Positions 1 to 64,000 of a DNA stretch of 64,000 bases are shown here, piece by piece (within the stretch, counting starts at the first letter, position 1; every line of letters starts with the position of its first letter). Source of the stretch: an uncultured delta proteobacterium (lineage in GTDB: Bacteria; Myxococcota; Myxococcia; Myxococcales; Anaeromyxobacteraceae); assembly GCA_963828255.1 (NCBI GenBank), contig CAWHDZ010000026.1:32001-96000 (forward strand). Reading direction: 5' to 3'. Made by a program: the position numbers and the translations under genes. Under the pieces are notes generated by a model. The model was not told the DNA's origin, searched no databases, and saw nothing but the letters and a program-made list of their open reading frames with translations.

Positions 1-185
1 CCGCGGCCGCCGCGCTCGTCGCGGTCCCGGTCGCCACCGCCGCCGAAGCGGCCACCGCCGCCACCGCCGTAGCCGCCTCCGCCTCCGCCACCGCCGTAGC
101 CGCCGCCACCACCACCAGCGCCGCCGAAGCGGCTGCCGCCGCCAGCCGGCGGACCCTTGCGCTCACCCATGTCGGGACGTGCCAT
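1..185 (-). CDS. rpsR: 30S ribosomal protein S18, N-terminal part (runs off the window edge), with Gly-rich extension
   Basis: ATG at 185 just after the rpsF stop. Translates [32 protein letters not shown]...DRDRDERGGR. Called from its position after rpsF and resemblance to recalled Anaeromyxobacter S18 N-termini; the conserved core lies outside the window. Confidence 0.75.
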   Translation of the reverse strand, partial: MARPDMGERKGPPAGGGSRFGGAGGGGGGYGGGGGGGGYGGGGGGRFGGGGDRDRDERGGR

Positions 186-187
186 GG

Positions 188-643
188 CTATTCCTCTCCC
201 CGGTCGTCGGCGACGGGATCGAACGGTTCCTCGCCGCGTTCACCGCGCTCGCCGAACTCGGGGCGCGGGCGCTCCTCCTCGACCGGCGCGACCACCACGT
301 CGGCCTCGACCTGCCGCGCCTCGAGGTCGATGTCGTCGGCGACGCGGATCGACTCGAACTTGGTGACGACGTCGAGCATCTTGAGATTCCGCTCGAACTC
401 GGCGACCAGGCCCGGCTTGCCCAGGTACAGGCAGTGAATGTAGAGCGCCTTCTGCAGCTTCGCGACCGGGAAGGCGGTCTTGCGACGCCCCTGGTTCGTG
501 AAGCGGATCACCTTGCCACCCTCGCGGCTCACCACCGCGCGGAGGCGCTCCTTGATCTCTTCCACCTGCTCGTCCGGGGTCTCCGGCTTGATCAGGTAGG
601 TGGTCTCGTACTCGCGAACGAGACGCTTCTGGATTTCGGCCAT
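188..643 (-). CDS. rpsF: 30S ribosomal protein S6
   Basis: REYETTYLIKP...GRRKTAFPV...Y pattern of S6; ATG at 643 with a GGGGAG SD; acidic C-terminal tail. Confidence 0.95.
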   Translation of the reverse strand: MAEIQKRLVREYETTYLIKPETPDEQVEEIKERLRAVVSREGGKVIRFTNQGRRKTAFPVAKLQKALYIHCLYLGKPGLVAEFERNLKMLDVVTKFESIRVADDIDLEARQVEADVVVAPVEEERPRPEFGERGERGEEPFDPVADDRGEE

Positions 644-738
644 TCTTGAAACTCCCCTCGGATTCGTGCAGCGGCGGTTCACCCGCCGCGAGGAGCCCGT
701 GAAACCTGTCTCCCCGGAGCCCAATGCCCCGGGGCCAC
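644..738 (-). promoter_or_regulatory. Structured rpsF leader (candidate S6:S18 autoregulatory element)
   Basis: Hairpin GCGGCGG-GUGAA-CCGCCGC (671-689) inside a CUCCUCG/CGAGGGG pairing that covers the SD; second hairpin at 712-734. Confidence 0.45.
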
Positions 739-1317
739 TCACTCCGCCGGCGACTTCCGGCGGTTGAACTCGTTCATGGCCTTCGCGGCCCCATCCAGAA
801 GCACCGACCTCGCCGCCGCCGCCCCCCGCTCCACCACGTCCACCACGTCGCGGTCCTCGGCGCGCGGGAAGCGCCCCAGGACCCAGTCGGCGGGGTCCAC
901 CTGAACCGGCGGCCGCCCCACCCCCACGCGCACCCGGGCGTAGTCCGGGCTGCCCACGTGGGCGTTCACGCTCTTCAGGCCGTTGTGGCCTCCATGCCCG
1001 CCGCCCACCTTCACCTGCACCCGGAACGAATCGAGCTCCAGGTCGTCGTGCACCACCACCAGGTCGGCCGGCGGGAGCTTCCAGAACCGCATCGCGGCTC
1101 CGACCGCCTCGCCCGAGTGGTTCATGTACGTCTGCGGCTTCACGATCCAGAACCGCTCGCCGCCCGCCACCGCCTCCGCGACCTCCGCCCCGAACTTGCG
1201 AAGCGTGAAACTGGCCCCGGTCATCCGGGCCACCTCGTCGGCCACGAGGAATCCAACGTTGTGCCGGGTCCGAGCGTAGTCGGGACCGGGGTTGCCGAGG
1301 CCCACGAGCAGCTTCAA
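739..1317 (-). CDS. pth: Peptidyl-tRNA hydrolase
   Basis: [27 protein letters not shown] and GGHNGLKS motifs. Confidence 0.98.
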
Positions 1318-1326
1318 GCGTGGGCC

Positions 1327-2055
1327 CTACTTCTTGCCGCCGCCCTTTGCGTCGCCCGGCTTGCCCGGAGCCGGAGCAGCACCCGGTGCGGCGCCCGGAG
1401 CCGCGCCAGGGGCGGCTCCCGGAGCAGCGCCAGCGGCGGCGGCACCCTCGACGGCGCCCGCGACGGCGGTGGGAGCAGCGACCACCTCCTCCTTCTCGGG
1501 CACGGCGACGTAGGCGATGACGTAGTCGGTGGCGTACTTGATCTTCGCGCCCTGGGGCGACTTCAGCTCCGACACGTGGAGCGAGTGGCCGATCTTGATG
1601 GGGGTGACGTCGACCTCGATCTGCACCGGGATGCTCTCGGGCAGCGCCTCGACCGTGACCTCGTGGGTGGAGACGGAGAGGATGCCGCCGGCGGCGACGC
1701 CCTCGGCCCTGCCGGTGGTGACGACCGGGACCTTGACCAGCACGGGCTTGTCGAGGGCCACCTCGAGGAAGTCGGCGTGGAGGAGCCTGCGGCTGACCGG
1801 GTCGACCTGGTAGTCCTTGAAGAGGACCTTCTTCACGCCGCTCTCGAGCTGGAGCGTGATGAGGGTGTTCCGCTTGTGCGGGGTGGCGATCGCCTTCATC
1901 ACCGCGCCCGGGTCCACCGAGACCGGGGTGGGCTTGGCCTGGAGGCCGTAGACGACCGCGGGGATGAGGCCGCCCTGGCGCAGGCGGCGGGCCGGGCCCT
2001 TGCCGTTTCCGGTGCGGGACTGGGCGGCGAGGAGATTCTGGACGTTATCGGACAT
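1327..2055 (-). CDS. rplY: 50S ribosomal protein L25/Ctc (long form)
   Basis: GKGPARRLRQGGLIPAVVYG, Q.DPV....HADF; ATG at 2055 after a GGAGG SD; sits between prs and pth. Confidence 0.95.
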   Translation of the reverse strand: MSDNVQNLLAAQSRTGNGKGPARRLRQGGLIPAVVYGLQAKPTPVSVDPGAVMKAIATPHKRNTLITLQLESGVKKVLFKDYQVDPVSRRLLHADFLEVALDKPVLVKVPVVTTGRAEGVAAGGILSVSTHEVTVEALPESIPVQIEVDVTPIKIGHSLHVSELKSPQGAKIKYATDYVIAYVAVPEKEEVVAAPTAVAGAVEGAAAAGAAPGAAPGAAPGAAPGAAPAPGKPGDAKGGGKK

Positions 2056-2149
2056 TGATTCCTCCCAACGGACTCCGCGGCCGATCCGGCGCGCGAGGGG
2101 CTGGTGGTGGAAAATCCCCGGCCCTGGGTGAAGATGGATTGAGGGGCGG

Positions 2150-2178
2150 CTTTTAGCCGCAAACCCCGGTCCCGTCAA
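2150..2178 (-). promoter_or_regulatory. Candidate sigma70 promoter for rplY-pth-rpsF-rpsR
   Basis: TTGACG-N17-TAAAAG on the minus strand in the prs-rplY gap. Confidence 0.4.
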
Positions 2179-2188
2179 GGGGTTCGGA

Positions 2189-3142
2189 TCAGACGAAGAG
2201 GCTGGAGAGCGAGTCGGAGCTCTGGATCCGCCGGATCGCCTCGGCGAGGAGCCGGGCCGAGCTGACCTGCTGGATCTTGGGGCAGGCCTGGGCCTGGGGG
2301 GAGAGAGGGATGGAGTCGGTGACCACCACCGACTCGATGGGGCTCTTCGCGATGCGGTCCACCGCCGGCCCGGACAGGACCGCGTGGGTGGCGTAGGCGT
2401 AGACCTTGAGGGCGCCCTTCTCCTTGATGGCGGCGGCGGCCTGGGTGAGCGTCCCGGCCGTGTCGATCATGTCGTCGAGCAGGATGGCCACCTTGCCGGA
2501 GACGTCGCCGATGACGTTCATGATCTCGGCGACGTTGGCCTTGGTGCGCCGCTTGTCGACGATGCCCAGCGCGGCGCCCATGCGCTTCGAGTAGGCGCGG
2601 GCGCGCTCCACGCCGCCGGCGTCGGGCGAGACGATGATCAGGTTCTCGCTGTCGGTGAACTGCCGCTTCATGTGCTCGAGCATGATGGGCGCGGCGTAGA
2701 GGTGGTCGAAGGGGATGTTGAAGAACCCCTGGATCTGCCCGGCGTGCATGTCCATCGAGACCACGCGGGTGACGCCGGCCGCCTCGATGAGGTCGGCCAC
2801 GAGCTTGGCGGTGATGGGGACGCGCGGCGCCACCTTGCGGTCCTGCCGCGCGTATCCGTAGTAGGGGATGACCGCGCAGATGGAGCCGGCCGACGAGCGC
2901 TTGAGCGCGTCGGCCATGATGAGGAGCTCCATGAGATTGTGGTTGGCGTTGGGGCTCGTGGACTGGATGATGAAGGTGTCGGTGCCGCGGACGTTCTCGC
3001 CGATCTCGACCTGGATCTCGCCGTCGGAGAACGCGCCCACGCTGGCGGCGGAGAGCTCGCGTCCGAGGTTCTGCACGACCGCCTTGGCCAGCGCCGGGTT
3101 CGAGTTGCCGGCGAAGACCTTGTAGAAGTTCGGGTTGCCCAT
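2189..3142 (-). CDS. prs: Ribose-phosphate pyrophosphokinase
   Basis: [25 protein letters not shown] and DDMIDTAGT (PRPP-binding) motifs. Confidence 0.98.
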
Positions 3143-3172
3143 GAGGGGCGCTTTATACCGCGCCGGCGGCGA

Positions 3173-3469
3173 CTAGGCGATGCCGTCGGCGTCGGCCGGG
3201 TGGGTCGCCGGCCCGCGGGCCAGTTCCCGGTCGTACTCCGACAGGATGATCCGCTCCATCCGGTCCCGGGTCTCGGTGTTGAGCGGATGGGCGATGTCCT
3301 TGAAGGTCCCGTCCTTGCGCCGCTTGGCGGGCATGGCCACGAAGAGTCCGGTGGTCCCCTGGATGACCTTCAGCCCCCGCACCACGAAGCAGCGGTCGAG
3401 GGTGATGGTGACGTAGGCCTTCAGCTTGTCCTCGTCGACCGGGAAGATGCGGACCTCGGTGATCTCCAT
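3173..3469 (-). CDS. spoVG: SpoVG family nucleic-acid-binding protein
   Basis: MEITEVRI...LKAYVTIT...FVV...GLFVAMP......FKDIAHP signature. Confidence 0.95.
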   Translation of the reverse strand: MEITEVRIFPVDEDKLKAYVTITLDRCFVVRGLKVIQGTTGLFVAMPAKRRKDGTFKDIAHPLNTETRDRMERIILSEYDRELARGPATHPADADGIA

Positions 3470-4332
3470 GGTACGGCTCCCCGCATCCGCTCAAGCGAGC
3501 GCGCAACGATGACGTCCACTTCCCGGCCTTCGAGCCGACGTCCGGCGAGACCTCTCGCCGCGGCCCGAGCCGATCGGAGATCGGCGTATGATCCGACGAC
3601 CGTCGGCCCGCTTCCTGACATCATAGGCGTACTCCCACCCACCTCTTCAAGCCACCCCAGGAGCGTTCCGAGCGACGGGTGGCGTGCGACGCAGGGCGCC
3701 ATGAGGTCGTTCTCGGGGCGGCGGGACGACGCCCTGCCGCGCCGCGGCATACCGGCCCCGCGGTCCAGGTCGAGCCAGCGGTAGGCGTCCCCGGCCCGGA
3801 TCGCCAGGGCGGGATCGCGCGGGTAGAGGAGCACGAGGTGGAGGGGCGCCACGCGGGCCGGCCGGAGCCGCTCCCCGCGCCCTCCGGCCCAGGCAGGGCC
3901 GGAACCCAGGAAGAAGGGGACGTCCGAGCCGATCCCGAGGGCCACCTCGGCGAGCAACCCCCGGTCGCGGACCCGAAAGGCCCGGGCCAGGCAGCGAAGC
4001 GTGGCCGCCGCGTCGGCGCTCCCGCCCCCCAGCCCGGCGACGACCGGGATGCGCTTCCCGATGCGGATGTCGATCCGGTCACGGCGCCCCAGCCGCTCCC
4101 GCAACGCCGAGGCGGCGCGGGCGGCGAGGTTTTCCTCCCCGTCCAGGTCGGGGCGCCCGGGGCAGCGGCAGGTGACCGGGCCAGGGCGGCCCCCCACCGT
4201 GACGCGGACCTCGTCGGCGAGGTCGAGCGGCACGAAGAGGGTCGAGATCTCGTGGAAGCCGTCGGGGCGGGGCGGACCCACCCGCAGGACCAGGTTCACC
4301 TTGGCGTGGGCCGGGCAGCGGAGGCGGATCAC
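3421..4332 (-). CDS. ispE: 4-diphosphocytidyl-2-C-methyl-D-erythritol kinase
   Basis: AHAKVNLVL, KRIPVVAGLGGGSADAA (GHMP), GSDVPFF, MSGSG; 3' end overlaps spoVG by 49 nt. Confidence 0.93.
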   Translation of the reverse strand: MIRLRCPAHAKVNLVLRVGPPRPDGFHEISTLFVPLDLADEVRVTVGGRPGPVTCRCPGRPDLDGEENLAARAASALRERLGRRDRIDIRIGKRIPVVAGLGGGSADAAATLRCLARAFRVRDRGLLAEVALGIGSDVPFFLGSGPAWAGGRGERLRPARVAPLHLVLLYPRDPALAIRAGDAYRWLDLDRGAGMPRRGRASSRRPENDLMAPCVARHPSLGTLLGWLEEVGGSTPMMSGSGPTVVGSYADLRSARAAARGLAGRRLEGREVDVIVARSLERMRGAVPWRSPRSASSRSTRTS

Positions 4333-4435
4333 TCCCCGTTCCTAGCACGAGGAGGGCGCTTGCCGCCCCCGCGCCCGGGGGACTAGGCTGCCCGCCCATG
4401 CAAGGCCCCTACGTCGGCGTGGTGGAGGAGTAGCC

Positions 4436-5155
4436 GTGGCCGAGGAGAAGCGTCCCGCGCCGCGGCGCAGCCCGGTCCTGCCCCTGCTCCTCGCGGTGGG
4501 GCTCGCCGTCGCGGTGGCGTGGCTGCTCGCCGAGCGGAACGCCCGCCAGTGGTGGATCGTCCCGGAGGACGGGAAGGTGGTGGTGAAGAAGGGGGTCCTC
4601 TTCGTCACCGGGAAGACCGCCTTCCAGTCGGCCGACCCCGAGACCGCCCGGACCTACGCGCCGATCCCGGCGCCGCAGGGGGGCGCCGCGGCCGCCGAGA
4701 CCGCCTACGAGGACCGGGCCGAGCTCGACCAGGCGCTCTTCGAGCTCCTGGCCGGCTGGGCCAAGTCAGACATCCAGTCGCAGCAGATGGAGCGCATGGA
4801 GCGGGCGCGCGGCTACCTGGGGCGGGCCTCCCGCCTGGCAGGGCTCTCGCCCGCGCAGCGGGAGCAGTTGCGCGTCCTGCAGGCCGAGACCGCCTTCCAG
4901 GAGGCGGTCGAGCACCTGACGCAGGGAGCGAACGCGCTGCGGCGCGCCCTCGAGGGGCTCAAGCTCGCGGCCGAGGCCCGCGGTCCGGTGGCGGCCGAGG
5001 CGGCGGCGCTGGAGAAGGCGCTCGAGCCGGTGGCCGCCTCGACCGGGCAGCTCATGCTCGAGGCCAGCCGCTTCGCGGCCGAGCGCTACCTCCCGTCGCC
5101 CCGGGCCCCGGGCGTCCCCGGCGTGCCTGCGCCCACCGGCCCCGCGCCGCGCTGA
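4436..5155 (+). CDS. Hypothetical membrane-anchored helical protein
   Basis: GGAGGAG SD, one N-terminal TM segment, typical GC3-rich codon usage; no family recognised. Confidence 0.75.
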   Translation: MAEEKRPAPRRSPVLPLLLAVGLAVAVAWLLAERNARQWWIVPEDGKVVVKKGVLFVTGKTAFQSADPETARTYAPIPAPQGGAAAAETAYEDRAELDQALFELLAGWAKSDIQSQQMERMERARGYLGRASRLAGLSPAQREQLRVLQAETAFQEAVEHLTQGANALRRALEGLKLAAEARGPVAAEAAALEKALEPVAASTGQLMLEASRFAAERYLPSPRAPGVPGVPAPTGPAPR

Positions 5156-5170
5156 GGTATCGTGCCGACC

Positions 5171-7324
5171 ATGAAGCCGGTCCGGCTGGCCATCCTCTGG
5201 CACATGCACCAGCCGCTCTACCGGGAGCCGGCCACGGGCACCTACGTGCTCCCCTGGGTGCGGCTCCACGCCACCCGGGCCTACGCCGACATGGCCTGGA
5301 TCCTGGAGCGCCACCCCGGGGTCCGGGTGACGGTGAACTTCACGCCGGTCCTGCTCGACCAGCTCGAGGACTACGTGGCCGGCCGGGCCCGCGACGCCAT
5401 CCTGGAGATCTCGGCCCGCGACCCGGCCGACCTCTCCCCGGAGGAGCGCCGCCGGCTGCTCCACTCCTTCTTCATGGTGGACTGGGACCGCTCGGTGCGC
5501 CCGGTGCCGCGCTACCTCGAGCTGCTCGAGAAGCGCGGGCGCGACCTGGCCCGGGTGGACCTGGACGAGGTGGTGCCGGAATTCACTTTAGGTGAATATC
5601 GCGACCTCCAGGTCCACTTCAACCTGGCCTGGATGGGTTTCGGGGCGCTGGAGGACGACCCGGCGCTGCGCGAGCTCGCCCGGCGCGGCCGCGACTTCGA
5701 GGCCGCCGACGTGGAGCTGGTCCTGGAAGCCCAGCGCAGGGTGCTCGCCGGCGTCCTGCCGCGCTGGCGGGCGCTCCTCGAGCGTGGCCAGGTGGAGCTC
5801 TCCACCACGCCCCACCACCACCCCATCCTGCCGCTGGTCTGCGACAGCGACGCGGCCGCCCGGGCGCTCCCCGGAGTGGCCCTGCCGCCCCGCTTCGCCT
5901 GGCCGGACGACGCCCGGCGCCAGACCGCCGACGCGCTCGCGGGCCACGCCCGGCGCTTCGGCCGTCCCGCAGCCGGGATGTGGCCGGCGGAGGGGTCGGT
6001 CTCGCCCGAGGCCCTCGCGATCCTGGCCGGCGAGGGGGTGGCCTGGACCGCCTCCGACGAGGCGGTGCTGCTCCGGTCGCTTCCCCCGGGCAGCCCGCGG
6101 GCCCTCTCGCTCTACCGCCCGTGGCGCGCCGCCGCCGGCGACCGGGAGATCGCCATGCTCTTCCGGGACCGGGGGATCTCCGACCTGGTGGGGTTCAGCT
6201 ACGCCCGGCAGCCGGCCGACGTGGCCGCGGCCGATTTCACCAATCGTGTGGTGGAGGCCGGCGAGGCCTGGCGGCGCGACGGCGGCCGGGGGCCGGCCAC
6301 GGTGGGGGTCTTCCTCGACGGCGAGAACCCCTGGGAGCGCTACGTGCGTTCCGGCCATGACTTCCTCGAAGCGCTCTACCGCTCCCTCGGGACGGACCCC
6401 CGGGTGCAGACGGTGACCATGTCCGAGGCGGTGGCCGGTGCGGAGGGGCCGCCCATCGTCCGCATCCACTCGGGATCGTGGATCGAGGCCTCCTACCGCA
6501 TCTGGATCGGCCACCGGGAGGACCGGCTGGCCTGGACGGCGCTGGGGCGGGCCCGCGAGGCGGTGGAGAAGGCGAAGCTGGCGGGCGCGCCCGCCGACAA
6601 GGTCGAGCACGCCCTGCGCCACCTGATGGCCGCCGAGGGTTCCGACTGGTACTGGTGGTACGGGGAGGACTTCTCCACCGAGAACGCCGCCGAGTTCGAC
6701 GCCCTCTTCCGCGGCCACGTGCTGCGGGCCTGCGAGCTGCTCGACCTGGCGCCGCCGCAGGAGGTGCTGCAGCCCATCAAGCCCGCCGGGCGGGGCGCCC
6801 TGGAGGCCAAGGCGCTGCGCGAGCCGACGGCCCTGCTCCGTCCAATCATCGACGGGCGCGACCCGGACTTCTTCGAGTGGCATGGGGCCGGCCTGCACCG
6901 GCCCGGCCGCGGCCGCGGGTCGATGTTCGGCGGGGCCCCGACCTTCTCGGCCCTTTACTGGGGCTTCGACGAGGCGAACCTCTTCCTGCGGCTCGATCCC
7001 GACCCCGAGGCGCAGTCTCCAGACCGCGTCCGGGTGACCCTGCTCGGTCCGCTCGGCCCCTCACGCCTGGAGTTCCCGGTGGTGAAGGACGGCGTCCCGC
7101 GCCCCGTGCTGCGCAACGGCGACGAGGTCGGCCGGGCCGTCCTGCTCAAGGTCCTGGAGGTGGAGATCCCGTTCGCGCCGCTCGGCATCCTCCAGGGCGA
7201 CGAATTGGTGATGTCGGTCGAGGCGCTCTCGGGCGAGGTCGAGCTGGAGCGCATCCCCCGGTCCGGGTACCTGCCCCTCTCGGTGCCGGGCGCCGATTTC
7301 GAGCGGATCCACTGGCGCGTGTGA
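5171..7324 (+). CDS. Glycoside hydrolase family 57 (amylopullulanase/glucanotransferase-like)
   Basis: HMHQP, HPILP, WPAEGS (Glu nucleophile), FLDGEN (Asp acid/base) and AEGSDWYWW motifs. Confidence 0.93.
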   Translation: MKPVRLAILWHMHQPLYREPATGTYVLPWVRLHATRAYADMAWILERHPGVRVTVNFTPVLLDQLEDYVAGRARDAILEISARDPADLSPEERRRLLHSFFMVDWDRSVRPVPRYLELLEKRGRDLARVDLDEVVPEFTLGEYRDLQVHFNLAWMGFGALEDDPALRELARRGRDFEAADVELVLEAQRRVLAGVLPRWRALLERGQVELSTTPHHHPILPLVCDSDAAARALPGVALPPRFAWPDDARRQTADALAGHARRFGRPAAGMWPAEGSVSPEALAILAGEGVAWTASDEAVLLRSLPPGSPRALSLYRPWRAAAGDREIAMLFRDRGISDLVGFSYARQPADVAAADFTNRVVEAGEAWRRDGGRGPATVGVFLDGENPWERYVRSGHDFLEALYRSLGTDPRVQTVTMSEAVAGAEGPPIVRIHSGSWIEASYRIWIGHREDRLAWTALGRAREAVEKAKLAGAPADKVEHALRHLMAAEGSDWYWWYGEDFSTENAAEFDALFRGHVLRACELLDLAPPQEVLQPIKPAGRGALEAKALREPTALLRPIIDGRDPDFFEWHGAGLHRPGRGRGSMFGGAPTFSALYWGFDEANLFLRLDPDPEAQSPDRVRVTLLGPLGPSRLEFPVVKDGVPRPVLRNGDEVGRAVLLKVLEVEIPFAPLGILQGDELVMSVEALSGEVELERIPRSGYLPLSVPGADFERIHWRV

Positions 7325-7355
7325 TCGGCCGGGACATCGGATAAGGTCCGCCACC

Positions 7356-8549
7356 GTGAAACGCCAGGCCTCTCTCGGCATCCTCTTCCTCGTGGTCTTC
7401 GTGGACCTGCTCGGGTTCGGGATGGTCATCCCGGTGATGCCGATCTACGCCGAGCACCTGGGCGCCTCGGAGGCCGCCACCGGCTGGCTCAGCACCGGCT
7501 ACTCCCTCATGCAGTTCGTCTTCGCGCCCATCTGGGGGCGCCTCTCCGACCGGGTGGGGAGGAGGCCGGTGCTTCTCGTCTCCATCGCCATGACCGCGCT
7601 GGCCTTCTTGCTCTACGGGGTGGCGGCCAGCTTCGCCGTGCTCCTCGTGTCGCGCCTCTTCGCCGGCGCCGCCACCGCCAACATCGCCATCGCCCAGGCC
7701 TACGTGGCCGACGTGACCACCCCGGAGGGACGGGCCAGGGGCATGGGCATGATCGGCGCAGCCTTCGGGCTGGGGTTCGTCTTCGGGCCGGCGGTGGGCG
7801 GGCTGCTCGCCGGGTACTCGCTGGCCGCACCGGGGCTCGCCGCCGCCGCGCTCTCGCTCGTCAACCTGGTGGCGGCCTTCTTCCTCCTCCCCGAGCCATC
7901 GCAGCACGTGGCGGCCACCCGGTCCCGCGGCCGGTTCGAGGCGCTCCTCGGCGAGCTCCGGAAGCCCGGGATCCGCCGGATCCTCTTCATCTACCTGGTC
8001 GTCACCCTCGCCTTCAGCGCCATGGAGGCCACCTACGCCTTCCTGGCCCAGCGCCGCTTCGGCCTCGGCGAGCGGCACGTGGGGTGGGTCTTCGCCTACA
8101 TCGGGGTGATCGTGGTGCTGGTGCAGGGAGGGCTCATCGGGCCGCTCACCCGGCGCTTCGGCGAGAAGCGGCTCCTCGTGGCCGGGTCCCTTCTCCAGGC
8201 CGTGGCGCTGGCCGCGCTGCCCTTCGCGAACGGCGTGTCCGGGTTGCTCCTCGCCAGTGCGCCGCTGGCCCTCGGGTCGGGGCTCTCGAGCCCCAGCATC
8301 ATGTCGATGCTCTCCCGGCTCAGCCGGGCCGAGGACCAGGGTGGCACGCTCGGCATCGGCCAGTCGGCGTCGGCGCTGGGGCGGATCATCGGCCCGCTTG
8401 CCGGGACGACCTCCTTCTCGGCCTGGCACGCCGCCCCCTACCTGGGGGGCGCCGCGCTCATGGTCATGGGCGCGGCCGTGGCCGCCACCGTCTCCGTGCC
8501 GAAGGGCGGCGATGGGCCCGCCCGGGGCGCGGTGACGCCCTCGTCATGA
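7356..8549 (+). CDS. MFS transporter, TetA/DHA1-like
   Basis: About 12 TM segments; motif A GRLSDRVGRRPVLL; GFVFGPAVGG antiporter motif C. Confidence 0.9.
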   Translation: MKRQASLGILFLVVFVDLLGFGMVIPVMPIYAEHLGASEAATGWLSTGYSLMQFVFAPIWGRLSDRVGRRPVLLVSIAMTALAFLLYGVAASFAVLLVSRLFAGAATANIAIAQAYVADVTTPEGRARGMGMIGAAFGLGFVFGPAVGGLLAGYSLAAPGLAAAALSLVNLVAAFFLLPEPSQHVAATRSRGRFEALLGELRKPGIRRILFIYLVVTLAFSAMEATYAFLAQRRFGLGERHVGWVFAYIGVIVVLVQGGLIGPLTRRFGEKRLLVAGSLLQAVALAALPFANGVSGLLLASAPLALGSGLSSPSIMSMLSRLSRAEDQGGTLGIGQSASALGRIIGPLAGTTSFSAWHAAPYLGGAALMVMGAAVAATVSVPKGGDGPARGAVTPSS

Positions 8550-8563
8550 GGTAGACTCCGCGC

Positions 8564-9559
8564 ATGCCCGAGCTGCGGAGGGACCCGATCGTCGGGCGCT
8601 GGGTGATCATCGCCACCGAGCGCGCGCGCCGCCCGAACCAGTTCCGCCGCGCGGAGGATCCGCCCGGAGGTCTCTGCCCCTTCTGCCCCGGCCACGAGGA
8701 CAAGACGCCCGCGGAGGTCTACGTGTCGGGACGCCCCGCCGTCCCGGCCAACACGACGGGCTGGAAGGTGCGCGTCGTTCCCAACCGCTACCCGGCCCTC
8801 ATGATCGAGGGAGACCTGGATCGCGAGGCGGTCGGCATCTACGACCAGATGAACGGCGTCGGGGCGCACGAGGTGGTGATCGAGACGCCCGACCACGCGC
8901 GCGACCTCTCCGAGCTCTCCGACGCCGAGGTCACCGAGGTCCTCTTCGCCTTCAAGGCCCGGGTCCTGGATCTCAAGAACGACCAGCGCTTCCGCTACAT
9001 CCTGATCTTCAAGAACCACGGCTCGGCGGCCGGGGCGACGCTGGAGCACACCCACAGCCAGCTCATCGCGCTGCCGGTGACGCCGCGGCAGGTGGCCGAC
9101 GAGATCGACGGCGCCAGGCGCCACCACGAGCACCGCGAGCGCTGCATCTACTGCGACATCGTCGGGCAGGAGCGCAAGGACCGGTCCCGGCTGGTGTTCG
9201 AGAACGAGGAGTTCGTGGTCTTCGAGCCCTGGGCGCCGCGCAGCCCCTTCGAGACCTGGATCGTGCCGCGCCGCCACGAGTCCAACTTCGAGGCCGAGCC
9301 CAAGGAGCGGCTGGCCTTCGCCGCCCAGGCGCTGCGGGTCACGCTCGCCAAGCTCATGACGGGGCTGGGGCGTCCGGCCTACAACTTCATGGTGCACTCG
9401 AACCCGCTCCGCGAACCCTCCACCGCCTCCTACCACTGGCACATCGAGGTGGTCCCCGCGCTCACCCAGGTGGCCGGCTTCGAGTGGGGCAGCGGCTTCC
9501 ACATCAACCCGGTCCCGCCCGAGGAGGCGGCCGATTTCCTCCGAAAGGTCGCCGTCTAG
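8564..9559 (+). CDS. galT: GalT-like hexose-1-phosphate nucleotidyltransferase
   Basis: ELRRDP...WV.....RARRP, CPFCPG, FKNHG..AGA.LEHTHSQ (HxHxQ); substrate uncertain. Confidence 0.85.
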   Translation: MPELRRDPIVGRWVIIATERARRPNQFRRAEDPPGGLCPFCPGHEDKTPAEVYVSGRPAVPANTTGWKVRVVPNRYPALMIEGDLDREAVGIYDQMNGVGAHEVVIETPDHARDLSELSDAEVTEVLFAFKARVLDLKNDQRFRYILIFKNHGSAAGATLEHTHSQLIALPVTPRQVADEIDGARRHHEHRERCIYCDIVGQERKDRSRLVFENEEFVVFEPWAPRSPFETWIVPRRHESNFEAEPKERLAFAAQALRVTLAKLMTGLGRPAYNFMVHSNPLREPSTASYHWHIEVVPALTQVAGFEWGSGFHINPVPPEEAADFLRKVAV

Positions 9560-9572
9560 CCCGGCCCACCCC

Positions 9573-11012
9573 ATGGACGTCCTCTTCGTCTCCTCCGAGG
9601 TTGCCCCCTTCTCCAAGACCGGCGGGCTGGGCGACGTCGCCGCCTCCCTGCCCGGCGCGCTCTCCGCCCGTGGCCACCGGGTGGCGGTGGTCACGCCCCG
9701 CTACGGCGGGATCGACCCGCAGCGGCACGGGTTCACCTGGCTTCCCACCGCGCTGGAGGCCCGCGGCGAGCACTGCGGGCTGTGGCTCAAGAAGGGCGGG
9801 CCGGGTACACCAGAGGTGTACCTCCTGGAGCACGACCTCTTCTATGGATTCCGCCAGAACCCCTACGGCGACGGCGGGGGCGACTTCCCGGACAACCCGG
9901 CCCGCTTCGCGTTCCTGGCCCGGGCCGCGCTCGAGCTTCCGCGGGCGCTCCGGTTCCGGCCGGCGGTGGTCCACTTCAACGACTGGCAGACGGCGCTCGG
10001 CCCATGGTTCCTGCGCGCCGAGCACCACGACGACCCGTGGCTCTCCGGGGCGCGCAGCGTCTACACCATCCACAACCTGGCCTACCAGGGCATGTTCCCG
10101 AAGTCGTTCATGGACGTCCTCGGGCTCCCCTGGTCGATCTTCCGTCTCGACCGCGGGGTCGAGTTCCACGATCAGCTCAACTTCATGAAGGCCGGGCTCT
10201 CCTTCGCCGACGCCCTCACCACCGTCTCGCCCAACTACGCCCGCGAGGTCCTCACCGTCGAGGGCGGCTACGGCCTCGACACCGTGCTGCGCAGCCGCAG
10301 CGGCGACCTCTTCGGGATCCTGAACGGCATCGACGACAAGGAGTGGAACCCGGCCCACGACCCGCACCTCCCGGTCCACTACGACTGGCGCGACCTGCGC
10401 GGCAAGGTCCGGGTCAAGGCGGCCCTGCAGGCCGAGCTCGGACTCCCGGTGAAGCCGCACGTCCCTCTGGTCGGCCTGGTGGGGCGGCTCGCCGACCAGA
10501 AGGGCATCGACCTCCTGGCGGCGGCCACGCCGGCGCTGCTCCGCTCCGACGCCCAGTTCGCCCTGCTGGGCAGCGGGCAGCGGGAGTTCGAGGAGTTCTT
10601 CGCCTGGGTGGGACGCGAGCGGCCCGACCGCTTCGCGGCCCGCATCGGCTTCGACGAGGGGATGGCCCACCGCATCGAGGCCGGCGCCGACCTCTTCCTC
10701 ATGCCCAGCCGGTTCGAGCCCTGCGGGCTGAACCAGATGTACAGCCTGCGCTACGGCACGCCGCCGGTGGCGCGTGCGGTGGGCGGGCTCGTGGACACGG
10801 TGGAGGACTATGACGGGTGGAAGCGGGGGAACGGCTTCCTCTTCGGCCCGCTCGACCCGGTGGCGCTGGTGGTGGCGACGCGGCGCGCCCTCGACGTCTG
10901 GCGCGACGTGCGCGCCTGGCGGGGGATCCAGGAGCGCGGGATGGAGATCGACTTCTCCTGGGGGAGGAGCGCGGAGCGGTACGAGGCGCTGTACCGGGGG
11001 CTGGCGGAGTAA
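9573..11012 (+). CDS. glgA: Glycogen synthase (GT5)
   Basis: KTGGLGDV, HFNDWQT, TIHNLAYQG and PSRFEPCGLNQMY motifs. Confidence 0.97.
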   Translation: MDVLFVSSEVAPFSKTGGLGDVAASLPGALSARGHRVAVVTPRYGGIDPQRHGFTWLPTALEARGEHCGLWLKKGGPGTPEVYLLEHDLFYGFRQNPYGDGGGDFPDNPARFAFLARAALELPRALRFRPAVVHFNDWQTALGPWFLRAEHHDDPWLSGARSVYTIHNLAYQGMFPKSFMDVLGLPWSIFRLDRGVEFHDQLNFMKAGLSFADALTTVSPNYAREVLTVEGGYGLDTVLRSRSGDLFGILNGIDDKEWNPAHDPHLPVHYDWRDLRGKVRVKAALQAELGLPVKPHVPLVGLVGRLADQKGIDLLAAATPALLRSDAQFALLGSGQREFEEFFAWVGRERPDRFAARIGFDEGMAHRIEAGADLFLMPSRFEPCGLNQMYSLRYGTPPVARAVGGLVDTVEDYDGWKRGNGFLFGPLDPVALVVATRRALDVWRDVRAWRGIQERGMEIDFSWGRSAERYEALYRGLAE

Positions 11013-11040
11013 CGTCCGCCCCCCAAGCGGCGCGCTGCTC

Positions 11041-11292
11041 TCAGCCGCCCCGGCGCCTCGACGGCGACGCCATCAGCCGGAAGAAGGCCCGGTCATCGGC
11101 CCGCTCGGCCCGGTAGGGCTGGTCGAGGTACAGCCAGTATCCCGTCCCGTCCTGCTCCACCGCATCCGGGTGGCGCTGGAGGAGGAACCACAGGCCTGTC
11201 TCGGTGACCGTCGGAACGCCGTCGCGCACGACGTGGATGAGCCCCCAGGGAGCCCACGGGTTTGTGTCCCACATGGCGTTGGCGATTAGCAC
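11041..11292 (-). CDS. Small hypothetical Trp-rich protein (83 aa)
   Basis: GTG start; LIANAMWDTNPWAPWGLIHVV...GYWLYLDQPY; non-shadow composition and fills the gap after the zincin gene. Confidence 0.55.
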   Translation of the reverse strand: MLIANAMWDTNPWAPWGLIHVVRDGVPTVTETGLWFLLQRHPDAVEQDGTGYWLYLDQPYRAERADDRAFFRLMASPSRRRGG

Positions 11293-11339
11293 GTGGACGC
11301 CGCCCCGGCAACGTCCGTCGGGGCGCGCCTGTCCCCCGG

Positions 11340-12542
11340 TCACTCCAGTCCGCGGGACCGCAACCCCTCGTCGCTCTCCCCGTGCAGGTGCCCGAGCTCG
11401 TGCAGGAGCGTGACCCGCACCTGCTCGGAGAGCTGCGCCCGGTCCCGGGCGAAGCGAAGCAGGTTGCGCCGGTAGAGCACGATGGAGCGGCAATCCGGCC
11501 CCTCCCGGGCCAGGCAGGGCTCGCCGAGCGACGGCCCCCGGAAGAGCCCCAGGATCGACGGCGAGAGCGGCGGCTCCACCGCCGTGAGGTCCGCATAGGC
11601 GGGGATCTCCTCCACCTCGACCGGCACCCCGGCGAGCGCCGCGCGCTCGCCCTCGGGCAGCTCGGAGAGCGCCCGGCGAAGCTCGGCCTCGAAGGCGGCC
11701 CGCGAGAGGTCCACCGGCGGCCGGAGGTCTCGCGGCGCGAGCCTCGCCGCCCGCCCGAGCAGCTCGTGCGCCCGACGCTCCTCGCCGGCCCGCTCGGCGA
11801 GCAGCCCCAGGTGGTGCAGCGCCCACGGGTCCCTGGGCGACTGCCGGAGCACCCGCTCGAAGGCCCGCCGCGCCGGGGCGAAGCGGCAGAGCTCGAAGAG
11901 GGCCACGCCGCGCTCGTAGTGTGCGTCCACGTCGCGCGGGTCGAGGGCCACCGCGCTCTCGAGGTGCCTGAGCGCCTCCCGGCTGCGCCCCAGCTCGTTC
12001 CCGGCCATTCCGGCGAGCACGAGCAGGCGCGTCACGAGCGACCGGTCGGCGCGCGGCCCGGAGGTGGCGCGCTCGGCGCCGCGCAGCGCCAGGTCGAGCC
12101 CCGCCTCCAGCGAGTCACGGTCGCCGAAGTGGGTGACGTGGAGATCGGCGGCGACGAGGAGGGTGGCCGGGTCGTCCGGGTCGGCCGCCAGCAACCGGGA
12201 GAGCGCCGCGCGGGCGTCGGCGTCACGGTCGAGCGCGGCCAGCGCCAGTGCCCTCTCGCGCAGCGGCGCGCGGTCGCGCGGATCGCCCGCCAGCGCCTCG
12301 TCGGCGCAGGCGAGCGCCGCCTCGTGGTGGGCGCCCTCCCGTGCGCGGGTCGCCGCCTGCGTGAGCTCGCCCGAGGTCGGGTTCTCGTGGCCGGGCAGGC
12401 AGGGGCCGGGCGGTTCGCGGACCGGGGCCTGCGCCTCGGCCGGCGTCGGGGAGGCGCGGCCGCCTCGCGCGCCGTCGTCCTGCTCCGGAGCCCGTGCCGT
12501 GCAGGCGCCGGCGACGAGAAGGGCGGCGAACGCGATCCGCAT
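11340..12542 (-). CDS. TPR-repeat lipoprotein with C-terminal zincin-like metallopeptidase domain
   Basis: Lipobox-like LVAGAC, TPR repeats, ILGLF.G...IVLYRRN...VTLLHELGH (HExxH). Confidence 0.85.
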   Translation of the reverse strand: MRIAFAALLVAGACTARAPEQDDGARGGRASPTPAEAQAPVREPPGPCLPGHENPTSGELTQAATRAREGAHHEAALACADEALAGDPRDRAPLRERALALAALDRDADARAALSRLLAADPDDPATLLVAADLHVTHFGDRDSLEAGLDLALRGAERATSGPRADRSLVTRLLVLAGMAGNELGRSREALRHLESAVALDPRDVDAHYERGVALFELCRFAPARRAFERVLRQSPRDPWALHHLGLLAERAGEERRAHELLGRAARLAPRDLRPPVDLSRAAFEAELRRALSELPEGERAALAGVPVEVEEIPAYADLTAVEPPLSPSILGLFRGPSLGEPCLAREGPDCRSIVLYRRNLLRFARDRAQLSEQVRVTLLHELGHLHGESDEGLRSRGLE

Positions 12543-12550
12543 GGGTCCCC

Positions 12551-13666
12551 TCACCGGACCGGTCCCCGGGGCGCGAGGCGCGAGGGAGCGAACGGGGCGA
12601 GATCCACCGGCGTGGGGCGGCCGAGGACCGCCGCGCTCACCGCGTCGGCCGTCACCGGGGTGAGCAGCACGCCGTTGCGGTAGTGGCCGGTGGCGTAGAA
12701 GAGCCCGGGGACGCGTCCCGGACCGAGGATGGGCAGCCCGTCCGGCGTGGCCGGCCGGAAGTTGGACCAGGTCTCCACGACCGGCGCCCCGGCGAGCCCC
12801 GGCGCGACCTCCACCGCGAGCTGAAGCACGTGCAGGAGGCCCCCCGCGGTCACCGCCTTCTCGAAGCCCGCCTCCTCCATGGTGGAGCCGCAGAGGATGC
12901 GCCCGTCCGGCCGCGGGACCAGGTAGCCCTTGTCGGAGAAGACCACGCGGGAGAGCAGGGGAGGGCGCGTGTCCAGCACCGCGATCTGCCCGCGCACCGG
13001 CCGGACCGCACCCGCCGGAAGGTCGTTGCCGGCCACCTGCATCGACCAGGCCCCGGCTGCGAGCACCACCGCGCCGGCCGGGATGCGCCCCGACTCGTGA
13101 TCCACGCCGACCACCCGCCCGCCCTCGACGGCGATGCCCCGGACCTGCCCCTGCACGAAGCGGGCGCCGGCGCGGGCCGCGGCGACGTGCAGCGCGCGGC
13201 CGAGCAGCCTCGGATCGACCGAGGCCTCCCCGGGGAACCAGATCCCGCCGCGGGTCTCGGGCGAGAGCCCCGGCTCGAGCCGCCGGACGGCGTCGCCGTC
13301 GAGCACCGACACCTCGAGGCCGGCCCGCTCGAGCATGGCCGCGCGGGCGGCCAGCACCGGCGTGAAGCGGTCGTCCACCGACACCTCGAGCGTGCCGCCG
13401 CCGCGGAAGCCCACCCAGGAGCCGGAGAGCTGCTCCACCTCCGTGGCGAAGTCCCTCCAGCGGGAGAGCGACTGCACGCACAGATCGTGGAAGGGTCCCG
13501 GCTCCGCCTCCACCCCGGGCGAGAGGATCCCGCCCGCGGCGCTGGAGGCCTCCGCGCCGGGGATGCTGCGCTCGAGCACCACGACGCCCAGCCCGGCCTG
13601 GGCGAGGCGCAGGGCCACGCCGCAGCCCTGGAGGCCCGCGCCGACGAGGACGACGTCCGTGCTCAT
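12551..13666 (-). CDS. thiO: Glycine oxidase ThiO-like FAD-dependent oxidoreductase
   Basis: VGAGLQG FAD motif, ASSAAGGIL, PVRGQ, RPATPDGLP and GHYRNGVLL. Confidence 0.88.
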   Translation of the reverse strand: MSTDVVLVGAGLQGCGVALRLAQAGLGVVVLERSIPGAEASSAAGGILSPGVEAEPGPFHDLCVQSLSRWRDFATEVEQLSGSWVGFRGGGTLEVSVDDRFTPVLAARAAMLERAGLEVSVLDGDAVRRLEPGLSPETRGGIWFPGEASVDPRLLGRALHVAAARAGARFVQGQVRGIAVEGGRVVGVDHESGRIPAGAVVLAAGAWSMQVAGNDLPAGAVRPVRGQIAVLDTRPPLLSRVVFSDKGYLVPRPDGRILCGSTMEEAGFEKAVTAGGLLHVLQLAVEVAPGLAGAPVVETWSNFRPATPDGLPILGPGRVPGLFYATGHYRNGVLLTPVTADAVSAAVLGRPTPVDLAPFAPSRLAPRGPVR

Positions 13667-13726
13667 GCTCCGCACCGTATCGCCGCGCGGGAGCGCGGCC
13701 AAGGGCCGATGCGGCCGACCCCTGGG

Positions 13727-14344
13727 CTACTTGGCCTCGAGCCCGTGCAGCAGCACGTCGCTCACCAGCGCCTTCCAGGAGTCGCTCGACGGGGCGCCGC
13801 CCTCGAAGAAGGAGTGGGTCGATTCGTGGGCCGCGGCGACCAGCGCCGCGAACCCGGCCACGGCCAGGACCGCCATCTCCGGGTCCACCCCGGCCCGCAG
13901 CGCGTGGCCGTTGCCCTGGCGCATCACCTCGGTGAGGCGCCGCATCGGCATGACCACGCTCGGATCGGAGGCCACGATCTCGCGGAGGAACGGCCCGCCG
14001 TCGAGCAGCTCGCGGATCACGATCTGGCTCGCCTCGGGGTCCTTCATGCGCGTCTCGAGGTAGGCCGAGACGACGCCGTGGGCGCCGCCGCTGGTCTCGA
14101 TCTGCCCGGCGATCTCCTTCGCCCCTTCCGTCCAGATGGACTTGAGGATCTCGACGTAGAGCGCCCGCTTCGACGCCCAGTGCCGGTAGAGGAGCGCGAC
14201 GTTGCAGCCGGCCCGCTTGGCGATGCCCTGGACCCGCGCACCGTGGTAGCCCCGGCTGGAGAATTCGGTTCGCGCCGCCGCCCACAGCCGGGAGGCAATC
14301 CGTCCACCGGGCGCAGCAGCCGTCGTCGTTGCCTGGGTTTCCAT
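13727..14344 (-). CDS. TetR/AcrR family transcriptional regulator
   Basis: AARTEFSSRGYHGARVQGIAKRAGCNVALLYRHWASKRALY HTH; GGAGG SD. Confidence 0.92.
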   Translation of the reverse strand: METQATTTAAAPGGRIASRLWAAARTEFSSRGYHGARVQGIAKRAGCNVALLYRHWASKRALYVEILKSIWTEGAKEIAGQIETSGGAHGVVSAYLETRMKDPEASQIVIRELLDGGPFLREIVASDPSVVMPMRRLTEVMRQGNGHALRAGVDPEMAVLAVAGFAALVAAAHESTHSFFEGGAPSSDSWKALVSDVLLHGLEAK

Positions 14345-14532
14345 GGGCGACCTCCTGAATGAGAAGACGTTCATCTCGATGGGTAAATGACTTGAATCAA
14401 GATGGACTCATGAAGTCTACAATAAACCGTTCCAGGCGCAAGTCGGGACCCATCCGGGTGCTATCACCCGGCCAGGTCTCCTCCGACCCCCTGGGGTCCG
14501 GCCCCGCGGAGGCCGGTGATAAAGAGGATGGG

Positions 14533-15789
14533 ATGCGGTCCATCCTCCACCTCGACCTCGACGCCTTCTTCGCCTCGGTCGAGCAGCTCGACGATCCGGG
14601 GCTCCGGGGGCGGCCGGTCATCGTGGGGGGGACCTCGGGGCGAGGGGTGGTCTGCGCCGCCAGCTACGAGGCGCGCCGTTCCGGGGTGCGCTCCGCCATG
14701 CCCACCGCGGAGGCCCGCCGCCGCTGCCCCGCCGGTGTCTTCCTCCCCCCGCGCTTCGAGCGCTACGGGGAGCTGTCCCGCCAGGTCTTCGGCATCTACC
14801 GCCGCTACACGCCTCTCGTCGAGCCGCTCTCCCTCGACGAGGCCTTCCTCGACGTGACCCGCAGCCGCGCCCTTCACGGGGAGCCCGGGCACATTGCACG
14901 AAAGGTGAAGGACGAGGTCCGGGAGGGGACGGGCCTCACCGTCTCGGCCGGCGTGGCCGACTGCAAGATGGCGGCGAAGATCGCCTCCGACCTGGGGAAG
15001 CCCGACGGGCTGGTGGCCGTGCCCCCCGGGACCACCGCAGCGTTCCTGGAGCCGCTCCCGGTCTCGCGCCTGTGGGGGGTGGGGAAGGTCACCGGGCAGG
15101 CCCTGCGCGCGCTCGGGATCGCCACCATCGGGGAGCTGGCCCGCTTCCCGGAGCAGGTCCTGGTGGAGCGGTTCGGCTCGCAGGGCGCCCACATGCGCGC
15201 CCTCTCCCGCGGCGACGACCCGCGCCCCGTCGTCCCCGACGAGGAGGCCCACTCGGTCGGGGCCGAGGACACCTTCGAGCGCGACCTCCTGGGGGAGGCG
15301 GCGCTGCTCCCGCAGCTGCTCGACCAGAGCGTGCGCGTGGCCCGGAGGCTCCGGGAGGCGGGGTTGCGCGGCCGGGTCGTGACGCTCAAGGTGAAATTCG
15401 CCGACTTCGAGCAGCTCACCCGCCGCTCCACGCTGCCCCACCCCACCGACGACGGCGGGGAGATCTACCGGTCGATCCGGGAGGACCTGGCCCGGGCCGG
15501 GCTCGACCGGCCGGTTCGGCTCACCGGGGTGACGGTGTCGGGGTTCGACGCCGGGGAAGCTCCGAAGGACCAGCTCGGGCTCTTCGGAGGGGAGCCGGAG
15601 ACGGCCCCGAGGGAGGGGGAGGGGAAGCGCGAGGCGCTCAACGCAGCTCTGGACGCCCTGGCCAACCGCTTCGGCGAGGGGGCGGTGAAGCCGGCCACCC
15701 TGGTGGAGCGGGAGCCCGAGACGCTGCGCGCCCGGATCCGCTGGCCCACCCGTGGCGGCAAGGGCGGCGCCGGGCCTGGACCGACCTAG
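14533..15789 (+). CDS. dinB: DNA polymerase IV (Y family)
   Basis: ILHLDLDAFFASVE, SYEAR, SLDEAFLD and KIASDLGKPDG motifs. Confidence 0.96.
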   Translation: MRSILHLDLDAFFASVEQLDDPGLRGRPVIVGGTSGRGVVCAASYEARRSGVRSAMPTAEARRRCPAGVFLPPRFERYGELSRQVFGIYRRYTPLVEPLSLDEAFLDVTRSRALHGEPGHIARKVKDEVREGTGLTVSAGVADCKMAAKIASDLGKPDGLVAVPPGTTAAFLEPLPVSRLWGVGKVTGQALRALGIATIGELARFPEQVLVERFGSQGAHMRALSRGDDPRPVVPDEEAHSVGAEDTFERDLLGEAALLPQLLDQSVRVARRLREAGLRGRVVTLKVKFADFEQLTRRSTLPHPTDDGGEIYRSIREDLARAGLDRPVRLTGVTVSGFDAGEAPKDQLGLFGGEPETAPREGEGKREALNAALDALANRFGEGAVKPATLVEREPETLRARIRWPTRGGKGGAGPGPT

Positions 15790-16224
15790 CTAGAACGGCA
15801 GGAGCGAGCGCCCCATGCCGAGGAGCGGCCAGGGAACGGCCAGCACCGCGACGACCAGGGCGGCCAGGTAGAACCGGTAGGCGGTCCGCCAGCGCCCGGC
15901 GTCGTCGAGCATGCGCCGCGACTTCACGCTCCCGATGTGGACGAGCGCCACCACGGCGATGCCCGCCAGCGGATGGACGAAGGTCCAGTAGTGGGAGCGC
16001 CCCCCGGCGGTGATGGCGTTGGGGGAGAGCCAGAGCCACATCGCGAGGCCGAGGAGGAGCTGGAGGTCCGCCACCGCGGCCAGCACCACGCCGGGGACGC
16101 GAGCCTTCCGGGTGAAGGCCCGCCCGTCGTGGAGGCCAGCCCGGGCCGAGAAGGCGGCCCAGGCGGCGGCGGCCAGCACGGCCCAGCGGAGGATGGAGTG
16201 TGCGAACAGGACGACGAGGAGCAT
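15790..16224 (-). CDS. Hypothetical 4-TM membrane protein with His residues (cytochrome b-like?)
   Basis: Four hydrophobic segments; HSILRW, HPLAG and HIG; ends VPWP....RSLLPF. Confidence 0.7.
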   Translation of the reverse strand: MLLVVLFAHSILRWAVLAAAAWAAFSARAGLHDGRAFTRKARVPGVVLAAVADLQLLLGLAMWLWLSPNAITAGGRSHYWTFVHPLAGIAVVALVHIGSVKSRRMLDDAGRWRTAYRFYLAALVVAVLAVPWPLLGMGRSLLPF

Positions 16225-16249
16225 GGGCGGCCTCTCTGATGTTCCTGCG

Positions 16250-16630
16250 CTAGTGGTGCATGGGCGGCGGCCCCGCGATGCGGCGGATCCGGTCGAGGAT
16301 CTCCTCCATCCCGACGCTCTTCGGGATGAAGCCCTGGACCCCCAGCAGCTCCGATTCCCACTCGTAGCCGTAGGCGGACAGGATGAGGACGGGGATGTGG
16401 GCGGTGGACTGCTCCTTGCGCATGCGCTCGACGACGCCCCAGCCGTCGAGGACCGGCATCTTGAGGTCGAGGAGGACGACGCCGGGGGTCTCGACCGCGA
16501 TGCGACGGAGGGCCAGCTCGCCGTTTCCGGCCTGCTCCACCGGGTAGCCAGCCTCGGAGAGCACTTCGCAGAGAGCCTCGCGGAAGTCGTCGTCGTCGTC
16601 GACGACCAGGATGGCCTGCCCCGGGGTCAC
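16250..16630 (-). CDS. Single-domain response regulator (receiver)
   Basis: ILVVDDD, LLDLKMP.LDG, ILSA, FIPK; GTG overlaps the upstream stop. Confidence 0.9.
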   Translation of the reverse strand: MTPGQAILVVDDDDDFREALCEVLSEAGYPVEQAGNGELALRRIAVETPGVVLLDLKMPVLDGWGVVERMRKEQSTAHIPVLILSAYGYEWESELLGVQGFIPKSVGMEEILDRIRRIAGPPPMHH

Positions 16631-17601
16631 GCCGCCACCTCGGGGGCGCCCTGGAGCGTGGCCACGATCTCGGAGGCCACGCGGCGCGCCTCGTCGAGAC
16701 GGTCGGGGTCGAGCGACACCGCGCCCACCACCGGGTGACCGCCGCCGCCGTAGCGCTCGCAGATGCGGGAGATGTCGTGGGCCCGCGGGGGGCGCGCCCA
16801 GGGATTGGAGCCCACCGAAACCTTGGAGCGCTTGGCGTCGTGCGAGACCGTGACGGTGTAGCGGGCCTCCGGGAAGAGCCAGTAGAGGACGAACTTGTTG
16901 CCGGTCTCGAGCCCGGCGGCGGCCAGGTCGAGGAAGGCCACGCCCCCCTCGACGCGCGCAGCGGCCCTGACCGCGTCGATGGAGCGGAAGTGGCGTTCCA
17001 GGACCGGAGCCAGGGGGCCCTCGATCCAGGGCTCGGCAGCCACCTCGCCGAGGGGGCGCGTGCGCAGCGCCACGATGAGCTTCCCGGGGGCGGCGGGATC
17101 GCGGGTGGCCTCGAGGAAGGTCATGATGCGCAGCGCGGGCTCCGCCAGCTTCACCGCCATCTCGGCCGAGGGGAAGGCGGCCGCATCGATCACGTCGGCC
17201 CATCGGACCAGCTCGGCCAGATCGGGGGCCTCGAACCCGAATCGCTCCCGGGTCACCCGGGAGATGAAGCCGGTGCAGGAGGGGGCCTTCGGGTCCCAGA
17301 AGCGCTGCCCGGACCGATCGGCCTCGTAGTGGGCACGGTCGGAGGCCGGCTGGAAGGCGCTCTGGTGGTGGTCGAACCACCAGTCGAGGCGGGGGGACGG
17401 GGAGTAGCGGAAGTCCACGATCGCGTTCAGATCGGCCCGGAAGGCGTCCGCCGGGATGGCGCCCGCCGCCTGGTGCTGCAACGGGACGTGCTCGATGGCG
17501 CGGAGGCCGGGGCCCAGGCGGGCCTGGAGGAAGCGCCCCAGCAGCGCCGCCGAGGCGCAGCCGTCGAAGCAGTTGGCGTGGTAAAGAATGCGGGCGTCCA
17601 T
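16627..17601 (-). CDS. DHH family phosphoesterase
   Basis: YH..CFDG, IVDF, FDHH and C-terminal GGGGH...G (DHHA1-like). Confidence 0.88.
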
Positions 17602-17705
17602 GCGGCGGGTCGGATCTAAGGGTTGCGGCAGGGCCCCGTCAACGAAAGCATCCACCCCCCCCTTCCGGTCGACGCGGCGAGGGGTGCGCGCTACACTCCG
17701 CGGCG

Positions 17706-18667
<962 letters not shown>

Positions 18668-18671
<4 letters not shown>

Positions 18672-19567
18672 GCCCGCGCCCCCCCGACGAGGTCCGCGGC
18701 TCCACGCAGACCCAGGTGGTGATCCTGACCGGCGTCTCGGGGTCGGGGAAGACCACCGCGCTGCGCGCCCTCGAGGACGGCGGCTTCTACTGCGTCGACA
18801 ACTTCCCCATCGTCTTCCTCGAGAAGCTGCTCGAGCTCTCCGGCCACACCGCCGGCGAGGTCTCCCGCATCGGCCTGGTGGTGGACGCTCGCGAGCAGCG
18901 CTTCCTGGCCGACGCCCCCCGGATCGTCGAGGACCTGCGCCGCAAGGGGGCCGACGTCACCGTCCTCTTCTTCGACTCCTCCGACGAGTCGCTCATCCGC
19001 CGCTACTCGGAGACCCGCCGCCGCCACCCGCTGGCCGGGGGCTCGGGCAGCGTCCCGGAGGGCATCGCCGCCGAGCGCAAGGCGCTCGAGCCCCTGCGCG
19101 CCGTGGCCGACGAGGTGGTGGACACCACGCGGCTCAACGTCCACGAGCTGAAGCGGCTTGTGCACAACCGCTTCGTGGGCGCCGGCGCCGACGCCATGGG
19201 CGTGACCCTGGTCTCCTTCGGGTTCCGCACCGGCATCCCCGCCCACGCCGACCTGGTCCTCGACGTGCGCTTCCTGCCCAACCCCTACTTCGTCCCCGAG
19301 CTGAAGCCCTTCCCGGGCACCGAGCCCAGGGTGCGCGACTTCGTCCTCGGGCAGGAGGACGCGCAGCGCTTCCTGGAGAAGGCCGAGGACCTGGCCGGAT
19401 TCCTCATCCCCCGCTACCGCGCCGAGGGGAAGACCTACCTGACCGTGGCCATCGGGTGCACCGGCGGGCGCCACCGCTCGGTGGCCATCGCGACCGAGCT
19501 GGCGGCCCGAATGGGCAAGCGCGGGATCCCGGTCCGGGTCTGGCACCGCGACGTTGACAAGGAGTGA
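18668..19567 (+). CDS. rapZ: RNase adapter RapZ/YvcJ
   Basis: [50 protein letters not shown] overlap with hprK. Confidence 0.96.
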
Positions 19568-19573
19568 ACGATC

Positions 19574-20014
19574 ATGATCGGGGTGGTGATCGCGACGCAC
19601 GGCAGGCTCGCGGAGGAGGCCCTGGCCTGCGCCGAGGGGATCGTCGGGGTGCTGCAGCGCGCCCGCGCCGTCTCGGTCTCCTCGGCCCTGCCGCTCGACG
19701 CCGCACGCGAGGCCATCGCCGCCGCCATCCGCGACGTGGAAGAAGGGGACGGGGTGCTCATCCTCACCGACATGCTGGGGGGAACGCCGGCCAACCTGGC
19801 GCTGGGCTTCCTCGGCGACCGCGTCGACGTCATCACCGGCGTGAACCTCCCCATGCTGCTCAAGCTCTCCACCTGCCGGACCCCCGAGGCCACGCTCCCC
19901 GACGTGGCCCGCCTCATCTGCGCCTACGGCCAGAAGAACGTCACGCTGGCGAGCGACCTGCTCCGGCCCAGGGGCGCCGCCGGCCCTGCGCCGGGGGGCG
20001 GAGGATCGGCATGA
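19574..20014 (+). CDS. PTS mannose-family EIIA
   Basis: VIATHG (phospho-His), LTDMLGGTP.N and TGVNLPML. Confidence 0.93.
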   Translation: MIGVVIATHGRLAEEALACAEGIVGVLQRARAVSVSSALPLDAAREAIAAAIRDVEEGDGVLILTDMLGGTPANLALGFLGDRVDVITGVNLPMLLKLSTCRTPEATLPDVARLICAYGQKNVTLASDLLRPRGAAGPAPGGGGSA

Positions 20015-20505
20015 TCGCGCTCGTCCGCATCGACGAGCGGCTGGTCCACGGGCAGGTGCTCGTGGGCTGGGTCCCGCACCTCGGCGCGCGGCGGGTGGTG
20101 GTCGCGGACGACGAGGCGGCCCGCAGCCCGCTGGCCCGGGCGGCCATGTCGCTGGCGCTCCCCCCTGGAGTGGAGGCGTCGGTGGATGCGCTGGGCGCGG
20201 TGGACTGGGAGGCGCTCGGGCGCTCCCCCGACCCGGTGCTGGTGGTGCTCCGCGACGTGGCCCTGGCCGAGCGGGCGCTCGCCGCCGGGCTCACCCCCGG
20301 GCGGGTCGCCGTCCTGAACGTCGGGAACGTCCACTACGCCGAGGGGCGGCGGCAGGTGACGCCGTCGGTCTTCCTCTCCGGGGCCGAGGTGGAGGGGCTG
20401 CGCCGGCTCGCCGCCGCCGGCTTCCGGGTCGAGATCCGGGCGGTCCCCCTCGACGCCCCCATCGACCTGGCCGAGATCGAGCGGCGCTGGGCCGCCGCCG
20501 GCTGA
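20011..20505 (+). CDS. PTS mannose-family EIIB
   Basis: RIDERLVHGQV signature and LNVGN. Confidence 0.93.
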   Translation: MIALVRIDERLVHGQVLVGWVPHLGARRVVVADDEAARSPLARAAMSLALPPGVEASVDALGAVDWEALGRSPDPVLVVLRDVALAERALAAGLTPGRVAVLNVGNVHYAEGRRQVTPSVFLSGAEVEGLRRLAAAGFRVEIRAVPLDAPIDLAEIERRWAAAG

Positions 20506-20520
20506 TAGGATCGGGAAAGC

Positions 20521-21216
20521 GTGGACTACCTCGTCGTCGCCGTGGTCGCCGGGCTCGCGGCGGTGGAGCGAAAGGGCTTCCTCCAGGCCATGCTCTCCCG
20601 CCCGGTGGCGCTCGCCCCCATCGTCGGGTTCGCCCTCGGCGACCTCCCGGGCGGCCTCCTGCTCGGCCCGCCGCTGGAGCTGCTCTGGCTGGGGGCGGTG
20701 AACATGGGCGCGTCGCTGCCGCCCAACGAGGCCCTCGCCACCACGGCCATCACCGGCGGTGCGGTGCTGGCCGGCGGGGCGCTCGGCACCGGGGTCACCC
20801 CCGCGGTGGCGGTGCTCGCGGTGGCGGCGGCGGGGATGATGGCCACGCTGGGGCGCACCACCGACCGGGCCATCGAGGAGTGGAACGTGCGGCTGGCCGC
20901 CCGGGCCGAGCTCCTGCTCGGGCGCGGGTTCCCCGCCGCCGCGATGCGCGAGAACCTCTACGGGCTGGCCGCGCCCTTCGCCGTGTCGGCGCTGCTCGCC
21001 CCCGCGGCCGCGGCGCTCGTGGCGCTCGTCGTCCCCGCCGTCCTGCGCGGGTTCCCCACCCTGAACGCCCCGCTCGGCTGGGGGTGGGCGGCGCTCCTGG
21101 GGCTGGCCGCCGCCGCCGGCGCGCGGGCCTTCCGCAGCGCGCGGGGCATCGGCCTCTTCGCCGGGGCCGCAGCGGTCACCCTCGCGGTGGGCTGGCTCCT
21201 GGGAGGGACCCGGTGA
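20521..21216 (+). CDS. PTS mannose-family EIIC
   Basis: LSRPV...PIVG..LGD...GL..G..LEL.WLG....GAS.PPN; hydrophobic; operon position. Confidence 0.88.
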   Translation: MDYLVVAVVAGLAAVERKGFLQAMLSRPVALAPIVGFALGDLPGGLLLGPPLELLWLGAVNMGASLPPNEALATTAITGGAVLAGGALGTGVTPAVAVLAVAAAGMMATLGRTTDRAIEEWNVRLAARAELLLGRGFPAAAMRENLYGLAAPFAVSALLAPAAAALVALVVPAVLRGFPTLNAPLGWGWAALLGLAAAAGARAFRSARGIGLFAGAAAVTLAVGWLLGGTR

Positions 21217-21974
21217 GCGTTCCCCCCGTCACCCTCCGTCGCGTCTTCTGGCGCTGCCTGTTCCTCCAGGCAGCCTGGAACCGGCGCGGCATGCAGAACC
21301 TGGGCTTCGCCTACGCCATCGACCCGGCGCTGCGACGTCTCTACGCCGATCCCGCCAAGCGCAACGAGGCGCTGCGGCGTCACCTGGCCACGTTCAACTG
21401 CCACCCCTACACGGCGGCCGCGATCGTCGGCGGGGCCATCCACCACGAGGAGCGGGTCGCGGCGGGCCAGGAGCCGCCCGGCGCGCCGCTCGCCTACAAG
21501 CAGGTGCTGCAGGGTCCGCTGGCCGCGGTGGGCGACGGCTTCTTCTGGTCCGGGCTCCGGCCGTTCTTCGGCGCGCTGGCGGCGGTGGGGACCCTGGCGC
21601 TGGGCTGGCCGGCGCTGGTGGCCGCGCTCGTCCTCTACAACGCGGTCCACCTCTGGCTGCGCTGGACCCTCTTCCGCGCCGGGTACCGCTCCGGCGACGA
21701 GGTGGTGGTGCGGCTCGCCGCGCTCTCGCTTCCCGCATGGGCCTCGCGCCTGCGCGACTGGGGCGCGGTGCTCTGCGGCGTGGCGGCGGGGGCAGGGGCG
21801 CTCTCCGCGGTGGGGCGGATCTCGCCCTGGGCCGGGGTGCTGGCGATCGCCGCGGCGGTGGCGGGCATCGTGGCCCTCGGGCTGCGGGCGCGGCTCCTGC
21901 CCACGGCCTACGCGGTGATGGCGGCGGGTTCGGCGGTGGGAGCGGCGACGCAGGTCTTCCGGGGAGGAAGATAG
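21213..21974 (+). CDS. PTS mannose-family EIID
   Basis: LQAAWN..GMQNLGF, FNCHP and GPLAAVGDGFFW. Confidence 0.92.
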   Translation: MSVPPVTLRRVFWRCLFLQAAWNRRGMQNLGFAYAIDPALRRLYADPAKRNEALRRHLATFNCHPYTAAAIVGGAIHHEERVAAGQEPPGAPLAYKQVLQGPLAAVGDGFFWSGLRPFFGALAAVGTLALGWPALVAALVLYNAVHLWLRWTLFRAGYRSGDEVVVRLAALSLPAWASRLRDWGAVLCGVAAGAGALSAVGRISPWAGVLAIAAAVAGIVALGLRARLLPTAYAVMAAGSAVGAATQVFRGGR

Positions 21975-21977
21975 GAC

Positions 21978-22250
21978 ATGCACCGGATCGAGAGGACCTT
22001 CACCATCGTCAACTCGCTCGGGCTGCACGCGCGCCCCGCCGCGATGATCGTGCAGGCGGCCAACAAGTTCCGCTGCGACATCCAGTTCGAGAAGGACGGC
22101 CTGCAGATCAACGCCAAGAGCATCATGGGCGTGCTCACGCTGGCGGCCGGGAAGGGCTCCTCGGTGGTGGTGGTCTGCGAGGGCGAGGACGCCGAGGCGG
22201 CGCTGGCGACGCTGGCCAAGGTCTTCGAGTCGGGCTTCGGGGAGCGCTGA
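21978..22250 (+). CDS. ptsH: Phosphocarrier HPr
   Basis: GLHARPAA (His15) and NAKSIMGVL (Ser46). Confidence 0.97.
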   Translation: MHRIERTFTIVNSLGLHARPAAMIVQAANKFRCDIQFEKDGLQINAKSIMGVLTLAAGKGSSVVVVCEGEDAEAALATLAKVFESGFGER

Positions 22251-22252
22251 CC

Positions 22253-24025
22253 ATGGCCTCGACCACGCTCCAGGGGCTTCCGGCCTCCCCCGGCATCGCG
22301 GTCGGGCGCTGCTGGACGGTGGACCGGCGCAAGGTCCGCACGCCGCGCCGCAACATCTCCGCCGAGGAGGTGGAGGCCGAGCTGGCCCGCCTGGAGGCGG
22401 CCATCGAGCTCTCGGTACGCCAGCTCGACGGCGTCAAGGCGCGGATGGAGAGCGCCGACGGGACCGAGCACCTGGCCATCCTCGAGGTCCACCGCGCCAT
22501 GCTGCGCGACCCCTCGCTCGTGGACGAGTCGCGCCGGCTGGTTCGCGAGGAGCGGGTCAACGTCGAGTGGGCGGTGAAGCGGACCATCCGCAAGATCAAG
22601 GGAGCCTTCTCCGAGGACGACGAGTTCTTCCGCGAGCGGCGCTCCGACGTCGACTACGTGGGCGAGCGCATCGTGAAGAACCTGCTCGGCCAGGGGGTGG
22701 ACGTCGTCGAGACCCCGCCGCCCGGCTCCATCGTGGTGGCCCGCGACCTCTCCCCCGCCGACACCGCCATCCTCTTCCACGATCGCAAGGTGGCCGGGCT
22801 GGTCACCGACGCCGGCGGCATCACCAGCCACACCGCCATCGTGGCCCGCGCGCTGGAGATCCCGGCCGTGGTCGGCGCCGGGAAGGCCACCACGACCGCC
22901 GAGCGGGGCGACTGGATCGTCGTGGACGGCGGCCGCGGCCTGGTGGTGGTGAACCCCAGCGCCGGGGAGCGGGCCGACTACGAGGCGGCGCGCATCCGCC
23001 AGATGGAGCGCGAGGCCGAGCTGGCCCGCCTGAAGGACCTCCCGGCCGAGACCGTGGACGGGGTCCGGCTCCGCATGCTCGGCAACATCGAGTTCGGCGA
23101 GGAGGTTCCCGGGCTCCTCTCCCATGGTGGCGAGGGGGTCGGGCTCTACCGCACCGAGTTCCTCTTCATGGGGCGCACCGAGCTGCCCACCGAGGAGGAC
23201 CACTACCGCGACTACCGCAACATCCTCGAGGCCATGGGCGGCCGTCCGGTCACCGTGCGCACCTTCGACCTGGGCGGAGACAAGCTCCCCTCGGGCCAGA
23301 GGGACCACTCGGAGAACCCGGCGCTGGGGTTGCGGGCGGTCCGCTACTGCCTGCGCCACCCCGACCTCTTCCACGCCCAGCTGCGCGCCGCGGTGCGCGC
23401 CGCCGCCCACGGGAACTTGAGGCTCATGTTCCCCATGGTGAGCGGCGTGGCCGAGGTGCGCGCCGCCAAGTGGATGCTCACCGAGGCCTTCGAGGAGGTG
23501 GTGGCCCAGGGGCTCGAGGCCCGCATGCCGCCGGTGGGGATCATGGTGGAGCTGCCCGCCGCGGCGGTGGTGGCCGACCGGCTGGCCCAGGAGGTGGACT
23601 TCCTCTCCATCGGCACGAACGACCTGATCCAGTACACCATCGGCGTGGACCGCCAGAACAAGGACGTGGCCTACCTCTACCAGCCGCTCCACCTGGCCGT
23701 GCTGCGCATGCTGCGCTCCATCACCGACGCGGCCCGGGCCGCCGGCAGGCCCGTCTCCATGTGCGGGGAGATGGCCGGCGAGCCGCTCTACACGCTGGTG
23801 CTCCTCGGCCTGGGCCTCGACGAGCTCTCCATGAACGGCCCCTCCATCCCGCTCGTGAAGCGGGTGATCCGCAGCGCCTCGGCGCGCGAGGGGCGAGAGC
23901 TGCTCGACCGCATCCTGGGGCTCAACGCCGCCGACGACATCGAGCGAGAGGTCCGCGCCGAGATGACCCGGCGCTTCCCCGGGCTGCTCGAGGGCGACGC
24001 CGCGGTGGGGCCGGTCAGCGGGTGA
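22253..24025 (+). CDS. ptsI: PTS enzyme I
   Basis: GGITSHTAIVAR, GVGLYRTEF, ENPALGLR, SIGTNDL.QY and MCGEMAG. Confidence 0.98.
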   Translation: MASTTLQGLPASPGIAVGRCWTVDRRKVRTPRRNISAEEVEAELARLEAAIELSVRQLDGVKARMESADGTEHLAILEVHRAMLRDPSLVDESRRLVREERVNVEWAVKRTIRKIKGAFSEDDEFFRERRSDVDYVGERIVKNLLGQGVDVVETPPPGSIVVARDLSPADTAILFHDRKVAGLVTDAGGITSHTAIVARALEIPAVVGAGKATTTAERGDWIVVDGGRGLVVVNPSAGERADYEAARIRQMEREAELARLKDLPAETVDGVRLRMLGNIEFGEEVPGLLSHGGEGVGLYRTEFLFMGRTELPTEEDHYRDYRNILEAMGGRPVTVRTFDLGGDKLPSGQRDHSENPALGLRAVRYCLRHPDLFHAQLRAAVRAAAHGNLRLMFPMVSGVAEVRAAKWMLTEAFEEVVAQGLEARMPPVGIMVELPAAAVVADRLAQEVDFLSIGTNDLIQYTIGVDRQNKDVAYLYQPLHLAVLRMLRSITDAARAAGRPVSMCGEMAGEPLYTLVLLGLGLDELSMNGPSIPLVKRVIRSASAREGRELLDRILGLNAADDIEREVRAEMTRRFPGLLEGDAAVGPVSG

Positions 24026-24057
24026 TCCCCGCCCCATCCTCCGGGTCGCCGGCGTCC

Positions 24058-24087
24058 TTGACACGTCCGTTCCAGCGGACGTAAGAC
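24058..24087 (+). promoter_or_regulatory. Candidate sigma70 promoter for metK with palindromic spacer
   Basis: TTGACA-N18-TAAGAC; the spacer is CGTCCG-N6-CGGACG. Confidence 0.45.
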
Positions 24088-24111
24088 AGCCACCCTTCCC
24101 CCGGGAGAACC

Positions 24112-25269
24112 ATGCAGAAAGACTTCCTCTTCACCTCCGAGTCGGTGACCGAGGGCCATCCGGACAAGATGGCCGACCAGATCTCCGACGCCGTCCTCGA
24201 CGCCGTCCTGGCCCGCGACCCCAAGGGACGGGTGGCCTGCGAGACCCTGCTCAAGACCGGCTACGTCATGATCGCCGGCGAGATCACCACCAAGGCCCAC
24301 GTCGACTACCAGAAGCTGGCCCGCGACACGGTGAAGAGGATTGGATACACGCACAGTGACATGGGCTTCGACGGCCACACCTGCGCGGTGCTGGTCGCGG
24401 TGGACCAGCAGTCGCCCGACATCGGGCAGGGAGTGGACACCGGCGGCGCCGGCGACCAGGGGATGATGTTCGGCTACGCCTGCGACGAGACGCCCGAGCT
24501 CATGCCGGCGCCCATCCAGTACGCCCACCACCTCACCCGCGAGCTCTCCCGCGCGCGCCGCCGCGGCCTCGACTTCCTGCGCCCCGACGGCAAGGCGCAG
24601 GTGAGCGTCGAGTACCGGGACGGCAAGGTGGCGCGCATCGACACGGTGGTGGTCTCCAGCCAGCACTCCGACGCGGTCTCGAACAAGACCCTCCACGCCG
24701 CCGTGCGCGAGGAGGTCATCGCCCGGGCGCTTCCGAAGAAGCTCGTCGACCGCAAGACCCGGATCTTCATCAACCCCACCGGCCGCTTCGTCGTGGGCGG
24801 ACCCATGGGCGACACCGGCGTCACCGGCCGCAAGATCATCGTGGATACCTACGGCGGCATGGGGCGTCACGGCGGCGGGGCGTTCAGCGGCAAGGACCCC
24901 TCCAAGGTCGATCGCTCGGCCGCCTACATGGGGCGCTACATCGCCAAGAACGTGGTGGCGGCCGGCCTGGCCACCCGCTGCGAGGTGCAGGTGGCCTACG
25001 CCATCGGCGTGGCCGAGCCGGTCTCGGTGATGGTGGAGACCTTCGGGACCTCCACCGTCTCCGAGGAGGCGATCGCCGCTGCGGTCCGCGAGGTCTTCGG
25101 CCTCACCCCCGGCGAGATCATCCGGGGCCTCGACCTGCTCCGCCCCATCTACCAGGCCACCGCCGCCTACGGCCACTTCGGCCGCGAGGAGAAGGCCTTC
25201 ACCTGGGAGCGCACCGACAAGAAGGGCGCGCTCCAGGCCGCCGTCGGGCGCAAGGGCAAGCGCAGCTAG
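24112..25269 (+). CDS. metK: S-adenosylmethionine synthetase
   Basis: [19 protein letters not shown] and GGGAFSGKD signatures. Confidence 0.99.
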
Positions 25270-25296
25270 CCCGTTCTGGGGATCCGGGGAGCCGGC

Positions 25297-26169
25297 ATGG
25301 GACCTCTCGCCGCCCTCCTCCTCGGGATCGTCCAGGCGATCACCGAGTTCCTTCCGGTCAGCTCCACCGCCCACCTGCTGCTGGTCGGCGAGCTGCTCGG
25401 CGAGAGCCTGGGCGACGACAGGTTCCGGGCCTTCGTCACCATCATCCAGACCGGCACCACGCTGGCGGTGCTGGTCTACTTCCGGCAGGACCTCGGGCGC
25501 ATCACCGCGGCCTTCGTGCGCGGGCTCCGCGAGGGCCGGCCGCTCGGCACCTTCGAGGCGCGCCTGGCCTGGTACATCGCGCTCGGCACGGTCCCGGCGG
25601 CGGTGCTGGGCAAGCTCCTCGAGCGCCCCATCGAGGCGCTCGGCAACGGGGTCATCGCCTTCTCCCTCGTCTTCTGGGGCGTGGTCATGGCGCTCGCGGA
25701 GCGCTTCGCCTCCCACCGGCGCACCATGGAGGACGTCACGGCCCGCTCGGCGCTGGCCATCGGCATCGGCCAGGCGCTGGCGCTCGTGCCCGGGACGTCC
25801 CGTTCGGGGAGCACCATCACCACCGGGATGCTGCTCGGCTTCTCGCGCGAGGCCGCTGCCCGCTTCAGCTTCCTCCTCTCGGTCCCCATCATCCTGGGCG
25901 CCGGTGTCTACAAGCTCGCCAAGGCGCTGCCGGTCCTGCGCGACCAACCCTCCTGGCGCTCCGCCACGCTGATCGGGACGGCGGTCTCGGCGGTGGCGGG
26001 GTACCTGGTCATCGGCTGGCTGCTGCGCTACCTGCGCACGCGCACCACCTACCTGTTCGTGGCCTGGAGGATCGTGCTGGGCGTGCTGGTGGCCGTCCTG
26101 CTCTGGCAGGGCCTCCTCCCGGCCGAGGACGCGCCGGTTCCTCCTCCCCCGGCCGCCCGGATCCGATGA
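25297..26169 (+). CDS. uppP: Undecaprenyl-diphosphate phosphatase
   Basis: [25 protein letters not shown] and AARFSFLL. Confidence 0.96.
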   Translation: MGPLAALLLGIVQAITEFLPVSSTAHLLLVGELLGESLGDDRFRAFVTIIQTGTTLAVLVYFRQDLGRITAAFVRGLREGRPLGTFEARLAWYIALGTVPAAVLGKLLERPIEALGNGVIAFSLVFWGVVMALAERFASHRRTMEDVTARSALAIGIGQALALVPGTSRSGSTITTGMLLGFSREAAARFSFLLSVPIILGAGVYKLAKALPVLRDQPSWRSATLIGTAVSAVAGYLVIGWLLRYLRTRTTYLFVAWRIVLGVLVAVLLWQGLLPAEDAPVPPPPAARIR

Positions 26170-26762
26170 CCATCGAGGCGCTCCGGAGGGCGCTCGCCGG
26201 GCGCCCGTTCACGCTCCTCGACGTCGTCGCGCTCGAGCCGGCCTACCGCCATTCCATCGGAAAGCTCGCCGGGGCGGCAGTGCTGGTGCCGATCTTCACC
26301 CGCGACGGCGAGCCCCACGTCCTCATGACGCGACGGCGCGACGACCTCCGGCTCCACCCCGGCCAGATCTCCTTCCCCGGAGGGCGGATCGATCCGACCG
26401 ACAGGGACGCCCAGGCCGCCGCGCTCCGCGAGGCCGAGGAGGAGATCGGCCTCGCTCCCGCCGACGTGGAGGTGCTGGGAAGGCTCGGCGAGGCGCTGGT
26501 GGTGACGTCCGGGTTCCGCTTGACGCCCTGGGTGGGCCTCGTGCCATATCCGTACCCGTACGTCGCCCAGCCCGACGAGGTGGCCGGGCTGGTCGAGTTC
26601 TCCGTCGCCGACCTCCTCGCGCCGGGAAGTCATCGGGTCGAGGCCCGGGAGGCGTTCGGCATGGCGCACGAGGTCCACACCTTCGACGTCGGCGGGGAGG
26701 TCGTATGGGGCGCCACCGCGTGCATCCTCCACGAGCTCCTCGCCGTCTGGAGATCCGCATGA
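26166..26762 (+). CDS. CoA pyrophosphatase (Nudix)
   Basis: TRR...LRLHPGQISFPGG plus Nudix box AALREAEEEIG; VWGATA. Confidence 0.9.
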   Translation: MTIEALRRALAGRPFTLLDVVALEPAYRHSIGKLAGAAVLVPIFTRDGEPHVLMTRRRDDLRLHPGQISFPGGRIDPTDRDAQAAALREAEEEIGLAPADVEVLGRLGEALVVTSGFRLTPWVGLVPYPYPYVAQPDEVAGLVEFSVADLLAPGSHRVEAREAFGMAHEVHTFDVGGEVVWGATACILHELLAVWRSA

Positions 26763-27847
26763 AGCTCTTTCCCGTGGTGATGGCCGGCGGCAGCGGAACC
26801 CGGTTCTGGCCGCTCAGCCGCAAGAACCGCCCCAAGCAGTTCCTGCCCCTCGACGGCGACGAGCCGATGCTTGCCGCCACGGTCGAAAGGTTGCCCCCGC
26901 TGGCGCGCATCCAGGACACCTTCGTGGTCTGCGGACCGAACCACGCCGCCGCGGCGCGCCGCATCCTGCGCAAGCTCCCCAAGGACAACCTCATCGTCGA
27001 GCCCTGCCCGCGCAACACCGCTCCCTGCATCGGCCTGGCCGCGCTGCACGTCACGCGGCGCGATCCCAAGGGGGTGATGATCATGCTTCCGGCCGACCAC
27101 CACGTGGCCCGCCCCGAGGCCATGCGCGAGGCGCTCGCCGCCGGTGCGCAGCTGGCCTTCGAGGGGGCGGTGGCCACCATCGGCATCCGCCCCGACCGGC
27201 CCGAGACCGGCTACGGCTACCTCAAGGTGGGCGCCCGGCTGAAGGCGGTCGGGCGCGGCAAGAAGGCCTTCCACCCGTCGCGGGTGGAGCGCTTCGTCGA
27301 GAAGCCCGACGTGGTCACGGCCTCGCGCTACCTGGCCGAGGGGGGCTACCTCTGGAACTCGGGCATCTTCCTCTTCCGGGCCGACGTCATCCTCGAGGAG
27401 ATCCGGCGGGCCATGCCGGTGCTCGGCGAGCAGCTGGCGGTCATCGAGAAGGCGCTCGGCACCCCCTCCTACGGCCGCACGCTGGCCCGGGTCTTCCCGG
27501 CCGCCCCCTCCATCTCCATCGACTACGGCGTCATGGAGAAGAGCCAGCGCATCGCGGTGGTCCCGGCCGAGTTCGGCTGGAGCGACGTGGGGAGCTTCGC
27601 GGCCCTCTCGGAGGTGCGCGAGCTCGACGACCTCGGCAACGTGCTGCAGGGCGACGCCATCGTCATCGACGGCCACGACAACGTGGTGCTCGGGCACGGC
27701 AAGCGCCCGATCGCGGTGGTCGGGGTGGACGGGCTGGTCGTGGTCGACGCCGGCGACGCGGTCCTGGTGGTGCGCAAGGAGAAGGCCCAGGACGTGCGCA
27801 AGGCGGTCGAGGAGCTCAAGCGGCGCGGGCGCGGTTCGCTCCTCTAG
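26759..27847 (+). CDS. manC: Mannose-1-phosphate guanylyltransferase (no PMI cupin domain)
   Basis: MAGGSGTRFWPLSR..PKQF, ETGYGY, FVEKP, WNSG and WSDVG. Confidence 0.93.
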   Translation: MKLFPVVMAGGSGTRFWPLSRKNRPKQFLPLDGDEPMLAATVERLPPLARIQDTFVVCGPNHAAAARRILRKLPKDNLIVEPCPRNTAPCIGLAALHVTRRDPKGVMIMLPADHHVARPEAMREALAAGAQLAFEGAVATIGIRPDRPETGYGYLKVGARLKAVGRGKKAFHPSRVERFVEKPDVVTASRYLAEGGYLWNSGIFLFRADVILEEIRRAMPVLGEQLAVIEKALGTPSYGRTLARVFPAAPSISIDYGVMEKSQRIAVVPAEFGWSDVGSFAALSEVRELDDLGNVLQGDAIVIDGHDNVVLGHGKRPIAVVGVDGLVVVDAGDAVLVVRKEKAQDVRKAVEELKRRGRGSLL

Positions 27848-27878
27848 GCGGTCGGCGCCGGGCGCGAAGGGGGACGAC

Positions 27879-29249
27879 ATGGCGGCCATCTCGAAGACGA
27901 TCTTCCGCGAGTACGACATCCGCGGGCTGGTGGACCAGGACCTCACCGAGGACGCGGTGCTCCTCGTGGGGCGCGCGCTCGGCGCCGAGGTGCGCGAGCA
28001 GGGCGGCCGCCGGGTGGTCATGGGGCGCGACTGCCGGGAGAGCGGTCCACGCTTCGCGAGGGCGATGGCGGCGGGGCTGAACGCGGCCGGCGTGGACGTG
28101 ACCGATCTGGGGGTGGTGCCCACGCCGCTCACCTACTTCGCCGCGGCCACCCTTCCGGTGGACGGCCTGGTGATGATCACCGGCTCCCACAACCCGCCCG
28201 AGTACAACGGCCTCAAGGTCGGGGTGGGGAAGAACACGCTCCACGGCGACGGCATCCAGGCGCTCCTCCGGCGCATCACCGCGGACCGCTTCACGAGCGG
28301 GGAGGGCAAGGTCGAGGCCCACGACATCGTCACGCCCTACCTGGCCTACGTCCGCGGCAATCTGAAGCTCGGCCCCCGCAAGCTCAAGGTGGTGGTGGAC
28401 GCCGGGAACGGCACCGGCGGCGTCATCGCCGTGCCGCTCTTCCGCTCGCTGGGCGTCGAGGTGGTGCCGCTCTTCGAGGAGATGGACGGGCGCTTCCCGA
28501 ACCACCACCCGGACCCGACGGTGGAGAAGAACCTCGCGTTCCTCAAGGCCAAGGTGCTCGAGACCGGCGCCGACCTGGGGGTGGCCTACGACGGCGACGC
28601 CGACCGGGTGGGGGCCGTGGACGAGAAGGGAACGGTGCTGTGGGGCGACCAGCTCATGATCCTCTTCTCGCGGGCGGTGCTGGCCGAGAACCCCGGCGCG
28701 GCCATCGTCGGCGAGGTGAAGTGCTCGAAGACCCTCTACGACGACATCGCCGCCCGCGGCGGCCGGGGCATCATGTGGAAGGCCGGCCACAGCCTCATCA
28801 AGGCCAAGATGAAGGAGGAGGGGGCGCTGCTCGCCGGGGAGATGAGCGGGCACATCTTCTTCGCCCACCGCTGGTTCGGCTTCGACGACGGCATCTACTC
28901 GTCGGGCCGGCTGCTCGAGCTGGTCTCGCGCACCGACCGGCCGGTCTCGACGCTCCTCGCCGACGTGCCGAGGACCTTCTCGACGCCGGAGATCCGCTAC
29001 GACTGCCCGGAGGAGATCAAGTTCGAGCTGGTCCGCCTGGCGCAGGAGTGGTTCGCCTCCCGGCACGAGGCGGTGACCATCGACGGGGTCCGCGTGATCT
29101 TTTCCGACGGGTGGGGCCTGGTCCGCGCCTCCAACACCCAGCCGCTCCTCGTCCTCCGCTTCGAGGCCCTGACGGCCGGGAGGCTGGCCGAGATCCAGGC
29201 GCTGGTGACCTCGAAGGTGGATGAGCTGAAACGGCGTCTCGGCGCGTAG
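27879..29249 (+). CDS. Phosphomannomutase/phosphoglucomutase (AlgC-type)
   Basis: IFREYDIRG, TGSHNP, DGDADR, GEMSGH and RASNT. Confidence 0.95.
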   Translation: MAAISKTIFREYDIRGLVDQDLTEDAVLLVGRALGAEVREQGGRRVVMGRDCRESGPRFARAMAAGLNAAGVDVTDLGVVPTPLTYFAAATLPVDGLVMITGSHNPPEYNGLKVGVGKNTLHGDGIQALLRRITADRFTSGEGKVEAHDIVTPYLAYVRGNLKLGPRKLKVVVDAGNGTGGVIAVPLFRSLGVEVVPLFEEMDGRFPNHHPDPTVEKNLAFLKAKVLETGADLGVAYDGDADRVGAVDEKGTVLWGDQLMILFSRAVLAENPGAAIVGEVKCSKTLYDDIAARGGRGIMWKAGHSLIKAKMKEEGALLAGEMSGHIFFAHRWFGFDDGIYSSGRLLELVSRTDRPVSTLLADVPRTFSTPEIRYDCPEEIKFELVRLAQEWFASRHEAVTIDGVRVIFSDGWGLVRASNTQPLLVLRFEALTAGRLAEIQALVTSKVDELKRRLGA

Positions 29250-29451
29250 CGCCGGGACGCAATGCCCGACGAAAGCCAAGCCCAGCAGCTTTTCCATGAC
29301 ATTGACGGCGAGTGAACACGCACTCAAGGTCATCGTTCACGCTTCGAGATTGACCCTCGGACCGATCGTCACGCCGCCTTCCCCGCTCGGCCCGGCACGA
29401 TCCAACCGGGTACATCGCCACCGATCTCCGGCGGTCACCGCAAGAAAATGT

Positions 29452-29467
29452 CGGCCGTATCCTTGCA
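29452..29467 (+). promoter_or_regulatory. Candidate sigma54 (-24/-12) promoter upstream of the Lys/Ala micropeptide
   Basis: cGGCCGTATCCTTGCA: GG-N10-GC spacing with TTGCA, in a 300-nt lower-GC intergenic region. Confidence 0.45.
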
Positions 29468-29547
29468 AGGTCGATCTGCGTTCGCTAATCTGCACTCGTC
29501 TTCGTAGTGCGTCGTTGGTAGTTGACCAACTGTCAGGGAGGTAACAC

Positions 29548-29622
29548 ATGGCTGCCAAGAAGAAGGCTGTGAAGAAGGCTCCGGCGAAGAAGAAGGCTGT
29601 GAAGAAGGCCAAGAAGAAGTAA
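29548..29622 (+). CDS. 24-aa Lys/Ala-rich micropeptide MAAKKKAVKKAPAKKKAVKKAKKK (histone H1-tail-like)
   Basis: GGGAGGT SD just upstream of the ATG; TAA stop; 13 Lys, all AAG; below the ORF-track size cutoff. Confidence 0.8.
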   Translation: MAAKKKAVKKAPAKKKAVKKAKKK

Positions 29623-29634
29623 CGATGCCTTCGT

Positions 29635-29684
29635 GGCGCGAGGAGACTCGCGCCGGGTCTTGCGGCCGCCTCCGGGCGGCCGCA
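29635..29684 (+). other. Tandem perfect hairpins between the micropeptide and rqcH
   Basis: GGCGCGAG-GAGA-CTCGCGCC (GNRA loop) and TGCGGCCGCC-TCCG-GGCGGCCGCA (cUNCGg loop); no clean U-tract. Confidence 0.7.
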
Positions 29685-29700
29685 GCCGTTTCGGGCTCCC

Positions 29701-31164
29701 GTGTCCCTGCGCTCCGGCGAGATCGCGCTCCTCATCGAGGAGCTCCGCCCCCTGGTGGGGTCGCGCGTCGACGCGGTGCGGGTTCACTCCGAGCGGCTCG
29801 TCACCCTGGAACTGCGCGGTCCGGCCGGCGACGCCACCCTGCTCCTCTCCGCCGAGCCGGACCTCACCCGCCTCCACGCCGCCACCTGGCGCCCCCCGTC
29901 CCATCCCGAGCCGCTGGCCTTCCAGGTCGCGCTGCGCCGCGAGATCAGTGGCGCCCGGCTCGCGTCCATCGAGGCTCCCGGCGGGGATCGGCTGGTGGCA
30001 TTGCGTTTCGAGCGCCCGGCCGGCCCCGTGTCGCTCCTGGCCGAGCTGACCGGGCGGAACGGAAACCTCCTCCTCGTGGACGGAGCCGGCGTCGTCCGGG
30101 CCATGGCAGGCCGGAACCTCTCCCAGCGCCGGGCGCTCCTGCCGGGCGCCCCGTACCTCCCGCCGGAGGCCCGGGAGGGGGACGGCGAGGCGCCCCGCTT
30201 CGCGCCGGTGGAGGGCGCGCCGTTTCCCGTCTCCGCCGCGGTCGAGGCCTTCTACCGGAGGCTCGAGGAGGAGCGCGCCCTCTCGGCCGCACGCCGCCGC
30301 CTGCGCGAGCCGCTGCGGGCGGGGGTGGCCCGGTCGCGCCGGGCGCTCGAGAAGCTCGCCGACGAGGCGGCGCGCGTACCCGCGGCCGAGGCCGACCGGC
30401 GCGCCGCCGACCTCCTCAAGCAGAACCTCCGCGCGGTCCCGCGCGGAGCCCGGGAGGTCGCCGTCACCGAGTGGACCGAGGACGGCCCCATCCACGTGAC
30501 GCTGGCCATCGACCCGGCGCTCACGCCGCGCGCCAACATGGAGCGCTTCTACCGGCGCTACCGGCGCATCGCCGAGAGCGCCGCCCGGGTCGAGGCCCGC
30601 GTCGGCGAGGTGAGGGCGAGGCTCGCGGCCACCGAGGCGCTGCTCGCCGAGCTCGAATCCGCCCCGCCCGAGGCGCTGCCGCGGCTCGAGCGGGAGGCAC
30701 GCAAGGTCGGCGCCGCACCGCGCGTGCAGCGCCCGCCCCGCCGGCGCGACGAGAAGCCGGCCGCTCCCTACCGGACCTTCCGGTCGGCAGCCGGCCTCCT
30801 CGTCCTGGTGGGGCGCGGCGCCGCCGAGAACGATCAGCTGACCGTGCGGGTGGCCAAGGGAAACGACGTCTGGCTTCACGCCCGCGGCCGCACCGGCGCC
30901 CACGTCGTCCTGCGGCTCCCCAAGGGGCGAGCCCCCGATCAGGAGAGCCTGCTCGACGCGGCCCACCTGGCCGCCCACTTCAGCGACGCCCGGGGGGAGG
31001 CCGCTCCCGAGGTGGTCTACACGCGCGTGAAGCACGTCCGGAAGGTGAAGGGGGCCGCCCCCGGGGCCGTGACCTACAGCCAGGAGAAGGGGATGGCGCT
31101 GCGGGTGGAGCCGTCGCGCCTCACGCGGCTCCTCCTGGGGGAGTCCGACGGGGAGCCTTCGTGA
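29701..31164 (+). CDS. rqcH: RqcH/NFACT (FbpA-like) ribosome quality-control factor
   Basis: NFACT-N DRLV.L.F...L.AELTGRNGN.LLVD, coiled coil, N...FY.RYRR, and NFACT-R VGR...END.L......D.WLHA....GAHVV. Confidence 0.9.
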   Translation: MSLRSGEIALLIEELRPLVGSRVDAVRVHSERLVTLELRGPAGDATLLLSAEPDLTRLHAATWRPPSHPEPLAFQVALRREISGARLASIEAPGGDRLVALRFERPAGPVSLLAELTGRNGNLLLVDGAGVVRAMAGRNLSQRRALLPGAPYLPPEAREGDGEAPRFAPVEGAPFPVSAAVEAFYRRLEEERALSAARRRLREPLRAGVARSRRALEKLADEAARVPAAEADRRAADLLKQNLRAVPRGAREVAVTEWTEDGPIHVTLAIDPALTPRANMERFYRRYRRIAESAARVEARVGEVRARLAATEALLAELESAPPEALPRLEREARKVGAAPRVQRPPRRRDEKPAAPYRTFRSAAGLLVLVGRGAAENDQLTVRVAKGNDVWLHARGRTGAHVVLRLPKGRAPDQESLLDAAHLAAHFSDARGEAAPEVVYTRVKHVRKVKGAAPGAVTYSQEKGMALRVEPSRLTRLLLGESDGEPS

Positions 31165-31913
31165 GCGCGGCCAGGGGTCAGCTCGATCTCTCCTTCGACG
31201 CCCGCGAGGCGGGGAGGACGGACCGCGTCGCCGCCGCCGAGCGGCTGGCCGACGAGGTGGCCGCCCGCATCGGCGAGCCTGTCCGGCTCGTGGTGCACGA
31301 CAACCGGCACACCATGGTCTCCTTCCGCCGCGAGCGGACGGCCATCCAGCTCCGCGTCCACCACCTCTTCCTGGGCTGCCCTCCCGAGGTGACCGAGGCG
31401 CTGGCCGGGTTCGTCCGGCCGGAGCGGCGCGCCAGCCGCCGGGAAGCCTCGCGCGTCATCGACGGGTGGGTGCGGATCCACCGGGAGCGGATCTCCCCGC
31501 CGCGCACCGGGCGGCTCCATGCGCGCGGGCGGGTCCACGATCTGCAGGCCATCCTCGATCGCCTCAACGCCGATCACTTCGGCGGGTCGGTCGAGGCCAG
31601 GATCGGCTGGGGGCGGAGCGGGGCCCTGCCCGGGCGCACCTCCATCCGCACCGGGGTGTACCTGCACGCCGCCCGCGCCATCCGCATCCACCCCGCGCTC
31701 GACCGGGAGGAGGTGCCGGTCTTCTACGTGGAGTTCGTGGTCTTCCACGAGATGCTTCACCAGGTGGTCCCGCCGGCCGAGCGGGGGGGGCGCCGGAGCA
31801 TCCACGGCCGGGAGTTCCGGCGGCGGGAGCGGTCCTTTCCCGGGCAGGCCCGTGCGGCCGCCTGGGAGAAGGAGAACGTGCACCTCCTGCTGGCAAAACC
31901 GGGACGACGGTAG
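31161..31913 (+). CDS. SprT-like HExxH zinc metalloprotease domain protein
   Basis: LN..HF.G.....I.W...G.Y......IRIHPALD......FVVFHEMLH...H...F; GTGA overlap with rqcH. Confidence 0.8.
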   Translation: MSAARGQLDLSFDAREAGRTDRVAAAERLADEVAARIGEPVRLVVHDNRHTMVSFRRERTAIQLRVHHLFLGCPPEVTEALAGFVRPERRASRREASRVIDGWVRIHRERISPPRTGRLHARGRVHDLQAILDRLNADHFGGSVEARIGWGRSGALPGRTSIRTGVYLHAARAIRIHPALDREEVPVFYVEFVVFHEMLHQVVPPAERGGRRSIHGREFRRRERSFPGQARAAAWEKENVHLLLAKPGRR

Positions 31914-34178
31914 TCAGGCGGCCGTCGCCGGCTCGCGCCGCAGTCTCCGGCTGCGCATCCAGAGCGCGCCCACGAGAAGCGCGAGCGTCCCGAGCGACAC
32001 CGCCGCGCCCATCGTCACCCAGCGGTTCCGGTAGGTGAGGCGAAGCTCGTGGGTGCCGGCCGGGACCGGCACCGCCTGGAAGGCGAAGTCGGCGCGGAGG
32101 ATGGGCGCGGGCTCGCCGTCCACGGTGGCCGTCCAGCCCGGGTAGAAGGGATCGAGGATCACCGCCAGACCGTCGCGCGGCGCCACCACCGTGGCCTGCA
32201 GCGACGGGCCGTCCACCCGGATCCCCTCGGCTGCCACCGGCCCCTCGGGTGGGCCCGGCGGCGGGAGCCCCGGCGGCGGCTCGGCGAGCACGGCCCGGTC
32301 GCCGGCGGCGGCGCGGAGCAGCGGCCCGGTGACCTCGACGTCGGGCGCCACCTCCCACGACCCGGTCCAGAAGACCCGCGGCAGGGCCGGCGCGTGGAAG
32401 CCGATCATGCGGTTCTCCCATTCCCGCCTCCCGATGAAGAAGTCGTGGAGGCCGCGCTGGGGCCGATCCGAGATCACGAGGGGAGTTGCGAGGAGCGGCC
32501 AGAGCCGCGACCGGGGGTCCGCCGACGGGAAGGTGGCGTCCCCGTCCATGGCGCCGAGCCGCACCACCTCGTCGCGTCTCGTCCCCTCGAGCAGTTCCCG
32601 GACACGCTGGATCGACATGGGGCCGTAGCCCATCGTCCCCTCCCACCCGTTGCGGAGCGGAGCGTTGATGGAGGCGCCCCACTTCGCCACGACGCCCACG
32701 CGCCGAGGCGCCGGCGCCGCTGGCACCAAGGGGGAGAAGTCGGCCAGCCCCGGTCGCTCGGTCACGGCCGGCGAGAAGTCGTTGAACCGGGAGAAGAGGT
32801 ACCAGGGCTCGTAGAAGGCCAGCGCCACCATGGCGCCGCCGGCCAGGGCTCCGCGCACCCCGCGCCAGGCCGCGGCCACCCAGAGCGCCCCGAGCCCCGC
32901 CATCACCAGGGCGAACCAGGCGGTCCTCCGGGTCGCCGCCGGGTCGAAGGGGAAGCCTGGAAGCCGGGGGAGGAGGAGCGCCAGCGCGGCGACCACGGCC
33001 AGGACCGAAAGGCTCCGGGCCAGCCGGGCGCGCGTCGGGTCGCGGCGCAGGGCCTCGAGCCCCTCGGCGGCGAGCAGCGCCACGGCGAAGGCGGTGACGA
33101 GCAGCCCGCGGGTCGGGACCCGGAAGCTGCCGTAGCCGGGGAGGATCTTGTAGAGCAGCCAGTGCAGGTGGAGCGGAGCGCGTTCCCCCAGCGCGAGCCA
33201 GGGACCGAGCAGCGCCAGCACCGCGAAGAGGATCACGCCCCGCCGCCGCGCCGGGGCGGCCGCGCAGAGCGCCAGCGCCGGGATCCCCACGTACCCGGTG
33301 GCCTCCCAGAGGTTGAGCCCCCAGCGCCCGTCCCCGTAGGCATGGGGGAGCACGTAGAGCGCCAGACCCCAGGCGTCGGGCCAGCGCCAGCTGGTGACGA
33401 AGGAGTAGTCCACCACCACCGAGCGCGGACCCATGCGGGCGAGCTCCAGCGTGGGGAGGACCAGCACCGAGGCGAGGACGAAGCCGATGGGCACGATGGC
33501 CACCGCCCAGGCGGCGTCGGCGCGGCGCGTGGGCCAGAGGTCCACCGCGATGCGGAGCGCGTAGAGCCCGGCCACGATGCACCCGAAGTGGGCCATCTGG
33601 GGGGAGCCGCCCAGCCAGGCGAGCGCGGTGGCGACGGCGGCGAGGAGGAGGAAGCGGGAGCGGCGCTGCGCCGCGAATCCCTCCAGCCCGGCCAGCATCC
33701 AGGGCCAGAAGGCCGTGGTGGCGGCGAAGTTCCAGTGGATGACGTGGACGGTCTGCTTGGCGCCGAGGGCGAAGAGGACCGCGGCGAGCAGCCCCGAGGC
33801 CGGGGCGAGGCCGCGCAGCCGCATCCAGGCCGCCATGCCCCAGCCGGCGATGGTGAGGTGGAGCAGCGTCGCGATGGTGAGCGCGCGGGGCGCGTCCCAG
33901 GGGAGGGTGAGCCAGGTGGTGGGGGCGAAGACCGCCGCCTGCGGATCCGCGACCAGCGGGTAGCCCATGTAGAAGCCACGCTGCCAGAGCGGCAGCTCGC
34001 CTTGCCGGAGGGCGGTGGCCACCGCCTCCCGCACCCCGAAGAAGAAGTAGCGGAGGTCGGAGCCGGAGAAGGCCATCCCCGGCCGGGCCGCCGTCCAGTG
34101 GAAGGCCACCACCAGCACCGGGACAACCGCGAAGACGCCCCACCACGCCCACTCCCGCCGCCTCCCATCCGACGTCAC
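31914..34178 (-). CDS. YfhO-family GT-C membrane glycosyltransferase
   Basis: Multi-TM N-terminus (ELPLW.....GYP.VADPQ); C-terminal YPGWTATVDG...ILRAD.AFQAV.VPAG.H.L.L.Y motif. Confidence 0.85.
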   Translation of the reverse strand: MTSDGRRREWAWWGVFAVVPVLVVAFHWTAARPGMAFSGSDLRYFFFGVREAVATALRQGELPLWQRGFYMGYPLVADPQAAVFAPTTWLTLPWDAPRALTIATLLHLTIAGWGMAAWMRLRGLAPASGLLAAVLFALGAKQTVHVIHWNFAATTAFWPWMLAGLEGFAAQRRSRFLLLAAVATALAWLGGSPQMAHFGCIVAGLYALRIAVDLWPTRRADAAWAVAIVPIGFVLASVLVLPTLELARMGPRSVVVDYSFVTSWRWPDAWGLALYVLPHAYGDGRWGLNLWEATGYVGIPALALCAAAPARRRGVILFAVLALLGPWLALGERAPLHLHWLLYKILPGYGSFRVPTRGLLVTAFAVALLAAEGLEALRRDPTRARLARSLSVLAVVAALALLLPRLPGFPFDPAATRRTAWFALVMAGLGALWVAAAWRGVRGALAGGAMVALAFYEPWYLFSRFNDFSPAVTERPGLADFSPLVPAAPAPRRVGVVAKWGASINAPLRNGWEGTMGYGPMSIQRVRELLEGTRRDEVVRLGAMDGDATFPSADPRSRLWPLLATPLVISDRPQRGLHDFFIGRREWENRMIGFHAPALPRVFWTGSWEVAPDVEVTGPLLRAAAGDRAVLAEPPPGLPPPGPPEGPVAAEGIRVDGPSLQATVVAPRDGLAVILDPFYPGWTATVDGEPAPILRADFAFQAVPVPAGTHELRLTYRNRWVTMGAAVSLGTLALLVGALWMRSRRLRREPATAA

Positions 34179-35356
34179 GCCGCGACCTCCCTCGCCGCGC
34201 CGCCGGCGGGACGACCGGTGGCGCGCAGCTGGACCACGAGCCAGGCCGCGAAGGCGGCGTAGACGGCGGTGCGAAGAAGCTCCTCCGCGTAGTACCAGCC
34301 GTCGAAGAACGAGAAGGTGCCGCGCCCGGAGCGGACCTCGAACGCCAGGTGGTGGTCCACCACCGAGATCGCGGCGAGCGCGACGAAGAGCCAGCCCGGC
34401 CCGGCCACCAGCGCGCCGGCCGCGAAGGCGTAGAGGGCGTACTGCGGGCTCCACACCTTGTTGGTGGCAACCCAGGCGACGAGCACGAGCGCGGTGCCGA
34501 GCCGGACGGCCCGGACCCGGGAGGCGGGGGCGGAGCGGTAGGCCATTGCAGCCGCGGCGACGGCCGCGGCAAGAACGATCGCCCCGGCGATCAGGTTCAG
34601 CGCCGCCGGATCCTTCACCCGGAGCACCTCCCACACCGAGTTCTCCGCCGACCGTGCGCCGTTGAAGCGCCAGAACCAGGCCCAGTTCCCCGGCGCGGAG
34701 AGCGCCACCGGAAGGTTCACGAGCAGCGTCACGGCCAGGAACGCTCCCCCGGCCCGCGCCAGTTCCCCGAACCGCCTGCGCCCGGCGAGTTCCCCGATCG
34801 CCGCCGGAAGGAGCGCCACGGGCCAGAGCTTGGCAGAGACCCCCAGCGCCGACAGCAGCCCCGCCGCCGCCGGCCGCTCCCGCTCCGCCGCCAGCACCGC
34901 GGCGAGGAGGAGCGCGATGGGGATGAGATCCCAGTTGAGCGCACCGAAGTAGGCGATGGCCGGGGTCCCAGCGAGCCACCATGGGCTCGCGCCGGGGAGG
35001 CGCCGCAGGAGGGCGACGGCCGCGAGCAGGCAGAGCCAGAGTCCCACGACGCTCACCGTGAAGTGCACGATCTGTCCCCCCGGCAGGAAGGACGGGGCCC
35101 AGAGGGCCGCCCCGAGCAGCACCGGGTACTCGATGCGGTCCTCCACGTAGGGCAGCGGCCTTCCCCCGTGAAGGTAGCGGTCGCCGGTCATGGCGAGCAG
35201 GTCGGAGTAGGCGTGGGTCCGGAAGGCCCAGGGGCGGTAGGCGACGCCCGGGTGCTCGACTCCGCGCACGAGGAAAGCCCACCCCAGAGCCATCCAGGCG
35301 GTGGCGACGAGATAGGGGGCGGCGCTGCGGAGGCGATCTCTGCCGGACTGCGACAT
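34175..35356 (-). CDS. GT87-like polyprenol-phosphate-sugar-dependent glycosyltransferase (GT-C)
   Basis: YSD....LPY.....EYPVL, NWD, KLWP and NKVWSPQY motifs; multi-TM. Confidence 0.82.
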   Translation of the reverse strand: MSQSGRDRLRSAAPYLVATAWMALGWAFLVRGVEHPGVAYRPWAFRTHAYSDLLAMTGDRYLHGGRPLPYVEDRIEYPVLLGAALWAPSFLPGGQIVHFTVSVVGLWLCLLAAVALLRRLPGASPWWLAGTPAIAYFGALNWDLIPIALLLAAVLAAERERPAAAGLLSALGVSAKLWPVALLPAAIGELAGRRRFGELARAGGAFLAVTLLVNLPVALSAPGNWAWFWRFNGARSAENSVWEVLRVKDPAALNLIAGAIVLAAAVAAAAMAYRSAPASRVRAVRLGTALVLVAWVATNKVWSPQYALYAFAAGALVAGPGWLFVALAAISVVDHHLAFEVRSGRGTFSFFDGWYYAEELLRTAVYAAFAAWLVVQLRATGRPAGGAAREVAA

Positions 35357-35406
35357 CGGAGGCGGGATGATTAGCAGGGAGACCGGCGGCGGTCTACCAT
35401 GCCTGG

Positions 35407-36039
35407 GTGAGCACGCTCGAGCGCGTGGTGGCGGCCCTCGCCGAGGCGCTCGCGCGGACCGGCCCGGCGGCGCCGGCCATCCTCTTCCTGGGAAGCCTGG
35501 TCGAGTACGTCTTTCCGCCGTTCCCGGGGGACACGCTGGTCGTGCTGGGAGCCTGGTACGCGGTGAACGGCAAGATCTCCTGGCCGGTGGCCTTTGGCGC
35601 GACGACGGCCGGGGCGGTGGTCGGGGCCTGGATCGACTACCGCATCGGGGCGGCGCTGGGCAGGGCGCTCGAGCGCGGCGCGGCGCGTCGGGGCCCGGTC
35701 ACGCTGGAGCACGTGCGGAAGGTCGAGGCGGGCTACGCACGGTGGGGGGCGTGGTTCCTGCTCGCCAACCGCTTCCTTCCCGGGGTCCGGGCCTTCCTCT
35801 TCGTGGGCGCGGGGGCGGCGCGCCTGCCGGTGGGAAAGGTCCTCCTCTGGGGCGGCGTCTCGGCGGCGGTGTGGAACGGGCTTCTCCTCCTGGTGGGCGC
35901 CTTCCTGGTCCGGAACCTCGACGAGTTCGTGCGCCTGCTCCAGCGCTACACCGTGGCGGCCTGGGTGGGGATGGCGGTGGTGGCGGCGGCGCTCCTCGCG
36001 TGGTTCGCCGTCGGCGCGATCCGGAGGAGGAAGGGATGA
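35407..36039 (+). CDS. DedA family membrane protein
   Basis: E...PPFPGD....G, GA...Y.IG, RFLPGVR....GAG. Confidence 0.92.
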   Translation: MSTLERVVAALAEALARTGPAAPAILFLGSLVEYVFPPFPGDTLVVLGAWYAVNGKISWPVAFGATTAGAVVGAWIDYRIGAALGRALERGAARRGPVTLEHVRKVEAGYARWGAWFLLANRFLPGVRAFLFVGAGAARLPVGKVLLWGGVSAAVWNGLLLLVGAFLVRNLDEFVRLLQRYTVAAWVGMAVVAAALLAWFAVGAIRRRKG

Positions 36040-37031
36040 GCCCTCTCCTGCTCGCGCTGCTCGCGCTGCTGCCGGACGCTGCCTCGCGCCTCTACCGGGT
36101 CGAGATCGGTGGCCAGGCGGTGGGGATGGCGACGCTCTCGGTGCGTTGCGATCGGGCCCGCTGCACCGGACTCTTCGAGACGTCGTTCCGGCTTCCCGAG
36201 GCGGGCGGAGGCGGGGTGGCGCGACGGAAGGTGAAGGTGACCACCGACCGCCAGGGGATGCTCCTCGACGCCGAGGCGGGAGGGAAGCGCAGGAAGGGCG
36301 CGGGCGACGGGGTGGCCTCGATCCTGGCGGAGGCCCTGCTCGCCGGGGCGGCGGAGGGGGAGCGCCGCTGCCTCGACGTGGAGGACGCCGAGACCGGCCG
36401 GCCGGGGAGGGCCTGCGCCACCCGGCGCGGTGCGTGGCTCGCGGGGGAGGTCCTGGGGGAGCCGGTTCGCTTCCGCGCAGCCGCGGGAGGACTTCCCGAC
36501 GAGGTGCTGCTCCCCGCGCAGGAGACCCGCTTCGTGGCCGACCCGGCTGCGGCGGTCCCTCCGCGGGCGCCGGCCACCTTCGGGAGCGCGGTGCCGGCCC
36601 CGCCCGGCGCCGAGCTCGAGCGGTCGCTGCTCTTCTGCGGGCTCGCCCCGGAGCCCGAGGATCCCGCGCCGCCTCCGGCCGGGCTGCCGCGCGACTTCCC
36701 GGAGCGGGGCAACTGCCAGCAGATGTCGGAGGCCTACCTGCGCTCCGCCCGGGAGGACGGCCTCGACGGCCGCCTCGTCGTCGGCGTGGCCTGGGACGGG
36801 CGGCGCTTCGTCTGGCACGAATGGGTGGAGGTGGCGGCGGCGCGGCGCTGGACCGCGGTGGACCCGAGCTTCCGCCAGCTTCCCGCCCAGGCGCCGCGCT
36901 TCGCCGTGGCGCGGTTCGCTCCGGGTGACGAGGCCGGCCGGGCCGAGGCGGGGAGGAAGGTGCTCTCGTGCTGGGGAAAGGCGAGGGTCACCACGGCGCC
37001 GTCTACCCCCACGGCGCCGTCTACGCAGTAG
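36036..37031 (+). CDS. Secreted transglutaminase-like (Cys-His-Asp) domain protein
   Basis: Hydrophobic N-terminus; GNC, VVG......WHEWVEV....W..VDP triad motifs. Confidence 0.8.
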   Translation: MSPLLLALLALLPDAASRLYRVEIGGQAVGMATLSVRCDRARCTGLFETSFRLPEAGGGGVARRKVKVTTDRQGMLLDAEAGGKRRKGAGDGVASILAEALLAGAAEGERRCLDVEDAETGRPGRACATRRGAWLAGEVLGEPVRFRAAAGGLPDEVLLPAQETRFVADPAAAVPPRAPATFGSAVPAPPGAELERSLLFCGLAPEPEDPAPPPAGLPRDFPERGNCQQMSEAYLRSAREDGLDGRLVVGVAWDGRRFVWHEWVEVAAARRWTAVDPSFRQLPAQAPRFAVARFAPGDEAGRAEAGRKVLSCWGKARVTTAPSTPTAPSTQ

Positions 37032-37037
37032 ACGGCG
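36991..37037. repeat. 16-nt direct repeat plus inverted copy at the transglutaminase/HNH junction
   Basis: CCACGGCGCCGTCTAC at 36991-37006 and 37009-37024; inverted GTAGACGGCG at 37028-37037. Confidence 0.8.
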
Positions 37038-37919
37038 CAGGTCTCGCGCACGACCGGGTTCCTCGGAGTGAACAGAATCCATGTGGGCGTCGCCGTAGAC
37101 CTGGCGCGCGGCTTCCCCGTTGTGGACGTCGCAGAGGACCCTGCAGTTCTCGACCGTGGACGGCCCGCCCCTCCCGCGCGGCACCACGTGGTCGATCTCC
37201 AGCCTCACCTCCGAGCCGCAGACCCCACCCGAATCGAGCTTCCACTGGCACTTGCCCTCGTCCCGCTTGCGAACCTCCCGTTTCACCCTGGGCGGAACGC
37301 TGGCCCGCCTCAGCTTCGCGACCAGCGCCCTCGACACGGTGACGTGGATCCGGCTCACCGTGGAGGTGAGCGGCTCGACCACGGTCCTCGCCGGTCCCCG
37401 CGCTGGTACTGGCGCAAGGTCCGGAGCAGTCGCCGAAAGTTCACTCGGATGAACCGGGAAAGTCGTTGATTTCACTGGGCCCGGGATCTCGGTGACCACC
37501 GTCCTCCTCGGCACGACGGCCGCAGGCATGATCTCCACCGCGACCTGCTTCGCCTCCTGCTTCGAGCAGTGGAAGGACTTCGGCAGCACCTCGGCCCGGT
37601 TCGCCTCGGTCATGACCTTCGCCAGCTGGACGATGCTGGTCAGGCACAGCCGCCCGTCCCTCAGCGGATCCACGACCTCGGGGAACCGGCCGACGAGCCT
37701 GGCCGCCACCTTCCGGTAGTGGGCCGCTCCCCGGGACACCTTCAACTCCCGGAGCAAGTAGTCGAAGAGGTTGGCGAAGCCCAGCCTCCTGTACGCCCCG
37801 GCCCGGTCGAACTCCGAGAGGGCGACGAGGAAGTCTGCGAGCGCGACGCGCTCTCGGCGGAGAAGGTCGGCGAGATGGCCGGAGGATTCGCGGGCCTGGA
37901 CGAGGTTCGTGTCGTTCAT
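37032..37919 (-). pseudogene. HNH endonuclease (DUF222/13E12-like N-terminus), probably damaged at the 3' end
   Basis: CQW......CGS...LEIDHVVP..RGG.ST..NCRVLC..HN; no stop near the end of the domain, so the frame runs antisense through the neighbouring gene to 35946; likely frameshift near 37076. Confidence 0.7.
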
Positions 37920-38215
37920 GAATCCACTGTCTCACGGGAATTTGCGCCCTCCCCAGACGCACGAGGAAGGCCGCTGACGCGACCTCCCGCGCGAAGATCT
38001 CGAACCCCGCCACCAATCCCGATCGTCGCTCCACGGCGCGATGCGGTCGCCACGGGCGCCTTCCATGCGCGACGAGTTGCCGGAACGTGAAATCATCGCG
38101 GAACGCGTCAAGCGCTTTCCGCGCACGCCCCATCTGCCCGATGGTCCGCGAAACGGACGGTCGCCTGTTTCGCGGCGCCGCCCCCCGGTGTCCGTCCCCC
38201 GTGGAGAATGGAGCG

Positions 38216-38527
38216 ATGGACGCGTTTCACCTCCTCGAACCGAAGCGCAACCGGCCCATCGACCCCGGCCTGCTCTCCGACATCCTCCGGAGTGCAGGGA
38301 TCGGCAAGGGCGGTCCGCACATCCGCTGCCCCCTCTGCCGCTGGCGGCCCGGGCCGGACGACCGGTGGCTGTGCGGCTGCGGAGAGGTCTGGAACACCTT
38401 CCGGACCGGCGGCGAGTGTCCAGCCTGCCTCCACCAGTGGACCAAGACCAGCTGCCTGGCCTGCCACCGCTGGTCGCCGCACCAGGCCTGGTACGAACGC
38501 GCTCCCGACCCGGGCGCCGGGGCCTGA
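38216..38527 (+). CDS. Small Cys/Trp-rich zinc-ribbon protein
   Basis: CPLC, CGC, CPAC and CLAC...H motifs; 103 aa. Confidence 0.8.
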   Translation: MDAFHLLEPKRNRPIDPGLLSDILRSAGIGKGGPHIRCPLCRWRPGPDDRWLCGCGEVWNTFRTGGECPACLHQWTKTSCLACHRWSPHQAWYERAPDPGAGA

Positions 38528-38540
38528 GGGAGCGCACCCG

Positions 38541-39434
38541 ATGCCGGTCCTCGTCGAGATGACGTCCATCGTCGGGCCAGCGGAGATCCTGCGCCACGCC
38601 CTCGGGGCCGGCGGCCACTCCCCGGCGGACGACGGCGCGCTCGTCGCGGTCCCGTTTCGCGGCCACGCCCCGATGCGCGAGGCGCTTCGCCGGCTCGAGC
38701 GCGAGGGGCACGCTCCCTCGCGAGCCGCCGAGCCCGGCGACGTCGCCCTCGTGGACCAGGTCCAGGGACCGGGGCTCTGGTGGCCGTGGCTCGAGCTGGC
38801 GGTCGTCGAGGCGCCCGGTGGCGGCCGTGTCCTGGCGGCACGACGGACCGGCGACGCGCGCGACGAGGTCACGGTCCCGCCGGGGTGGAGCTTCCGGGGA
38901 AGCGCGAGCGCGACGTGGGGCGTGGGGGATCTCTCCGTCGCCGATCGGCCGCTCCGGCACGTCCGGAGAAAGGAGGAGCTCGACCTCTACGCCGACCGGT
39001 GGACCGGCGAGGAGGTGAGGCTCCGGCGGGAGCACGCCCGGGTTCGCGTTTCCGTGCGCGCACCGGGGGGAGGGGGCGGCCAGGTGGGCGCGGAGCTGGT
39101 CTCCCGGTGGGAGGAGATCGAGGTCGGCCTCATGTTCCGCGACGCCCTCGGTCCGGACGAGGGGATGCTCTTCCGGTTCGGCGAACCGCGCCTCCAGGCA
39201 TTCTGGATGAAGAACACCCGGGTCCCGCTCGACATCCTGTTCCTCGACGGGGCCGGCAAGGTCGTGAACGTCGCCGAGCGGGCCGAGCCGCTGCGGGCGG
39301 CGAAGCACCGATCGGCCGTTCCGGTCCCGGACGTGCTGGAGGTGCCGGGCGGATGGTGCGCGGCGCACGGCGTCGGCGCGGGATCGAGGGTGACGGTGCT
39401 GGACCCGGCGCCGGCTCCCGGGCCCCGCTCCTGA
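38541..39434 (+). CDS. DUF192 domain protein with an uncharacterised N-terminal domain
   Basis: GLMFR..L....GMLF.F......FWMKNT.VPLDILFLD..G.V...VLEV.GG in the C-terminal part. Confidence 0.85.
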   Translation: MPVLVEMTSIVGPAEILRHALGAGGHSPADDGALVAVPFRGHAPMREALRRLEREGHAPSRAAEPGDVALVDQVQGPGLWWPWLELAVVEAPGGGRVLAARRTGDARDEVTVPPGWSFRGSASATWGVGDLSVADRPLRHVRRKEELDLYADRWTGEEVRLRREHARVRVSVRAPGGGGGQVGAELVSRWEEIEVGLMFRDALGPDEGMLFRFGEPRLQAFWMKNTRVPLDILFLDGAGKVVNVAERAEPLRAAKHRSAVPVPDVLEVPGGWCAAHGVGAGSRVTVLDPAPAPGPRS

Positions 39435-39444
39435 CGGGCGCAGC

Positions 39445-40596
39445 CTACGGCTGCATCCTTCCGTGAAGGAACCGCACCAGCGCCTCGGTTTTCGGCACCA
39501 TCGACGAGAGCTCGATGAACTCCTCGTGCGTGTGGAAGCCCGCGCCGCGCGGCCCCAGCCCGTCGATCGACGGTACCCCCGCCGCGCCGGTGACCGCCGC
39601 GTCCGATCCGCCGCCGGAGAGGGGCGCCTCGCCGGAGCCCAGGCCAGCCAGCCGCTGGCATTCTCCGTACTCCGCCGCGAGCGCCGCCGAGGCCTCGGTC
39701 CGCACCAGCGAGGGCCGGCTGCCGGGGCGCAGCACCTCGATGCGCGTCCCGGGGACCGCCACCTCCAGTGCCGCCTGCGCGATGCTCGAGAGCGTGTCCG
39801 CGGCGTCGCCCGGCGCGAGGAAGCGCACGTCCACCTCGCACCGCGCCTCGGCCGGAACCGTGTTGCGCGTCGCCCCCCCCTCGAACCGCCCGACGCTGAC
39901 CGTGACTCCGCGTGAATAGTCGGTGAGCCCCTGGATCCGGTCCACGAAGCGGGAGAGCGCCCAGACCGCGTTCTTCCCCTTCTCGTGATCGCCGCCGGCG
40001 TGGGCGGCGACCCCGTGGGCCCGCGCGTCGAGCGAGGCGACCCCCTTTCTGCGGGTCACGATGAGGTCCCCGCCTCGACCCGATTCGAGCCCGAGCGCCG
40101 CCGCCGCGCCGCGCACCTTCGAGACGGTGATCGGCTGCGAGGTGGGCGAGCCCACCTCCTCGTCGGCCACGACGATGCCGTGTACCGCGACCCGGTCCAG
40201 CAAGCCCGCCTCGCGCAGCGCCCGCAGCGCGAAGATCCCCACCACGAGCCCCCCCTTCATGTCGAGGACGCCCGGTCCGAGCGCCCGCTCACCTTCGACC
40301 CGGTAGCCCTCGAAGGTGCCCGGGGGGAAGACCGTGTCGCAGTGGCCGATGAGGAAGGTGAACGGCCCGGGGGCCGGGCCGGCGAAGGAGAGGTGGTCGC
40401 CGAAGGCGCCGCCGGGGATCCGCTCCACCGCGACGCCGCTCGAGCGGAGCTCGCCCTCGACCACCGAGGCCACCGCGTTCACGCCCGGCACGTTTCGCGT
40501 GAAGGAGTTCTGGTCCACCAGGCGGCGCAGCAGCGCCTCCATCGCGGGGCGCTCCGCGGAGAGCCACGACACGGCCTTCTCGAGCGAGGGATCCAC
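39445..40596 (-). CDS. M20 family metallopeptidase (glutamate carboxypeptidase-like)
   Basis: GHCDTVF, GPGVLDMKGG, DEEVGS, AHAG, GGSD and HT.EE; start codon uncertain. Confidence 0.9.
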   Translation of the reverse strand: MDPSLEKAVSWLSAERPAMEALLRRLVDQNSFTRNVPGVNAVASVVEGELRSSGVAVERIPGGAFGDHLSFAGPAPGPFTFLIGHCDTVFPPGTFEGYRVEGERALGPGVLDMKGGLVVGIFALRALREAGLLDRVAVHGIVVADEEVGSPTSQPITVSKVRGAAAALGLESGRGGDLIVTRRKGVASLDARAHGVAAHAGGDHEKGKNAVWALSRFVDRIQGLTDYSRGVTVSVGRFEGGATRNTVPAEARCEVDVRFLAPGDAADTLSSIAQAALEVAVPGTRIEVLRPGSRPSLVRTEASAALAAEYGECQRLAGLGSGEAPLSGGGSDAAVTGAAGVPSIDGLGPRGAGFHTHEEFIELSSMVPKTEALVRFLHGRMQP

Positions 40597-40654
40597 TTCG
40601 TCCACCTCCAAGGGGCCGCGTGCCAGCGCGCCCGGGCGGGTATATGGTTTCATC

Positions 40655-41719
40655 ATGGCAGGACGCAAGCGCTTCAGGGCCGCGGTGATCGGTGGCTCGG
40701 GCTACGGCGGCGCCGAGATGATCCGGCGCCTCCTTCTCCACCCCGACGTCGAGCTCTGCCGGGTGGCGTCGGTGGACTTCGTGGGGGAGCCGCTCGGGGC
40801 GGCCCACCCGTCGCTCGAGGGGCGCTCCGACCTGGTCTTCGAGAACGTCGCGCCGGCGGCCGCCGCCGAGGGGATGGACGTCGTCCTCCTCGGCCTGCCT
40901 CACAAGGTCACCGCCCAGAAGGTTCCGGAGATCGCGGCGTTGCCCGGGGTGAAGGTGGTGGACATGTCCGGCGACTTCCGGCTCCAGGACGTCGCCGCCT
41001 ACGAGAGGTACTACGGGCAGCCCCACCCCCATCCGGAGCTGCTCCCCGGATTCGTCTACGGCCTGCCCGAGCTGAACCGCGAGCGCATCCGCCTCGCCCG
41101 CTTCGTGGCCTCGCCCGGCTGCTTCGCCACCTCCATCGAGCTGGGGCTCCTGCCCCTGGCCCGCGCCGGGCTCCTCGAGGGCGTGGTCCACGTCCAGGGC
41201 ATCACCGGAAGCTCCGGGTCCGGCGTGGCCCCGCAGGCCACCACCCACCACCCGGTCCGGGCCGGGAACCTCCGGGCGTACAAGCCCCTCTGGCACCAGC
41301 ACGTCCCGGAGGTGGAGGAGACGCTGGCCGCCGCCGGGGCGCGCGACCTCCAGCTGCGCTTCGTGCCGGTCTCGGCGCCGCTGGTGCGCGGGATCCTCAC
41401 CACCTCCTTCCTGGAGCTCCCCGAGGAGTGGACCGGGGAGCGGCTCGCGTCGCTCTACCGCGACGCCTTCGCGGGGGAGCCGTTCGTGCGGGTCCCGGCG
41501 CGGCGGCTTCCGGAGGTGGCGGCGGTCTCCGGCTCCAACTTCGCCGAGGTGGGCGTGGCGGCCGGGCCGGCCTGGCGCGGGTGGAGGACGGTGACGGTGG
41601 TCTCGGCCATCGACAACCTCATCAAGGGCGGGGCCGGGCAGGCCATCCAGAACATGAACCTCGTGCTCGGTCTCGACGAGAGCTGCTCGCTCGGGGACCC
41701 AGGCCCCTGGCCCCCGTGA
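40655..41719 (+). CDS. argC: N-acetyl-gamma-glutamyl-phosphate reductase
   Basis: GGSGYGG, LPH, DMSGDFR, YGLPE, PGCFAT (catalytic Cys) and DNLIKGGAGQAIQNMN. Confidence 0.95.
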   Translation: MAGRKRFRAAVIGGSGYGGAEMIRRLLLHPDVELCRVASVDFVGEPLGAAHPSLEGRSDLVFENVAPAAAAEGMDVVLLGLPHKVTAQKVPEIAALPGVKVVDMSGDFRLQDVAAYERYYGQPHPHPELLPGFVYGLPELNRERIRLARFVASPGCFATSIELGLLPLARAGLLEGVVHVQGITGSSGSGVAPQATTHHPVRAGNLRAYKPLWHQHVPEVEETLAAAGARDLQLRFVPVSAPLVRGILTTSFLELPEEWTGERLASLYRDAFAGEPFVRVPARRLPEVAAVSGSNFAEVGVAAGPAWRGWRTVTVVSAIDNLIKGGAGQAIQNMNLVLGLDESCSLGDPGPWPP

Positions 41720-41727
41720 GGAAGATC

Positions 41728-43221
41728 ATGACCATTCACCCCTGGTCAATGCTGGCCGCCGCCGTCGTCGCCGCGCTGCTGGCCTCCCCGGCCCTCGCCC
41801 AGGGTCCAGCCCCGGAAGGCGGACCCCTGAAGGTGGACCTGCCGCCCATCGCGACGCGCCCCACCGGGATCCGGCTGCCCGGCAAGGTGATCTGGTTCGA
41901 CCTGCTCTCCTCCGATCCTGGCAAGGTCATGCCCTTCTACGAGGGAGTGCTGGGCTGGACCATGGGGGACCGGGGCGGCTACGCCGTCGCAAGGGACGGG
42001 GACGTCCCCGTGGCGGGGATCCTCCGCATGCCGGCCCCGGCTGAGGGGACTGCTGCGCCGCAGTCGCGCTGGATGCCGCTCGTCTCCGTGCCCGACGTCG
42101 CGGCCGCGGTGGATGCGGTGAAGAAGGCGGGAGGGAGCGTGCTGGAGGGGCCGGGCAGCCTGGGCCGGCGAGGGGCCTACGTGGCCGTGGCCGACCCGCG
42201 GGGCGCGCAGTTCGTCCTCGTGACGGCGACAGGCGGCGATCCGGTGGACGCCGACGCACCGCCGCCGGGGTGGATCTGGGCCGAGCTCTGGACCGACGAC
42301 CCCAAGGGTTCGGCGAAGTTCTACAAGGCGGCGGTGGGCTACGAGACCTGGCAGGTGGGGGCCGGGAAGCAGGCCACCTGGATCTTCGCCTCGGGAGGGC
42401 GTCCCCGGGCCCGCGCCGCGCGCATGCCCTTCGAGAAGGTCCCGCCCCAGTGGCTGCCCTACGTGGTGGTGGCGGATCTGAAGCTCGCGCTCTCGCGGGT
42501 GGCCGAGTACGGCGGCCAGGTGCTGCGCAGGCCGGGCGCGAAGGGGGCGCAGTTCGCGGTGGTCTCCGACCCCGGGGGCGCGGTCTTCATCCTGGAGCAG
42601 CGCCCCGAGCAGCCGGCCGAGGACCTCGCGAAGACGTCCGGCGCGGCAGCGGGCGGCGCGGCCACCGCGGCCGCCGCGGCGCCCATCCCTCCGGCTCCGC
42701 CTCCCGATGCCCCTGCCGACGCCTACGGACTCGACGCCGCCCAGCAGAAGGCCGAGCAGGAGGCCGCGGCCCAGGCCGTCCTCGCCCAGCCCGGGCAGAT
42801 CACCGCCATGCCGTCCGGCGACCTCGGTGCGGAGGTGGTCGTCGCGGTTCCTCAACCCTTCGTCAACGTCTGGATCGCCCCGCCGGCCTGGGGGCCCTAC
42901 TGGGGAGGCGCGGGCTGGGGCTTTCCCCCCGGCTGGATCGGGGCGCCCTGGTGGGGAATGCCTCCGGTCTGGGGCCCGGGCTTTCCGCCTCCCTACCGTC
43001 CCGGCGGCGGCGGTTACTACCCGGGATACCGGCCACCTCCCCGCCCGGGCGGAGGCTCCGGCCCCCGGCCGCCCCCTCCGGGCTACCGTGCCCCGGCGCC
43101 TTCCCCGCGCGGTGGCGTGTCGGCCCCGGCTCCGTCCACGCGCTCCGCGCCTGCACCGTCGGTTCGCCCCTCGGCGCCCTCCGCTCCCCGCCCCGCACCC
43201 GCCGCACCCCGTCCCCGCTAG
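41728..43221 (+). CDS. Secreted tandem VOC (glyoxalase/bleomycin-resistance) protein with Pro/Gly/Trp-rich tail
   Basis: Signal peptide ending ALA-Q; two W.(D/E)L...D......FY....G(W/Y)...W.P.V.V.D...DP.GA repeats; low-complexity C-terminus. Confidence 0.85.
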   Translation: MTIHPWSMLAAAVVAALLASPALAQGPAPEGGPLKVDLPPIATRPTGIRLPGKVIWFDLLSSDPGKVMPFYEGVLGWTMGDRGGYAVARDGDVPVAGILRMPAPAEGTAAPQSRWMPLVSVPDVAAAVDAVKKAGGSVLEGPGSLGRRGAYVAVADPRGAQFVLVTATGGDPVDADAPPPGWIWAELWTDDPKGSAKFYKAAVGYETWQVGAGKQATWIFASGGRPRARAARMPFEKVPPQWLPYVVVADLKLALSRVAEYGGQVLRRPGAKGAQFAVVSDPGGAVFILEQRPEQPAEDLAKTSGAAAGGAATAAAAAPIPPAPPPDAPADAYGLDAAQQKAEQEAAAQAVLAQPGQITAMPSGDLGAEVVVAVPQPFVNVWIAPPAWGPYWGGAGWGFPPGWIGAPWWGMPPVWGPGFPPPYRPGGGGYYPGYRPPPRPGGGSGPRPPPPGYRAPAPSPRGGVSAPAPSTRSAPAPSVRPSAPSAPRPAPAAPRPR

Positions 43222-43230
43222 GAGAAGCCC

Positions 43231-44049
43231 TTGAAGACCGTGGTCGTGAAGATCGGCGGCGAGATCACCGCCACGCCGGAGATGGATGCCGTCGCCCAGG
43301 ACGTCCGCGCCCTTCTCGAGGAGGGGCACCGGGTCAGCATCGTCCACGGTGGCGGGCCCCAGGCCACGGCGCTCCAGAAGAAGCTCGGGCTCGAGACCCG
43401 GATGGTGGCGGGGAAGCGCTTCACCGACCCGGAGACGCTCGAGGTCATGAAGTACGCGGTGGCTGGCAAGGTGAACGTGGACGTCTGCGCCCGCCTCCTC
43501 GCCAACGGGGTGCTGGGCGTCGGCCTCCACGGGGCCAGCGGCCACGTCATCGCCGCCCGCCGCCGCCCGCCGCGCGTGCTGACCGGGGCCGGCCCCGACC
43601 CGGTGGATCTCGGCCTGGTGGGGGACGTGGTGGGCTTCAACCTCCCCTTCCTCGGCGACCTCTGGGCCCGCGGCTACGTGCCGGTGCTGGCCTGCCTGGG
43701 CTGCGACCGGGAGGGGCAGCCGCTCAACATCAACGGCGACACGGTGGCGAGCCAGCTGGCCGGCGCGCTGCGGGCCGACGCGCTCGTGCTGGTCACCTCG
43801 GCGCCCGGCGTGCTGCGCGACGTGAAGGATCCCGGAAGCCGCATCCCCCGGATCACCCATGGTGACTTCACCCGGGGTGTCGCGGACGGGTCGATCTCCG
43901 GCGGGATGATCCCCAAGCTGGAGGAGTCCTTCGAGGTGCTGAAGGACGGGGCCCGATCGGTGGTCATCGTGGGGCGCCTCGCCCCGGGCGACCTGCGCCG
44001 CGCCGTCCTCGAGCCGGGGAGCGTGGGGACCGTGCTCGTCGAGGGGTAG
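43231..44049 (+). CDS. argB: Acetylglutamate kinase
   Basis: VVVKIGG, VHGGGPQ, G.RFTD, NINGD and GGMIPKL. Confidence 0.95.
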   Translation: MKTVVVKIGGEITATPEMDAVAQDVRALLEEGHRVSIVHGGGPQATALQKKLGLETRMVAGKRFTDPETLEVMKYAVAGKVNVDVCARLLANGVLGVGLHGASGHVIAARRRPPRVLTGAGPDPVDLGLVGDVVGFNLPFLGDLWARGYVPVLACLGCDREGQPLNINGDTVASQLAGALRADALVLVTSAPGVLRDVKDPGSRIPRITHGDFTRGVADGSISGGMIPKLEESFEVLKDGARSVVIVGRLAPGDLRRAVLEPGSVGTVLVEG

Positions 44050-44053
44050 CCCC

Positions 44054-45304
44054 TCAAGAACGCACGTCCCGCTCCTCCTCCGGCTTCACCCTCCGGAAAT
44101 CGCGCCAGAGCAGGAGGTCGTAGAGGATCTTCAGGCCCCCGGCCACGAAGAAGGGCACGCTGGCCAGCGCCGGCACGGCGAAGAGCGGTCCGGCCAGGAG
44201 CGGCGCCACCGAGGATCCGATGGTCCGGGCCATGCCGGTGACCCCGGCCGCCGCCGACCGCTCGTCGGGCGCCACCACCGCCATGGTGTAGGACTGGCGC
44301 GTCGGCACGTCCATCTGGGAGATGGAGAAGCGAAGCAGCAGCACGCCGATGGCGAGCGGCAGGGTGGGCATGAGGGGCACGAGCACGAGGAGGACGTTGG
44401 AGGGCAGGTGGGTGAACACCATGGTGTTCAGCAGGCCGAAGCGGTTCGCCAGCCACCCGGCCGAGAGCGCCGAGATCCCCGCCAGCACGTTGGCCCCGAA
44501 GAAGATGGCGCCCAGCGTGGCCTCGTCGGCCCCGAACCGCGCGTGGAACCACCAGGCCACGAAGCTCTGCACCACGAAGCCGCCGGCGAGGGCGTCGAGC
44601 GCGAAGAGGGACGAGAGCCGGAAGACCACCTTCCTCGATCCGCGCAGCCCGAGCCCGGGCTCGAGGAACGAGGGACGGCGGTCCCGGCGCTCCGTCGGCG
44701 GTGGTTCCACGGCGGGGCCGAGCCGCGTGAAGAGCAGGAGCAGCGCGGCGCCCAGCACCGCGTATCCCAGGACCACGGCGCGGTTGGCGGCGAGCGGCGT
44801 CGCGCCGCCCGCCTGGAGCCCCTGCGAGAGGAGCCCGCCGGCCAGCGATCCGAGCGCGGTGGCGAAGGAGCCGACCAGCGCGTACCAGGAGAAGACCTGC
44901 GTGCGCCGCTCGCCCGGGACGGCCTGCGCCAGGGCCGCCTGCTCGATGGCCAGGAACGGGCCGACCTCGTTGCCGGCCGGGCTGATGATCCCGATGGTGG
45001 CGGCGAGGAGGAGCACCCAGAAGGAGGAGGTGGCGGCGAAGAGGAGGCCGGCGAGGACCATCATGGCCGCGCCGAGGAGCAGCATCCGCCGGCGCCCGAT
45101 GCGATCGGCGTGGGTGGTGATCCAGAGGGAGAGGACGGTGTCGCCGAGGAGGGTCAGCGAGAGCAGCAGCCCGATGCGCCCCTCGGAGAGGCCGGCCTCG
45201 GAGAGGTAGAGGACCAGCACCACCGCCAGGAAGCCGTAGGAGAAGAGGCGCAGGCTGCGGGTGGTGAAGAGCAGCACGACGTCGCGGGAGGGGCGGGTGG
45301 CCAC
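44054..45304 (-). CDS. MFS transporter
   Basis: ADRIGRRR motif A, NEVGPF.AIEQA and SQMDVPTRQSY; multi-TM. Confidence 0.9.
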   Translation of the reverse strand: MATRPSRDVVLLFTTRSLRLFSYGFLAVVLVLYLSEAGLSEGRIGLLLSLTLLGDTVLSLWITTHADRIGRRRMLLLGAAMMVLAGLLFAATSSFWVLLLAATIGIISPAGNEVGPFLAIEQAALAQAVPGERRTQVFSWYALVGSFATALGSLAGGLLSQGLQAGGATPLAANRAVVLGYAVLGAALLLLFTRLGPAVEPPPTERRDRRPSFLEPGLGLRGSRKVVFRLSSLFALDALAGGFVVQSFVAWWFHARFGADEATLGAIFFGANVLAGISALSAGWLANRFGLLNTMVFTHLPSNVLLVLVPLMPTLPLAIGVLLLRFSISQMDVPTRQSYTMAVVAPDERSAAAGVTGMARTIGSSVAPLLAGPLFAVPALASVPFFVAGGLKILYDLLLWRDFRRVKPEEERDVRS

Positions 45305-45347
45305 GCCCCGGTTATATGCGGCGACGGACCCGTCGAGGAGGTACACC

Positions 45348-45747
45348 GTGCCCGAGTCCCCCGGCTTCGTCGCCTTCGCCGTCGAGCTGCTCTCCCGCGT
45401 CGGCCCGGTGCGTGCCCGCGCCATGTTCGGCGGCCACGGCGTCTACTGCGGAGATCTCGATGATCGGCCTGGTGGACGACGACGAGATCTTCCTCAAGAC
45501 CGACGGGGAGACCCGGCCGCGTTTCGAGGGGGCGGGGTGCCGGCAGTGGGTCTTCACCGGCGGCGGCAAGGAGATGAGGTCGAGCTACTTCCGGCCGCCC
45601 GACGAGGCCCACGAGTCGCCCGAGGACATGGAACCGTGGGGACGGCTTGCGCTCGAGGCGGCGCGGAGGACGGCGAAGGCGAAGAGGGCAAAGACATCGA
45701 AAAGAAAAGGGAAAATAGCGAACAAGTCGATCCGGAAACGTCCTTGA
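45348..45747 (+). pseudogene. TfoX/Sxy N-terminal-domain protein with a +1 frameshift
   Basis: GGAGG SD and GTG; RAMFGGHGVYCGDL continues in another frame as MIGLVDDDEIFLKTD...SYFRPP; extra G at about 45459. Confidence 0.8.
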
Positions 45748-45775
45748 CGGACAACCATACGACCAGTACGGCTAT

Positions 45776-45983
45776 CCACTCGTGGACGTCTCCGAGCGCG
45801 ACGCGCTCTACCGCGCCATGGAGGAACCGTAGGTGTTCGTCGTCGACACCAACGTGCTCGTCTACGCGGCGAACGCCGGCTCCCCATTTCACCCTGCGTG
45901 AAAGTAGGCCCTCGAGTCGTGGCGGCGCGCGCCGGGCGCCTGGTACGGCACCTGGGCCTTCGTGGAGTCGCTGCTCGCCCCCC
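45776..45983 (+). pseudogene. vapBC toxin-antitoxin relic
   Basis: Antitoxin-like tail PLVDVSERDALYRAMEEP* immediately followed by PIN-type start VFVVDTNVLVYAAN..SPFH, with in-frame stops at 45899 and 45905. Confidence 0.75.
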
Positions 45984-47015
45984 TCACGCGAACGGCACCA
46001 CGTCCACCGCGTCCCCCGCCGAGACGCCCAGGAGCCGGGCGGCCTCCCCGGGGATCCGCACCCGCCCGCCCGCCACCCGCGCCCGCGTCCGCACGGCCCG
46101 GAAGCGATCCGGCCCGGAGGAGCGCACCACCCCCGCGAGCACCTCGGGATCGCGCCGCGAGGCCTCGAGCGGCTCCCCCGCCAGCTCGAGCCGGCGGTGC
46201 GCGCGCACCAGGGAGATCTCGGCCAGCTTCGCCTCGTAGTGCGGGCCGCCGTCGAAGGGGTCGATGCGGTCCACGTGGCGGAAGCCGATGCGGGCCAGCA
46301 TCCGGCGCGCCCCCTCGGTGCTCCGCCCCACCTTCCCGAGCGCCTTCTGGACCCGGGGCGGGAGCAGGGTCGCGTAGAACTCGCCCCCCGGGAAGAGCTG
46401 CTGGATGAACTCCTTGCCGCGGCGCGAGAGCTTGTCGGCGTCCTGGTAGTCGAGCCCCGTGAAGCGCCGGCCGAAGCTCTCCCAGAAGGCGCTTCGGCCG
46501 TCCTTCGCGAGCGGCGGCATGAGCTCGGCGAGCACCGTGTCCCGGAAGCGGTCGGGGAACATGGCCATGAAGAGGAAGCGCACCAGCGAGAGCTGCTTTC
46601 CGGGCCGGTCGGGGCCGCGCCGCGACCGTGGGTCCACGACCAAGCCTCCGATCTCGGTGGGTCCGTCGAAGTGGAAGCCGATGGAGAGCACCCGGTGCCG
46701 GAAGTGGCGGTCCAGGGTGGAGGAGTAGCTCTCACGCTCGGTGACATCGAGGAAGGTGCAAGGGGACGCGCGGGTGCCGTGCTGGGCGATCACCATCGAG
46801 GTGCCCAGCACCCGGCCGCGGCGCGGGTCCTCGAGCACGAAGACGTAGCTGCGGCGCAGCGGGTCGGCGATGCGCCCGGCGAAGCTCCGCACCGACCGCT
46901 CGATGATGCCCGAGAGCGCCCGCTCGTCGGCCGGCAGGTTCACCGAGTTGAGCACCCGGGCCAGCGCCTTCAGCCGGGGCAGGTCGGACTTCCGGACGTC
47001 GCGGAGCACGAGCAC
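45984..47015 (-). CDS. astA: Arginine N-succinyltransferase (AstA/AruFG family)
   Basis: NLP.D...L...[36 protein letters not shown] and IDPFDGGP. Confidence 0.9.
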
Positions 47016-47059
47016 GGCCGGAGATTGGCACGGGCCGGTGCGCGTGTCATGAAGGGCGC

Positions 47060-47503
47060 ATGCGATCGGTGGTGCAGCGGGTGTCGCGGGGAGTGGTGCG
47101 GGTGGACCGGCAGGTGGTGGGCGAGGTGGGGCGCGGCCTGGTGGTCCTCCTCGGTGTGGCGGACGGGGACTCCTCCGAGGACGCCGGCTGGACGGCCGAC
47201 AAGCTGGCCCAGCTGCGCATCTTCGAGGACGAGGCCGGCAAGATGAACCGGTCGGTCAGGGACGTGGGCGGCTCGGTGCTCCTCGTCTCCCAGTTCACGC
47301 TGCTCGGCGACGCCCGCAAGGGCAACCGCCCCAGCTTCACCGGGGCCGCCCCGCCGGAGACGGCGAACGCCCTCTACGAGCAGGTGGCCGGACTGCTGCG
47401 CGCCCGCGGCCTCACGGTCGCGACCGGGGTCTTCCGGGCCCACATGGAGGTGGAGCTCGTCAACGACGGGCCGGTGACCCTGCTCCTCGACTCGCGGCGC
47501 TGA
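47060..47503 (+). CDS. dtd: D-aminoacyl-tRNA deacylase
   Basis: VVQRV, VSQFTL, KGNRPSF and NDGPVT. Confidence 0.97.
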
Positions 47504-47567
47504 TCGGTCCGCGGTATCCTCTCACCGACCGTGCGGCCCGACCGGCCGCCCACGAGCGAGGTGACCT

Positions 47568-47912
47568 GTGGCCGACTGCCTCTTCTGCAAGATCGCGCGC
47601 AAGGAGGTCCCCGCCAGCCTCCTCTACGAGGACGAGGACGCGCTGGCCTTCGAGGACATCAACCCGCAGGCCCCGGTCCACGTGCTGGTGGTCCCCAGGC
47701 GGCACATCCCGACGCTGAACGACCTCACTCCGGCCGACGACGCGCTGGTCGGCAAGCTGGCCCGCATCTCCGCGACCATCGCCCGGGATCGGGGCATCGC
47801 CGAGGCCGGCTGGCGCAGCGTGGTCAACGTGAACCGGGAGGGAGGCCAGCTCATCTTCCACGTCCACATGCATTGCATGGGCGGACGACCGATGTTCTGG
47901 CCACCTGGCTAG
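47568..47912 (+). CDS. HIT family nucleotide-binding protein (HinT-like)
   Basis: CLFCKI, DINPQAPVH.LV.P and HVHMH triad. Confidence 0.95.
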   Translation: MADCLFCKIARKEVPASLLYEDEDALAFEDINPQAPVHVLVVPRRHIPTLNDLTPADDALVGKLARISATIARDRGIAEAGWRSVVNVNREGGQLIFHVHMHCMGGRPMFWPPG

Positions 47913-48001
47913 CGCCCGGGGTGTCAAGGCCCCCCGGTCCGAATTTCGTGCCGCGGTGCGGCTTGAAGATGGGGGCGGTCATCTGGGATCACAGGTGTCC
48001 C

Positions 48002-48769
48002 ATGCCGCTCCTGCGCGTGAACAACCTGATACTCCATTTCCGAGGGGTGACGGCCCTCTCGGACGTCAGCTTCGAGGTTCGCCGCGGTGCGTTGCACGCG
48101 GTGATCGGCCCCAACGGCGCCGGAAAGACCAGTCTCCTCAACTGCATCAGCGGGGTCTACCGCCCCCAGCGCGGCAGCATCGCCTTCGACGGCGCCGACG
48201 TCTCGAAGCTCTCCCCGGCCACGCGGACCAAGCTGGGGATCGCCCGGACGTTCCAGAACATCGCCCTCTTCCGGGGAATGACCGTCCTCGACAACCTGCT
48301 CATCGGGCGCCACGTCCACCAGAAGGAGGGCGTGCTGGCCGGCGGGGCCTACTACGGGCCGGCCCGCCGGGAGGAGATCGCCAACCGGGAGATCGTCGAG
48401 GACATCATCGAGTTCCTCGAGATCCAGCACATCCGCAAGAAGACCGTGGGCACGCTGGCCTACGGCCTGCAGAAGCGGGTCGAGCTGGCCCGGGCGCTGG
48501 CCCTCGAGCCCCGCCTCCTGCTCCTCGACGAGCCCATGGCCGGGATGAACGCCGAGGAGAAGGAGGACATGGCCCGCTTCATCCTCGACATCAACGAGGA
48601 CCGGGGGACCACCATGATCATGATCGAGCACGACATGGGCGTGGTGATGGACGTCTCGCACCGGGTCACGGTCCTCTCCTTCGGGGAGAAGATCGCCGAC
48701 GGGACGCCCGAGGAGGTCCAGGGCGATGCGGCCGTCCAGGAAGCCTACCTCGGCCAGGCGCACGGATAG
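48002..48769 (+). CDS. Liv-type ABC transporter ATPase (LivG-like)
   Basis: GPNGAGKT, RTFQN and LLLDEP. Confidence 0.93.
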   Translation: MPLLRVNNLILHFRGVTALSDVSFEVRRGALHAVIGPNGAGKTSLLNCISGVYRPQRGSIAFDGADVSKLSPATRTKLGIARTFQNIALFRGMTVLDNLLIGRHVHQKEGVLAGGAYYGPARREEIANREIVEDIIEFLEIQHIRKKTVGTLAYGLQKRVELARALALEPRLLLLDEPMAGMNAEEKEDMARFILDINEDRGTTMIMIEHDMGVVMDVSHRVTVLSFGEKIADGTPEEVQGDAAVQEAYLGQAHG

Positions 48770-48784
48770 GCGAGGGGACGACGC

Positions 48785-50722
48785 GTGGCCGACATCCTCG
48801 ATCAGCTCCTGGGCAACGACACCTTCCCGAAGCTCCTGGTCCGCAACGCCGGGCTGTACCCCGACAGGGTGGCCATGCGCGAGAAGGAGTTCGGGATCTG
48901 GCAGCCGTTCACCTGGGGTGAATACCACGAGCACGTCCGCGACTTCTCGATGGGGCTGGTGGCCCTGGGCATGCAGCCCGGCGACAAGGTGGCCATCATC
49001 GGGGACAACCGGCCGGAGTGGGTGTGGGCCGAGGTGGCCGCCCAGGGCGCCGGTGGCGCGTCGGTGGGGCTCTACCAGGACTCCAACCTCACCGAGGTGG
49101 CCTTCGTCATCGACCACTGCGACGCCACCTTCGTGGTGGCCGAGGACCAGGAGCAGGTCGACAAGATCCTCGACATGCTCGACAAGCTGCCCAAGGTGCG
49201 GAACGTCGTCTACACCGACCCGCGCGGCCTCCGGAAGTACGAGCACGAGAAGCTCCTCTCCTTCGAGTCGGTCGAGGAGAAGGGGCGCGAGTTCCTCGCG
49301 CACCACCCCGGCGCCTGGGAGGAGCACGTCCGGCGCGGCCGGGTCGAGGACGTGGCCATCATCAGCTACACCTCGGGCACCACCGGGTTTCCCAAGGGGG
49401 CGATGCTCTCCTTCCGGAACCTGCTCTCCATGGCGCTCTCCCTCAACTCGGTGGACCCCAAGCTCCCCGAGGACGAGTTCGTCTCCTTCCTCCCGCTGGC
49501 CTGGATCGGCGAGCAGATGATGTCGCTCTCCTCGGCGCTGGCGGTGGGCTTCACGACGAACTTCCCCGAGCAGCCCGAGACGGTGATGGAGAACATCCGG
49601 GAGATCGGTCCCCACGTGATGTTCGCGCCCCCGCGCATCTGGGAGAACCTGACCTCCACGGTCCAGGTGAAGATCATGGACACCACCCCGTTCAAGCGCT
49701 TCATGTACGAGCGCTGGATGCCGGTGGGGCGCAGGGTGGCCGACCTGCGCTTCCAGAAGAAGCCCATCCCGGCCGGCCTGGCCTTCCTGCACCGGCTCGG
49801 CCACTGGGCGCTCTTCCGCGCCCTCAAGGACCGGCTCGGCTTCACCCACCTGCGCAGCGCCTCCACCGGCGGCGCGGCGCTGGGCCCCGACGTCTTCCGC
49901 TTCTTCCACGCCATGGACGTGCCCCTCAAGCAGATCTACGGGCAGACCGAGATCAGCGGCATCTCCTGCATCCACCGCGACGACGACATCCAGTTCCACA
50001 CCGTGGGTGTCCCCATTCCCGGCACCGAGGTGAAGATCTCCGGCACGGGGGAGATCCTCTCCCGCAGCGAGGCCATCTTCCTCGGCTACTACAAGAACGA
50101 CGAGGCCACCGCCTCCACCGTCTCCGACGGCTGGCTCCACTCCGGCGACGCCGGCTACCTGGCCGAGAACGGCCACCTGGTGGTCATCGACCGCATCAAG
50201 GACGTGATGCAGCTGGCCGACGGCACCCAGTACTCCCCCCAGTTCATCGAGAACCGGCTCAAGTTCTCACCCTTCGTGAAGGAGGCGGTGGTGGTGGGCA
50301 AGGGGCGCCCCTACCTCACCGCCATGCTCAACATCGACATGGGCGTGGTGGGGAAGTGGGCCGAGAAGAACAAGATCTCCTACACCACCTACACCGACCT
50401 CTCCGCCAAGCCCGAGGTCTACGACCTGGTGCAGAAGGAGGTCGACCAGGTCAACGAGACGCTCCCGGCCGCGGCCAGCATCCGCAAGTTCGTGCTGCTC
50501 TACAAGGAGCTCGACGCCGACGACGAGGAGCTGACCCGCACCCGAAAGGTGCGGCGCGGCTTCGTCGAGGAGCGCTACAAGGTGGTCATCGACGCCCTCT
50601 ACGGCGAGGCCGGCGAGGTGGACATCGACACCACCATCAAGTTCCAGGACGGCAAGACCACCCGCATCCAGACCACGCTCCTCGTCCGCCGGCTGCGCGA
50701 GCCGGCCGGGAAGGCCGCCTGA
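48785..50722 (+). CDS. Long-chain acyl-CoA synthetase-like AMP-binding protein
   Basis: YTSGTTGFPKG, YGQTE, WLHSGD and ELTRTRKVRR. Confidence 0.92.
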   Translation: MADILDQLLGNDTFPKLLVRNAGLYPDRVAMREKEFGIWQPFTWGEYHEHVRDFSMGLVALGMQPGDKVAIIGDNRPEWVWAEVAAQGAGGASVGLYQDSNLTEVAFVIDHCDATFVVAEDQEQVDKILDMLDKLPKVRNVVYTDPRGLRKYEHEKLLSFESVEEKGREFLAHHPGAWEEHVRRGRVEDVAIISYTSGTTGFPKGAMLSFRNLLSMALSLNSVDPKLPEDEFVSFLPLAWIGEQMMSLSSALAVGFTTNFPEQPETVMENIREIGPHVMFAPPRIWENLTSTVQVKIMDTTPFKRFMYERWMPVGRRVADLRFQKKPIPAGLAFLHRLGHWALFRALKDRLGFTHLRSASTGGAALGPDVFRFFHAMDVPLKQIYGQTEISGISCIHRDDDIQFHTVGVPIPGTEVKISGTGEILSRSEAIFLGYYKNDEATASTVSDGWLHSGDAGYLAENGHLVVIDRIKDVMQLADGTQYSPQFIENRLKFSPFVKEAVVVGKGRPYLTAMLNIDMGVVGKWAEKNKISYTTYTDLSAKPEVYDLVQKEVDQVNETLPAAASIRKFVLLYKELDADDEELTRTRKVRRGFVEERYKVVIDALYGEAGEVDIDTTIKFQDGKTTRIQTTLLVRRLREPAGKAA

Positions 50723-51609
50723 TGGAATTCTTCCTCCAGCTCGTGCTCAACGGGATCGTGGTGGGGAGCATCTACTCCCTGGTCGGCCTGGGCTTCGTGG
50801 TCATCTACAAGTCCACCAGCGTGCTCAACTTCGCCCAGGGCGAGTTCCTGGTGCTGGGCGCCTACGTCTGCCTCACCCTCACGGTGCAGCACCAGGTCCC
50901 CTTCTTCTGGTCCTTCCTCATCACGCTGGTCTTCTCGGCGCTGCTCGGCATCCTCACCGAGCGTCTCATCCTGCGCCCCATGATCGGCGAGCCGGTCATC
51001 TCGCTCATCATGGTGACGCTGGGGCTCTCCTCGCTCCTCAAGGCCATCATCCAGGGCATCTGGGGCACCGACCTGCGCCCCTTCCCCGACATCTTCCCGG
51101 CCGAGCCGGTGCAGATCGGCCCGCTGCCGGTCTCGCAGGGCTACCTCATCAGCCTGGTGAGCGTGATCATCCTGCTCGTCATCTTCACGCTCTTCTTCAA
51201 GTTCACCCGGGCCGGCGTGGCCATGCGCGCCACCGCCTTCTCCCAGCAAGTTTCGCTCTCGATGGGCATCTCGGTGAAGCGCATCTTCGCGCTGGCATGG
51301 TCCATCGCCGCGGTGGTCTCGGCCATCGGCGGGGTGCTGCTGGCCGGGATCCGGGGCGGCCTCGACGGGGCCATGGCGTTCTTCGGCCTCAAGGTCATCC
51401 CGGTGGTGATCCTGGGCGGCCTCGACTCCGTCGCCGGCGCAATCGTGGGCGGCCCCATCATGGGCATCCTGGAGAACCTGGCGGGCGGCTACCTGGATCC
51501 GCTGGTGGGAGGCGGGGCCAAGGAGGTCGCGCCCTTCTTCATCCTGGTGCTCATCCTCAGCATCAAGCCATACGGGCTCTTCGGCAAGGTCAAGATCGAG
51601 CGGGTCTAG
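50722..51609 (+). CDS. Liv-type ABC permease (LivH-like)
   Basis: GSIYSLVGLGF....NFAQGE, G.AMRA, ILGGL.S and KPYGLFG. Confidence 0.92.
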   Translation: MEFFLQLVLNGIVVGSIYSLVGLGFVVIYKSTSVLNFAQGEFLVLGAYVCLTLTVQHQVPFFWSFLITLVFSALLGILTERLILRPMIGEPVISLIMVTLGLSSLLKAIIQGIWGTDLRPFPDIFPAEPVQIGPLPVSQGYLISLVSVIILLVIFTLFFKFTRAGVAMRATAFSQQVSLSMGISVKRIFALAWSIAAVVSAIGGVLLAGIRGGLDGAMAFFGLKVIPVVILGGLDSVAGAIVGGPIMGILENLAGGYLDPLVGGGAKEVAPFFILVLILSIKPYGLFGKVKIERV

Positions 51610-51619
51610 GAGAGCACGG

Positions 51620-52663
51620 ATGCGCTGTGGGGACTTTCGCCAGAGCTACGCCGAGGACATGGCCCTCTTCGACTCGCCGTTGCCGCGGGTCCTGCTCACC
51701 GGCCTGCTGCTCTTCCTGCTGGTGCTGCCGCAGTTCGCCACCACCTACTGGCTCGACGTCCTGAACCGCATCTTCATCGCCATCATCGGGGCCATGGGGC
51801 TGAACGTGGTCACCGGCTTCACCGGCCTCATCTCGCTGGGAACCGCGGCCTTCCTGGCGGTGGGCGGATACGCCACGGCGGCCATGGCCGGCAAGGCCGG
51901 CCTCCCCTTCGTGGTGGTGATCCCGCTCTCCGGGCTCATCACCGCCGCGGTGGGACTGGTCTTCGGCATCCCGTCCCTGCGGCTCAAGGGGCTCTACCTC
52001 GCGGTGGCCACGCTGGCCGCCCACTACATGGTCGAGTTCACCGTCACCCACTGGGAGCACATGACCGGCGGGGTGAACGGCATCTCCATCCCGGCCGCGC
52101 AGTTCGCCGGGATCGAGCTCAAGGACGATCGGGGGATCTACTACCTGGTCTTCCCGATCATGGTCGGGCTGCTCTTCTTCACGAAGAACCTCTTCCGCAC
52201 CAAGGTGGGCAAGGCCTTCGTGGCCATCCGCGACCAGGACATCTCCGCGGAGGTCATGGGGGTGGACGTCTTCCGCTACAAGCTGCTGGCCTTCGCGGTC
52301 TCCAGCTTCCTCATCGGCGTGGCCGGATCGCTGCTCGCCTACCAGGGGCGCATCATCAGCCCGGAGAACTTCCCCATCACGCTGGCCATCGACTACCTGG
52401 GCATGATCATCATCGGCGGCCTGGGCTCGGTGCTGGGCTCCATCTTCGGCGCCATCTTCATCACGCTGCTGCCCGAGATCCTCCGCCTGGCCACCGACGC
52501 GCTCGGCAACCACTGGCCCGGGCTCATGGTCATCGTGGCCCCCATCAAGACCGGCGTCTTCGGCCTGGTGGTGATCCTCTTCCTGATCTTCGAGCCGGAC
52601 GGCATGGCCGCCCGGTGGCACCACATCAAGGCGTACTGGAAGCTGTATCCGTTCTCGTACTAG
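51620..52663 (+). CDS. Liv-type ABC permease (LivM-like)
   Basis: GLN...G.TG.ISLG, LRLKGLYLAVATL, TGG.NG and IIGGLGS. Confidence 0.92.
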   Translation: MRCGDFRQSYAEDMALFDSPLPRVLLTGLLLFLLVLPQFATTYWLDVLNRIFIAIIGAMGLNVVTGFTGLISLGTAAFLAVGGYATAAMAGKAGLPFVVVIPLSGLITAAVGLVFGIPSLRLKGLYLAVATLAAHYMVEFTVTHWEHMTGGVNGISIPAAQFAGIELKDDRGIYYLVFPIMVGLLFFTKNLFRTKVGKAFVAIRDQDISAEVMGVDVFRYKLLAFAVSSFLIGVAGSLLAYQGRIISPENFPITLAIDYLGMIIIGGLGSVLGSIFGAIFITLLPEILRLATDALGNHWPGLMVIVAPIKTGVFGLVVILFLIFEPDGMAARWHHIKAYWKLYPFSY

Positions 52664-52715
52664 CAGCCCGGCAGCGAGCCCCGCGCAGTTGACCGTCAGT
52701 GACACAGGAGATGAC

Positions 52716-53915
52716 ATGACCCCACGCAAGACCCTCGGAACCATCGTCGCCGCAGCCCTTCTCGCCCTCGCGCCCTCCTGGGCCTCCGCCCAGCAGGAGA
52801 TCAAGGTCGGTGGGATCTTCGACCTCACCGGCGTCACCTCGGACGTCGGCAAGCCCTTCGCCCAGGGCGTGCAGGACGCCGTGGCCTGGGTGAACGACAA
52901 CGGCGGCATCAACGGCAAGAAGATCAAGCTCATCGGCGCCGACTACGCCTACAAGATCGACCAGGCCCGCGCCCTCTACAAGAAGCTCGTCAACGACGAC
53001 AAGGTCATCATGATCCAGGGCTGGGGCACCGGCGACACCGAGGCGCTCAAGGACTTCGTGGGCCAGGACAAGGTGCCGTACTTCTCGGCCTCCTTCTCGG
53101 CCCCGCTCTCCGATCCGGCCAAGTTCCCCTACAACTTCTTCGTGGCCCCCACCTACTCCGACCAGCTGCGCTCCTGGCTCGACTGGGTGAAGCAGGACTA
53201 CGCCAAGGCGGGAGGCAAGGGGAAGGCCAAGGTGGCCTTCATGTACGGCGACAACGCCTACGGCAAGTCCCCCATCGCCGCCGGAAGGAAGTACGCGGCC
53301 GAGATCGGCATCGACGTGGTCGACGAGGCCATCCTGCCCGGCAACCTCCAGGACGCCACCAGCCAGCTGCTCACCATGAAGCAGAAGGGGGTGGAGTACG
53401 CCTACATCAACGTGACCACCACGGGCGTGTCACTGGTGCTCCGCGACGCCAAGAAGCTCGGCATGACCGTCAAGTTCGGCTCGAACCCCTACGGCTTCTC
53501 CGAGTCGCTGGTGAAGCTGGCGGGGCCGCTCGCCGAGGGCGTCACCGGCGTCATGCCTCACGCGCCCTACGGGACGCCGGTTCCCGGGATGGCGAACGTG
53601 GTCGCCATGCACGACAAGCTGCGCTCCGGCGAGATCGGCGACGCACTGTACGTGCGCGGCTACACCTACGTGATGGTCTGGTCGGAGGCGCTCAAGCGCG
53701 CCGACAAGGCTGGCCAGCTCAACGGCCCGGGCGTGAAGGCGGCCACCGAGACGCTGGCCGACTTCTCCACCGGCGGCCTCTCCCAGTCGGTGACCTACAC
53801 CCCCACCGACCACCGCCCCACCATGACCACGAGCATCTACCAGGTCCAGGGCGGCAAGCTGGTGAAGATCGGCGACTACATCATGCCGCGCACCAAGGAG
53901 TGGCTGGGGTTGTAG
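52716..53915 (+). CDS. Liv-type ABC substrate-binding protein
   Basis: Signal peptide; IKVG...DLTG, N..GGING; type I periplasmic-binding pattern; AGGAG SD. Confidence 0.92.
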   Translation: MTPRKTLGTIVAAALLALAPSWASAQQEIKVGGIFDLTGVTSDVGKPFAQGVQDAVAWVNDNGGINGKKIKLIGADYAYKIDQARALYKKLVNDDKVIMIQGWGTGDTEALKDFVGQDKVPYFSASFSAPLSDPAKFPYNFFVAPTYSDQLRSWLDWVKQDYAKAGGKGKAKVAFMYGDNAYGKSPIAAGRKYAAEIGIDVVDEAILPGNLQDATSQLLTMKQKGVEYAYINVTTTGVSLVLRDAKKLGMTVKFGSNPYGFSESLVKLAGPLAEGVTGVMPHAPYGTPVPGMANVVAMHDKLRSGEIGDALYVRGYTYVMVWSEALKRADKAGQLNGPGVKAATETLADFSTGGLSQSVTYTPTDHRPTMTTSIYQVQGGKLVKIGDYIMPRTKEWLGL

Positions 53916-53944
53916 ACGAGTGACGTAGGCGATCGATGAAGCTT

Positions 53945-53972
53945 GCGGGCGGGACCGAACGGTCCCGCCCGC
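53945..53972. other. Perfect 12-bp intergenic hairpin after the binding-protein gene
   Basis: GCGGGCGGGACC-GAAC-GGTCCCGCCCGC with no U-tract; mRNA stabiliser or partial terminator. Confidence 0.7.
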
Positions 53973-53988
53973 TGCTAAGGGGTGAAGA

Positions 53989-54783
53989 ATGCTCGAGCTG
54001 AAGAACGTCGAGGTCATCTACGACGACGTGATCCTGGTGCTGAAGGGGCTCTCCCTCTCGGTGCCGGAGGGGAAGATCGTCGCGCTCCTCGGCTCGAACG
54101 GCGCCGGCAAGTCCACCACCCTGAAGGCCATCTCCGGCCTCCTGCGCAGCGAGGAGGGGGAGGTCACCGACGGCGGCATCTTCTTCGAGGGGCAGCCGAT
54201 GCACGAGCTCCCCCCGGAGACGGTCGTCCGGCGCGGGATCTTCCAGGTCATGGAGGGACGCCGGGTCTTCGAGGACCTCACCGTCGAGGAGAACATCGAC
54301 ATGGGGGGCTACATCCGCAACGACCGGGCCGGCCTGAGGGCCGACAAGGAGGCCTGCTACGAGTTCTTCCCCCGCCTCAAGGAGCGGCGGAAGAAGCTGG
54401 CCGGCTACCTCTCCGGGGGCGAGCAGCAGATGCTCGCCATCAGCCGCGCCCTCATGGCGCGCCCCAAGCTCATGATGCTCGACGAGCCCTCGCTGGGGCT
54501 CGCCCCCCTGCTGGTCGCCGAGATCTTCCGGATCATCAAGCGCATCAACGAGGAGCGGAAGACCACCATCCTGCTCGTCGAGCAGAACGCCAACCTGGCG
54601 CTGTCCATCGCCGACTACGGCTACATCATGGAGAGCGGGCGGGTGGTCCTCGACGGCGATCCGACGAAGCTCCGCTCCAACGAGGACGTGAAGGAGTTCT
54701 ACCTGGGCGGCGGCGGCGAGGGCGGCAAGAAGAGCTACAAGAACCTCAAGTTCTACAAGCGAAGGAAGCGGTGGTTGTCATAG
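53989..54783 (+). CDS. Liv-type ABC ATPase (LivF-like)
   Basis: GSNGAGKST, LSGGEQQML, LDEPSLGLAP and VEQN. Confidence 0.94.
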   Translation: MLELKNVEVIYDDVILVLKGLSLSVPEGKIVALLGSNGAGKSTTLKAISGLLRSEEGEVTDGGIFFEGQPMHELPPETVVRRGIFQVMEGRRVFEDLTVEENIDMGGYIRNDRAGLRADKEACYEFFPRLKERRKKLAGYLSGGEQQMLAISRALMARPKLMMLDEPSLGLAPLLVAEIFRIIKRINEERKTTILLVEQNANLALSIADYGYIMESGRVVLDGDPTKLRSNEDVKEFYLGGGGEGGKKSYKNLKFYKRRKRWLS

Positions 54784-54844
54784 CAAGGCCGTCAGGCCGC
54801 GCAGGAACCACATCACGAATCCTCCACATCCCCGGAAGGATCGC

Positions 54845-56113
54845 ATGCCCCCCCTCCGCCCTTCCCGCATCCACGATCCCGCTGTCGAGTCCCAGTCCCC
54901 CGAGGCCCGCCGCGCCCAGCAGGGCGAGCGGCTCCGCCGCACCGTGGCCCACGCCTTCGCCCGCGCTCCCCGCGCGCGCCGCACCCTCGAGGCCGCCGGC
55001 ATCGACCCGGCCTCCGTCCACGGCCTCGACGACCTCCTGCGCATCCCGGTGACCCGCAAGGATGCGCTCCCCGCCGCCCAGGCCGAGGAGCCGCCCTTCG
55101 CCGGTCTCACCGCGGTGGACCCGGGCCAGCTGGCCCGCATCTTCATGTCGCCCGGCCCCATCTACGACCCGCAGGGCGCCCACGACGACTTCTGGCGCTT
55201 CCGCCACGCGCTCGCCTCGGCCGGATTCCGCGCCGGCGACGTGGCCCACAACTCGGCCTCCTACCACCTGACCCCGCTCGGCTTCATGCTCGACGCCGGC
55301 GCCCGGGCCCTGGGCTGCGCGGTGATCCCAGCGGGCGTCGGCCAGACCGAACTTCAAGTAAAGGTCGCGGCCCATGTGCGGGCCACCGCCTACCTCGGCC
55401 TCCCCAGCTTCCTGCACGCCCTGCTCACGAAGGCACGCGAGCTCGGAACGCCGCTGGCGCTCGAGGCGGCCTTCGTCATCGCCGAGATGCTGCCCGAGTC
55501 GCTGCGCAGCGAGATCCAGGACGGGTTCGGTGTCCGGGTCCTGCAGGGCTACGGAACGGCCGATCTGGGATGCCTGGCCTACGAGTGCCCGGAGAAGGGG
55601 GGCTGGCACGTGCACCCCGAGGCCGTCGTCGAGGTGCTCGACCTCGAGACCGGGAAGCCCGCCGGGCCCGGCCAGCCGGGCGAGGTGGTGGGGACCCTCT
55701 TCGACGTGGCCTATCCGCTGCTCCGCTTCGGGACCGGAGACCTCTCCTCGCTGGGGCCGGAGGAGGCTTGCGGCTGCGGACGCACCACGCAGAAGCTGCT
55801 CGGCCTGCTCGGCCGGGTGGGGGACGGGGTCAAGGTGAAGGGGATGTTCATCCGCGCCGGGCAGATCGACGGCGTGATGAAGCGCTTCGCCGAGGTGACG
55901 AATTGGCAGGCGGTGGTGACCCGGGACGCCCACCTCGACCGGCTCGAGTACGTGGTCGAGCTCTCCGCCCCCGACGCCGGCGGCGCGCTGGGGGCGCGCC
56001 TGGCCGAGGCGCTGCGCGACGAGGTCAAGGTGAAGGGCGACGTCCGGGGCGCCGCGGCGGGCGCGATCCCGCCGGGGGCGAAGCGAATCGACGACCGGCG
56101 CGTCTGGAAGTAA
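54845..56113 (+). CDS. Phenylacetate-CoA ligase-like (PaaK family) protein
   Basis: DL..IPVTRK, YGTADLG..AYEC, YPLLRFGTGD and KVKGMFI; atypical P-loop. Confidence 0.8.
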   Translation: MPPLRPSRIHDPAVESQSPEARRAQQGERLRRTVAHAFARAPRARRTLEAAGIDPASVHGLDDLLRIPVTRKDALPAAQAEEPPFAGLTAVDPGQLARIFMSPGPIYDPQGAHDDFWRFRHALASAGFRAGDVAHNSASYHLTPLGFMLDAGARALGCAVIPAGVGQTELQVKVAAHVRATAYLGLPSFLHALLTKARELGTPLALEAAFVIAEMLPESLRSEIQDGFGVRVLQGYGTADLGCLAYECPEKGGWHVHPEAVVEVLDLETGKPAGPGQPGEVVGTLFDVAYPLLRFGTGDLSSLGPEEACGCGRTTQKLLGLLGRVGDGVKVKGMFIRAGQIDGVMKRFAEVTNWQAVVTRDAHLDRLEYVVELSAPDAGGALGARLAEALRDEVKVKGDVRGAAAGAIPPGAKRIDDRRVWK

Positions 56114-56125
56114 GCTCCTCGGTCG

Positions 56126-56509
56126 ATGCGCGGCATCCGGGGCGCGACCCAGATCGAGGAGAACACCGTTCCGGCCATGGAAGAGGCCGTGGCGGAGCTC
56201 TGCGCAGCGCTCTGCGAGCGGAACGCCATCCGCCCCGAGGACATCGGCTGGGCCATCTTCACGGTGACCCACGACCTCGACGCCGACTTTCCGGCCCGCG
56301 CCGCCCGCGTCCGCAACGGCTGGCACCAGGTCCCCATGATCTGCTCGCGCGAGATCCCGGTCCCCGGGTCCCTGCCGCGGATCATCCGGGTGCTGCTCCA
56401 CGTCGAGTCGATCGACCGGCCGGTGCGTCACGTCTACCTTCGCGGGGCCCGCGTGCTCCGTCCCGACCTCGCCGACCCGGAGGTCCCGCCGGCGACCGGT
56501 GGGAGGTGA
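56126..56509 (+). CDS. aroH: Chorismate mutase, AroH type
   Basis: RGIRGAT, FTVT.DL.A.FPA, EI.VPGSL..IIR and HVYL.GA..LRPDL. Confidence 0.95.
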   Translation: MRGIRGATQIEENTVPAMEEAVAELCAALCERNAIRPEDIGWAIFTVTHDLDADFPARAARVRNGWHQVPMICSREIPVPGSLPRIIRVLLHVESIDRPVRHVYLRGARVLRPDLADPEVPPATGGR

Positions 56510-56512
56510 GGC

Positions 56513-57364
56513 GTGCCCGGTGACCCCAGGCTGCCCCGCAGGGTGGGCATCGTCGGGCTCGGCCTCATGGGCGGATCGCTCGCCCGGGGGCTCAAGGCCA
56601 TCGACCCCACCGTGCACGTGGCCGCGGCCGAGTCCCGCGCCGAGGTGCGGGGGCGCGCCGTGGCCGACGGGGTGGTGGACGCGGTGCACGGGTCGCCTGG
56701 CCCCTGGCTCTTCGATCGGGAGGTCGTGGTGCTCTGCACGCCGGTGGCGGCCATCGAGGAACTGATCGGACCGGTGTCGCGGGCCATGCCCGACGGAGCG
56801 GTGCTCACCGACGTGGGGGGCGCCAAGGAGCGGGTCTTCGAGGTGGCCCACCGGGACGGCGATCCGCGCGTCTCCTTCGTGGGGGCCCACCCCATGTTCG
56901 GCGGTCGCGGCGGCTACGAGGGGGCCAGGGCCGACCGCTGGAACGGAGGGACGGTGGCCATCTGCACCGACGGTGCGCTCCCCTCCGCGGTGGCGCGGAT
57001 CACCGCGCTGCACGAGGCCCTGGGCGCGCGCACCGCCCCTTGCACCGCCGCCGAGCACGACGCCGCCGTGGCCCTGGTCTCCCACCTTCCCTACCTGCTC
57101 GCGAGCGCGCTCTCGCTGGCCGCCAAGGAGGCCGGGCCGCTGGCCCGCCTGCTCTCCGGGCCGGGGATGAACGACATGACCCGGCTGGCCGGCTTCGCCT
57201 TCGACATCCAGGGGGAGGTGGCGCGCCGCAACGCCCACGTCCCGGAGGCGGCGCGGCTGCTCGAGCGGCACCTGACGCGGATCCTGTCCGCCATCGCCGA
57301 CTCCCCGGGTGCTGCCCGGGAGGCGCTCGAGGAGGCCCGCGGGGCCCGGGAGGCGCTCTTTTGA
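56513..57364 (+). CDS. tyrA: Prephenate/arogenate dehydrogenase
   Basis: [29 protein letters not shown] and DMTRLA. Confidence 0.92.
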
Positions 57365-58650
57365 AAGGCCCGGTCACCTGCCGCCGCCGCGGCCCGATCC
57401 GCGGCTCCTTCGAGGTGCCCGGCGACAAGTCGGTCTCGCACCGGTCGCTCCTCTTCGCCGCGCTGGCCGAGGGCGAGACCCGGGTGCGTGGCCTGCTCCG
57501 CGCCGAGGACGTCCACTCCACGTGGAAGGCGGTGGAGCGCCTGGGCGCCCGGGTGCGCGAGGAGGGGGATCTCGTGGTGGTCACGCCGCCGGCCCGGCTC
57601 GGCGAGCCCGACGACGTCATCGACTGCGGCAACTCGGGCACGAGCCTGAGGCTGCTGGCCGGGGTGCTGGCCGGGGTGCCGGGGCTCTCGGTCCTGACCG
57701 GCGACGCCTCGCTGCGCCGCCGACCGGTGAAGCGGGTGGTGGAGCCGCTCCGGCGCATGGGCGGCATCCTGGAGGCCCGCGACGGCGACCGGCTCCCGCC
57801 GCTTGTCATCCGGGGGCAGCGGCTCCGTGGGACGCGGCACGTGCTCCAGGTGGCGAGCGCCCAGGTGAAGTCGGCCATCCTGCTGGCCGGGCTCTCCGCC
57901 GAGGGGGAGACCGTGGTCGAGGAGCCGGCGCTCTCCCGCGACCACACCGAGCGCATGCTCCGGCGCATGGGCGCCGACATCACCGTGGACGGGCTGCGGG
58001 TGACCATCCGCCCCTCCGGCCTGCGCGGGGGCGAGGTGGACGTGCCCGGCGACATCTCCTCTGCGGCCTTCTTCCTCTGCGCGGCGGCCGGCCTCCCCGG
58101 CTCGGAGGTGACCGCGCTCGGCCTGGGCACCAACCCCACCCGCACCGGGGTGCTCGACGTCCTGCGCGCCATGGGCGCCGACGTCGAGGTGGCGAACGAG
58201 CGCGAGAGCGCCGGCGAGCCGCGCGCCGACGTCACGGTGCGTGGATCCCGGCTCGAGGCGGTGACCATCGAGGGGGCCATCGTGCCGCGCCTCATCGACG
58301 AGCTGCCGGTCATCATGGTCCTCGCCACCCAGGCCGAGGGGCGCACCGTCATCCGCGACGCCCGGGAGCTGCGGGTGAAGGAGTCGGACCGGCTGCTGGT
58401 CATGGGGGAGGCGCTGGCCGCCGCCGGGGCCCGCATCGAGCTCTTCGACGACGGCTGCGCCATCACCGGGCCCACCCCGCTCCACGGCACCTCGGTGCGG
58501 ACCCGCATGGACCACCGGGTGGCCATGAGCATGGCGGTGGCCCAGCTCTTCGCCGCCGGGGACGAGGTGCTCCTCGACGACGCGGCCTGCGTGGACACCA
58601 GCTTCCCGTCCTTCTTCCCGATCCTCGATCGGCTTTCGGAGGGCAGATGA
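57361..58650 (+). CDS. aroA: EPSP synthase
   Basis: [32 protein letters not shown] and DHRVAM; TTG start overlaps the tyrA stop. Confidence 0.97.
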
Positions 58651-59486
58651 TCTCCGGGCGCACCACCCTCTTCGCGGTCATCGGCTCGCCGGTGGACCAC
58701 AGCCTCTCCCCGGCCATGCAGAACGCCGCCTTCGCGGCCATCGGCTTCGACGGCGCCTACGTGGCCCTGCCGGTCTCCGCCGGCGAGCTCGCGCAGGCGG
58801 TCCAGGGCGCCCGGGCGCTCGGATTCGGCGGCCTGAACGTCACCGTCCCGCACAAGGAGGCGGTGGTGCCCCTCTGCGCCTCCCTCGACGACGTGGCGGC
58901 CCAGGTCGGGGCGGTGAACGTGCTGGCCCGCCACGCCCGCGGCTGGGCCGGCTTCAACACCGACGCACCGGCGGTGCGGGGGCTGCTCACCGACGCCGGG
59001 ATCGGACCCCAGTCCCGGGCGCTGGTGCTGGGAGCCGGCGGCGCGGCCCGGGCCGCCATCTGGGCGCTCGTCGCCATGGGGGCGAACGTGCGGGTCTCGG
59101 CGAGGCGCGCCGGGAGCGCCGACGCCCTGGCCCGCGACATGACCCGCACCCTGGAGCTGCCGGAGGGGTCGATCCGCACGGTGGACTGGGAGGGCGTGGC
59201 GCCCGAGGCCATCCAGTCCGACGCCATCGTGAACGCCACCACGGTCGGCCTGGCGAGCCACGCCGGCGAGCTGCCCGCGCTGGCCTGGAAGACCGGGCAG
59301 GTGGCGCTCGACTTCGTCTACGGGGAGACCGCCTTCGCCCGCTCGGCCCGGGGCAGCGGGGCCCGGCTGGTCACCGGCGAGCAGGTGCTGGTGCGCCAGG
59401 GCGCGCTGGCCTTCAAGATCTGGCTCGGCCGCTCCGCGCCCGAGGACGTGATGGCGAAGGCCATCGTGCGGCACGGAGGGAGGTGA
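58647..59486 (+). CDS. aroE: Shikimate dehydrogenase
   Basis: HSLSP.MQN, NVTVPHK, GAVN, NTD and GAGGAARA. Confidence 0.95.
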
Positions 59487-59488
59487 CC

Positions 59489-60634
59489 ATGGCGTTGCGC
59501 TATCTCACGGCGGGTGAATCCCACGGGCCGGCGCTCTGCGCCATCGCCGAGGGCTTCCCGGCCGGCCTCCACCTCGACCTCGCCCGCGTGGACGCGGAGC
59601 TGGCCCGCCGCCAGAAGGGGTACGGGCGCGGCGGCCGCATGCAGATCGAGACCGACCGGGCCCAGTTCCTCTCCGGGATCCGGGGCGGGGTGACGATGGG
59701 GACCCCCATCGCGCTCGTGGTCTGGAACAAGGACCACGAGAACTGGAAGAGCCTCATGTCGCCGGACGCGCGCGGCGGGCCGCGCTTCACCCGGCCTCGC
59801 CCCGGCCACGCCGACCTGCCCGGCGTCCAGAAGTACGGCTTCGACGACGCCCGGGATGCACTGGAGCGGGCCAGTGCCCGGTCCACGGCCGCGACCGTCG
59901 CGCTCGGGGCGCTGGCCCGCCAGCTCCTCGGCCGCTTCGGCATCGAGGTCTCGTCCCGCGTGACCGCCATCGGCGAGCGCTCCGTCCGCGGCGACGGACC
60001 ACCCACGGCGGAGGAGAAGACCGCCATCGAGGCCTCCGACGTCCGCACCGCCGACCCCGCGCTCGCCGGGGAGTGGCGCGCCATCGTCGATCGGGAGAAG
60101 GCGCGGGGTGGCTCCATCGGCGGCGCCTTCGAGATCTGGGCCACCGGGCTCCCCCCCGGCCTCGGCACCTACGCCCACCCGGATCGCCGCCTCGACGGAC
60201 GGCTCGCCGGCGCGCTCTGCGCCATCCCGGCCATCCGCGCCGTGGAGCTCGGAGAGGGGACCCGGGTGGACCTCCCCGGCGACCGGTTCCACGACGCCAT
60301 CCAGCACTCGGCCGAGCGGGGGTTCCACCGCGCCACCAACCGGGCCGGCGGCATCGAGGGGGGCATGACCAACGGCGAGCCGGTCTGCGTCCGGGCCTTC
60401 ATGAAACCCATCCCCACCATGACCACCCCGCTCGGCACGGTGGACCTGGACACCCGCGAGCCGGCCATGGCCCGCTACGAGCGCAGCGACGTCTGCGCCG
60501 TCCCGGCCGCATCGGTGGTGGGGGAGGCGGTGGTCTGCTGGGAGCTCGCCTGCGTCTTCCTCGAGAAGTTCGGGGGGGACGCCGTCGCCGACATCGAGAA
60601 GGCGGTCACGGCCTATGCCGCTCGGATCGGATGA
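59489..60634 (+). CDS. aroC: Chorismate synthase
   Basis: TAGESHG, RPGHAD, N.AGGIEGG.TNG and RSDVC. Confidence 0.97.
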
Positions 60635-61112
60635 GACCGTCTCCCTGGCGGGGATGATGGGATCGGGCAAGTCCACCGTGGCCCGCGAGCTCGGCCGCCT
60701 GCTCGGCCGGCGCGTCGTCGACACCGACCAGGAGGTCGAGCGGCGCGCCCGCCGGACGGTTGCGCAGATCTTCGCCGAGCGCGGCGAGCCCGCCTTCCGG
60801 GCGCTGGAGCGGGAGGTGGTGCGCGGTCTCTCCGGGCCGCTGGTGGTCGCGCTGGGGGGCGGCGCGTTCTGCGATTCCGGCAACGCCGAGCACCTCGTCC
60901 GGGTGGGAAGGGTGATCTTCCTCGACGTCTCCCGGGCCGAGGCGGCCCGGCGCATGGGCGAGGGGGACGACCGCCCGCTGGCGCGGCGATGGGAGGAGCT
61001 GCTGCGGGCGAGGCTTTCCCTCTACCGCCGGGCCGCCCTCGCCGTCCGGGTCGATGGCGCGACGTCCGACGCGGTGGCCCGCCGCGTGGCCGGGCTCATG
61101 GGGACTCCGTGA
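60615..61112 (+). CDS. aroK: Shikimate kinase
   Basis: [22 protein letters not shown] and RPL. Confidence 0.94.
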
Positions 61113-62185
61113 GCACGATCCTCGAGGCCCGGCAGCAGGGGCACGCCTACCAGGTGGCGGTCGGGCCGGCGGCCCGGCGCATCGCCGGGTTCACGGAGGG
61201 TCGAGACCGGGTCGCGCTCGTCACCTGCGCCCGCGTGCTCGCCACCCCGCACGGGGAGCGGTTCGCCGCCGCGCTGGCCCGGGCGGCCCCCCTCGCCGTC
61301 ACCGTGATCCTCCCCGACGGGGAGCGCGGCAAGACCCTGGCCGTCCTGGAGCGCTCGGCCACCAGGCTGATGCGCGCCGGCCTGACCCGGCGCAGCCTCC
61401 TCCTGGGGCTGGGCGGGGGGGCGGTCACCGACGCGGCCGGCTTCCTCGCGGCCGTCTTCATGCGCGGGATCGACTGGCTCGCCGTCCCCACCACGGTCCT
61501 CGCCATGGTGGACGCGGCGCTGGGGGGCAAGACCGCGGTGAACCTGCCGCTCTCCAAGAACGCGGTGGGCGCCTTCCACCCCCCGGTGGGCGTGCTCGCC
61601 GACCCGGCCTCGCTCGCCACCCTCCCTCCCCGGGAGCTGCGCAGCGGTCTCGGGGAGGTCCTGAAGTACGGATTCCTCCGGCCGGAGATCCTGCCGGGGC
61701 TCGCCGCCGAGGCCCGGGCCGGCCGGGCCGGGGAGCGCACCATCGCCTCGTGTGCGGGGGTGAAGCTCGAGATCGTGGAGCGGGACCCCCGGGAGAAGGG
61801 CGAGCGGAAGCTCCTCAACCTGGGGCACACCTTCGGCCACGGGGTCGAGGCGGCCGGAGGGTTCAGCCGCTTCACGCACGGGGAGTCGGTGGCCATCGGG
61901 ATGGCCTTCGCCTTCCGGCTGGCGCGGGTGCTCGGGAGGGTGGGAACTTCCGAGGTCGAGATGGTCGAAACGGTCTTGCGTGGGGCGGGCCTTCCCGTGT
62001 CTGTCGACCCTTCCGCTGCGCGGAAGGCTCGACTGCTCATGACCCACGACAAGAAACGCTCGGCGGCGGGGCTGCTCTGGGTGCTGCCGATTCGCCGCCC
62101 CGGCGGCTGGGCGGTAGAGTGGGACGTCGTCGCCGACCCCGCTGCAGTCCGGGAGGCGGCGCGGGAGATCGGGAGGGCGGGATGA
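61109..62185 (+). CDS. aroB: 3-dehydroquinate synthase
   Basis: GGGAVTD, VPTT.LAMVDAA.GGKT, LNLGHTFGH, HGE.V and DKK. Confidence 0.95.
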   Translation: MSTILEARQQGHAYQVAVGPAARRIAGFTEGRDRVALVTCARVLATPHGERFAAALARAAPLAVTVILPDGERGKTLAVLERSATRLMRAGLTRRSLLLGLGGGAVTDAAGFLAAVFMRGIDWLAVPTTVLAMVDAALGGKTAVNLPLSKNAVGAFHPPVGVLADPASLATLPPRELRSGLGEVLKYGFLRPEILPGLAAEARAGRAGERTIASCAGVKLEIVERDPREKGERKLLNLGHTFGHGVEAAGGFSRFTHGESVAIGMAFAFRLARVLGRVGTSEVEMVETVLRGAGLPVSVDPSAARKARLLMTHDKKRSAAGLLWVLPIRRPGGWAVEWDVVADPAAVREAAREIGRAG

Positions 62186-62718
62186 TCCTGCTGTTGAACG
62201 GACCGAACCTGAACCTGCTCGGGGAGCGGGAGCCGGTGCTCTACGGCTCCACCACCCTCCGTGACATCGAGCGCATGGTCACCGAGACCTGCGCGGCCTA
62301 CGGCCGCGAGGTGCGGTGCTACCAGTCGAACCACGAGGGCGCCCTCATCGATTTCGTCCAGGAGCACCGCAAGGAGGCCCGCGGCCTGATCGTCAATCCC
62401 GGGGCCTTCACCCACTCGAGCTACGCGCTGCACGACTGCCTGAAGTCGATCTCCTTCCCGGTGGTCGAGGTGCACGTCACCAACGTCCACGCCCGCGAGG
62501 AGTGGCGGCGCCAGGACCTCATCGCACCGGCCACCCGCGGGCAGATCGTGGGGCTCGGCCCGGCCGGCTACTACTACGCCGCGGTCTGGCTCTGCAGCCA
62601 GGCCGCCGACCCGGTCCTCGGCGAGTACGACGCCGACGCGGAGCCGGTCGAGGCCTCCCCGGACGACGTCAAGGCCGACGAGACGCCGCCCCCCGTCGGC
62701 GGCGACTACGAGGGATAG
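62182..62718 (+). CDS. aroQ: Type II 3-dehydroquinate dehydratase with acidic C-terminal tail
   Basis: LNGPNLNLLG.RE...YG, QSNHEG, NPGAFTH and EVH..N...RE. Confidence 0.96.
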   Translation: MILLLNGPNLNLLGEREPVLYGSTTLRDIERMVTETCAAYGREVRCYQSNHEGALIDFVQEHRKEARGLIVNPGAFTHSSYALHDCLKSISFPVVEVHVTNVHAREEWRRQDLIAPATRGQIVGLGPAGYYYAAVWLCSQAADPVLGEYDADAEPVEASPDDVKADETPPPVGGDYEG

Positions 62719-62726
62719 CGGGCCCG

Positions 62727-63731
62727 ATGCCCCGGGCGGCCGTCCTGCTGCCGGCCCGCGACGCCGCGGCCACCGTGCGCGCGGCCGCCATCTCCATCCT
62801 GCGGCAGGGATTCCGCGACCTCGCGCTCGTGGCCGTGGACGACGGCTCGACCGACGGCACCGGCGAGATCCTCGAGGCGCTCTCCCGGCGCGACCGGCGG
62901 GTCCGGGTGATCCACGGGCCGGGGGAGGGGATCGCCTCCGCCCTGAACCGGGGGCTGGCCCGCTGCGACGCAGAGGTGGTGGTGCGGATGGACGCCGACG
63001 ACGTGGCTCATCCACGAAGGGTGGAAAGGCAGGTCGCGGCCCTCGAGGCGGATCCGTCGCTCGCCGCGGTGGGGTCCCGCGTCCGGCTCTTCCCGCGGGG
63101 CGACGTGGCGGGGGGGATGACCCGCTACGCCGCCTGGTTGAACGGGCTCGTGACCCCGGAGCTCGTGGCCCGGGACCTGCTCGTCGAGGCGCCCCTCGTC
63201 CACCCGGCCTCGGCCATCCGTCGCCGGGTGCTCGCCGACGCAGGGGGCTTTCGCGACGGCGACTTCCCGGAGGACTACGACCTCTGGCTGCGCCTCTCCG
63301 CCGCCGGACACCGGCTCTCGAACCTCCCCGAGGTCCTGCTCGACTGGCGCGAGTCGCCCTCCCGGCTCACCCGGACCGACGGCCGCTACGCCATCGCCCG
63401 CCACGTGGCGCTCAAGGCGGCCTGGCTGGCCGAGGGCCCGCTCTCCGACCGCCGCGAGGTGGCGATGTGGGGCGCGGGCGAGACCGGCCGGGCCTTCGCC
63501 CGCGCGCTCTCGGGGCACGGCGTCCGCGTCGTGCTCTTCCTCGAGGTGGACCGGAAGAAGATCGGCCGGACCGTGCTCGGGACGCCGGTGGTCTCCTACG
63601 AGGAGGTGGAGCGGGCGCGCGGGCTCCCGCTCCTCGTCGCCGTCGGGGCGCCCGGGGCGCGGGAACTCATCCGCGCCGAGCTCGGCCGCAGGGGCTTCGA
63701 GGAGATCCGCGACTACCGCTGCGTGGCCTGA
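62727..63731 (+). CDS. Glycosyltransferase family 2 with C-terminal Rossmann-like domain
   Basis: VDDGSTD, RMDADD and EDYDLWLR; C-terminal WGAG..G. Confidence 0.9.
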   Translation: MPRAAVLLPARDAAATVRAAAISILRQGFRDLALVAVDDGSTDGTGEILEALSRRDRRVRVIHGPGEGIASALNRGLARCDAEVVVRMDADDVAHPRRVERQVAALEADPSLAAVGSRVRLFPRGDVAGGMTRYAAWLNGLVTPELVARDLLVEAPLVHPASAIRRRVLADAGGFRDGDFPEDYDLWLRLSAAGHRLSNLPEVLLDWRESPSRLTRTDGRYAIARHVALKAAWLAEGPLSDRREVAMWGAGETGRAFARALSGHGVRVVLFLEVDRKKIGRTVLGTPVVSYEEVERARGLPLLVAVGAPGARELIRAELGRRGFEEIRDYRCVA

Positions 63732-63738
63732 TGGCGCC

Positions 63739-64000
63739 TCACCGGCTCAGTGCCGTCTTGGGCGCGAGCCGCTTCTTCATGGCCTTGGCCTCGGCGAGGC
63801 GCGGCAGGTCGGGGTCGGCGCGCTGCCAGAGCCGGAGCAGCTCGTCCACCCGCTCGCGGGCCCGTGCCCTGTCCCCAATCCGCTCGTAGGCCACCGCCAG
63901 CAGGTACAGGCCGGTCGCACGGAGGGTCGCCATGGAAGACACGAAGGGCGTGAAACCGATCGCGCGCGCCTGCTCGAGCGCGGCGATGGCGGCCTCGTTC
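63739..64000 (-). CDS. C-terminus of a TPR-like helical protein (start outside the window)
   Basis: Open frame from the window edge: ...LYLLAVAYERIGDRARARERVDELLRLWQRADPDLPRLAEAK. Confidence 0.7.
   Translation of the reverse strand, partial: NEAAIAALEQARAIGFTPFVSSMATLRATGLYLLAVAYERIGDRARARERVDELLRLWQRADPDLPRLAEAKAMKKRLAPKTALSR

Follow-up and report, generated by a model that had tools for sequence, protein, structure and literature searches.

A short lysine/alanine-rich gene upstream of rqcH in a myxobacterial genome likely encodes an H1-tail-like polycation

The locus lies in a 64,000-nt stretch of contig CAWHDZ010000026.1 from an uncultured member of the Anaeromyxobacteraceae; this whole stretch is referred to as the window. 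A 24-codon ORF with its own promoter-like and hairpin elements precedes rqcH and an SprT-like gene. The features of the locus are as follows.

29463–29468, + strand: -35 element TTGCAA of a predicted sigma70-type promoter, located by comparison with relatives
29473–29476, + strand: GATC in the promoter spacer, between -35 and -10, as in 35 of 36 family genomes
29486–29491, + strand: predicted -10 element TAATCT, 17 nt past the -35, located by comparison with relatives
29536–29542, + strand: Shine-Dalgarno sequence GGGAGGT; GGAGG stands there in nearly all listed orthologues
29548–29622, + strand: putative Lys/Ala polycation gene, 24 aa; 69 of 78 genomes have an orthologue upstream of rqcH
29557–29579, + strand: 23-nt direct repeat, copy 1
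29587–29609, + strand: 23-nt direct repeat, copy 2, identical to copy 1
29635–29654, + strand: hairpin 1, GAGA loop, in the window's genus and G018 only
29660–29692, + strand: hairpin 2 with a weak U-tract, CCGTTTC, a predicted intrinsic terminator and mRNA 3′ end
29701–31164, + strand: rqcH (NFACT/Rqc2 homologue), 487 aa, Pfam NFACT_N and NFACT-R
31161–31913, + strand: SprT-like HExxH metalloprotease gene, its start overlapping the rqcH stop

The ORF is translated as MAAKKKAVKKAPAKKKAVKKAKKK and ends in TAA. An earlier note on this DNA had described the Shine-Dalgarno sequence, the stop, a peptide of 13 Lys (all AAG) and 7 Ala, the two identical 23-nt copies and two tetraloop hairpins 3′ of the ORF, and all of these were found on the sequence, the hairpins with a GAGA and a TCCG loop. 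The Ala codons are four GCT, two GCC and one GCG. The exclusive use of AAG is ordinary here, since 98% of the Lys codons of the genome are AAG. Four GCT in seven is unusual, as the note had stated, because GCT makes up only 3.2% of the Ala codons in long ORFs of the genome, and 12 ribosomal-protein/tuf genes have one GCT among their 172 Ala codons (binomial P 3e-5, or 6e-4 when one repeated GCT is dropped). The GCT excess is modest but family-wide (162 of 1148 Ala codons in the 69 orthologues). The 23-nt repeat is a recent duplication inside a low-complexity ORF, and is absent in its exact form from most orthologues. Two ORFs overlapping the small gene, of 82 aa (+ strand) and 132 aa (- strand), are taken as shadow frames of GC-rich DNA. 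Without its Met the peptide has 23 residues, with a computed mass of 2.48 kDa, charge of about +13 and pI of 11.1. It matches no Pfam or NCBIfam family, and the three weak Rfam matches all score far under the gathering scores.

The identity of rqcH, proposed in the earlier note, is borne out by the Pfam domains, a coiled coil and the match to Bacillus subtilis RqcH (PDB 7as8; E 6e-49). The two proteins align over NFACT-N and the coiled-coil/NFACT-R part and share the DR motif (Asp96-Arg97 in the window), although B. subtilis RqcH is longer (about 570 aa versus 487 aa). The window gene starts with GTG, its relatives with ATG. That rqcH has no evident Shine-Dalgarno sequence holds for the window, but GGAG or GAGG stands at that place in 29 of 65 relatives. 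The HExxH motif of the downstream product is present as HEMLH (31746–31760), with a score for SprT-like PF10263 of 23.7 bits (E 4.5e-5), under the cut-off of 25.6. An SprT-like gene follows rqcH in relatives too.

A synteny comparison upstream of rqcH supports a real gene: a Lys-rich ORF was present there in 69 of the 78 Myxococcia genomes examined, among them all 36 from the window's family. Outside these 69, there are extra copies in G037 and, cut by the contig end, in G033. The orthologues are 18–221 aa long (median 31) and change in length by whole codons. Despite wide divergence in length and nucleotide sequence, they retain the Shine-Dalgarno sequence, ATG, frame and stop. The five other 24-codon versions are separated from that of the window by seven synonymous and three non-synonymous codon changes. 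Charge is the conserved property (K+R 0.27–0.64, Ala 0.13–0.44 across the 69 orthologues), with an overall composition of K 38%, A 32%, T 12%, P 6% and R 4%; Lys is exchanged for Arg and Ala for Thr or Gly, and 52 of the 69 have no Asp or Glu. Judged by sequence, the window peptide appears to be a very short form of a Lys/Ala protein kept by most myxobacteria examined. We infer translation of the ORF from the Shine-Dalgarno sequence and the conserved reading frame, which mark it as an apparently real, self-contained gene for a strongly positive peptide.

No such ORF was seen upstream of rqcH in seven genomes, in each of which at least 2.4 kb was read, nor was the small gene found elsewhere in these seven by pattern or protein query, the protein query having no positive control. 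A protein search with a 67-aa member gave no matches in 10 genomes and, again having no positive control, shows nothing. A pattern applied across the phylum gave matches in 39 of 201 genomes but overlooked the window's own gene, and cannot serve as a census. Pattern matches in G129, in G142 and at one of two places in G028 were the starts of unrelated longer proteins. The same was true of 14 of 16 matches on viral contigs, longer proteins that merely start with M-A-x-K-K-K, and the N-terminal motif alone is thus no proof of homology; for this reason a 19-aa gene in G166 is called similar and not orthologous.

A sigma70-type promoter, a Shine-Dalgarno sequence and a terminator-like hairpin accompany the ORF across the family. 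The promoter was found by comparison, a strict promoter/terminator consensus scan of the window having given no sites. The -35/-10 pair of the window is common to 12 listed genomes of its genus, although in two of the 12 the script preferred another pair and in one it used an 18-nt register. Most of the window's family has TTGACG as the -35. In most Myxococcaceae the promoter reads TTGACA-17-TACCAT, and RNA 5′ ends there map 17–26 nt behind the -10. The stem-loop of hairpin 2 (29660–29685; -24.4 kcal/mol) has the core GCGGCCGCC-TCCG-GGCGGCCGC, found in this or a closely variant form in 36 of 36 family genomes. In most other genera four to six T follow it; the window's genus has a weak U-tract. 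In M. xanthus-like RNA, reads end 3–4 nt before the equivalent hairpin.

The positional orthologue in M. xanthus is MXAN_6302 (MXAN_RS30530; ABF86753, Q1CYU6), with 79 aa compared to 24 in the window. It spans 240 nt, and 97 nt separate it from the 1458-nt MXAN_6301 (rqcH) downstream; length and spacer match the 79-aa ORF and spacer of G143. It is mislabelled 'excinuclease ABC subunit A' in a table of PMC6791715, and another annotation makes it a 131-aa hypothetical protein that starts upstream of the mapped mRNA 5′ end. The earlier note had called the gene unannotated; this stands for the window, whose 24-mer is absent from a collection of 15 billion proteins, but not for M. xanthus, where the gene is annotated with a wrong name or a wrong start. 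The ESM Atlas had no more than an automatically assigned 'excinuclease' cluster name, and the HC2 family on 20% of one cluster. A literature search found no functional paper on MXAN_6302. The name 'HnfA', considered for a Myxococcus histone-like protein, could be traced to no paper and was dropped.

The expression data all come from Myxococcus and not from the window's organism. In three raw RNA runs of one study, sense depth peaked at 2594–4389 over the small gene, with sharp ends, versus 16–77 over rqcH; the same runs gave 2482–5210 for the two tuf copies together and 400–2500 for the S10 operon. In M. xanthus the mRNA is thus discrete, ends at the hairpin and stands at about the level of EF-Tu. 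Growth RPKM values (PMC6791715 supplement 11) were 6197/6653 for MXAN_6302, 2365–3241 for tuf and 63–334 for the four HU/IHF-family genes. MXAN_6302 mRNA is above that of every HU/IHF-family gene, about eight-fold the four combined and about 135–175 times that of rqcH. Expression is highest in growth and falls 4–6-fold late in development.

Such a short, abundant, hairpin-capped transcript might act as RNA with an incidental ORF, or the peptide might store lysine or buffer charge in a non-specific way and play no part in chromatin. Coding is predicted from the sequence, and the three 24-codon copies closest to the window are nucleotide-identical over the ORF. Against this, initiation signals, frame and stop persist through the wide divergence noted above, and no Rfam family reaches its gathering score. 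This explanation is considered improbable.

The earlier note had offered a leader peptide of rqcH as one of two options, in which ribosome stalling at Lys or Ala codons would allow read-through of hairpin 2 into rqcH. Attenuator leaders of the trpL and hisL type consist of a short biased ORF, then hairpins, then the downstream gene. The locus has the same layout, and in 65 of 69 genomes the ORF shares its strand with rqcH, with 61–236 nt between the two. An uninduced attenuator would also give a short, abundant terminated RNA, and the weak U-tract in the window's genus would suit one. However, unlike those leaders, the ORF has neither a set length nor a set sensing codon, lacks a conserved antiterminator, shows no starvation response and is separable from rqcH. 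Lengths of 18–221 aa and the Lys/Arg and Ala/Thr/Gly exchanges speak against a leader. In three genomes of one family, f10, an additional ORF of 157–174 codons is inserted before rqcH (gap 577–609 nt). G028 keeps a 27-aa copy, syntenic by the exbB/exbD genes upstream as in relatives, but rqcH was not found in this genome (97% complete; no NFACT-R match). The seven rqcH loci that have no such ORF further indicate that adjacency is not obligate.

Folding with a ribosome at successive positions gave a similar picture. In 55 of 69 loci the hairpin core stayed at P > 0.95 wherever the ribosome was placed, with 1.0 in the window, and no competing fold or conserved antiterminator was found in this equilibrium model. 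These values track the core pair; when the outer mismatched stem extension is tracked instead, 23 of 35 are stable and P is 0.000 in the window. At eight of the 14 other loci the script apparently picked a wrong or partial hairpin. The remaining six, out of 36 family loci, show a modelled partial loss of the core (minimum P 0.19–0.91), which is in favour of a leader. In the M. xanthus starvation time course rqcH stayed at RPKM 30–74, near the floor of the data set, with no induction at 6 h; its values track those of a low gene on the opposite strand upstream (rho 0.83, 13 samples). Termination at the M. xanthus hairpin is at least ~97–99% complete and is not relieved by starvation. Two of these findings, conservation of the peptide away from rqcH and the near-complete termination in M. 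xanthus, are outcomes that the earlier note had named as refuting a leader. Most of the case for leader control at this locus falls away: such control is very unlikely, and the small gene is probably not a switch for this adjacent ribosome-rescue gene.

The other option of the earlier note, a minimal H1-like peptide, gains from the conservation, the full expression cassette, the very high M. xanthus expression and the Pfam HC2 scores of long orthologues. Among nine orthologues scanned, members of 202 and 221 aa pass HC2 (46 and 52 bits; cut-off 40), although such scores can come from composition alone. With NF038052 (Hc2) none of six orthologues passed (best 39 bits, cut-off 135), and no scanned member reaches the NCBIfam Hc2/H1-like cut-offs. 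The family has the traits of the H1-tail-like class: low-complexity repeats of Lys/Ala(/Pro/Thr), a scarcity or absence of acidic and hydrophobic residues, and variable length. As in Chlamydia Hc2/HctB (PF07382; NF038052) and the Burkholderiales H1-like protein (NF038053), the whole protein consists of short Lys/Ala repeats. Hc2 is a DNA-binding protein whose length, 165 to 237 aa, changes in steps of lysine-rich pentamers (PMC2848022). Length likewise follows repeat number in the present family, whereas the window form, at 24 aa, is far shorter and has no family match. Common ancestry with Hc2 cannot be told from low-complexity similarity. Hc2 is a late, condensing-stage protein, in contrast to MXAN_6302 with its peak in growth.

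The C-terminal KPAA regions of Pseudomonas AlgP and PhaF, like this family, have K/A/P repeats, predicted disorder and variable repeat number; they are tails on folded N-terminal domains, whereas here the tail is the whole protein. These regions are reported to bind DNA, RNA or polyphosphate (PMC9239181, PMC12818456), and AlgP C-terminal fragments and KPAA peptides bound DNA in vitro (PMC9239181). DNA need not be the ligand, because KPAA repeats bind RNA in PhaF (PMC12818456) and sit at polyphosphate granules in AlgP (PMC9239181). The same stand-alone gene could thus serve mainly RNA, the ribosome or polyphosphate, as an RNA chaperone or an organiser of polyphosphate condensates, which could explain its lasting position beside rqcH; the peptide-rqcH order is kept across eight families. 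The PhaF region is reported to bind specific mRNAs and activate translation (PMC12818456), AlgP to space polyphosphate granules (PMC9239181), and such granules to be embedded in the M. xanthus nucleoid (cited in PMC11894788). However, the mRNA does not follow the ribosomal genes: tuf and rpsJ have dropped 4–5-fold after 6 h of starvation, when MXAN_6302 still stands at 5202/5487 (PMC6791715). G028 retains the gene where rqcH was not found, and the peptide lacks a folded partner domain such as the ones by which PhaF and AlgP are targeted. We regard a main ligand other than DNA as rather unlikely.

We therefore favour, as the likely reading, a stand-alone small gene whose product is an abundant, disordered H1-tail-like polycation that binds or compacts nucleoid DNA by charge. 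The promoter-like site, ribosome-binding site and hairpin end would yield an autonomous small mRNA, the polycation would coat and compact the DNA, and low read-through past the hairpin would probably supply rqcH and the SprT-like gene. Composition and the analogy to AlgP, PhaF and Hc2 point to non-specific nucleic-acid binding and disorder, the latter being expected of the window peptide too. The long-kept adjacency to rqcH is left unexplained by the polycation.

More tentatively, the Myxococcia may possess a chromatin protein, major but hitherto unrecognised, that consists solely of an H1-like tail, in M. xanthus out-expressing HU/IHF at the mRNA level as described above and escaping the shut-down of ribosomal genes in early starvation. 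In the Anaeromyxobacteraceae it may have shrunk to 18–42 aa, too short and Lys-rich for gene callers and tryptic proteomics. The natural series of 18–221 residues offers a ready test of the tail length needed to organise the nucleoid or polyphosphate, and a cheap one, since M. xanthus is genetically tractable.

The 24-aa Lys/Ala ORF upstream of rqcH is a real gene, predicted to be translated. When the sequence was checked, the ORF, its Shine-Dalgarno (SD) sequence and TAA stop, 13 Lys codons (all AAG), 7 Ala codons (4 being GCT), a 23-nt exact repeat inside the ORF and two tetraloop hairpins 3′ of it were all as an earlier note had described. The features of the locus are as follows.

29463-29491: predicted sigma70-type promoter TTGCAA-17-TAATCT, from cross-genome comparison
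29473-29476: GATC in the promoter spacer, present in 35/36 genomes of the window's family (f1)
29536-29542: SD of the small gene
29548-29622 (+): small Lys/Ala gene, product MAAKKKAVKKAPAKKKAVKKAKKK, TAA stop
29635-29654: hairpin 1
29660-29685: hairpin 2, predicted terminator

Across long ORFs of the genome, 3.2% of Ala codons are GCT, noted before as unusual in this DNA, and in 12 ribosomal-protein/tuf genes 1/172 are; since it is so rare, 4/7 in the small ORF exceeds chance (P 3e-5). AAG accounts for 98% genome-wide, hence the all-AAG ORF is ordinary. A genome-wide ORF scan (M start, 12–150 aa, K ≥ 25%, K+A ≥ 50%) gave 9 matches, among which the window ORF alone is near-pure Lys/Ala, shorter than 30 aa and preceded by a GGAGG-type SD. 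Further Lys/Ala-rich small ORFs of this genome lie at C40:141185 (99 aa), C31:85144 (41 aa) and C19:64782 (36 aa).

On the 5′ side, a phosphomannomutase gene ends at 29249. The gene after the hairpins is rqcH, as previously assigned, with NFACT_N and NFACT-R domains, a B. subtilis RqcH match (E 6e-49) and Asp96-Arg97 retained (for RqcH function, see PMC8012679). The HExxH protease gene reported to follow is SprT-like, carries HEMLH, and its start overlaps the rqcH stop. An SD of its own, located past the terminator, was found in 29/65 rqcH genes compared. In some genomes of families f3 and f4 (stretches L020, L021, L023, L026), TAnnnT-like hexamers 6–13 nt 5′ of the rqcH ATG hint that rqcH mRNA may be leaderless there.

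The promoter was missed by a strict consensus scan of the window. Its variants are TTGACG-18-TAACCT in much of f1 and TTGACA-17-TACCAT in most Myxococcaceae (f6). The spacer GATC may mark a site for a regulator or for methylation; GATC also occurs in f8, and f3 has paired GATC 5′ of the -35. Hairpin 2 is kept throughout f1, followed by 4–6 T in most genera; the window's genus has only CCGTTTC at this place. In Myxococcaceae the hairpin is another one, ending in a canonical U-tract. Hairpin 1 is confined to the window's genus and one other genome, G018. As predicted from these elements, the small gene has a complete expression cassette.

To follow conservation, rqcH loci were taken from best search matches and 40 hand-picked stretches, so the sample is non-random and kin are not independent. 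In the synteny search suggested earlier, a Lys-rich same-strand ORF lies 5′ of rqcH in 69/78 genomes scored, with 36/36 in f1 (Anaeromyxobacteraceae, to judge by named relatives of the window), 22/26 in f6, 4/4 in f10, 3/5 in f3, 1/4 in f4 and 1/1 each in f2, f8 and f9. Both f3 misses are contig ends, one with the cut tail of a Lys-rich ORF. G037, outside the 78-genome script count, carries a 32-aa copy. No Lys-rich ORF was found in 7 genomes with 2.4–5 kb upstream of rqcH examined. The ORFs range from 18 to 221 aa (18–42 aa within f1), with K+R of 0.27–0.64, Ala of 0.13–0.44 and no acidic residues in 52/69; Lys to Arg and Ala to Thr or Gly substitutions are frequent. The conserved property is positive charge, neither a codon nor a length.

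Expression was studied in Myxococcus, a different organism from that of the window. RqcH of the M. xanthus-like genome G143 clusters with M. xanthus proteins, and its small ORF, when extended to an over-long 131 aa, is identical to ABF86753/Q1CYU6 of DK1622. Three raw RNA-seq runs of one study, chosen by species label, were mapped to the G143 locus. A discrete sense transcript covers the small gene (peak depth 3191, 2594 and 4389), with rqcH at 16–77, antisense background at 10–71, tuf at 2482–5210 (two copies combined) and S10-operon genes at 400–2500. Read ends pile up 17–26 nt past the -10 and 3–4 nt short of the terminator hairpin; therefore the mRNA does not include the 131-aa start, which leaves the 79-aa frame as the plausible reading. 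Loose read ends at L065:2227-2338, over the small gene, resemble G-to-A-converted local sequence in all 3 runs and are probably a sequencing artefact. When 19 small proteins were looked up in a 15-billion protein collection, the sole match was the mis-started 131-aa form; the 79-aa form is in the ESM Atlas.

The candidate tag MXAN_6302 was reached by way of the pyruvate-kinase tag. In an independent data set, supplement 11 of PMC6791715, MXAN_6302, named 'excinuclease ABC subunit A', has 240 nt and is followed after 97 nt by MXAN_6301 (rqcH, 1458 nt); as size, strand and spacing agree, it is the small gene's orthologue. Growth RPKM in that supplement are 6197/6653 for MXAN_6302, 2365–3241 for tuf, 3236/3331 for rpsJ, 63–334 for the genes named 'integration host factor', which number four like the PF00216 genes of G143, and 46/38 for rqcH. 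Six hours into starvation, tuf and rpsJ are down 4–5-fold and MXAN_6302 is still at 5202/5487, falling to 1107–1668 by 72–96 h (PMC6791715, supplement 11).

The earlier note had also offered the small ORF as a leader linking stalling or Lys/Ala-tRNA supply to rqcH expression. Gene order is conserved, the distance to rqcH is short (61–236 nt in 65/69), and a short abundant RNA would be expected from an uninduced attenuator too. Against this, length and Lys/Ala identity vary among orthologues, and three f10 genomes have 577–609 nt between the two genes, with a 157–174-codon ORF, lacking any Pfam match, in between in the two mapped:

L138:9932-10453 and L139:5726-6196: inserted f10 gene, 157–174 aa, between the Lys-rich gene and rqcH

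Moreover, the 97% complete genome G028 carries a 27-aa copy that keeps the promoter type and SD, has exbB/exbD upstream as in G025 and G095, and is followed by a different gene; the genome has no NFACT-R match and one weak NFACT_N match (E 5e-4). RqcH or NFACT-R gave no match in G028, G030, G035 and G040 (f5, f7; 89–97% complete), and rqcH was possibly lost in their lineage(s). With a modelled ribosome footprint moved along the ORF, the window's hairpin core is predicted to stay paired at P 1.0, and 55/69 loci keep P > 0.95 (23/35 were stable in an earlier folding run that followed outer pairs). Through development rqcH stays at 30–74 RPKM, correlates with MXAN_6303, a weakly expressed gene on its upstream side (rho 0.83), and shows no induction at 6 h. 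The late rise of the rqcH/small-gene ratio from 0.6% to 4–7% comes solely from a falling small-gene signal and a rising floor. rqcH is close to the data-set floor in that series, which covers development; taken together, these results weaken the leader model to an unlikely one. Leader control of rqcH is not supported by the analysis, and a title-level literature search showed nothing relevant to it among the titles listed.

The best-supported reading of the analysis is a stand-alone gene for a disordered polycation. Strongly expressed and monocistronic, it would yield a peptide of charge about +13 that neutralises and bridges nucleic-acid backbones, like the tails of AlgP, PhaF and Hc2. Fragments of AlgP bind DNA, as do KPAA peptides, and the spacing of polyP granules is set by AlgP (PMC9239181); the PhaF tail binds RNA via its lysines (PMC12818456); and Hc2 is a DNA-binding protein whose length varies through lysine-rich pentamers (PMC2848022), a variability paralleled in the small-gene orthologues. 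DNA is the favoured ligand, since the gene is expressed above every HU/IHF-family gene and does not follow ribosomal genes; RNA, the ribosome or polyP is a less likely ligand. About 1% read-through from the strong small-gene promoter probably feeds rqcH and the SprT-like gene, and would suffice to keep gene order conserved.

The other option of the earlier note, a minimal H1-like nucleoid peptide, is supported as the likely reading. The peptide would work like an H1-tail polycation, and the 202- and 221-aa orthologues pass the Pfam HC2 cut-off; by score it is not an Hc2 member, as no orthologue scanned reached the NCBIfam Hc2 cut-off and the window peptide had no family match in Pfam and NCBIfam profile searches. 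A search of main texts outside subscription journals found no publication on this gene, and as a putative minimal form of an H1-tail-like polycation it is new.

Similar short Lys-rich sequences were seen elsewhere. In f14, of another class, 68–69-aa bacterial histone-fold proteins (L149:203, L150:1511 and L151:1514, from G232, G198 and G174; for L151, PDB 9qt0 E 3e-10 and 8fvx E 7e-7) have an N-terminal MATKKK(A/T)AKK tail resembling the start of the window peptide; the window's genome has no histone-fold match. Two viral contigs (L187:601 and L194) carry Lys-rich ORFs of 15 and 17 aa with SD. A stand-alone 19-aa Lys/Ala gene of G166 (L148:1514, f15) has a TTGACA-17-TATACT promoter, an SD and a bidirectional terminator, and sits upstream of dnaX, with an NFACT-R gene on a separate contig.
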